Below are positions 1 through 35,766 of a DNA stretch of 35,766 nt, piece after piece. Position numbers and translations under genes: made by a program. The notes beneath the pieces are model-generated. The model saw only the letters and a list, made by a program, of their open reading frames with translations, had not been told where the DNA came from and did no database searches. How positions within the stretch are numbered: the stretch's first letter is position 1; each line of letters starts with the position of its first letter. The stretch is from an uncultured delta proteobacterium (GTDB taxonomy: Bacteria > Desulfobacterota > Binatia > UBA9968). The DNA is taken from positions 1-35,766 of the forward strand of contig CAVXEP010000024.1 in NCBI GenBank assembly GCA_963760795.1. Direction: 5' to 3'.

Positions 1-469
1 CCCCCGGTGTCCATATAAAGTCACTTTGTAACAGCTGGAGACAATGATCTTTCTCTACGCGAACTTGCTTTGGCGTCGGAGAAGGCAAACCGTCGGATGC
101 AATGAATTGAAGGTGGCCGTAGACGAATGCGCATTCCGGATGAGCGTCCAGGCATTCCAGACCGATTTCGAGAGCGCGGGGCAGCAGGCGGTCATCGGCA
201 TCCAAGAACACCAGATAATTGCCCTTGCTCGCGCCGAGGCCGGCGTTACGGGACGCAGATACTCCTTGATTTGTCTGTCGGATGCAACGAACCTCCCGAT
301 AACGAGTAGCAACTTCGAAGGTGGCATCTGTCGATCCATCGTCCACTACAACTATCTCAAAGGCCGAATAACTCTGATTTAAAACGCTGCCAATCGCCTC
401 GCTCAGAAATTTTGCCTGATTATGGCAAGGTATAATGACCGATACGAGAGATGGCTGGGATTCGAGCAT
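1..469 (-). CDS. Glycosyltransferase family 2 (3' end runs off the window)
   Basis: Not in the ORF track. Manual minus-strand translation from ATG at 469 gives MLESQPSLVSVIIPCHNQAKFLSEAIGSVLNQSYSAFEIVVVDDGSTD...RNAGLGASKGNYLVFLDADD, which has the GT-A/GT2 motifs. Confidence 0.92.
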   Translation of the reverse strand, partial: MLESQPSLVSVIIPCHNQAKFLSEAIGSVLNQSYSAFEIVVVDDGSTDATFEVATRYREVRCIRQTNQGVSASRNAGLGASKGNYLVFLDADDRLLPRALEIGLECLDAHPECAFVYGHLQFIASDGLPSPTPKQVRVEKDHCLQLLQSDFIWTPG

Positions 470-517
470 TTGCGCTAGCTATAACCGTGCTCAGCGTCTA
501 GCAATCCTGTGATCTCT

Positions 518-1561
518 CTAGCGGCGATTAACAGGATGGTCGTTTGGGTCTCTACGCCAAAGGGACTGGAGCCAAACCTGTAGATATGCGGGCAGTGTCT
601 GTCGCGCTAGGGATTTTAGTCCTTCTTTCGGCTGCGTTGTCCAACCGCGAACTTGTGCCAGCAGAGAGTAGAGCTTCGGGTGCCTATAGCGCCAGCACTT
701 TTTCCGCAGAGCCTGCCAGACGCCGATATCCGTGATGCCCTTTGCGGACAAGTACCCTTCCAACCAACGAATGAAAAATATCCCAGCATTGTATTTTTGC
801 CCCGTTGCATTTGCTACGGAAACGCATGAATCGGGATGCTGCCGATATCGATCCCAACACTCGCCGGATACGAATACAGGAGTTTGAAGGTATACTTTGG
901 ACAAAAAAGCTTGATCCTCAAACAACTGGTATGGACCTAGGAAACTTTCTTCAAATCCTCCGACATTTTGTACTGTCTCGCGGCTTAGCAGTATGTCGGA
1001 AGGACACGGAGTAGGGGCCTTCGATTCCAAAAGCAAAGTAAGCAACGTGGGTGGCTTCACGAGAGAATTAGGTTGAATGCCAAGCTTCAGCACGTAATCA
1101 CGTTCCGCAATTTCTGCACTGCCCATCCAACTATACCAATACTGACTCCCACCATAAACCATTCCGGCTTCCGGGTGGGCATTGAGAATTGCCACCTGTC
1201 TTTCTAGCTTGTGCGGCAGCCAAACATCGTCCGAATCTAGGAAGGCAATATGCTTGCCTTTGGAATATCGAATGCCTAAATTGCGCGAAGCGCTCATGCC
1301 CCGATTCTCGTGTCTGTCATGCTCAAGATAACCCACCTTGCCTGATTCATTCTCGCTATAGCTTCGTGCAATCTCGGTGCTGCCGTCGGTGGAACCATCG
1401 TCCACCAAGAGCAGTTCCCAGTTCGCAAAAGTCTGGCTCAGCACACTTTCGATCGCCTCCTCAAGGAACCTCTCCGCGTTCAAAAAGATAATAATGACCG
1501 ATACCAACGGCTTGTCGCTTAGGGGTAGATTTGGTGAAGACACAGGCGGTACCGCACACAT
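518..1561 (-). CDS. Glycosyltransferase family 2
   Basis: Motifs VSVIIIFLNAERFLEEAIESVLSQT, LLVDDGSTDGS, SRNLGI and AFLDSDD (DxD). Confidence 0.93.
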   Translation of the reverse strand: MCAVPPVSSPNLPLSDKPLVSVIIIFLNAERFLEEAIESVLSQTFANWELLLVDDGSTDGSTEIARSYSENESGKVGYLEHDRHENRGMSASRNLGIRYSKGKHIAFLDSDDVWLPHKLERQVAILNAHPEAGMVYGGSQYWYSWMGSAEIAERDYVLKLGIQPNSLVKPPTLLTLLLESKAPTPCPSDILLSRETVQNVGGFEESFLGPYQLFEDQAFLSKVYLQTPVFVSGECWDRYRQHPDSCVSVANATGQKYNAGIFFIRWLEGYLSAKGITDIGVWQALRKKCWRYRHPKLYSLLAQVRGWTTQPKEGLKSLARQTLPAYLQVWLQSLWRRDPNDHPVNRR

Positions 1562-1567
1562 AAATCG

Positions 1568-3010
1568 CTATTTCTCACATAGGAGCAGGACGCGCGGCTG
1601 TGGGTGTGAAAGCAAAATAGATATACTGGGAAACCATTTTTGAAGGCTGTGCATAAAGTGGTCGAGCGTATACCACGAGAACCTGTTCGATTCCCATTGC
1701 CCCAGCTCGGGATCTTCGACTGGAACAAACTCCACGACCAACCATCTCTTCGAAAACAGCGCGAGACCTTGTCCAATCTGTTCAAAATTGAGGCAGCGTT
1801 TAAACACGATCTGATGCACCAATCCTAAAGCCAGGACCATGTCGCATTGGTAGCGCTCAGTAGCCGCGATCGCCCAGTGGCTGGATAAACCGCGAGATGG
1901 AGTAGGATCTGTGAAGTCCATCACCAAAGGAATTATCGGCAGCTTTCTGCTCCGAGCCTCATAGTAAAGTTGCGTGACGCGGACTAAATTTGTATCAAAT
2001 GAAACGACCCTACTGCCGAAAGCGGCGGCTTGTTTGCAATACCAGGCCATGTCGCTCCCGATCATCAATACCGAAGCAGGCCGAAGCTCATTGAAGAATT
2101 TGTGCAGACTGCGTTGCGGTTCCGTCCAGTCATCTTGGAGCGAAGGCAGCGGAATCGTATTGCCCTCCTGAATTGCTTCTTCACTGTTAACAGAAGGCAA
2201 GCTGATCTTTTCTACCTCACTATTTAATTGCTCCAGAGACGTCAAATAAGATGCCTGACTGCGGGATTCTTTGAGAACCAAGGCCGGTCGGGTATGAACC
2301 AGCAGCTTTCGCCACGATTGAAACAATCGTTGATTTAAAACCGATGCTGCGTAACCAATCGGTTTGAATATCGAACCAAAACCAAACGTCGAGCCCGTTA
2401 ACTTTGATACATCTGCTTCTGATATACCGTCAAGCTCGGGTAAAAGACGCCGTGCAATGCGATCCTGTCCATGCGCCATCAGCATTAAAGGATAAAGGTA
2501 GAACCGGCAAAACTCATCATGTCCGCACCAGGCAGCGTTGTCGGTGATAGGCACGATGGAAGAAATATCTACATAGACAGGTTTCCATGAATCAAACAAA
2601 ATGTTCCAAGGATGGGCGTCCTTTAGAGTAAATCCGTGTTTTGCAAGTTCCTTAAGCAGCTCGATTTGGGTCAGAGCGGCAACCTTGAGCATTGCAGGAC
2701 ACCACTCTTCGGGATACGAGGCAAAAGGCACATGTCGGTGCCGTACCACCATCTCATAGTCATCGATCTTCAATGACGTGGGCAAAGTTTCGATGAGAAG
2801 CCCTCCGTCAACCAGCCTTTGAATAATACCATCCCGGAAAAGTTGCCTAAAAATCGGCGCCGATTCAGAGCGAATCCCGCGATATAATTCTCCGCGCCAC
2901 CAAAACAGCCGTCCTGCGCGATCGGCGAAGGAGTGAGAATGAAAAGTGACCTCATCATAGGGAATCTGCCCGAGGCGATTATGGTTCCCACGTGCCGGGA
3001 TTGTATTCAT
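1568..3010 (-). CDS. NoeA-like protein (kinase-like N-terminal region plus class I SAM-methyltransferase-like C-terminal region)
   Basis: SFADRAGR, SYPEEWCPAMLKVAAL, LKDAHPWNILFD..PVYVD, LVMDFTDPTPSRG, DMVLALGLVHQI and LVVEFVPVED resemble NoeA-type proteins found in polysaccharide loci. Confidence 0.7.
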   Translation of the reverse strand: MNTIPARGNHNRLGQIPYDEVTFHSHSFADRAGRLFWWRGELYRGIRSESAPIFRQLFRDGIIQRLVDGGLLIETLPTSLKIDDYEMVVRHRHVPFASYPEEWCPAMLKVAALTQIELLKELAKHGFTLKDAHPWNILFDSWKPVYVDISSIVPITDNAAWCGHDEFCRFYLYPLMLMAHGQDRIARRLLPELDGISEADVSKLTGSTFGFGSIFKPIGYAASVLNQRLFQSWRKLLVHTRPALVLKESRSQASYLTSLEQLNSEVEKISLPSVNSEEAIQEGNTIPLPSLQDDWTEPQRSLHKFFNELRPASVLMIGSDMAWYCKQAAAFGSRVVSFDTNLVRVTQLYYEARSRKLPIIPLVMDFTDPTPSRGLSSHWAIAATERYQCDMVLALGLVHQIVFKRCLNFEQIGQGLALFSKRWLVVEFVPVEDPELGQWESNRFSWYTLDHFMHSLQKWFPSISILLSHPQPRVLLLCEK

Positions 3011-3946
3011 ATACCGCTGCGCCCCGTAACAGACGCCGGGGAGTCTTCTCCGGGACGGCTAATTTCATAGAGACGATATGCTCCCAATTCTGCGATGACG
3101 GGATAACGAGTAAAAAACTCTTTGTTGATCGTGAATGAGCGATTATTGAATGGCAACGCAGAATCATCCACCGGTTCGATGACGACGTACTCAACCCGAT
3201 AGTGTCTCATCAACGCATCGGCATCGGGCCCGCCAGCAAACATGCGTTTCACGTCGTCGGCGCTCGAGCTGTAGTCCAAACCATGAGAAAAAAGATGGTC
3301 CGTGTTGCCCACTACCGAGCGCTGCCGGTCAAAAAGACGACGTCATTGTAATAGGGCGCGTGAAGAATGAGCGCGCGCGCGTGAGTATGTTTCACGATGC
3401 TGTCCGCGAACGCCATGGCATCTCGATTATAAAGTCTTTGTTTCGCCGCGTCGGAAATGCCGCGCCAAACATCTAGACTTCCCGCGGCAATGAGTGAGAC
3501 GAAGAGCCCCATGGCTGCTAGGCGAGTCAAACCATTTCCTCTCCACAGTCTTGCTAACGAGAGAGCAATCCATGGCACTGAAGCAAGATACCAAAACAAC
3601 ATCACTTTCAGTCCATCCCATCTCCAGGGGGAGACCTAACCAGATTTGGAACGATAAAACACAATGCAAAAGGGACATAGAACAAGAGCGACCGCGCTCT
3701 GTACCTTTGTAGCCTGAATATGACGACTGGGACAAGGAGCGTGACTGTGGTGAGATATAGACAGAGCGGGCCGAGACCAAGAACCAAGGCAAAAATGAAC
3801 CCGATCAACCCGAGTTCCGCAAAACCTATGCAAGCGCCCGCACAAACTCGCACGGGCCATGGCGTGTCTTCATCATAGAAATAGGTAATCTGTGTACCGG
3901 CCAAGATCGCGGCAAGGGCGATCATGAGCGCATTATATGAATCCAT
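3007..3946 (-). pseudogene. Polytopic membrane protein (GT-C/DUF2298-like), two frameshifts, possibly internally deleted
   Basis: Three consecutive ORF pieces join by single-base shifts near 3630 (..PNLVR/PWRWDGLKVMLFWYL..) and near 3325 (..VFLTG/RSVVGNTDHLFSHGLDY..YRVEYVVI). ATG at 3946; the stop overlaps the next ATG (ATGA). Confidence 0.6.
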
Positions 3947-3947
3947 C

Positions 3948-5309
3948 TCAATGCAGCGTGAGGAAATCGCGCAGTTGCTGCCCGACCGTGTTATGAGAGA
4001 AGCTGGTCTCCGCTCGGTGCCTGGCACGGCGACCGAGCTCGCGACTCCAGGCCCCGTCCTCTAGAACGCGACCGAGAGCATGAGCCAGAGCCACGGAGTC
4101 TTCCTGCGGGACAACCAATCCGCCCGAAAGCTCACCTCCCATTAGGATATCGGGAATTCCTTGGGCCTCAGTAGCGACAACCGGGAGGCCACATGCCATG
4201 GCCTCGATCACCGCTACCGGAAAGCCCTCGTGGCGGGACGGGAAAATATAGACGTCGCCCGCCGAAAGGTAGCGCCGAATTACATTGCGATCATTTATGA
4301 ATTCATCCAACCAAACAACGCCGCTTACCTGCAATTCGGTGATGCGCCGGTGAAGTCTGTCCGAATCGTTACCAGTTCCTACGATCAGCAACCGCAGGTC
4401 TCGGTCTATCCCTTGACGGCAAATCTGATCCCATGCTTCCAATAAGATGTCCAGCCCCTTCTGCCAGATGGAGACGCGTCCATGCCACACAGCCACTCGA
4501 GCGTCAATGGGAATTCCGAGTGCAGCCCGCGCTTCACCGCGGTCCATGGGTCGCCATATCTGTAAGTCTATCGGGTTGAAAATTTGCTTTAGCTTAGCTG
4601 CAGATAGACCGTACTCGGCCTGCACCCTTCGAGCCTCCCCTTGTGTCGCAATGATGAGCCCGGCGCAACCGCGCAACGCATGCGGGCGTAAATAATGCTC
4701 GATCCTGCCTCTCTGATAGTCGCCTCCTTGAAAGGTTGCGAACACCGGCAATTTCATCCAGCGCCCCAGGAGAACACTGAGGTCGAAGCGGGGATATTCG
4801 TATTCTTGACACAGAATAGCGATGCAGCGTTCATGTCGTATTTCGTGGGCAACCAGTCGTAGCGGCGTGGTTAAGTACGGCGCCACCTCTTTCAGTGCCG
4901 CCAAAGCCGGAAGCAAAAAGATTTTTCTAGGCTGAATTTCGCCGAAAACCTGCTTAACACTGCGGCCGTATGGATTAGCCATTTTCGCTCGAATGCGGCG
5001 ATAAGTCTTTGAAACTGGCAACAGACAAATCGTTGCCCCGGTGGGGACGTGGATAACGCGCGAGGGAACAGTTACCCCGGCCGAAACACATATCAACACC
5101 GTTCGCAATCCGACCTGCCGCAGAGCCTCAGAGTAGCCGAACATCCAGCTACCAGTGAACTCGTTGCAGAAAGTTTCCAAAGAAATTCCGATCATATCCA
5201 AAAAATCTTCCAACACGTTGCCCCACGGTAGGAGGGCAATGGCCGGAGCTTGCGGTATGGTCCGGCAAGACTCGCGTGCGCCCGAAAAATCCTGCTGCAA
5301 GGTGGGCAT
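3948..5309 (-). CDS. Glycosyltransferase family 4 (GT-B)
   Basis: Motifs HGRVSIWQKGLDILL and DVYIFPSRHEGFPVAVIEAMACGLPVV (EX7E). Start placed at ATG 5309 after a GGGGGA RBS. Confidence 0.93.
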   Translation of the reverse strand: MPTLQQDFSGARESCRTIPQAPAIALLPWGNVLEDFLDMIGISLETFCNEFTGSWMFGYSEALRQVGLRTVLICVSAGVTVPSRVIHVPTGATICLLPVSKTYRRIRAKMANPYGRSVKQVFGEIQPRKIFLLPALAALKEVAPYLTTPLRLVAHEIRHERCIAILCQEYEYPRFDLSVLLGRWMKLPVFATFQGGDYQRGRIEHYLRPHALRGCAGLIIATQGEARRVQAEYGLSAAKLKQIFNPIDLQIWRPMDRGEARAALGIPIDARVAVWHGRVSIWQKGLDILLEAWDQICRQGIDRDLRLLIVGTGNDSDRLHRRITELQVSGVVWLDEFINDRNVIRRYLSAGDVYIFPSRHEGFPVAVIEAMACGLPVVATEAQGIPDILMGGELSGGLVVPQEDSVALAHALGRVLEDGAWSRELGRRARHRAETSFSHNTVGQQLRDFLTLH

Positions 5310-5323
5310 TAAAGTCCCCCGAT

Positions 5324-6598
5324 CTAATCGGCTTCCACGACCTCGAACTGACAATGGACAAACCCGTCCGCGTCGGGGGCGCTCCCAAACCCACCGAATG
5401 AATGTTGAACCACGTCGATTTCAAAGGCAGATTGAATATGATCGTACTCACCGCCGGTTACCGTCGATCCCATCGGATTAGATAGCCACAATCCCGTGAC
5501 ATAGCGGCCAGGATTGAGATGGAGGTTATTAATCCTTAATTTGATTAAGTTGCGGCCTTTTTTTAGCCTTACCGTCTGACCAAGGCGAACGGTATCTGCA
5601 TTGACCAGCTTAGTGCCGGAAAGGGAATATAGCGTTACAGCTAGGCTACCCACCGTACGGTCTTCATCGGATTCAATAGCCAGACAGAATTCCAGCGGGC
5701 CGTCCGCATAGGGACTGTAGGCCACTGCGTCATTAAAACTTGTGTATTGAGCCGCCACAAACTGCACCTGTCCGCTGCCGGTACGGCTCATCTGAGTCAG
5801 CTCGATCCATTCATTGGGCGCTACTTTGTAGCCGTGATGAGATAAGTAACGTGCAACAATACTAGCCGTGTCGCCATTGGCAACCAACCTGCCGTCTTCG
5901 ATCAGCAAACATTTAGAACACAGCCGTTGGATTGCGTCTAAATTGTGGCTCACGAACAAAATGGCTCGGCCCTGCCCTTTAGCCAGATCGTGGATCTTGG
6001 CAACGCATTTCTTTTGGAACTCCACGTCTCCCACCGCCAGCACCTCGTCAACAATCAAAACCTCCGGGTCCAGATGCGCGGCGACAGCAAATGCGAGACG
6101 CACATACATACCACTGGAGTAGCGCTTCACGGGTGTATCGATGAACTTCGCCGTCTCCGCGAAATCCACGATGTCGTTAAACTTGCTGGCGACCTCGGCT
6201 TTTTTCATTCCTAAAATGGCGCCATTGAGATATATATTTTCTCGTCCGGTTAGCTCGGGATGAAAGCCGATGCCCACCTCCAGAAGAGACGCCATCCGGC
6301 CGTAAATTTCTGCATAGCCGATTGTCGGCTCGGTGATGCGAGAAAGGATCTTAAGCAGGGTACTTTTCCCAGCGCCGTTACGACCAATGATGCCGACCAC
6401 TTCACTTTCTTTGACTTCGAAAGAGACATCTTTGAGGGCCCAAATGGTTTCCGTGCCCCGACAAGGGTGACCGCTACGTTGAAAAACCGTCTTTAAGCCA
6501 TCCACCATCTGATCTCGCAAAGTATCATAGCGCAATTTAGCCGCGCCAATCTCATATCGCTTGGAGAGGTTCTTTACTCGGATTGCAATATCGCCCAT
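5324..6598 (-). CDS. wzt: Polysaccharide ABC exporter ATP-binding subunit with C-terminal Wzt_C domain
   Basis: Walker A GRNGAGKST, signature YSSGMYVRLAFA, Walker B LIVDEVLAVGD, VSH switch, and a C-terminal beta-rich extension of about 170 aa. Confidence 0.92.
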   Translation of the reverse strand: MGDIAIRVKNLSKRYEIGAAKLRYDTLRDQMVDGLKTVFQRSGHPCRGTETIWALKDVSFEVKESEVVGIIGRNGAGKSTLLKILSRITEPTIGYAEIYGRMASLLEVGIGFHPELTGRENIYLNGAILGMKKAEVASKFNDIVDFAETAKFIDTPVKRYSSGMYVRLAFAVAAHLDPEVLIVDEVLAVGDVEFQKKCVAKIHDLAKGQGRAILFVSHNLDAIQRLCSKCLLIEDGRLVANGDTASIVARYLSHHGYKVAPNEWIELTQMSRTGSGQVQFVAAQYTSFNDAVAYSPYADGPLEFCLAIESDEDRTVGSLAVTLYSLSGTKLVNADTVRLGQTVRLKKGRNLIKLRINNLHLNPGRYVTGLWLSNPMGSTVTGGEYDHIQSAFEIDVVQHSFGGFGSAPDADGFVHCQFEVVEAD

Positions 6599-6622
6599 AG
6601 GATCTCGCTATACGGGACAGCT

Positions 6623-6652
6623 TGTAGGGGCACGGAATGCCGTGCCCCTACA
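6623..6652. repeat. GTAG-type REP-like palindrome
   Basis: TGTAGGGGCACGG-AATG-CCGTGCCCCTACA: perfect 13-bp inverted arms around a 4-nt loop. Confidence 0.75.
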
Positions 6653-6820
6653 CATCATTGTACTCGCCGATTCGCCACTGATTGTTGAACATTCACAAGC
6701 ACTTGTGGTTAGATGACGAATATCTCTGCGCCACGCAGCTACCCTCAGATTGCACGTGAGGGGGGTGGGCCAGCCCGCTTAGCCATCATCCACGCTTATA
6801 CCATGAGCAAACTTGACTAA

Positions 6821-6847
6821 CCAATAGCCATGCCAATCAAGTACTTT
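6821..6847 (-). promoter_or_regulatory. Possible sigma-54 promoter with adjacent IHF-like site upstream of wzt
   Basis: The minus strand reads TTGGCATGGCTATTGG (-24 box good, -12 is GG rather than GC). The neighbouring AATCAAGTACTTT resembles the IHF consensus WATCAANNNNTTR. Confidence 0.4.
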
Positions 6848-7715
6848 CGAGGAGTTTCAGGATCCGGCGTGTCGTGACGTATGGTAGAAATTCTTGACGG
6901 GTAGGGCTTGCACGGAAATCGTATTAGAGGTTACGAAGTCGACGGAGCCGCTGGGAAGCACACAGCGGACAATAGAAAGTAGGGGGGAATGCCAAGCCGC
7001 GATCATGGGTACCATTCACATGATAACGGCATGGCCGTCGTCACTATAGCGATGAAGTAAAAATGTGCAACATGCCCTCATACGATTCCATTGATTCGCG
7101 TTTTAGAAACGCGAAGCCCTCGTGCCATTTTAGGACTGAACTGTACGCTACAGTCCAATCTCGCGGGATTAAGTCACCCGAAAATGGATTCAATCCTTTT
7201 GGTGCTTTACTGTGCCCGTCGCGTGCCCAAACCATCAAAGCACAGCGAGCACAACCAGGCACCAGGGAAATCGAAACTTGAATATTTTTGCCGGGGGATG
7301 TTGCGTGATCGAGACTCTGCGGAAAAACGAAATAGAGAACTCAAATCTGATAGGGTCCCTACTGCGGTAAACGTAGTTAAGAACGACCCGCGCTTGGCGC
7401 ATCGCTAGTAGAGCGCGTGGGAACGGAGCGGGGCACCTATGCGTCTGGGGCAAACGAAACCGTTTCAGTTTTTGCGGGAATTGATGGGCGTTAGTCGGGA
7501 CTATTAGCCAAGAGCATCGGCACGCCATAAACGATGTAAGCGTGGTAACTGCTGTAAGTTACAGGCGCTTTTACATACTGCCCCGTTTCTTATCGGTCCG
7601 GTTCAAATCCGCTCGCCCCGACTATTTTTCTGCTTCGGTCTTGCACATGTTTTCACCCACCGTTAGCTATTTTTGTACGTGCAAGTTCAGTGAACGGTCG
7701 TGGTTTTTGCGATTC

Positions 7716-8451
7716 CTACCAACCGAATAGGTAACTAAGCCGAACGGTAACTTGATGCATCCCTTGGAGATCAACTTTGTTGATGACGGGGCCGAGACCA
7801 CTACCTAAACCGCCCACAGAGTGCTTTGCCGAACCAAGGCCTAAGTAATTGTATTCGGTTCCTAGAATGATGTTGGGTGTGACTCGGAAGTCGATTCCTG
7901 GCCCCATGACGAATCCATGGTGGCGTTCGGAGCTCCTTCCATCACCTTGTTCTACACCGACGGTATCAACCAAACGTGTCTTGACGCTACCGGAGGCGTA
8001 GCCAACTTTGAGATATGTCAGCCATTTATCGGTCGCATAACCGGCTCGCAGAGCGGTTGAGAATAGGTGATTGATCCTTGTGGTATACTCATCGTCGCCC
8101 GACCCGGTATTGCTTCTCGACCCATCGTGAAAATGGCCAGCGGAATATGCGGGTTCGATCCCGAAAACCAGCGATCCAAGTTGATAATTGACACCTAGGT
8201 GGCCACCGCCGAACACGCCACTAATCGGGTGCGAGGTAATGCGGGCTCCCTGACTATAGTCGACAACTGGCGATGGTGCGCTGATGCTTGTCCAAACGGC
8301 CCGATCCCAACCGTAACCCAAATGGCCACCGACGTAGATACCGGTCCAAGATGGTTGATTTGTTAGCTTGTCATGTCAGCGGCTCAGCAGCAAGTGCTGG
8401 GCCCGTCAGTAAGACAACAACGGTAGTGATTACAACGATGATTCGTGCCAT
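7716..8451 (-). CDS. Outer-membrane beta-barrel protein, Omp25/Omp31-like (frameshift near 8375)
   Basis: Signal peptide MARIIVVITTVVVLLTGPALAAE from ATG 8451 (GGGAGA RBS), then a frame change to NQPSWTGIYVGGHLGYGW...GGGHLGVNYQ...LRAGYA...EYNYLGLG...VTVRLSYLFGW (aromatic C-terminal beta signal). Confidence 0.78.
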
Positions 8452-8712
8452 TAGATTCTCCCAATATTTATATAACTCAATTTTAAAAAAATTGACAGAT
8501 TTAAATTCTTACGTTGAGAGACGAACTCCGCAAAAAACCGAATTTTTATCAGTAATGCCCCAACAATTTATGGGTGTATCTTGTCCTGGGCGACCCACCT
8601 TGGATTCGGCTTTAATTGAACCGTAAAGAAGTCCAAACCGCCAATGGACGCAGAAATTGGTGTTTATGCCTAGGGAGAGGTTATCGCTAACTGACGGAAA
8701 GGTAATGCGGTA

Positions 8713-9978
8713 TTAGACCGACAACTGCCGAATCGCATTGATCCGCTCAACCGCTGTTGGGTGGGAGTAGTGGTATGCGGAATACCAAGGATGCGGCGTC
8801 AGGTTCGACAGATTCTTCACCGTCAAATTGATCAGCGCTTCTGCCATCGCCGTACCATCGCGCAGGGTGTTTACGGCGAAGCGGTCGGCTTCATATTCAT
8901 GCTTGCGCGACAGACGGTTCATGAATGGTGCCAAGTAAAAGGTAAAGGGACCGGCGACCAGCGAAAACAACACCAGCGCGCCGCGGTTGGACGGTGCCAG
9001 ACCGAAGGCGGCAAAAAATGGTGGGTAAGCGATCAACAAACTGAGGATGTAGAGAGCGCCGATAAGAAAAACCGTCTGCACCAGTAGCATGCGGTGAATA
9101 TGTTTCATTTTGTAGTGGCCCATCTCGTGGGCCAACACGGCCAGTCCTTGAGCGGTCGACATCTGGTCGATGAGCGTGTCGAACAGCACGATGCGCTTCG
9201 CTTTACCGATGCCGGTAAAATAAGCGTTGGAGTGGGCCGAGCGCCTGGAGCCGTCCATCGAGTAAATGCCGCTGGTCTTGAAGCCGATCTGCTCCGCCAA
9301 AGCTAAAATGCGCTGGCGCAGCTCGCCTTCTTTGAGCGGCTCGAACTTGTTGAACCAAGGCGCAATGAAGGTTGGGAAAATCACGATCATCAACAGTTGA
9401 AATGCCGAGATAAAGGCAAAAACCCAAAGCCACCAAGCCCGCCCCATGATATCCATCAACCACAACACCACCAGCAAAAAGGGCACGCCGATTAGCAATC
9501 CTAAGACGAGTCCTTTGAGTTTGTCGCTCAGGTAAAGCCCGACGGTGGTTTTGTTGAAGCCAAACTTAGCCTCGATGCCAAAGGTCGAATAGAGCTCGGT
9601 CGGCAGCGCCGTTAGGGTGAGGAGCGCGCCGACAGCGCAGCAGAAAATAATTCCTTGGCCATAGCCGCCCAACGAGAAACTACTCGCCCAGTAAGCCGAC
9701 CACCGGTCGACCACGCCAAGTATGCCGCTCAGCAGCACCATTAACAAAACGGCACTGCCGTAGATTTCAGACCAGCGCTGAAACCGGCCGTTGGACAGTG
9801 TGTACTCGACAGATTTTGCGTAATCTTGCGGGGCGATTTTGCCGTGGAAAGCTTCAGGAATCGCTTTTTTGGCGGAGCTGGCTTCAACATGGCGGAGGTT
9901 AAGCTCGTTGAGCCCAAACTCAATGGCGAATTGAATAGCAAAGAGCGCCAGAAAGAACGTGAGAATGGAATGGTCCAT
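8713..9978 (-). CDS. Ste24-like M48 zinc metallopeptidase
   Basis: Motifs MDGSRRSAHSNAYFTG, KRIVLFDTL, LAHEMGH (HEXXH), EYEADRFA and HYSHP, with several TM helices. Confidence 0.93.
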   Translation of the reverse strand: MDHSILTFFLALFAIQFAIEFGLNELNLRHVEASSAKKAIPEAFHGKIAPQDYAKSVEYTLSNGRFQRWSEIYGSAVLLMVLLSGILGVVDRWSAYWASSFSLGGYGQGIIFCCAVGALLTLTALPTELYSTFGIEAKFGFNKTTVGLYLSDKLKGLVLGLLIGVPFLLVVLWLMDIMGRAWWLWVFAFISAFQLLMIVIFPTFIAPWFNKFEPLKEGELRQRILALAEQIGFKTSGIYSMDGSRRSAHSNAYFTGIGKAKRIVLFDTLIDQMSTAQGLAVLAHEMGHYKMKHIHRMLLVQTVFLIGALYILSLLIAYPPFFAAFGLAPSNRGALVLFSLVAGPFTFYLAPFMNRLSRKHEYEADRFAVNTLRDGTAMAEALINLTVKNLSNLTPHPWYSAYHYSHPTAVERINAIRQLSV

Positions 9979-10033
9979 GAACAAGCCGGCGCACGAGTAA
10001 GCGAAATCGCGCGATCAGAAATCGCCGACCGGT

Positions 10034-12322
10034 CTATGCCGGGGTTGGTACTGGCGTCGACTCCACCGTCGTCGTGTAAGAAAACGTCAGCTTGCCGTCT
10101 TGCTCGTCGACTTCGACCTTACCGCCGTTTTGCAATTTGCCGAAAAGGATTTCGTCGGCCAGGACGCGCTTGATTTCGTTCTGAATCAGCCGCGCCATTG
10201 GCCGCGCGCCAAAAGTCGGGTCGTAGCCACGCTCGGCGAACCACTGGCGTGCTCGATTAGTGAGTTCGAGGAAGACCTTGCGTTCGTTCAACTGCTGATC
10301 GAGTTCGATGATGAACTTATCGACCACCCGCTCGATATTTTCCTGGTTCAGCGAGTTGAAGGTGATCATGGCATCGAGCCGGTTGCGAAACTCGGGGGTA
10401 AACATCTTCTCGATCGCTTCTTTGCCCTTGCCGATGTTGGTGCGGTCGCCGAATCCGATCGGCGTGCCGCTCATTTCGCGCGCCCCGGCGTTGGTAGTCA
10501 TGATCAGGACAATGTTGCGGAAGTCCGCCTTCTTGCCGTTGTTGTCGGTCAAGGTCGCGTGATCCATGACCTGGAGCAAGATATTGAATAAATCCGGATG
10601 AGCCTTTTCGATTTCATCGAGCAACAACACCGCATAAGGATTGCGGTTGATCGCGTCCGTCAGCAACCCGCCCTGATCGAAGCCGACGTAGCCCGGCGGT
10701 GCGCCGATCAAACGCGACACGGTGTGTTTTTCCATGTATTCGCTCATGTCAAAGCGAAGAAACTCGATGCCCATGGTTTTAGCCAGCTGTTTGGCCAGCT
10801 CGGTTTTGCCGACGCCAGTCGGACCAGCGAAGAGAAAACAGCCGATCGGTTTCTCCGGATGGCCCAGTCCTGACCGGGAAAGCTTGATCGTGCTCGCCAA
10901 CATGTCGATGGCGGGATCTTGACCGAAGACCACAAGCTTGAGATCACGCTCCAGCGTCTGCAACTGCTCCTTGTCCGACGACGACACGCTGCGCGGCGGT
11001 ATCTTGGCGATCTTGGCGACCATTTTCTCGATATCTTTGGGACCGATGGACTTGCGACGTTTATCTGCCGGTTGAATCTTGACCGCGGCGCCGATCTCGT
11101 CGATCACGTCGATCGCTTTGTCGGGCAGGCATCTGTCATTGATATGCTTGGCGGAAAGTTTTACCGCGGCGCGAATCGCCCCGGCGCTGTAGTGCACGCC
11201 ATGATGCTTCTCGTAGTGCGGTTTTAGCCCTTCAAGAATCTTAATCGCTTCTTCGTGGCTCGGTTCCGGCACTTCGATCTTTTGGAACCGGCGCGCCAAG
11301 GCGCGGTCGCGTTCGAAATAGCTTTTGTAGTCGTGATAAGTGGTCGAGCCGATGCATTTCAATTCACCCGACGCCAAGGCAGGTTTGAGAATATTGGAAG
11401 CATCCATCGAGCCGCCACTGGTCGCTCCGGCACCGACGATGGTGTGGATCTCGTCGATGAATAGGATCGAGTCGGGATGCTTTTTGAGTCCGTTGAGCAC
11501 GCCTTTTAGGCGCGCCTCAAAATCGCCACGAAACTTGGTTCCGGCCAACAAAGCGCCCATGTCGAGGGCATAGATCACCGCGCTCTTGAGCGCGTCGGGA
11601 ACTTCGCCATGATGGATTTTCAGCGCCAACCCTTCGGCGATGGCGGTTTTTCCCACGCCGGGGTCGCCAACATAGATTGGATTGTTCTTGCGCCGCCGGC
11701 ACAGCACATGAATGGTTCTTTCGACCTCGTCGGCGCGGCCGATCAGGGGATCGATATGGCCCCGGCTCGCTTTCTCGACCAGATTGACGGTAAACGCTTC
11801 CAGCGGATTGACCCGTCGCGCCGGACGGTCGCCCTCTTCATGGTCATGTTCCTCGTCATCCCCCTGGGGTGCCGGCTCCTCATCGCCGCCGATCTTCGAC
11901 ACACCATGGGAAACGTAATTGACAAGATCGAAGCGCGTGATGCCTTGCTCTTCCAAGAGGTAAACCGCGTAGGAGTCGGGCTCGCGAAACATGGCGATCA
12001 AGACATTACTGCCGTTGACTTCCTTGCGCTCCGCCGACTGCGCGTGAATGAGCGCGCGTTGCAGCACCCGGTGAAAGCTTAAAGTCTGCTGCGGATCGCG
12101 GTCGATGCCCGCGGGCAGCGTTTCCATCTGCCCATCGAAAAACTCTTCCAGTGACTTGTGGAGTTTTTCGAGATCGCCGCCGCAAGCGAGGATCGTGCTT
12201 TTACCGTCTTTGTCGCGCAGCAGAGCGAACAGCAGGTGCTCCAGGCTGACATATTCATGTCGGCGGGTTTTGGCTTCCTTGAGAGCGCCGTTAAGCGTCG
12301 CTTCGAGATCTTTGCTAATCAT
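10034..12322 (-). CDS. clpA: ATP-dependent Clp protease ATP-binding subunit ClpA
   Basis: Clp N-domain, two AAA modules (GDPGVGKT, GPTGVGKT), IGF loop, no ClpB coiled coil, and adjacency to clpS. Confidence 0.96.
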   Translation of the reverse strand: MISKDLEATLNGALKEAKTRRHEYVSLEHLLFALLRDKDGKSTILACGGDLEKLHKSLEEFFDGQMETLPAGIDRDPQQTLSFHRVLQRALIHAQSAERKEVNGSNVLIAMFREPDSYAVYLLEEQGITRFDLVNYVSHGVSKIGGDEEPAPQGDDEEHDHEEGDRPARRVNPLEAFTVNLVEKASRGHIDPLIGRADEVERTIHVLCRRRKNNPIYVGDPGVGKTAIAEGLALKIHHGEVPDALKSAVIYALDMGALLAGTKFRGDFEARLKGVLNGLKKHPDSILFIDEIHTIVGAGATSGGSMDASNILKPALASGELKCIGSTTYHDYKSYFERDRALARRFQKIEVPEPSHEEAIKILEGLKPHYEKHHGVHYSAGAIRAAVKLSAKHINDRCLPDKAIDVIDEIGAAVKIQPADKRRKSIGPKDIEKMVAKIAKIPPRSVSSSDKEQLQTLERDLKLVVFGQDPAIDMLASTIKLSRSGLGHPEKPIGCFLFAGPTGVGKTELAKQLAKTMGIEFLRFDMSEYMEKHTVSRLIGAPPGYVGFDQGGLLTDAINRNPYAVLLLDEIEKAHPDLFNILLQVMDHATLTDNNGKKADFRNIVLIMTTNAGAREMSGTPIGFGDRTNIGKGKEAIEKMFTPEFRNRLDAMITFNSLNQENIERVVDKFIIELDQQLNERKVFLELTNRARQWFAERGYDPTFGARPMARLIQNEIKRVLADEILFGKLQNGGKVEVDEQDGKLTFSYTTTVESTPVPTPA

Positions 12323-12325
12323 TGT

Positions 12326-12640
12326 TTACGCCTCTTCCAACGTGCACTTCAGTGGATATTCATGCTGGCGCGCCAGGTTTTCGACCAGCGTGACTTTAGT
12401 CTCTGCGATCTCATAAGTATAGACACCGGCGACGCCGATGCCTTTTTTGTGAACGTGGAGCATGATCTGCAACGCTTCAGTCTGCTCCTTGTGAAAGACA
12501 TACTGCAAAACCTGCACGACGAACTCCTTAGTAGTGTAATCGTCGTTATGCAGCAATACTTTATAGAGCGGCGGCCGTTTGACCTTTTTCTTGGTCTCGG
12601 TGACCACCCCATGTTCGGACTCCGGTTCTCTGCGGCTCAT
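12326..12640 (-). CDS. clpS: Clp protease adaptor ClpS
   Basis: Motifs PPLYKVLLHNDDYTTKEFVV, MLHVHKKG, YEIAETKV and YPLKCTLEE. Confidence 0.96.
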   Translation of the reverse strand: MSRREPESEHGVVTETKKKVKRPPLYKVLLHNDDYTTKEFVVQVLQYVFHKEQTEALQIMLHVHKKGIGVAGVYTYEIAETKVTLVENLARQHEYPLKCTLEEA

Positions 12641-12823
12641 GGACTCCTTGGCCTCCCTGAAAGCAAAAGAAATCTAACATGCTGCCAAGCCAGCCCGCAA
12701 TGCTCGCTGGCTCCTAGGCAATAATTCTTGTGCCCGCCCATTGCAAGAGTGATATAGTCGTTTGGGCGATTGTTGAAGTCTCCGGGTGCGCTATAGCGTC
12801 GTCAATAATTCGGGAGGTACTCC

Positions 12824-13684
12824 ATGCTGTCCAACAAAGTCAGCGAGATCATGACCACGGACCTGGTCAAAGCAAAGGTTTCCGCGACGGTCGACAGCGT
12901 GATGGCCACAATGGTCGCCGAGGATGTCGGGCGTCTCATCATCACCGATGACGAGGTGCCGGTGGGGATCTTCACCGAGAAGGATGTGCTCAAGCGCGTC
13001 GTCGGTACCGCCATCGATGCTAAACGAGCCAGTATACGGGAAGTGATGACGGCGCCGGTTCGGGCTGTGCGCGAAGAAACCCACATCGTCGATGCCTTCG
13101 CCAGGATGTATCGCGGCAAATACCGCCACCTGTTGGTACGTGGCCGGCACGGTAAGATCATCGGCATCGTTTCCATGCGCCGCATTCTCAATATCGCCGT
13201 AGAACTGGGCCAGGGAATCAGCGAATCGCGAACCGTGGGCGATATCCCGACCGCGCCGATCGTCAGCGTCGACGAATCCTCAACGGTCCAGACCACGGTG
13301 AATTTGATGAATCAGCAGGGCCTAACCGCGGTAATTGTCACCGCCGCGGGAACGCCCACGGGAATCTTCACCGAGCGCGACGTGCTGAGACGGGTCGCGA
13401 CAATGGATATGGATCGCCAGCACACGCCGGTGAAGCAAGTCATGACCGCGCCGCTGATCGCCATGCCGCGCGCCACCCTAGTGGGCGATGTGCTGGCCGA
13501 AATGTACCGCCGCGACATTCGCAATATGCCGGTGGAGGAGGCGCCGAACCAACTCCTTGGTCTGATCGCCATGCCGGAAATTCTCCAATACGCTCAAGCG
13601 TTTAACATCGATGAGCAGGTGCGCCGGAGTTGGCAGGAAGTCGCCCAGGCCCTCGACACCGACGATCAGTACACCCCCGGCTAG
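12824..13684 (+). CDS. CBS-domain protein (two Bateman modules)
   Basis: Repeated GIFTE(K/R)DVL(K/R)RV and VMTAP motifs; GGAGG RBS. Confidence 0.88.
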   Translation: MLSNKVSEIMTTDLVKAKVSATVDSVMATMVAEDVGRLIITDDEVPVGIFTEKDVLKRVVGTAIDAKRASIREVMTAPVRAVREETHIVDAFARMYRGKYRHLLVRGRHGKIIGIVSMRRILNIAVELGQGISESRTVGDIPTAPIVSVDESSTVQTTVNLMNQQGLTAVIVTAAGTPTGIFTERDVLRRVATMDMDRQHTPVKQVMTAPLIAMPRATLVGDVLAEMYRRDIRNMPVEEAPNQLLGLIAMPEILQYAQAFNIDEQVRRSWQEVAQALDTDDQYTPG

Positions 13685-13761
13685 AAGGCGTAAATCGTTG
13701 TCTTTCAACGCGCTTATGTTAGAATCGAAGAACTGCCAAATAGTCCTAAGGAGGCTGTATT

Positions 13762-15583
13762 TTGGAGACACCGTTAATCAATGATTTAAACATCTGCGTC
13801 GCCACCGAAAATGGTTCCGGTAGCGCGTCGTCGAACAACATTCTGTTCAAGGCGATTTTCAAGATGGGCATACCCTGCTCGTCGAAGAACATGTTCCCGT
13901 CGAACATTCAGGGTCTGCCCACTTGGTACCAGATTCGCGCCAACGGCGATGGCTATATGAGTCGCAAGGATGTCATCGACGTGATGGTGATGTTCAATGA
14001 CACCACGGCAGCGAAAGACATCTATCGCGTGCGCGATGGCGGGGTACTTTTATATGACGACTCGACGCCGCTATCGCCAACTTTAAAGCGCGACGGTGTG
14101 CAATACTTCGGCTTTCCGGCGAACAAGCTCGTGGCCAAGCTGGTCCCGGCTTCGCCGTTGCGCGCCAAGCAGCGCAACATGGTTTATGTCGGCGCCTTGG
14201 CCTATCTATTCGGCATCGATATGTCGGTCATCAAGGCGGTTCTCGAAGATACTTTCGGCAAAAAACCGGCGGTTATCGAGTCGAATCTGGTTTGCATCGA
14301 GGCCGGCTATCAATACTGCAAAGAACAGGGCTACAAACAGAACATCGCTCACCTCGAGCCGATTCCCGACGGTAACAAAGGTAAAATCATCACCGAAGGC
14401 AACACCGCGGCAGCTCTCGGCGCGATTTACGGCGGCGCCTCGGTAATCTGCTGGTATCCAATCACTCCTTCGAGCTCGCTCGCCGAAGCCATGGAGTATT
14501 ACTTGCCGCGCCTGCGCAAGCAGATCGATGGCAAAAAGACTTATGCCATCGTCCAGGCGGAAGACGAAATCGCCTCTGCCGGTATGATCGTCGGCGCCGG
14601 TTGGGCTGGCGCTCGTTCCATGACCTCGACCTCGGGGCCTGGCGTGTCGCTGATGAACGAGTCCATCGGTTTGGCCTACTACGCCGAGATTCCCAGCGTA
14701 TTTTTCATCATTCAGCGTGGCGGACCGTCTACGGGTCTGCCAACGCGAACACAGCAAGCCGATATTTCATTGATGTACGGCGCTTCCCATGGCGACACCC
14801 GCCATATTATTCTGATTCCCCATGACGTGAACTCCTGCTTCGACCTCGCGCGCCAGAGTTTCGATTACGCCGATCGCTTCCAGACTCCGGTCTTCGTCGC
14901 CATGGATCTCGACCTGGGCATGAACATGTGGTCGTCGGAACCGCTCAAGCTGACCCAGGAACCCTACGACATCGGCAAGCGACTGAAGCGCCCAGGACTT
15001 GGATGAGTGGACGAAAGCAGGGAAGAAATTCCGCCGCTATTTCGACCAAGACGGCGATGGCATTCCTTATCGCACCGTGCCGGGTAACGTGAATCGCCTG
15101 GCCTCCTATTTCACCCGCGGTTCGGGCCACGACGCCGACGCCAAGTATTCCGAGGACGAGCATGACTATAAGTACATTCTCGATCGTCTGCGCAAGAAGT
15201 TCGACACCTCCCGCAAGTTTGTTCCCAAGCCAATCATTGAAAAAGAGCGTGGCGTTAAGACCGGCATTATTTGTTACGGCTCGAGCTACGAGCCCGTGCG
15301 CGAAGCCCGCGACCGTTTGAAGGCACGCGGCTTAAAGACCAATCATATGCTGATCCGCGCCTTGCCGCTGACCAGCGAGGTGATGGATTTCTTGGCAGAA
15401 CACGACACGGTCTATCTCGTCGAGCAAAACCGCGACGCCCAGATGGCCGCGATCATGAAAGACGAGAACCCGCTGCTCGGTGCCAAGATCACCAGCATTC
15501 TCGTCTACAACGGTCTCCCCGTCAGCGCCGGCGAAGTCGTCAAGCAGATCTTCGACGCCGCCCAGACAGCTAAAACCGCCTAG
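13762..15583 (+). CDS. korA: 2-oxoacid:ferredoxin oxidoreductase alpha subunit (gamma-alpha fusion), +1 frameshift near 14985
   Basis: Motifs NGSGSASSN, WYPITPSS, QAEDEIAS, TSGPG and QRGGPSTGLPT. Removing one A from CTGAAGCGCC joins ORF 13762..15006 to ORF 14999..15583. Confidence 0.9.
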
Positions 15584-15609
15584 TAAATAAATAATAGAAG
15601 GACACGACA

Positions 15610-16638
15610 ATGGCAGAAGCAAAATTGAATCGCCTAAATCTAACGGAAAAAGATTACGACGGCGCGGCGTCGACCATGTGCAAGGGTTGCGGCCATGACG
15701 CGATTTCCGCGTCGGTGCAGCGCGCCTATTTCGAAAGCAGCATCGACCCGCGCAAGGTGGTCAAACTCAGCGGCATCGGCTGCTCATCGAAAACTCCGGC
15801 CTATTTTTTAAGCCAATCCTTCGGCTTCAACGCCGTGCATGGCCGCATGTCCGCGGTGGCGACCGGCGCTAATTTGGCGAACCATACGCTGCTGCCGATC
15901 GGCGTCTCCGGCGACGGCGATACCTCAGCCATCGGCCTCGGCAATTTCTGCCACATGATGCGGCGCAATGTGAACATCACCTACATCATCGAGAACAACG
16001 GCGTCTATGGCCTGACCAAAGGGCAGTTCTCCGCCACCGCCGATGTCGGTTCGGTGATGAAGGGCGGCAAAGTGAACGATATCCCGGCCATCGATTTGGC
16101 CGAGTTGGCGATCACCCTCGGCGCGACCTACGTCGCCCGCAGTTTTTCCGGCGACCGCAAGCAGCTCACGCCGCTGGTGCAGGGCGCCCTGGCGCATAGA
16201 GGCAGCGCGATCCTCGACGTCATCAGTCCCTGCGTGACGTTTAACAACCACGAGGGATCGACGAAGAGTCTGAAATACGTCAAAGGCCATCTCGATCCGA
16301 TCCACGATTTGGACTTTGTGCCGCCCTATGAAAATATCGAGGCCGACTACGACGAGGGCACGGACCATGAAGTTGCGATGCACGACGGCTCGCGCATTAT
16401 TCTCCATAAACTCAGCAAGCATTACGATCCGACCAGCAAATCCAATGCGATTCAAGCGATCCATGGCGCCATCGCCGAAGGCAAATTTCTCACCGGTTTG
16501 ATCTACTACAATCCCAACCGCAAGGAATTTGCCGAAGAACTTAATCTTTGCGACACGCCGCTGTCGGAGTTAGGACAGGACTTCTTGCAGCCGCCCGCCG
16601 AAGCGTTGGAGCGTATCAACGCCGACATGATGAAGTAG
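15610..16638 (+). CDS. korB: 2-oxoacid:ferredoxin oxidoreductase beta subunit
   Basis: Motifs MCKGCGHD, SGIGCSS, VHGR, TPP motif GDGD...NNGVYGLTKGQ, and SPCVTFN. Confidence 0.93.
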   Translation: MAEAKLNRLNLTEKDYDGAASTMCKGCGHDAISASVQRAYFESSIDPRKVVKLSGIGCSSKTPAYFLSQSFGFNAVHGRMSAVATGANLANHTLLPIGVSGDGDTSAIGLGNFCHMMRRNVNITYIIENNGVYGLTKGQFSATADVGSVMKGGKVNDIPAIDLAELAITLGATYVARSFSGDRKQLTPLVQGALAHRGSAILDVISPCVTFNNHEGSTKSLKYVKGHLDPIHDLDFVPPYENIEADYDEGTDHEVAMHDGSRIILHKLSKHYDPTSKSNAIQAIHGAIAEGKFLTGLIYYNPNRKEFAEELNLCDTPLSELGQDFLQPPAEALERINADMMK

Positions 16639-16659
16639 ACTGAAAAAGTATTGTCAACT

Positions 16660-16695
16660 AAAAAAAGCCCGGTAGATATCCTACCGGGCTTTTTT
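16660..16695. terminator. Bidirectional intrinsic terminator
   Basis: AAAAAAAGCCCGGTAG-ATATC-CTACCGGGCTTTTTT, lying between convergent genes. Confidence 0.9.
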
Positions 16696-16703
16696 ATTGC
16701 CCA

Positions 16704-17378
16704 TTAAATAATGCCGAGCGGAAGTATTACAGCCCGGGCGCTTGTTTGGCGGGCAGATCTGCGCCAAGTGTCGATGATATCACTTGACGAGGCGACCAGG
16801 CCGAAGTGACGGCGCATGTTATCGAGCGTGCCGAGATGTAACTTCGCTTCATAAGCGGCCGAACAGTCGTCGATCATGGTCACGTAATAATCGTACATGT
16901 AGGCGTCCCGCGCGGTGGTTTCGACGCACACGTTGGTGGCCACACCGCAGACTAGAACGCTTTGAATATTGCGCGCTTTGAGCACCGTGTTGAGGTCGGT
17001 GTTGATGAACGCGCTGTAGCGGTGCTTGATCACCACCCGCTCCGATGGCAAAGGCGAAATACCCTCATAGAGTTCCGCACCCCAAGTCCCTTCCCGGCAA
17101 GTGCTGAGCCCGCTCTTTTGCGACGAACGATAGATCCACGACGGCGTATCGGTCCACTCGCTATGGGTGGTGCGAATGTAAACGATCGTCAGCCCGATCC
17201 GCCGCGCCTCGTCAATCAAATGTAACAGATTCGGCACCATCGCCAGCGCCGCGCTGCAATCCTCACCGCGCTTGCCTGCGCTGCCGTCGGGGCTGACGAA
17301 ATCATTCTGCACATCGACGACGATCAACGCCGCGTTCTTCGGATCGCACCGTTCTTTCAAAGTTCGTAACACGTCCAT
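16704..17378 (-). CDS. Cysteine hydrolase / isochorismatase family (RutB-like)
   Basis: Motifs ALIVVDVQNDF, KHRYSAF and GVATNVCVETTARDA (Asp-Lys-Cys triad). Confidence 0.9.
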   Translation of the reverse strand: MDVLRTLKERCDPKNAALIVVDVQNDFVSPDGSAGKRGEDCSAALAMVPNLLHLIDEARRIGLTIVYIRTTHSEWTDTPSWIYRSSQKSGLSTCREGTWGAELYEGISPLPSERVVIKHRYSAFINTDLNTVLKARNIQSVLVCGVATNVCVETTARDAYMYDYYVTMIDDCSAAYEAKLHLGTLDNMRRHFGLVASSSDIIDTWRRSARQTSARAVILPLGII

Positions 17379-17400
17379 ACGACCTCTTCTTTTTGAACTA

Positions 17401-17450
17401 AGAATGGATAAATTGAAATTATCAATTCTCCCTTGTCAATTTTCCATTCT
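17401..17450. repeat. Imperfect inverted repeat with heptamer periodicity
   Basis: AGAATGGATAAATTGA ... TCAATTTTCCATTCT; the right half reads TCAATTC TCCCTTG TCAATTT TCCATTC. Confidence 0.5.
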
Positions 17451-17452
17451 CT

Positions 17453-18447
17453 TCAATGATCATGCTTCTTCGCCAAGCCGCCATGGCCCATCGCCATGAT
17501 ATCGGCGCGCGTGATTTTCTCACCGGCGATCAAGCGCGGCAACAGCGCGTCGAAGGCGGTAAACGGATCGTGCAGCACGCAGCCGGACAATCCCATCACC
17601 GGCGTCTCGCCGAGATAAGCCATCAAGAACATCGAGCCCGGCAACACGGGAAATCCGTGAGTCTCGACTTTCGCGCCGCTGCGGCGAATCCCCTCCGGGG
17701 TCTTATCATCGGGATCCACGGACATGCCGCCACTGACGAGAATCACGTCGGCGCCCGCCTGCTTGGCATTTTTGATATGGCTGGCAATCACGTCTGGATC
17801 GTCTGGTGACAACTCGACTGAATCAACGCTCGAACCCATCTCGCCGACCTTTTTACTGACGATCGGGACCGAATCCGTCTTTGATTCTGCCGGTGAAAAC
17901 TTCGCTGCCGGTCACCACCAAGACGAACATGCCTAGCCGGCATCGGCAATAGTCGGACAATCGGCCTATCCTTACACAGCGCTTCAGCCTGTTGTATCAG
18001 AGATCTCTTTAACTAGTGACGGGAATTGTCCGCGTGCCTGCGACCACCGTGCCTTCTTTAACGAAGCGGTCACCCGGCAATGTCGCCAGCATGAGATCGC
18101 CCAAGGAATTGAAGCGATAGAGTAGATCGACATCGACTTTCAGCAAACCGGATATGGTCGCCACCAAATTAATCCGCCCCTCGCTCGGATCGGTTAGTTT
18201 CAAATTCGTCCCGGCCGCCGCTTTGGCGAGGCGCCGCGCCGCGTCCTCTTCATGAAGCTCGTCTTTTTCCAACTCCATCACGTAAATATTCGCTTTGCCG
18301 ACATCGAGCAATTTCGACACATCTTGCTGGCCGAATAATATGGCCGCGCCGAAACGCCGGCCCTTTATGTTTGCCGGGAATGATTTCGGTAATGTCGTGC
18401 GCCAGCGGCAAACCGACCGCTTCTTCGACGGGGATGACTTTGAGCAT
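17453..18447 (-). CDS. Molybdopterin-binding (MoeA-like/MoCF biosynthesis domain) protein with several frameshifts
   Basis: Fragments MLKVIPVEEAVGLPLAHDITEIIPG, ELHEEDAARRLA, EGRINL, AGTRTIP, VVTGSEVFTGRIKDGFG, SGGMSVDPDDKTP and PVLPGSMF. Indels near 18335, 17950-18010 and 17865. Confidence 0.8.
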
Positions 18448-18510
18448 GTGAATGACTCCTCGCTAGTATCTCTAGTAAATCCGCGGTGATTTTTCCACTA
18501 GGGACTGGCC

Positions 18511-19709
18511 TTGTCCAGACAGCCTGTGCTATTAGCCGGGGCCATGACCCTCGCAGAACTGGTCCGCTACTTTCTCTACCTCGGCGCCTTTGGTTTTGGC
18601 GGTCCGGTGGCGTTGGTCGGATTCATGCACCGCGATTTAGTCGAGAAACGCGGCAGTATCACCGAGGATACCTACAAACTTTCCCTCGCCTTGGCGCAGA
18701 TCATGCCCGGCCCGCTCGCCGCCCAGGTCGCCATCGCCATCGGTTATTTCGAGGCCGGCATCGCCGGCGCGACCTTGGCTGGAATCGCGTTCGTACTGCC
18801 GTCATTTCTAATGGTGGTTGGCATCTCGCTGGTTTACGTCTCCTACGGCGGACTGTGGTGGATGCAAGCGTTGTTCTACGCCATCGGCGCGACGGTCATT
18901 GCGATCATCGCCATAGCCGCGTACAAGCTCGCCCGCAGCACCAACAAGCGCGATCCGCTGCTCTGGGGCATCTTCGTCGCGCTCACCGTGGTGACTCTGT
19001 GGGCTCAGGCCGAGCTGGCGGAATTCTTCATTTTGGCCGGCATTGTAGTTCTTCTAGTGCGCGCCTGGCCGGGGTTGAAGCAAGGAATACTGATGGCGCT
19101 CGGCGGCATAGCGTTGGGTTTACTGATTTGGGTCACTCGAAGCTTGGCTGCGCCAAAGTGGAGCGGCCGCTAGTTCCGGCAACGTGCTCGTGCAAATTCT
19201 TTTGTTCTTCACCAAAGCCGGCGCCTTCGTATTCGGCAGCGGCCTGGCGATCATTCCATTCTTGCAGCAGGGAGTCGTCCAACAGTTCGGCTGGTTGAAC
19301 GATCACCAGTTCCTTGACGCCGTAGCCGTGGCCATGATTACACCCGGTCCGGTTGTCATCACGGTCGCCTTCATCGGTTTTCTCGTTGCCGGCTTGGCGG
19401 GAGCCGTCATGGCATCCATCGGAATCTTTCTGCCCGTCTATTTCTTTACGATCATTCCCGCGCCCTGGTTCAAGCGTCATCGAGACAATCCCGCAACTCA
19501 AGGCCTTTGTTGACGGCGCCACCGCCGCGGCTACCGGCGCCATCACCGGCGCGGTCTTGGTGCTCGGCGCTCGGGCGATTAAAGACGTGCCAACAGCGCT
19601 GATCGCCATCGTCAGTCTGGCGGTCCTCTGGCGCTATAAAATCCCCGAGCCGGTAATTGTTTCAGTCGCCGGAATAGTCGGCCTGATTCTTTACCCAATC
19701 CTTCATTGA
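18511..19709 (+). CDS. chrA: Chromate ion transporter (long-chain CHR family), two +1 frameshifts
   Basis: Motifs GFGGPVALVGFM, AQIMPGP, FVFGSGLAIIPFL and AMITPGP. An extra A near 19155 (CCAAAG) and an extra C near 19490 (AATCCCG) split one two-domain CHR. The start is TTG 18511 or ATG 18544. Confidence 0.88.
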
Positions 19710-19718
19710 GGTGATCGA

Positions 19719-20159
19719 ATGAAATGGGTCACGCGCAAACAGATTCGCGTCAATCGGGTCGCCACCGCCTGGCTGATACGCCGCTTCATCGACCGCCAGG
19801 CCGAATTTATCTTCGTCGAGCCGGCGGACGTTGCCGAAGTACAAAAACGTGAAAAGGCCCAAGGCTTCGATGCCCCCGGCGCGACCTATCCGCATAAAGA
19901 CAGTCAGGGCCGCTGCTCCTTCGAAGCCCTGGTGAGCGAATACTGTTCGAGCGATGCCGTGCTCAAGGAAATGGCGCGCATGGTGCGCGGCGCCGACTTT
20001 GCCGATGAATCTCACTTGACCGAAGAATCGGCGGGAATTCGCACGATCTCCCAAGGCTTTCCGCTGGTCACCAACGACGATCACGAGACCGTCGAAAAAG
20101 CATCTTTTCTCTACGACGCCCTCTACGCGTCGATCAAAGCACAGCAACCGAGCAACTAG
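19719..20159 (+). CDS. Chromate resistance protein, ChrB C-terminal domain only (ChrF-like)
   Basis: MKWVTR..RVNRVATAWLIRRFID, FDAPGA, CSFEAL, VRGAD and YDALY are typical of the Chrome_Resist domain. GAGG RBS; 9 nt after chrA. Confidence 0.85.
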   Translation: MKWVTRKQIRVNRVATAWLIRRFIDRQAEFIFVEPADVAEVQKREKAQGFDAPGATYPHKDSQGRCSFEALVSEYCSSDAVLKEMARMVRGADFADESHLTEESAGIRTISQGFPLVTNDDHETVEKASFLYDALYASIKAQQPSN

Positions 20160-20193
20160 AAGATTCCTAGCCACAGTATCACCGGAGCGGCGA

Positions 20194-21577
20194 TCACGGT
20201 GTCTGATTGCCGATCCCGCTCGGTGTTTTTGGCTGGGATTGCGACGCGCTTTCTGGCGCAGCATTGACGGAGTCGACAGCGTCCTTGGACAGCACCAGCA
20301 CTTTATCGATGCGCTTACCGTCCATGTCGACGATTTCGAAGCGTAAGCCGCGCCATTCGAAGGACTCTGCTACCGCTGGGACACGGCCCATCTGGGTAAA
20401 GATAAAACCGCCCAAGGTCTGGAACGCGTCGCGCTTTTCTCCCGGCAGGGTTTCGACATGAAAAATTTCCTTGAATTCATCGACGCTCAACATGCCGTCG
20501 AGCAACCAGGAGCCGTCATGGCGCCGCACCGCTTTTGGATCGGCGGCCTTTTCGCCGATAGGAATATCGCCGGCAATCGCTTCGAGGATGTCGTGGTGGG
20601 TGAGCAGCCCCTCGATACCGCCGTATTCATCGACGACCAGAGCGATATGCTTGTTGCTCTTTTTGAACGAGTCCAACAATTCCAGCGCGGATATGGTGCG
20701 CGGCACGAACAGCGGCTGCTGCATCAGCGCATTGAGATCGATCGCCTTGCCAGCCAGAGTATGCGCCAGTAAATCCTTCGCCTGGACCACGCCGGTAACA
20801 TTATCGAGACTGCCGGCGGCCACCGGAAAACGCGAGTGACCGCTCTCGGCGATCTTCGCGCACACCTGTTCCAGGGTATTTTCCAGGTCGAGCCAGGAGA
20901 TCTGCGTGCGCGGCGTCATCAGCGAGCGCGCGGTTTTATCGCCGAGACGGAGCACCGCATCGACCATATCCTCCGCGGTTTCTTCAAAGATGCCGGCTTC
21001 GGCTCCCTGCTGCACCAACGTCGTGATTTCCTCCTGAGTCACCGGCGCCTGCTGTGCCGGCGCTCGGCCAAACAGCCGGCAGACGAGTTCCGTCGATGCG
21101 CTGAGTAAATGCACCATCGGCGCTGACAGCCAGGCAAAGCCGCGCAGCGGCACGGCGACCCAGGTGGCGATGCTTTCGGGATGGCGCATGGCCAACCGTT
21201 TGGGCACCAATTCGCCGATCACGAGAGAAAAGAAGGTAATGATCAGTACCACCAGGCCCAGAGCGGTTTCTTGGTGGTAATGGGTCAAGACCGGGCAACA
21301 CCTTGAGGTACTCCGCCAACCACGCCGCCGCGCCGCGGCCGGCGAAGGCACCGGTCAGGATACCGATGAGTGTGATGCCGATCTGCACCGACGAGAGCAA
21401 TCGATTGGGCGTTTGCGCCAGCTCCAGCGCGACTTTAGCGCGGGCGTTGCCTTTGTTGACCCAATCCTGCAGCCGCGACTTGCGCGCCGTGATCACCGCC
21501 ATTTCCGACATCGCGAACACGCCGTTCGCCAGGATCAAAACAGAGATAGTCAATATCTCCCCGCCAATATCTGCCAT
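20194..21577 (-). CDS. Hemolysin-family CNNM(DUF21)-CBS-CorC protein, frameshift near 21290
   Basis: Motifs NGVFAMSEMAVITARKSRL, VQIGITLIGIL, GELVPKRLA, LMTPR, HSRFPV, VVDEYGG and DGKRIDKVL. AGGAG RBS before ATG 21577. Confidence 0.9.
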
Positions 21578-21707
21578 TGCCTTTACTCCTCCACCCAACC
21601 ATAGCAGGAAGAGCGCCAATTCGCAGCAGCGCCGGAGTTGTGAGCCAACCCATCGGATCGCGCCACCATCATCCCGAAAGAAGCGTAATTGAGTTTAGAA
21701 TCGCTGC

Positions 21708-21747
21708 TTGACGGAAACCGAGGATAGGGTTATATCGGATTTCGATA
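21708..21747 (+). promoter_or_regulatory. Sigma-70 promoter with overlapping palindromic operator
   Basis: TTGACG-17 nt-TATATC; the inverted repeat TATCG-GATTT-CGATA (21733-21747) overlaps the -10/+1 region. Confidence 0.6.
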
Positions 21748-21752
21748 ACGAA

Positions 21753-22091
21753 ATGCAGAAGTCAAAAAAACAGGAGAATCAGGATCGACGAGATCAGGAT
21801 CTTTACGGCGGTTTGATCCGTCTGCACATCCTGCACCACGCCTCAAAGGAACCGGTGTTCGGCTTATGGTTCATTGAGGAACTTGGAAGGCATGGATACA
21901 AGCTCAGTCCGGGCACTCTTTATCCACTGCTGCACGGACTCGAGCGGAAGGGTTACCTGCGATCGACCAATGAGCGTTCGGGCAAAAGCTCGAGGCGAAT
22001 GTATCAAGCGACTCCTCTTGGACGAAAAGCCTTGGCCGCGGCGCGGCAGAAAGTTAGCGAACTGTTCGGGGAATTGCTGGAAGACGAGTGA
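21753..22091 (+). CDS. PadR-family transcriptional regulator
   Basis: GLIRLHILHHA..PVFGLWFIEELGRHGYKLSPGTLYPLLHGLERKGYL...RRMYQATPLG is a winged helix-turn-helix. Confidence 0.9.
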   Translation: MQKSKKQENQDRRDQDLYGGLIRLHILHHASKEPVFGLWFIEELGRHGYKLSPGTLYPLLHGLERKGYLRSTNERSGKSSRRMYQATPLGRKALAAARQKVSELFGELLEDE

Positions 22092-22148
22092 TCCGCCGAT
22101 CGTGATTTCTTTGAACGGCGCTTTGGTCCGACTATCCGGGAGATCTGT

Positions 22149-22718
22149 ATGAAGGCAAGAGCCTTTCTATCAGGGGTCTTAATTCTTTTCGGGATTTTGA
22201 TCGCAGTGTTGTTTTTTCGAGTTCTTACCTTGGAATGGCGGCTCCGCGAATCCGGCCCTGCTAACGGTGGCGTCGTCGCGGCCGGTCAAGCGTCTTTGAA
22301 GCGCGTGGAAGCGGAGCTTGCCACGGTCAAGGAACTCGCGCCGGGGCTCGGAGAATATATGACGACGATCCAGTTGCACGTGGGAAAACTTTGGTTTGCC
22401 GCTAAAGCTGCGAACTGGGACCTGGCCATCTACGAGCTCCATGAGCTGGAGGAGACCATGGAAGTGGTCAAGAAATTAAACGCAGAAAAAAACGGCGTAA
22501 AAATTTCCGGGGTAATGGATGCCGTTCTGCGAACACAGATTGCTCAACTGGAGCAAACGATAAAACGGAAGAATCCTGGGGAGTTTCAAAAAGCCTATGA
22601 CGAGACTTTGAGCGCGTGCAACGGCTGCCACAACGAGTCGGGGCACAAATTTATTCAGATTGTTCGACCTACGGTGCCGCCGGTCACCAATCAAAAGTGG
22701 CAGATGTCGGACAAATGA
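22149..22718 (+). CDS. Membrane-anchored putative monoheme c-type cytochrome (class II / four-helix-bundle-like)
   Basis: N-terminal TM or signal segment, an apparently helical body, and a single CXXCH (CNGCH) near the C-terminus. GGGAGA RBS. Confidence 0.7.
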   Translation: MKARAFLSGVLILFGILIAVLFFRVLTLEWRLRESGPANGGVVAAGQASLKRVEAELATVKELAPGLGEYMTTIQLHVGKLWFAAKAANWDLAIYELHELEETMEVVKKLNAEKNGVKISGVMDAVLRTQIAQLEQTIKRKNPGEFQKAYDETLSACNGCHNESGHKFIQIVRPTVPPVTNQKWQMSDK

Positions 22719-22763
22719 CTGTCACCATGAGACAATCGCAAGTGGAGATACCCGCGGCAAATT

Positions 22764-23996
22764 ATGAGTGAATCCGGACAAATTGCCGCCGAAGACGCGC
22801 TCGTCGACCAAACCCCGGGATCATTTCTCGAGGTTCTTTGGGTTTCGACACGCCTGGGCCTAACCTCCTTTGGCGGTCCCATCGCTCACCTCGGTTATTT
22901 TCATGAGGAATACGTAAAGCGGAGAAAATGGATCGATGAGCAAAGCTACGCCGACCTCGTAGCCCTTTGCCAGTTTCTCCCCGGGCCAGCTAGCAGTCAG
23001 GTGAGTATCGCCATCGGTATCGCCCGCGCGCGTCTGCTCGGTGGAATCGCCGCGTGGCTGGGCTTTACCATGCCCTCGGCGCTGGCGCTGATCGCCTTCG
23101 CCTTTGGGATCGGCGCGTTTGCCAGCGCGGCCGACGCCGGTTGGTTGCACGGCCTCAAAATCGTCGCCGTAGCAGTCGTTGCCCAAGCTGTGTGGGGCAT
23201 GGCCCGCTCGCTCTGTCCGGATCGTGAACGCGCAACCATCGCTGTTCTCGCCTCAACAGTTACACTCGCATGGCCTACCGCAGTAGGGCAACTCTCGTCG
23301 ATTGCCGTCGCCGGCATTGTTGGCTTGATCATGTTTCCGGGCACGGTTTCTTCATCGCACTCCCATATACGCTTTCCTATCGGGAAAAAAACTGCCATCG
23401 CCGCTTGGAGCATCTTCTTCGCGCTTCTCTTTGGGTTACCGCTGCTCCGACAGGCGCAGCCCAGCCATACGTTAGAGGTTTTCGATAGTTTTTTCCGTGT
23501 CGGCTCGTTGGTTTTCGGTGGCGGTCATGTTGTTCTGCCGCTGCTTCAAACCGAAGTGGTTGGACCGGGTTGGATTACCAACGAACAATTCGTCGCTGGC
23601 TATGGCGCTACTCAGGCCGTACCGGGACCGTTATTTACATTCTCCGCTTACCTCGGCGCCGTGATGGGTCCTGAGCCCAATGGTTGGACCGGAGCCTTCC
23701 TCGCCCTCGTGGCGATTTTTCTTCCATCCTTTTTATTGGTCGTCGGCGCACTTCCTTTTTGGGATACTCTTCGCTCGGCGCCGGTCTTCCAGTCTGCTCT
23801 GAAAGGGATCAACGCGGCTGTCGTCGGATTGTTGCTGACAGCACTGTACAAACCTGTCTGGACAAGCGCGATCTACTCACCCGCGGACTTCGGCCTTGGA
23901 CTCGTTGCTTTCGGACTCTTGATGTTTTGGAAATGTCCCCCCTGGCTGGTGGTTGCCCTGACCGCTGTTGGAGGAGAAGTCATCGCGCGCATATAA
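22764..23996 (+). CDS. chrA: Chromate ion transporter (long-chain CHR family), intact
   Basis: Motifs LGLTSFGGPIAHLGYF, LCQFLPGPASSQ, VFGGGHVVLPLL, QAVPGPLFTF and GINAAVVGLL. Confidence 0.93.
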   Translation: MSESGQIAAEDALVDQTPGSFLEVLWVSTRLGLTSFGGPIAHLGYFHEEYVKRRKWIDEQSYADLVALCQFLPGPASSQVSIAIGIARARLLGGIAAWLGFTMPSALALIAFAFGIGAFASAADAGWLHGLKIVAVAVVAQAVWGMARSLCPDRERATIAVLASTVTLAWPTAVGQLSSIAVAGIVGLIMFPGTVSSSHSHIRFPIGKKTAIAAWSIFFALLFGLPLLRQAQPSHTLEVFDSFFRVGSLVFGGGHVVLPLLQTEVVGPGWITNEQFVAGYGATQAVPGPLFTFSAYLGAVMGPEPNGWTGAFLALVAIFLPSFLLVVGALPFWDTLRSAPVFQSALKGINAAVVGLLLTALYKPVWTSAIYSPADFGLGLVAFGLLMFWKCPPWLVVALTAVGGEVIARI

Positions 23997-24009
23997 GCGG
24001 AGGAACGTT

Positions 24010-24138
24010 ATGTCGATCATCCCGGACCATCACCGAGGCTAGGCAAATGCGCAACAGCTTGCGGAAACGGATTGGCTCGCGAAACATCTGGACGATCCCA
24101 CCGTCCGTATCGTCGATGCCCGGCCAGCCCGGTGTTAG
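24010..24138 (+). pseudogene. Truncated sulfurtransferase (rhodanese, SseA/CysA-type) N-terminus
   Basis: Not in the ORF track. After a GGAGG RBS the frame reads MSIIPDHHRG*ANAQQLAETDWLAKHLDDPTVRIVDARPARC*, matching the tandem-rhodanese N-terminal pattern (Y..P..LV.T.WL..HL.DP.VRIVD.R). Confidence 0.72.
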
Positions 24139-24162
24139 CAATTCGATCGCGTAAGCCTGTAA

Positions 24163-25371
24163 CTACTGACTCTCCTCCGGCGGCTTCACATGGCGGAACA
24201 CGGCAAAAATCGACAGGTCGTAGACAATCTTGATGCCGCCCGCCAGCAAGAACGGCAAACCTAGCGCTGGAACCGCGAGAATCGCGCCGGTGAATAACGG
24301 CGCAACCGCGGCGCCGGCGTTGCGCGCGACGGAGAGCACCCCAGCCGACGCTGCCCGCTCGTCGGCGTCGACGACGGCCATTGTGTAAGACTGGCGCGTC
24401 GGCACATCCATTTGCGAGAGCGAGTAACGTAGCAGTAAAACCGCGATGGCCCATTCCACGTTGGGCATCATTGGTACCAACAGAATCAGCAAGTTTGAAG
24501 GCAAGTGGGTGAACACCATCGTGTTGAGTAAACCGATTCGGCGGGCGATCGCGGGCGCGGCGAGAAAGGACAGGGCGGCGAAAATATTGGTGCCGAAGAA
24601 AATCCCGCCCAGAGCGTTCAGATCGGTTTGGTAACGGAGAAAAAACCAGTAGGCGACGATGCTCTGGACGATGAACGCGCCGGCGAAAGCGTCGAGGGCG
24701 AAAAGCCCGGCGAGCTTGATAACGATGCCGCGGGATTTTTCCAGACCGACCTTGCGTGCTGTCGGTTCGGTTTTCTTTGCCGCTTCGACGTCAGGTGAGA
24801 GCAAGGTGAACAGCCCCGCAAGTAAAAGTGCCGAAGCAACGTAACCCCAAATCAAGAATTTGTAACCGGCAATCGCGGTCAACGAGAAGAGCGAGGGCAG
24901 GCTGACCGTCAATGCGCCCAGCGCGCCGGCGAACGAGCCAACCAGATTGTACGCCGCGAAAACCGCGGTGCGGTTCTGATCGCTGGTGGCCTGCGGCAAG
25001 ATCGCTTGTTCAAGCGACAAAAACGGCCCGACTTCTTTTCCCGACGGGCTGATGGTGCCGAAGATCGCCGCGAGCATCAGGAGAATCGGATTGTCGCTGA
25101 CGGCAAACGCCCAACCGGCGAGCGCCATCAGCAGCGCGCCGACAATTAGCAAAGTCTTTCGCCCAAAGCTGTCAGCCACCGCGGTGATGATGATCGTCAT
25201 CACCGCGCCGCCGGCAAGGGCCGCAGTGAATATCCAGCCGATCGCCGTCGTGCTTAAACCGATGGCGTCGAGATAAAGCCCGAGGATGACCGAGAGAAAA
25301 CCATAGGCCAAAGAACGTACGCCGCAGGTGGCGAACAATAACCAACCGTCCCGGGAAAGGGGAAAACCCAT
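24163..25371 (-). CDS. MFS transporter
   Basis: About 12 hydrophobic segments, motif A-like ADSFGRKTLL, ISPSGKEVGPF and SQMDVPTRQSY. Confidence 0.9.
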   Translation of the reverse strand: MGFPLSRDGWLLFATCGVRSLAYGFLSVILGLYLDAIGLSTTAIGWIFTAALAGGAVMTIIITAVADSFGRKTLLIVGALLMALAGWAFAVSDNPILLMLAAIFGTISPSGKEVGPFLSLEQAILPQATSDQNRTAVFAAYNLVGSFAGALGALTVSLPSLFSLTAIAGYKFLIWGYVASALLLAGLFTLLSPDVEAAKKTEPTARKVGLEKSRGIVIKLAGLFALDAFAGAFIVQSIVAYWFFLRYQTDLNALGGIFFGTNIFAALSFLAAPAIARRIGLLNTMVFTHLPSNLLILLVPMMPNVEWAIAVLLLRYSLSQMDVPTRQSYTMAVVDADERAASAGVLSVARNAGAAVAPLFTGAILAVPALGLPFLLAGGIKIVYDLSIFAVFRHVKPPEESQ

Positions 25372-25391
25372 GGAACTCGCTTGGGATCAGT

Positions 25392-26135
25392 TCACCGCGA
25401 ACTGCCGCTGCCCATGGAGTTTAGCCGGCCGCCGTCCACCGGCAAGATCGAATTGGTGATGTAGCTCGCTTTATCCGAGGCGAGAAACAACGCGGCCTCG
25501 GCGACATCCTCCGGCTGACCGATGCGGCGCAGGGGAATGATGTCGTATTCCGGTTTGCGGCTGCCCATGTCCTTGGCACCGATCGGCGTACCGACCAGAC
25601 CGGAGATCAAACCGTTAACCCGGATCGTTGGCGCCAGGTCGGCGGCGGCTTGTCGGGTTAGGGAATTCACCGCGCCCTTGGAAATCGAATAGGCCGCGCC
25701 ACCGGGGCTCGAACGCTCGCCGGAGGCGGCGGAAATATTGATGATACTGCCGTTGCCCTGCGCTTTCATCATTTTGCCGGCATGCTGAATGCAGAGAAAG
25801 TAGCCGGTCAGGTTGATCGCCAGTATGCGGTTCCATTCTTCCAACGTAATGTCGAGGATACCGCCCTTGCTCGAGTGGGCGACGTTGTTGACTAGTATAT
25901 CCAGGCCGCCATGTTTGGTCTTGATGTGATCGAACATCGCCTTGACTTGTTCAGCGTTGGACACATCGGCGGCGATAAAATCGCCGCCGATCTCCTCGGC
26001 AACTTTCTTGGCGTCCGCTTCATGGCGCGAATGCACCACGACTTTAGCGCCCTCGCGGGCGAACGCCCGCGCGATAGCCAGGCCAATATTATGAGTGGAG
26101 CCGGTAACCAAAGCGATTTTGTCTGCGAGCAACAT
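25392..26135 (-). CDS. Short-chain dehydrogenase/reductase (SDR)
   Basis: Motifs ALVTGSTHNIG, LDILVNN, YSISK (YxxxK) and VDGG. Confidence 0.92.
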   Translation of the reverse strand: MLLADKIALVTGSTHNIGLAIARAFAREGAKVVVHSRHEADAKKVAEEIGGDFIAADVSNAEQVKAMFDHIKTKHGGLDILVNNVAHSSKGGILDITLEEWNRILAINLTGYFLCIQHAGKMMKAQGNGSIINISAASGERSSPGGAAYSISKGAVNSLTRQAAADLAPTIRVNGLISGLVGTPIGAKDMGSRKPEYDIIPLRRIGQPEDVAEAALFLASDKASYITNSILPVDGGRLNSMGSGSSR

Positions 26136-26282
26136 GCAATACTCCTTGGGCTATTGTTGAAAGTCTGTGGCTATCTCAAGCCCGAATGGCGGGCAATAAT
26201 TTTTGCCGTAACGCTAATAGTGGACTCACTGCTGCGTCTAACCATTGAAACCTCCATGCTGTGAGAAACTGGAGTCTACAAT

Positions 26283-26567
26283 ATGACTAACCGTAATTTC
26301 GCCCGCACCGTCGGTCTTATTTCGGCGATGGTAGTCCTTCATGCATTCGCCGGCTGCTCAAGCCAATCGACGAAGCTGATTCACCCGCAAAGCGGCGCCA
26401 CCGCCGAGTGCAGCGCCAGCGGTTTCGCCACCGGCGTCAGTATTGCCGACGGTATTGTCGGCGGCTGCAGCCTGGCCTACGAAGAGCGCGGCTACGTACC
26501 GTTGGAACGGCTCCAACCCGAGGAGCGCGCCAGTCTGGAGCGGCGCGGCCTGCTGGGTAAAAATTAG
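26283..26567 (+). CDS. Small putative lipoprotein
   Basis: Signal peptide with lipobox FAG-C, a GGAG RBS, and two further Cys residues. Confidence 0.7.
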   Translation: MTNRNFARTVGLISAMVVLHAFAGCSSQSTKLIHPQSGATAECSASGFATGVSIADGIVGGCSLAYEERGYVPLERLQPEERASLERRGLLGKN

Positions 26568-26628
26568 TGTGGGCAAATCCGTAGCGGCAACGGTCGACAT
26601 AGCCCGTAGGCAAGCCGGCGAAGCAGAA

Positions 26629-27639
26629 TCATCCGCCGAGCGAGATCATTTCGATTTTCTTATGGCTCTTGGGATCGTAGTTCGACGAATTGAGCGCTGC
26701 CAGACGATCTGCCGAATAACGGTCGGTGCGCCCAGACCAGATCTTGGCGATAAACTGGCCAACCTCGTCGTCGCTGGCACCGCTGCGCAGCTGCGCCTTC
26801 AAGTCATGACCGGCATCGGAAAATAGGCAGGTGACGAGTTTCCCGTCGGCGGTAATCCGCGACCGCGTGCAGCTTGAACAAAACGGTTCGGTCACCGAAG
26901 CGATCACGCCGATATCGCCCTGGCCGTCGAGGAATTCGTAATCCACCGACGGCGCGCTGCCCTGGTCGCGGCCGATTTCCCGCAGCGGATAGCGGGCGTG
27001 AATCGTTTCGATAATCTGTTTTTTCGCCACCAATTTTGCCGAAGTCCAGTTGTTCGAGTTGCCGACATCCATGTACTCGATGAAACGCATGGCAAAGCCG
27101 TTGGCGCGGGAGAACTCCACCAGCGGCAAGATATCGTCGTCGTTGACGCCGCGCTCGATCACGGCGTTGAGCTTGAGGGGCGCCATACCGGCGGCTTTGG
27201 CGGCAAAGATTCCTTCGAGCACTTTGTCGAGGTCGCCGCGCTTGGTCATGCGTTTGAACTTATCGGCATCCAGGGTATCGATGCTGACATTCACCCGTTT
27301 CAGTCCGGCTTTGGCGAGGGCGCCGATTTGATTCGCCAACAGCGCGCCATTGGTGGTCAGACAAAGGTCCTTGAGGCCTTCCAGCGGCGCGAGTTTTTCG
27401 ATTAATCGATGCAAGTCTTGGCGCACCAGCGGCTCGCCGCCGGTGAGGCGAATCTTTTCGACGCCGCGCTCAATAAAGAGCTTGGCGATACGGGCGATCT
27501 CTTCGAAGGTCAAAATCTCTTTCTTATCGATCCACTCGTACTCGTCCAGCGGCATGCAGTAGGTGCAGCGGAAGTTACACCGGTCGGTGACCGAGATGCG
27601 CAGGTCCTTGAGCGGCCGATTGAATCTGTCGGTGACCAT
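26629..27639 (-). CDS. moaA: GTP 3',8-cyclase MoaA (radical SAM)
   Basis: Motifs LRISVTDRCNFRCTYC, RLTGGEP, FCSSCTRSRITADG..TCL, and C-terminal MISLGG. Confidence 0.96.
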   Translation of the reverse strand: MVTDRFNRPLKDLRISVTDRCNFRCTYCMPLDEYEWIDKKEILTFEEIARIAKLFIERGVEKIRLTGGEPLVRQDLHRLIEKLAPLEGLKDLCLTTNGALLANQIGALAKAGLKRVNVSIDTLDADKFKRMTKRGDLDKVLEGIFAAKAAGMAPLKLNAVIERGVNDDDILPLVEFSRANGFAMRFIEYMDVGNSNNWTSAKLVAKKQIIETIHARYPLREIGRDQGSAPSVDYEFLDGQGDIGVIASVTEPFCSSCTRSRITADGKLVTCLFSDAGHDLKAQLRSGASDDEVGQFIAKIWSGRTDRYSADRLAALNSSNYDPKSHKKIEMISLGG

Positions 27640-27744
27640 CGCAGTAACTATGCAATAAAGGGGTAGGGGGTTCAAGCTCGCGCTTTTTTCGCTGGAAAAT
27701 CATTGCTTTGCCGGATTTGGCCGATCTGTTATCCTGTTTCGGCA

Positions 27745-29284
27745 ATGAGCCTGCGCCAGCAACAAATCGCCGTCTTTTGCGCTACGGTAGTAGTCATTTT
27801 CGGCCTACTCGGTGCCGGTATCTGGTTGATCGCCCAGCGCTTAACCGCCGAAGCGACCTTGCAGACCGCTTTGTTAATGGCGCGTCAAGTCGAGATCGCC
27901 CTGGCTGATAGCTTGCGCGAGCGCCCGGTGATCGTCCAGCGCCAGCAGCAGGCACAAAAAGCGCCGGCGTCATTCTGGGGATTTCTCGGCAATGTTTTTG
28001 ATAGCCGCCGGTCGGCACCATCCTCGACCACCACCGACCACCCGCTACAGCGCGCCGCGCCATGACGATGTCCGCGGCCTGATGCGCGCCTTCGTCGACC
28101 GGAGCGCCAGTATCGAAGCCATGTGGGTGGTCAACGGCGACGGGCAGTTGCTGTACACGTCAGTCGCTGGCGATGGCGAAAAGTCGCCGTCGACGACTCT
28201 GGTCATGAATAAATTGCGCAACGGCGAAACTCTCACCAGCACCAAACGTCAGGGCGATAACGACTATTACGATGTCTGGGTGCCCTTGCAGATGCCCCAA
28301 GGGGTGCGCAGTCCAGGCGGCCTGCGGCTCTGGCTCAACCCAGCCGATTGGACTGGGCTGCTATCCGGATTATGGCACCAGCTGACTTTACTCTTTGTTC
28401 TCGGCGGTGGCGTGGCACTGGTGGCGGCGTTTCTGACCACGACGCTCTATACGCGCCGTTTTCGACTGATCGCCGACACCCTGCGCCAAGCCGAAGCCGG
28501 CACCTACGCGGCCCGTCCGCAGTATGGCAGCCAGGACGAAGTCGGGGTTAGCTTGGACTTGATCGATCGCTTGGTCATGAAGCAGCGCAAAAACGTCGGC
28601 GTACCCGCGCCGGTGCAGCGGCTGGCCATCGCCGCACGGACGCTGGCCCATGAAGTCAAAACGCCGCTAAACGCCTTGGCGATTCATCTCGAAGTCTTGC
28701 GCAGCAAGTTGACGGCGGAAGAGGACAAGGATCAGCAATCCCAACGCTCAATCACCGCCCTGGACTCAAGCATTCGCCAGGTCGACCGTCTGGTGCGCGA
28801 CTTTACCGACTATTCAGCGCCGGTAACCATGGAGCGGAAACCGATCGACGTCGCCGAAGTATTGCACACCAGTCTGGAAGCGATCGATTCGGCATGTCAG
28901 GCGAAGAAGATAAATTTAATGAAAGAACTCGCCCCCGGCCCCTGGCAAGTTTCCGGCGATGCCGCGCGCTTACGCCAGACTTTCGATAATCTTTTGCGCA
29001 ACGCCATGGAAGCCCAGCCCGACGGCGGCGAAGTCATCGTCAGCGCCAAAGCGCAAAGCACCCAGCTGATCATCGACATCAGCGACGCCGGCCCCGGCGT
29101 GCCGCTCGACCAACGTGGCGAAATCTTCGAGTTCGGTAAAACCACCAAAGCCACCGGCAGCGGCATCGGCTTGCCGTTGAGTCAATTGATCGTCGAATCC
29201 CACGGCGGCTCGCTGGTTTATCACGAGCGCAACGGCAGCGGCGCGACCTTTCGTGTGCAATTACCCATGGAGGCGGTTGTCTAA
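27745..29284 (+). CDS. Sensor histidine kinase (two TM helices, extracytoplasmic domain), frameshift near 28030
   Basis: TM1 lies in ORF 27703..28065. TM2, H-box LAHEVKTPLNAL, N-box NLLRNAMEA, DAGPG and GSGIGL lie in ORF 27992..29284. Confidence 0.88.
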
Positions 29285-30641
29285 ATGGCCCGTCCACGTC
29301 CCACCGTTCTGGTCGTCGATGACGACGCAGCGACCCGCCAGGGTCTAACCGTTCTGCTCGACAGCTGGGGCTATCAGGCCAGTGGAGGCCGAAGACGGCA
29401 AGGCTGCGCTGGTCGCTTGCGACCGGGAACTGCCCCAAGCGATCGTCACCGACTTGATGATGCCGGGCATGACCGGCTTGGAATTCGTCGGTGCCCTGGG
29501 CGAGCGAGTGCAACAGGCCGCGGTGGTTTTCGTCACTGGTCAGGCGGCCATCGACACTGCGGTCCAAGCGATCAAGCTTGGCGCCTATGATTACCTGTCG
29601 AAACCCTTGGAGCCGCAACGCCTGCGCGAGGTGCTCGAAAAAGCCCTCAAGCAAATTGCCCTGTCGCGTGAAACTGGCGCCCTGCGCCAGCGCCTGGAGT
29701 CGCCGCTCGGTTCCTATGGCGCCTTGATCGGCAAGTCGGCGCCCATGCGCAAACTCTATCAGCAGATCGGCCAGATCGCCGCCACCAATGCGGCGGTGTT
29801 GGTGAGCGGCGAGAGCGGCACGGGTAAAGAATTGGTCGCGCAAACTTTGCACGACCTATCGCCGCGCCGCGATGGCAACTTTCTCGCCCTCAACTGCGCG
29901 GCAATCTCACCGACACTGATGGAAAGCGAGCTGTTCGGTCACGAGAAGGGCGCCTTTACCAGCGCCGTCGATCGTCATCTCGGCTGTTTCGAACAAGCCG
30001 ACGGCGGCACGCTGTTTCTCGACGAAATCACTGAAATGGCGCTGGAAGTGCAGCCAAAATTCCTGCGGGTTCTCGAGGAAGGGCAGATACGACGCATCGG
30101 CGGCACCAAGAATATTTCAGTTTCCGTGCGCGTGGTCGCGGCGACCAACCGTCAACCGTTAACAGCCGTAAAAGACGGCAAGCTGCGCCAGGATCTGTTT
30201 TACCGGCTGAACGTGTTTTACCTGGAACTGCCGCCGCTGCGCGAGCGCGCTGAGGATATCGAACTGCTCGCGGGATATTTTCTCGAATCCTTCGCGGCGA
30301 AGTATCAAAAGGCCAAACTCCCTTGGTCAAGCGATTTTGCCGCCGCCTTGCGCAGCCATCACTGGCCCGGCAACGTGCGCGAGTTGCGCAATGCCATGGA
30401 GCGCTTGACGGTCTTAACTAGCGGAGCGAGTTTGACCGCAGCGGACTTCAAACAGTTTTGCCTGTCGACGCTGGTCGAAGAAGCCACCGATCTCGCGCCC
30501 ATGTCCCTCGCCGAAGCCGAGCGCATCGCCATCGAACGCGCTCTTGCGGCGACGGCTGGCAACAAGACACAGGCCGCCCAGCTCCTCGGCATCACGCCGA
30601 AGACGCTAAACGCCAAATTGACCCTCTACTCGCAAGAGTAA
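29285..30641 (+). CDS. Sigma-54-dependent response regulator (NtrC/AtoC family), +1 frameshift near 29380
   Basis: Receiver domain ([15 protein letters not shown]), [21 protein letters not shown] (GAFTGA-like), WPGNVREL, and a Fis-type [15 protein letters not shown]. Confidence 0.92.
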
Positions 30642-30738
30642 TTATTCCCGCCGTCTTAACATTTTTTCCGGTCCGATTCCGCGCCATCCACGCCAAGTGG
30701 TTGATTCTATTTTCATCTGCCTTTGGCATAGCCGTTGC
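30638..30738 (+). promoter_or_regulatory. Sigma-54 promoter with IHF site and putative enhancer
   Basis: TTGGCATAGCCGTTGC (GG-N10-GC at 30725-30738). CAAGTGGTTGATT is the reverse complement of the IHF consensus. Upstream boxes GTAATTATTCC and AACATTTTTTCC. Confidence 0.8.
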
Positions 30739-30801
30739 CATAGCTAGCAGTGGAAGCGCTGAGCAAAATCTTTGCGCAAACTCTGAGCGAGGAGCGGAGC
30801 G

Positions 30802-31461
30802 ATGAAGAAATATCCAAGGACCTCACTATTGCTGCAAGCGCTGCTGGTGATTTTTGCCGCGCCGGACGCCGACGCCTTGCGCAACTATCGGCACGAAGCT
30901 GAGCGCGCGAAGCCCCGCGTCGAACAGGAATTGAATCGGGTGCGCCAGATCATGCTGCCGCTGTTGCAGGCGACTGATCATAGAACTGCCCTTGAAGATA
31001 TTCGGCTGACCATTGTCGATGAAGCCAAGATCAATGCCGCCAGTGGCGGCAGTGGCCAGTTCTACGTCACTACCGGCTTGCTACGGCAAGCCAGCGACGA
31101 GCAACTGCGCGGCGTCCTCGCCCATGAGATCGCCCATGAAGACCTCGGTCATCCCACTAAAGCGCAGGTGCTCGGCGTGGGGATCGGCTTGGGTGCAGCT
31201 TTGTTGGAAAAAGTATTTCCCGGTAGCGGTGCCATCGCGCCTATCGCTGGAACTGTTGTCACCGGTCACTATACCCGACCCATGGAATTGGCCGCCGACC
31301 GCCACGCCATCAAGCTGCTCCAGCGCGCCGGTTATTCGAAGAACACCATGGTCAATACTCTCGCCTGGCTGATGCAGCTTAATGGCGACACCGGCGGCGG
31401 AATTTTCGCCACTCATCCGGCCATCTCGGAGCGCATTCAGGCCTTGCAGGCGCGCCGTTAG
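30802..31461 (+). CDS. Secreted M48-family metallopeptidase
   Basis: Signal peptide, then INAAS, YVTTGLL, GVLAHEIAH (HEXXH), ELAAD and THPAISERI. Confidence 0.9.
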   Translation: MKKYPRTSLLLQALLVIFAAPDADALRNYRHEAERAKPRVEQELNRVRQIMLPLLQATDHRTALEDIRLTIVDEAKINAASGGSGQFYVTTGLLRQASDEQLRGVLAHEIAHEDLGHPTKAQVLGVGIGLGAALLEKVFPGSGAIAPIAGTVVTGHYTRPMELAADRHAIKLLQRAGYSKNTMVNTLAWLMQLNGDTGGGIFATHPAISERIQALQARR

Positions 31462-31468
31462 CCGGTCG

Positions 31469-31568
31469 GTAATTTCTTCTTGGCAGCAAACATTATTACC
31501 AAGCTTAAGTCACCTCAACTCGCTAAGTTCCTGAACTATTGGCAATTCTCTCTTGGCACTAAGGTTGC
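31469..31568 (+). promoter_or_regulatory. Second sigma-54 promoter with the same upstream architecture
   Basis: TTGGCACTAAGGTTGC (GG-N10-GC at 31555-31568), IHF-like TAAGTTCCTGAAC, and upstream boxes GTAATTTCTTC and AACATTATTACC. Confidence 0.78.
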
Positions 31569-31611
31569 GCTACTGCTCAAGCAGATAGTTTCGGCGAAGG
31601 ATACAGTAATC

Positions 31612-31776
31612 ATGAATACCAACAGTCCGGAGAAAATTTTAGCACTCCTTGCTGAAATGGCGCGCTGCCTGAATCAGAACATGGCCAAGGTAAAACTAAC
31701 GCCGATTGATCCGGCGTTTAGCGTTGGCCTATCCGCTTTATCCGTGACCCCATCGAGGCAATCTACCCAGAGCTAA
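31612..31776 (+). CDS. Small hypothetical protein (54 aa)
   Basis: ATG just downstream of the sigma-54 promoter with AAGGA upstream; no recognisable motif. Confidence 0.35.
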   Translation: MNTNSPEKILALLAEMARCLNQNMAKVKLTPIDPAFSVGLSALSVTPSRQSTQS

Positions 31777-31787
31777 AGAGTCGAGTC

Positions 31788-32081
31788 GTGAAGCTGAAAC
31801 ACCGTCCCGTTGCGCTACTGATCTTGACTGGCTTGTTATCGATTGCTGCCAGCCGAATCGAGGCAAAAGATCAGAGTAAACATTTAACCAACCACCGCGG
31901 AGGCATAGCCGCTACCCAAATGAGCAGCAAGGGCACTGCGAATCATAATGTCCAGTGGTCCGCCGATCCAAATCGCGGTTGGGTGCGGGCTGCAGAGCGG
32001 CAGGAATTACCGAAAGCCAACGCGGCGGCGACAACCGATCGCGACAAAGGGAAACAGAAAACTAAAGGAAAAGGCCATTAG
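31788..32081 (+). CDS. Small secreted hypothetical protein with basic low-complexity tail
   Basis: Signal peptide ending IEA-K, a QWSADPNRGWVRA core, and a Lys-rich C-terminus. Confidence 0.6.
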   Translation: MKLKHRPVALLILTGLLSIAASRIEAKDQSKHLTNHRGGIAATQMSSKGTANHNVQWSADPNRGWVRAAERQELPKANAAATTDRDKGKQKTKGKGH

Positions 32082-32105
32082 GGGAGAGATGAGAGGAGGA
32101 AACAT

Positions 32106-32462
32106 ATGATAAGCAAGAAAACACTATTCAGAGGAACGGCAGCGAGCATGATGGCGGCGACAGTTCTATTATCGGGTTGCTCCGGCGGCTCCCTCAGCAC
32201 CAGGGAAAAGGGTGCGGGTATCGGCGCCCTCGGCGGCGCCGCCGCCGGCGGTATCATCGGTTCCGCGGTCCGGCATCCAGCGGCAGGCGCGCTCATCGGT
32301 GGTGCCCTTGGTCTCGGCGCCGGCGCGCTGGTCGGCGACCAACTACAAGGCCATGAAAACACCCAATACCAGCAGCAACAGCAGATCAATCGTAACCAAG
32401 CCGATATCGAGCGCCAGCGTCAAGAAATCCAGCGCATGCAACGCCAGCGTGGCGAGTACTAA
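32106..32462 (+). CDS. Glycine-zipper lipoprotein
   Basis: Lipobox LSG-C, glycine zipper GAGIGALGGAAAGGIIG...GALIGGALGLGAGALVG, Gln-rich coiled-coil tail, and an AGGAGG RBS. Confidence 0.88.
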   Translation: MISKKTLFRGTAASMMAATVLLSGCSGGSLSTREKGAGIGALGGAAAGGIIGSAVRHPAAGALIGGALGLGAGALVGDQLQGHENTQYQQQQQINRNQADIERQRQEIQRMQRQRGEY

Positions 32463-32498
32463 ATCGCGCCACAGTTAAACTAAACCCGCTTCTTGCGA

Positions 32499-32528
32499 TT
32501 GACAGAATCCATCCGGAATGACTAATCT
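32499..32528 (+). promoter_or_regulatory. Possible sigma-70 promoter
   Basis: TTGACA-18 nt-TAATCT upstream of the amidohydrolase gene. Confidence 0.45.
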
Positions 32529-32581
32529 CGGGCCGTTGATCAGTTCAACGCCCCGAGATTTTTGTTTCAGGAGGATTACCC

Positions 32582-33586
32582 ATGAATACCATCGATGCCG
32601 ACGGCCATATCGTCGAGACCAATAGCGATATCAGAAAATATCTTGTCGAACCCTACAATAAGCGCGGCGGTCCGCTGCTGCCATCGGACGGCTTAGACAC
32701 CGGGCTAGGCGGTTTAGTTGGCGGTCTAGAATACGTCGACATCCCGACTCGACTCAGTGACATGGACAAAGAGGGGATCGACGTCGCGGTGCTTTTTCCC
32801 ACCAGCAGTTTCGCCGTCAACGGTTTCATGGAACGGGACTATGCGGTGGCTTACGCCCGTGCGTACAATGATTTTATCGCCGATGTGTGCAAACAAAGTC
32901 CGCGCCTCAAAGCGGTCGGGTTGGTCGCTTTGCAGGATCCCGAGGCAGCGGTCGCCGAGGCCAATCGCGCGGTAACCAAGCTTGGTCTCAGTTCCATTGC
33001 GGTGGCGACCCAAGGCATGAAAGAGCATCTGGGATCGAAGAGTTTCTGGCCGCTCTATGAAGAAATGCAGCGATTGAATGTCCCGCTCAGCGTGCACAAT
33101 CGGCGCGAAGGCCCAGCGGGTGACAAACGCTTCGACAGTTTTATTTTCATGCACACCATTGGCCGTCCCGTCGAGACGTTTATACAGTTTGCCGGTTTGA
33201 TGTATGCCGGTATTCCCGAGAAGTTTCCCAAACTGCGCGTCTCGTTTCTCGAATGCGGCGTGGGTTGGGCTCCCTATTGGATCGAACGGATGGATGAGGA
33301 ATGGGAGAAGCGCGGCAAAGTCGAATCGCCGCTATGCAAACACAAGCCAAGTGAGTATATCGGCCAGGGCAACTGGTTTTTTGCCTTCGAGCCAGAGGAA
33401 GAGACGCTGCCCTACGCCATCGAACGCATTGGCGACGACAAGATCCTTTTCGCCTCGGACTATCCGCACTGGGACGGCATGTTTCCTAATGTGACGAAAA
33501 CCATCCGTGGTCGTAAGGATATTTCCGAACAAGCCAAAAACCGTCTCTTGGGAGAAAATGCCAAACGGCTCTACGGCTGGAACTAA
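32582..33586 (+). CDS. Amidohydrolase family protein (Amidohydro_2)
   Basis: Motifs IDADGH, MDKEGIDVAVLFPT, LSVH, FLECGVGW and LFASDYPHWD. Confidence 0.9.
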   Translation: MNTIDADGHIVETNSDIRKYLVEPYNKRGGPLLPSDGLDTGLGGLVGGLEYVDIPTRLSDMDKEGIDVAVLFPTSSFAVNGFMERDYAVAYARAYNDFIADVCKQSPRLKAVGLVALQDPEAAVAEANRAVTKLGLSSIAVATQGMKEHLGSKSFWPLYEEMQRLNVPLSVHNRREGPAGDKRFDSFIFMHTIGRPVETFIQFAGLMYAGIPEKFPKLRVSFLECGVGWAPYWIERMDEEWEKRGKVESPLCKHKPSEYIGQGNWFFAFEPEEETLPYAIERIGDDKILFASDYPHWDGMFPNVTKTIRGRKDISEQAKNRLLGENAKRLYGWN

Positions 33587-33590
33587 TTAG

Positions 33591-34592
33591 ATGGGCCGTC
33601 GATTGTTCGGGTTCTTATTTCTGGCGCTGAGCCTGGTTCCGACCGCCTACGCCTTCGCGGCCGATGCTCAGCCCCTGCGTAAAGTGCGCATGGCGTTCAC
33701 CTCGCTGTCCTCGGTCATGTGCCCGCCCTGGATCGCTCGCGAAATAGGGATTTTCAATAAACATGGCTTGGACGTCGAGGTCATCGCCACGCCCACCGGC
33801 GTCGAAGGCATGAACGCGCTCATCGCCGGCGAAGTGCAGTTCTTGCAAATCTCCGGCGGCACCACCGCCAGCGCGGCCCTGGGCGGCGCCGATGTCATGG
33901 TTGTCGGCACAACCCTTGACGCCCTGGTGCAAAGCCTGATGGCGCGGCCGGAGATCGAGAAGGCGGAGCAGCTCAAAGGCAAATCCGTCGGCATCACCCG
34001 GTTCGGCACGTCAATCGATGTCGGCGCGCGCATGGCGCTCAAGCACTTCGGTCTGGTGCCTGAGAAAGAAGTCGCCATCGTCCAGGTCGGCGGCATGGAG
34101 TCGATGGTTACCGCATTGCAAACCAATCGCATTCAAGCCGGCATTCTTTCCTATCCGGCTATCACCCAGGCATTGAAGCTTGGCCACCACACGTTGCTCG
34201 ACGTCGCGTCGTTGGGCATCCCTTACGCCTTCACCGGCATGACCACCCGTGGCCGTTTGATTAAAGAGGACCCCGATCTGGTGCGCCGTTACATGATGGC
34301 GCAGACCGAAGCGATCGCCCGCGCCAAGCGCGATAAGAATATGGCCCTCAAAGTCATGGGCAAGTATCTGCGCACCACCAACCCCAGCGCCCTCGCCGAG
34401 TCCTATGACATCGATGTGCAAAAATACCTGCTGCGCGTGCCGCTGACCACGGTGGAAGCGATGAAGTCGGTGCTCGACGATCTCGGTGGGAGAATTCCCA
34501 AAGCCAAGGATGCCGATCCAAGAAAATTCTTCGACGACACTTTCGTGCGGCAAATGCAGTCCAGCGGTTTCATCGACGCACTCTATAAATAG
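33591..34592 (+). CDS. ABC-type substrate-binding protein, NMT1/SsuA/THI5-like
   Basis: Signal peptide, then GIFNKHGLDVEVI, ALIAGEVQF, LKGKSVGITRFGT and FFDDTFV. Confidence 0.88.
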   Translation: MGRRLFGFLFLALSLVPTAYAFAADAQPLRKVRMAFTSLSSVMCPPWIAREIGIFNKHGLDVEVIATPTGVEGMNALIAGEVQFLQISGGTTASAALGGADVMVVGTTLDALVQSLMARPEIEKAEQLKGKSVGITRFGTSIDVGARMALKHFGLVPEKEVAIVQVGGMESMVTALQTNRIQAGILSYPAITQALKLGHHTLLDVASLGIPYAFTGMTTRGRLIKEDPDLVRRYMMAQTEAIARAKRDKNMALKVMGKYLRTTNPSALAESYDIDVQKYLLRVPLTTVEAMKSVLDDLGGRIPKAKDADPRKFFDDTFVRQMQSSGFIDALYK

Positions 34593-34694
34593 CCACGCCA
34601 ATCATCGACAACGTTAGAATCGAAGCCATCGTCGGTTTGCCCCATAGGCTTGCCTGATATAAGAAATGACCGATAGATCTGGAGGTAGGGTTTC

Positions 34695-35766
34695 ATGCGC
34701 GTCATCGATGCCGACGGCCATGTCGAAGAAAATCCGCTTACTTTTAGCGATAAATATTTCGATCCTGCGTTTCGCGCCCATCGTCCAGTGGTGGTTCCGG
34801 GAACCGAGGACGGGCTAGCCTATTGGATGATCGACGAGCAGCTGTTTCCGCGCCGCGTCGGCCGCGGCTGCAATAATCTCGGCACACCGGCGAGCATCAA
34901 TGGCAAACCGGTGCGCCACGCCCAACGCAAGCCCGATACCCTCGGCAGCATGGAGCTCACCAACTTAAGCGAGCGGCTGGCGATCATGGACGAGGAAAAT
35001 ATCTCGCTGCAGGTGCTCTATCCGACGCTGTTCCTCGCCTATCCGCTGAGCAGCAGTCCCGCCTACACCAGTGCCATGTGTTGCGCCTACAACCGCTGGC
35101 TCGGCGACGTGCTTTCAGGTCAGGAGCGATTGAAGTGGGTCGGTGTCGCCAACCTCGACGATATCCCCGGCGCGGTAAAGCAAGTTAATGAAGCGAAACA
35201 GCTCGGCGCCATCGGCATGATGATTCTAGGCACCGCGGGCGATCGACTGCTCGATGACGAAAGCCTACTGCCATTTTACGCAGCAGTAGCCAGCGCCGAT
35301 CTGCCACTCGCTGTCCATGTCGGCTGGGCCTGCCCGTCGCTGAATAATCTCTACACCCATATCTATCCGTCCGGCGTGATACCCTTTTTGATGCCGGTGC
35401 TCATGGGGATGGTGTCGATGATGAGCGGCGGCATCTTCGACCGCTTCCCCAACCTGCGCGTGGTTTATCTCGAAGCGGGTTGCCTGTGGGTCCATTTCAT
35501 TCTCGAGCGCTTGCATCACCGCTTCGAGCATTCGGGGAAAAACCTTGCCAACGTCGTGTCGCGCACCGCACCGATCCAAAAGCTTGCGCCGATGGATTAC
35601 ATAAAAAAGGGCAACATCTATTTCAGCTCGGAGGTCGAAGATATATTGCTGCCCCATGTGCTGGAACTAGTCGGCGACGGGCAAATGATGTTCGCTTCCG
35701 ACATGCCCCATGGCGACCGCGAACGTTTCGCCGCCAAGACATTGCAGGATCGCAGCGATATCACCG
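34695..35766 (+). CDS. Amidohydrolase family protein (Amidohydro_2), runs off the window
   Basis: Not in the ORF track. After a GGAGG RBS it reads MRVIDADGHVEE...MDEENISLQVLYPT...YNRWL...LAVHVG...YLEAGCLW...MFASDMPHGD. Confidence 0.9.
   Translation, partial: MRVIDADGHVEENPLTFSDKYFDPAFRAHRPVVVPGTEDGLAYWMIDEQLFPRRVGRGCNNLGTPASINGKPVRHAQRKPDTLGSMELTNLSERLAIMDEENISLQVLYPTLFLAYPLSSSPAYTSAMCCAYNRWLGDVLSGQERLKWVGVANLDDIPGAVKQVNEAKQLGAIGMMILGTAGDRLLDDESLLPFYAAVASADLPLAVHVGWACPSLNNLYTHIYPSGVIPFLMPVLMGMVSMMSGGIFDRFPNLRVVYLEAGCLWVHFILERLHHRFEHSGKNLANVVSRTAPIQKLAPMDYIKKGNIYFSSEVEDILLPHVLELVGDGQMMFASDMPHGDRERFAAKTLQDRSDIT

Follow-up and report, generated by a model that had tools for sequence, protein, structure and literature searches.

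A predicted membrane-tethered c-type cytochrome paired with a CHR transporter in a putative PadR-controlled resistance operon

The window, a 35,766-nt stretch of DNA from an uncultured bacterium of the class Binatia, contains a short run of genes for a PadR-family regulator, a CXXCH protein and a ChrA transporter (padR-cyt-chrA). The pairing of this cytochrome with CHR transporters recurs in several phyla and, as far as gene sequences and neighbourhoods can tell, suggests that oxyanion resistance involves a redox helper not studied so far. The explanation that we favour, to which we give slightly less than an even chance, is that padR-cyt-chrA is a PadR-controlled resistance operon in which the cytochrome is a conserved partner of the CHR transporter and serves the redox trapping of the exported oxyanion. 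The same estimate covers, jointly, the proposal that the window cytochrome is the first example of a family, as yet without a name, of four-helix-bundle c-type cytochromes that are tethered to the membrane and face the periplasm. The features of the region are:

18526..20159, plus strand: second CHR gene (two frameshifts), followed by a gene for a ChrB C-terminal domain
20197..21619, minus strand: CNNM/CorC-type transporter gene with one frameshift, divergent from the operon and sharing its promoter region
21708..21736, plus strand: promoter, with -35 box TTGACG (21708-21713), a variable 17-nt spacer and -10 box TATATC (21731-21736)
21739..21754, plus strand: operator-like palindrome ATTTCG-ATAA-CGAAAT, conserved across 11 loci
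21753..22091, plus strand: padR, encoding a PadR-family repressor of the single-domain type (112 aa; PF03551, 63.6 bits)
22149..22718, plus strand: cytochrome gene (cyt), encoding a 189-aa protein with a CXXCH motif and an N-terminal TM helix
22764..23996, plus strand: chrA, encoding an intact long-chain CHR-family oxyanion transporter (410 aa)
24010..24138, plus strand: rhodanese remnant, the first 42 codons with an in-frame TAG, the remainder of the gene missing
24163..25371, minus strand: MFS transporter gene (PF07690, 83 bits), convergent with the operon

All four elements that a sequence-only reading of this DNA had named (padR, the CXXCH protein, ChrA and a rhodanese remnant) are present and co-directional on the plus strand. 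The gaps between the genes measure 57 bp (padR-cyt) and 45 bp (cyt-chrA). A terminator scan of positions 21300-24400 detected no terminator in either gap and three sites overall, compared with 4.1 expected from shuffled sequences. Three metatranscriptome runs, each from a different study, yielded contigs 95-100% alike that span parts of padR, cyt and chrA; one of these contigs, 586 nt long, runs from within cyt across the entire cyt-chrA spacer. Because these libraries may contain DNA, the contigs are no proof of transcription; they span no single transcript, and they cover the operon in part, the uncovered parts being uninformative on expression.

The comparison of 11 loci backs the single promoter/operator that had been proposed ahead of the genes, and it corrects the start of padR. 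In the alignment the -35 and -10 hexamers are invariant or nearly so, with fully invariant stretches at TTGAC (21708-21712), ATATCG (21732-21737) and TCGATA.CGAAATGC (21742-21756), and the 17-nt spacer and all DNA upstream of the promoter vary freely. Hence, the region from 21708 is promoter and palindrome rather than coding sequence. The TTG at 21708, previously taken as the padR start, is in fact the -35 box, and the true start is the ATG at 21753, from which padR encodes 112 aa, matching the gene calls in loci L002 and L008. A scan with a consensus promoter model found no promoter, because the -10 hexamer ends in C; the alignment of loci revealed it instead.

The palindrome lies behind the -10 box, ahead of padR, and overlaps the padR ATG. 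It has one exact copy in the 6.58-Mb genome and, when two mismatches are allowed, five further places, compared with none for the reversed control. The padR product contains the PadR winged-helix domain, scoring far above the PF03551 cut-off of 27 bits, and is not an equivalog of the Rv3488 subfamily (NF053635; 103.7 bits, below the cut-off of 140). PadR is predicted to bind the palindrome at its own promoter.

A neighbourhood search for homologues of the CXXCH protein bore out the proposed link to CHR genes. The cytochrome gene has a co-directional CHR gene as its neighbour in 23 of the 27 genome loci and, among the metagenome loci that extend 1300 bp or more downstream (from the best 80 of 579), in 43 of 45, a strong enrichment. 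The adjacent CHR gene is missing in four genome loci (L015, where the contig ends, L019, L021 and L025) and two metagenome loci (L062 and L063). PadR co-occurs as well, with its gene upstream in 16 of the 27 genome loci and 51 of 59 metagenome loci (best 80 of 579). The genome loci come from Binatia, Chloroflexota, Verrucomicrobiota, Proteobacteria and Bacteroidota, and the gene order is cyt-ChrA in most loci and ChrA-cyt in Bacteroidota. Furthermore, the partner CHR proteins fall into three types with a mutual identity of only 26-29%. In a quickly built tree of the cytochromes, the two main CHR types are intermingled, and well-supported branches force at least seven label changes; the labels of L035 and L106 came from a second, upstream CHR gene and are to be discounted. 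The pairing therefore survives exchange of the transporter. The metagenome loci are the best 80 of 579 confirmed stretches, are 62-93% identical and include near-duplicate contigs, so that their counts describe the close subfamily only. They were scanned with the narrower alignment A4, the broad alignment A3 being too diverse.

The distribution of the close subfamily, which is rare and patchy, weighs against the favoured explanation. Scores above 200 bits occur in two of the 201 genomes of the window's class, and no cytochrome match was found in the four other genomes of its genus. One same-genus genome (G891) has a ChrA orthologue (74% identity) with neither PadR nor cytochrome, which implies that ChrA works, or at least persists, without the cytochrome. 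The window's ChrA was rightly called intact: its 410 aa hold two Chromate_transp stretches (PF02417) as tandem halves, with 265.9 bits, and score 354.6 bits on the chromate efflux transporter model TIGR00937 (cut-off 171.7). Chromate specificity of this CHR clade is a prediction by homology.

Judged by its sequence, the CXXCH protein is a member of a large family that has neither a name nor a Pfam or NCBIfam model, with 1528 cluster representatives at E up to 0.001. Its N-terminus is hydrophobic and its motif reads C157-N-G-C160-H161. The AF2 model (pLDDT 86.4) shows an N-terminal helix and a four-helix bundle: a TM helix at about residues 3-34, a stalk helix at 38-63, the bundle at 67-163 (helices 67-86, 90-110, 119-139 and 143-163) and a tail to residue 189. 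The single CXXCH motif (157-161) closes the last helix, close to the C-terminus. Six residues (M71, E99, C157, C160, H161 and P174) are invariant in 62 family sequences of 27-75% identity, and the 28-residue tail behind the motif is conserved at F168, I171, P174, PPVTNQ (177-182) and W184. Met71 stands at the start of the first bundle helix, a feature shared with class II cytochromes c; the Met ligand of b562 and c556 likewise lies near the start of helix 1. The haem is thus probably His/Met-ligated, with the sixth ligand from Met71. The host genome carries three cytochrome c assembly genes (Cytochrom_C_asm), and covalent haem attachment and a periplasmic location of the protein are presumed. 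In some distant members, by our own reading of the alignment, a lipobox-like Cys replaces the N-terminal hydrophobic helix.

Comparisons with known families place the protein at some distance from all of them. The window cytochrome scores 18.6 bits on PF01322 (Cytochrom_C_2), under the gathering cut-off of 26.5; this model matches at the same C-terminal place in 20 of 30 diverse members, six of them above the cut-off. No NCBIfam model matched the window cytochrome, and a profile search of the PDB returned at its top only class II cytochromes and b562, weakly (E from 0.024). Because of these sub-threshold and weak matches, we regard the protein as a distant relative outside the curated class II family. 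A single-sequence PDB search gave one chance match. The protein is absent from the protein atlas, where its homologue P0018 led only to clusters annotated 'hypothetical protein' and to a single weak hint of a cytochrome c. The best structural matches of the model were NaxL (6r6m_A; Z 12.4, rmsd 2.3 Å over 104 residues) and cytochrome b562 (256b_A; Z 11.0, rmsd 2.2 Å, 97 of 106 residues); helical bundles can attain Z values of 11-12 simply through the arrangement of their helices. Like the class II cytochromes c and b562 (c', c556; 1jaf, 256b) and Kuenenia NaxL/NaxS (6r6m), the modelled protein is a four-helix bundle with CXXCH ending helix 4. Unlike the soluble class II proteins, it adds the N-terminal TM helix, a 25-residue stalk helix and the conserved 28-residue tail. 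It is linked to transporter genes, whereas its class II and NaxL kin are linked to respiratory or nitrogen-cycle genes.

The window copy is a shortened form of a longer operon. Fuller versions of the operon in relatives contain a gene for a 125-aa His-rich protein and, extending the operon with a redox/stress theme, genes for a multicopper oxidase, a protein of the glyoxalase fold and a rhodanese that is intact. In the window the 125-aa protein is missing and the rhodanese is dead. A search of the PDB with the 125-aa protein matched only designed helical proteins. We considered whether the last codons of its gene persist ahead of chrA, and rejected this as too weak, the conserved TATGAGTGA doubling as the chrA start.

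ChrE of the classical chr determinants is rhodanese-like, and the sulfurtransferase remnant recognized in the window does derive from a rhodanese. The stretch 24010-24138 translates as MSIIPDHHRG*ANAQQLAETDWLAKHLDDPTVRIVDARPARC*, with 68% identity to residues 2-39 of the relatives' intact 280-aa rhodanese; its in-frame TAG (24040-24042) stands where relatives have Tyr, and the catalytic domain with the active-site Cys is missing. The remnant ends 25 bp ahead of the convergent MFS gene. An identical type of stub is found in L002, and an independent soil DNA run (X1) spans the stretch, remnant included, with base changes and no insertions or deletions, so that the stub is not an assembly artefact. 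No intact orthologue was found in the genome, where the best other rhodanese is 25-37% identical. The suggestion that this rhodanese supplies sulfite or thiosulfate fails here, because a 42-codon stub with a stop codon makes nothing. The expected co-occurrence of rhodanese genes held for relatives and not for the window: in 12 of the 37 assessable metagenome loci (best 80 of 579), the gene behind ChrA encodes a two-domain rhodanese that is intact. In four of the ten loci that cover it, the catalytic codon is TGA and homology runs on past it, which suggests selenocysteine.

A literature search found no known chr operon with a c-type cytochrome, in agreement with the sequence-only reading. In the passages on Bacillus cereus SJ1 in PMC2936356, the PadR-family gene chrI lies upstream of, and co-directional with, the CHR transporter gene chrA1, as in the window, and both genes are chromate-induced; unlike in the window, these passages place no cytochrome between regulator and transporter. 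SJ1 is Gram-positive and has no periplasm, and the operators of the two systems were not compared. The sections of PMC3817168 on classical determinants describe chrBACF (Ochrobactrum tritici TnOtChr) and chrB, chrA, chrC, chrE and chrF (Cupriavidus), which, like padR-cyt-chrA, combine a CHR exporter with accessory genes against redox damage, among them the putative superoxide dismutase ChrC. Here, in contrast, the regulator is PadR rather than ChrB, the rhodanese has decayed, and the accessory is a membrane-tethered c-type cytochrome, which is unreported in those systems. Full-length ChrB is absent from padR-cyt-chrA; the ChrB C-terminal domain alone occurs, behind the other, upstream CHR gene.

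In the explanation that we favour, the cytochrome is most likely a tethered periplasmic electron carrier that would act on the exported oxyanion or its reactive by-products. PadR would occupy the palindrome that follows the -10 box, at the start of its own gene, until an oxyanion or stress signal releases it. ChrA would then expel chromate, or a close oxyanion, to the periplasm, where the cytochrome, anchored by its N-terminal helix on the outward-facing side of the membrane, would donate electrons one at a time to the exported Cr(VI) or to its products, Cr(V) or superoxide. The toxic species would thereby be converted outside the cytoplasm and its re-entry blocked ('redox trapping'). The cytochrome's substrate, direction of electron flow and electron source are presumed in this scheme. 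Two points count against it: a six-coordinate His/Met haem offers an oxyanion no open site, so that any reduction would be outer-sphere, and no obvious electron donor is encoded in the operon.

A broader version of the proposal is rather doubtful in our estimate. It holds that tethered four-helix-bundle cytochromes c, a family not recognized before, are dedicated periplasmic redox partners of ion exporters, performing export-coupled redox trapping with CHR here and, in paralogues, with TauE (via DoxX), CDF and CopD. They would alter the oxidation state of an ion on its exit from the transporter and so bar its return; the reduction of Cr(VI) at the mouth of ChrA would be the founding case. Paralogues do occur as cyt-DoxX-ChrA and cyt-DoxX-TauE; others neighbour CDF+SCO1+PCuAC or SodC, and a further one forms a fusion with CopD, arrangements that share the redox/stress theme of the relatives' operons and favour the main proposal too. 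Distant members (22-35% identity) lie mostly away from CHR genes, which weighs against the main proposal, with four of 29 near one in a Bacteroidota sample. In a sample from the window's phylum, none of four loci of distant paralogues had a CHR neighbour, and they shared no common theme.

It is unlikely, and a shade less probable than this generalization, that the cytochrome does not touch the oxyanion and instead scavenges the superoxide or nitric oxide that metal or oxyanion stress produces in the periplasm; in that role it would replace ChrC and pass electrons on to the respiratory chain. The putative superoxide dismutase gene chrC of classical determinants (PMC3817168, sections on these) fits this, as does the homologue in L021, which has no CHR gene in its vicinity and is flanked by genes for a universal stress protein and a periplasmic Cu/Zn superoxide dismutase. 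The nearest folds include NO-binding cytochrome c' and the NaxLS complex (as described in part of PMC11897245). The paralogues' DoxX, rhodanese and SodC neighbours recall the DoxX-SseA-SodA complex of Mycobacterium tuberculosis, in which, according to the passages on it in PMC6930017, a membrane redox component, a rhodanese-type sulfurtransferase and superoxide handling are joined in oxidative-stress defence; unlike that complex, which in those passages has no cytochrome c or exporter, the window's operon has no DoxX. Two points weigh against a scavenger. The invariant Met at the sixth-ligand position argues against an open, five-coordinate haem, which gas-binding cytochromes c' use, and a general scavenger would be unlikely to keep its place beside CHR genes while transporters are exchanged and the gene order changes.

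We consider it more unlikely still that this CHR clade transports not chromate but sulfite, thiosulfate, sulfate or selenite, and that the cytochrome exchanges electrons with this anion at the membrane, forming the periplasmic terminus of a small oxidoreductase chain. The intact rhodanese genes behind ChrA in relatives and their TGA catalytic codons are in its favour, as are paralogous pairs of the types cyt-DoxX-TauE/SafE and cyt-rhodanese (L142 and L122), TauE/SafE being a sulfite-exporter family, and the homologue in L019, which sits with DsrE and arsenic genes. However, the window's ChrA scores twice the cut-off of a curated chromate-efflux model, and most loci, the window included, either lack the rhodanese or have a dead one, so that it is dispensable. 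The second CHR gene and ChrB-domain gene 2 kb upstream and the flanking CDF and CorC-type transporters point to metal stress, and the neighbourhood encodes no catalytic subunit of the molybdenum or sulfite-oxidase type.

Least probable, and in our view improbable, is that there is no functional coupling and that the protein, either an electron carrier of general respiration or a CXXC protein that binds metal instead of haem, merely travels in metal-resistance islands: distant family members do occur in many unrelated contexts, some as domains of long multi-haem proteins, and G891 has the exporter without the cytochrome, but the same-strand adjacency to CHR genes holds across several phyla, gene orders and CHR types, the spacers are short behind one conserved promoter, and both the His after CXXC and the Met are invariant.

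Chromate resistance is usually explained by ChrA efflux, cytoplasmic reductases and damage repair. If redox trapping by the cytochrome is correct, a periplasmic haem protein in chr operons would add an extracytoplasmic redox step, which could explain how exported chromate is kept from re-entering via sulfate carriers. Cytochrome c3 of Desulfovibrio and MtrC/OmcA of Shewanella are c-type cytochromes that pass electrons to Cr(VI) outside the cytoplasm; to our knowledge, these are multihaem respiratory proteins of another fold that are not encoded with a CHR exporter. The cytochrome family would also offer bioremediation a new candidate Cr(VI) reductase, small enough for quick expression and testing, and would mark a distinct class of oxyanion-resistance operon for comparative genomics.

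Some further observations concern the surroundings of the operon. The second CHR gene is unrelated to the chrA of padR-cyt-chrA. The CNNM/CorC-type gene is unbroken in L002 and other loci. The MFS gene is the usual right-hand neighbour, lying downstream in 15 of the 37 assessable metagenome loci (best 80 of 579), and the cytochrome family as a whole is common in soil metagenomes.

All four co-directional genes proposed by the sequence-only reading (PadR, a CXXCH protein, ChrA and a rhodanese remnant) were confirmed on the + strand, with one start site corrected. The three operon genes padR, cyt and chrA are intact.

Features of the operon and its surroundings (CHR, chromate transporter superfamily)
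18526-19706, second CHR gene, unrelated to chrA, upstream, followed by a ChrB C-terminal domain gene
20197-21619, CNNM/CorC-type gene, divergent, upstream of the operon
From 21753, + strand, padR, PadR-family gene of 112 aa (Pfam PF03551, 63.6 bits)
22149-22718, + strand, cyt, ORF of 189 aa with a hydrophobic N-terminus and CNGCH at residues 157-161
22764-23996, + strand, chrA, CHR transporter of 410 aa (two Chromate_transp halves, 265.9 bits; TIGR00937, 354.6 versus a cut-off of 171.7)
24010-24138, + strand, rhodanese remnant, the gene's first 42 codons with a TAG inside, then truncated
Convergent, MFS gene, its terminus 25 bp beyond the rhodanese remnant

Compared with the homologous locus L002 (92.5% identical), the second CHR gene contains two frameshifts and the CNNM/CorC gene one, which may reflect pseudogenes or assembly indels. 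The ChrB C-terminal-domain gene of L002 itself carries one frameshift. Split or shortened genes also occur elsewhere in the window (13762-15583, 17453-17839, 29382-30641): the pyruvate:ferredoxin oxidoreductase alpha gene is divided between two ORFs, the molybdopterin-binding-domain gene encodes only 128 aa versus about 330 aa in relatives, and the receiver domain of a sigma-54 response regulator is missing its first 26 positions.

A neighbourhood search with the 22149-22718 protein bore out the link to CHR genes. In a genome scan with one genome per species, a same-strand CHR gene adjoined cyt or lay within about 1.1 kb of it at 23 of the 27 loci, and PadR was encoded upstream of cyt at 16. 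The record titles of these loci name Binatia, 'delta proteobacterium', Chloroflexota, Syntrophobacteraceae, Verrucomicrobiota, Proteobacteria, Omnitrophota and Bacteroidota, labels of metagenome bins that are only as reliable as the binning. The exceptions were L015, where the contig stops 175 bp past cyt, L019 (PadR, amino-acid permease, cyt, methyltransferase and DsrE, with arsenic genes alongside), L021 (Usp, cyt and Cu/Zn superoxide dismutase) and L025 (flavoprotein disulfide reductase, methyltransferase, DoxX and cyt). Among the best 80 of 579 confirmed metagenome stretches, which are 62-93% identical and include near-duplicates, a CHR gene followed cyt in 43 of the 45 loci with at least 1300 bp downstream, and PadR preceded it in 51 of the 59 loci with at least 450 bp upstream. 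Most genome loci had the order cyt, ChrA; the Bacteroidota order was ChrA, cyt, pyrimidine-dimer glycosylase gene.

The partner CHR genes are of several types, 26-29% identical to the ChrA of the window. A quick maximum-likelihood cytochrome tree interleaved the two main CHR types; well-supported branches forced at least seven label changes, two of the labels being unreliable. Hence, closely related cytochromes have unrelated CHR lineages as partners, which speaks for a functional tie rather than for frozen synteny.

The CHR linkage belongs to the close subfamily, not to the whole superfamily. A family member (E ≤1e-8) was found in 77 of 201 sampled genomes of the window's class, including the unpublished G929, on which no claim rests. 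The close type of cyt occurred only in the window's genome (272.6 bits) and in G767 (213.7 bits), where cyt adjoins a CHR gene and has MoaA, SDR and sensor-kinase neighbours as in the window. None of the four other genomes of the genus had any match to the family. One genome of this genus, G891, encodes a ChrA orthologue (74% identity) beside an MFS orthologue, and neither PadR nor the cytochrome. In this genome the ChrA orthologue (L151, G891:C4, 11554-12741) lies near MFS and MoaA orthologues in an arrangement that differs from the window, with a BNR-repeat-like gene of 428 aa upstream.

None of four distant paralogues (22-28% identity) in a phylum sample had a CHR neighbour. Of 301 evenly sampled Bacteroidota genomes, 28 had a family member, at 29 loci in all. 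Four of these had a CHR gene within 1.5 kb, two directly adjacent and two in the order cyt-DoxX-ChrA, and one had cyt-DoxX-TauE/SafE. The copper chaperones SCO1 and PCuAC were encoded beside four loci, three of which had a CDF exporter too; a rhodanese and an FMN reductase were neighbours at one locus each. The loci with DoxX-ChrA, DoxX-TauE/SafE, SCO1/PCuAC or CDF company were L123, L140, L142, L128, L129, L131 and L132. Ion exporters recur as neighbours of the family, as do periplasmic proteins of redox chemistry or metal handling.

The cyt protein matched no NCBIfam model and no Pfam family over threshold (PF01322, cytochrome c', 18.6 versus 26.5 bits). The protein is no orphan: at E ≤0.001, 759 proteins matched (90%-identity clusters), all named 'hypothetical protein' or evidently mislabelled, and an exhaustive search gave 1528 matching representatives at 50% identity. 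M71, E99, C157, C160, H161 and P174 were invariant in 62 members (27-75% identity). PF01322 matched at the same C-terminal place in 20 of 30 diverse members, in six of them above the cut-off. Some members form one domain of a long protein in which class I cytochrome c domains occur as well, and one (P0216) is a CopD fusion.

A PDB profile search gave weak matches (E ≥0.024) to class II cytochromes c, cytochrome c', Kuenenia small cytochromes and c-type b562 variants, all of them in the region of the last helix and the CXXCH motif. AlphaFold (12-row alignment, mean pLDDT 86.4, pTM 0.65) predicts a membrane helix (residues 3-34), a stalk helix (38-63), a bundle of four helices (67-86, 90-110, 119-139 and 143-163) and a conserved, non-helical tail (164-189). 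Foldseek matches were weak (best E 0.06). A second structural aligner placed NaxL (Z 12.4, rmsd 2.3 Å, 104 residues) and cytochrome b562 (Z 11.0, rmsd 2.2 Å, 97 of 106 residues) on the model, at Z scores of 11-12 that, by its own warning, helical bundles easily reach. Met71 starts the first bundle helix and His161 ends the fourth, positions that carry the two haem ligands in b562-type proteins. The window's genome contains three cytochrome c assembly genes. We infer that the product is a class II-like monohaem cytochrome c, tethered to the membrane and facing the periplasm, with a haem that is probably His/Met ligated.

Relatives carry a longer operon. Its canonical form is padR-cyt-P125-chrA-rhodanese-glyoxalase-fold protein-multicopper oxidase, between a divergent CNNM gene and a convergent MFS gene. 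P125, encoded between cyt and chrA in most relatives, is a His-rich, all-helical protein of 125 aa, for which neither a signal sequence, a Pfam family nor an informative solved relative was found; its stop codon and the chrA start overlap (e.g. L003:6605-6982 and seven more loci in alignment A2). Of the best 80 of 579 metagenome stretches, 37 had a complete ChrA followed by at least 300 bp of sequence; among these we counted P125 in 27, the convergent MFS gene in 15, the rhodanese and the glyoxalase-fold gene in 12 each and the multicopper oxidase in 10. The window's operon is the minimal form: P125 was found neither in the window nor in the rest of its genome (88.9% complete), and of the rhodanese this genome has the stub and no intact orthologue. 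The same stub occurs in L002, and its region appeared without insertions or deletions in an independent soil DNA run.

The promoter was compared by aligning 200 bp from 11 related loci. Two short blocks were conserved in freely varying sequence: TTGAC (21708-21712), and ATATCG (21732-21737) followed one base later by the palindrome ATTTCG-ATAA-CGAAAT (21739-21754), which overlaps the padR ATG at 21753. The blocks are separated by 17 bases that show no conservation. Therefore, the TTG at 21708, previously read as the padR start, is the -35 hexamer; translation starts at 21753, giving 112 aa as called in L002 and L008. From the position of the palindrome a bound repressor could shut off the promoter, and PadR is its putative binder. 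The 6.58-Mb genome has no second exact copy. Matches with two mismatches (G000:C2:48109, C3:98759, C4:45576, C12:416953 and C32:393204; none for the reversed control pattern) could be further PadR targets or chance matches.

The padR-cyt (57 bp) and cyt-chrA (45 bp) spacers contain no predicted terminator. In three metatranscriptome runs, each from a different study, contigs matched parts of padR, cyt and chrA with an identity of 95-100%. One contig of 586 nt (22187-22772) runs from inside cyt across the entire spacer into the first bases of chrA. As RNA libraries can contain DNA, these contigs are only consistent with expression and do not demonstrate one single transcript.

Earlier reports describe PadR beside chrA (ChrI of B. 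cereus SJ1; PMC2936356) and the chr accessory genes chrB, chrC, chrE and chrF (PMC3817168). Searches of the openly available full-text literature found no chr determinant with a c-type cytochrome. The cyt product resembles class II cytochromes c in predicted fold and motif but stays below the curated PF01322 threshold and differs from the soluble members in its membrane anchor, its stalk and its conserved tail. For these reasons, we regard the operon as a new chr-type variant and assign the protein to an unnamed family that is sister to the class II cytochromes c.

The comparisons establish the pieces of the system: a regulator of the PadR type with a conserved operator-like palindrome, an exporter of the CHR superfamily, and a cytochrome, predicted to be membrane-tethered and periplasmic, that has kept its place with CHR genes through evolutionary reshuffling. 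The proposed interpretation is supported in part: on the genomic side the coupling of cyt to CHR genes is real and broad, and the chemistry is a proposal. That the cytochrome performs redox chemistry on the product released by the exporter is the preferred but tentative reading, to which we give slightly less than an even chance. In its simplest form, the cytochrome would pass single electrons, on the outer side of the membrane, to Cr(VI) or to its reactive intermediates, and the toxic anion would become impermeant Cr(III) instead of cycling back in; Cr(VI) reduction specifically seems rather unlikely. The multicopper oxidases of the longer operons favour redox chemistry, as do the paralogue contexts (CopD, SCO1/PCuAC, CDF and DoxX-TauE), which fit a theme of changing an ion's redox state on the periplasmic side of a transporter. 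Against it, the operon encodes no obvious electron donor, a His/Met haem would have no open coordination site, and a close relative has the exporter and no cytochrome of this kind. A cytochrome that scavenges superoxide or NO in place of ChrC is unlikely. A system for sulfur or selenium oxyanions, to which the rhodanese and the TauE/DoxX links point, is quite unlikely, and mere co-travel of the cytochrome in resistance islands is very unlikely.

The operon-type rhodanese is a protein of 280 aa with the catalytic loop TY-C-GGGRRG. Its catalytic Cys codon was TGC in six of the ten covered loci and TGA in four (L020:8862-9704, L071, L072 and L074), three of which are near-identical contigs. At the TGA loci, frame and homology run on to residue 279, and the product is a candidate selenocysteine rhodanese.
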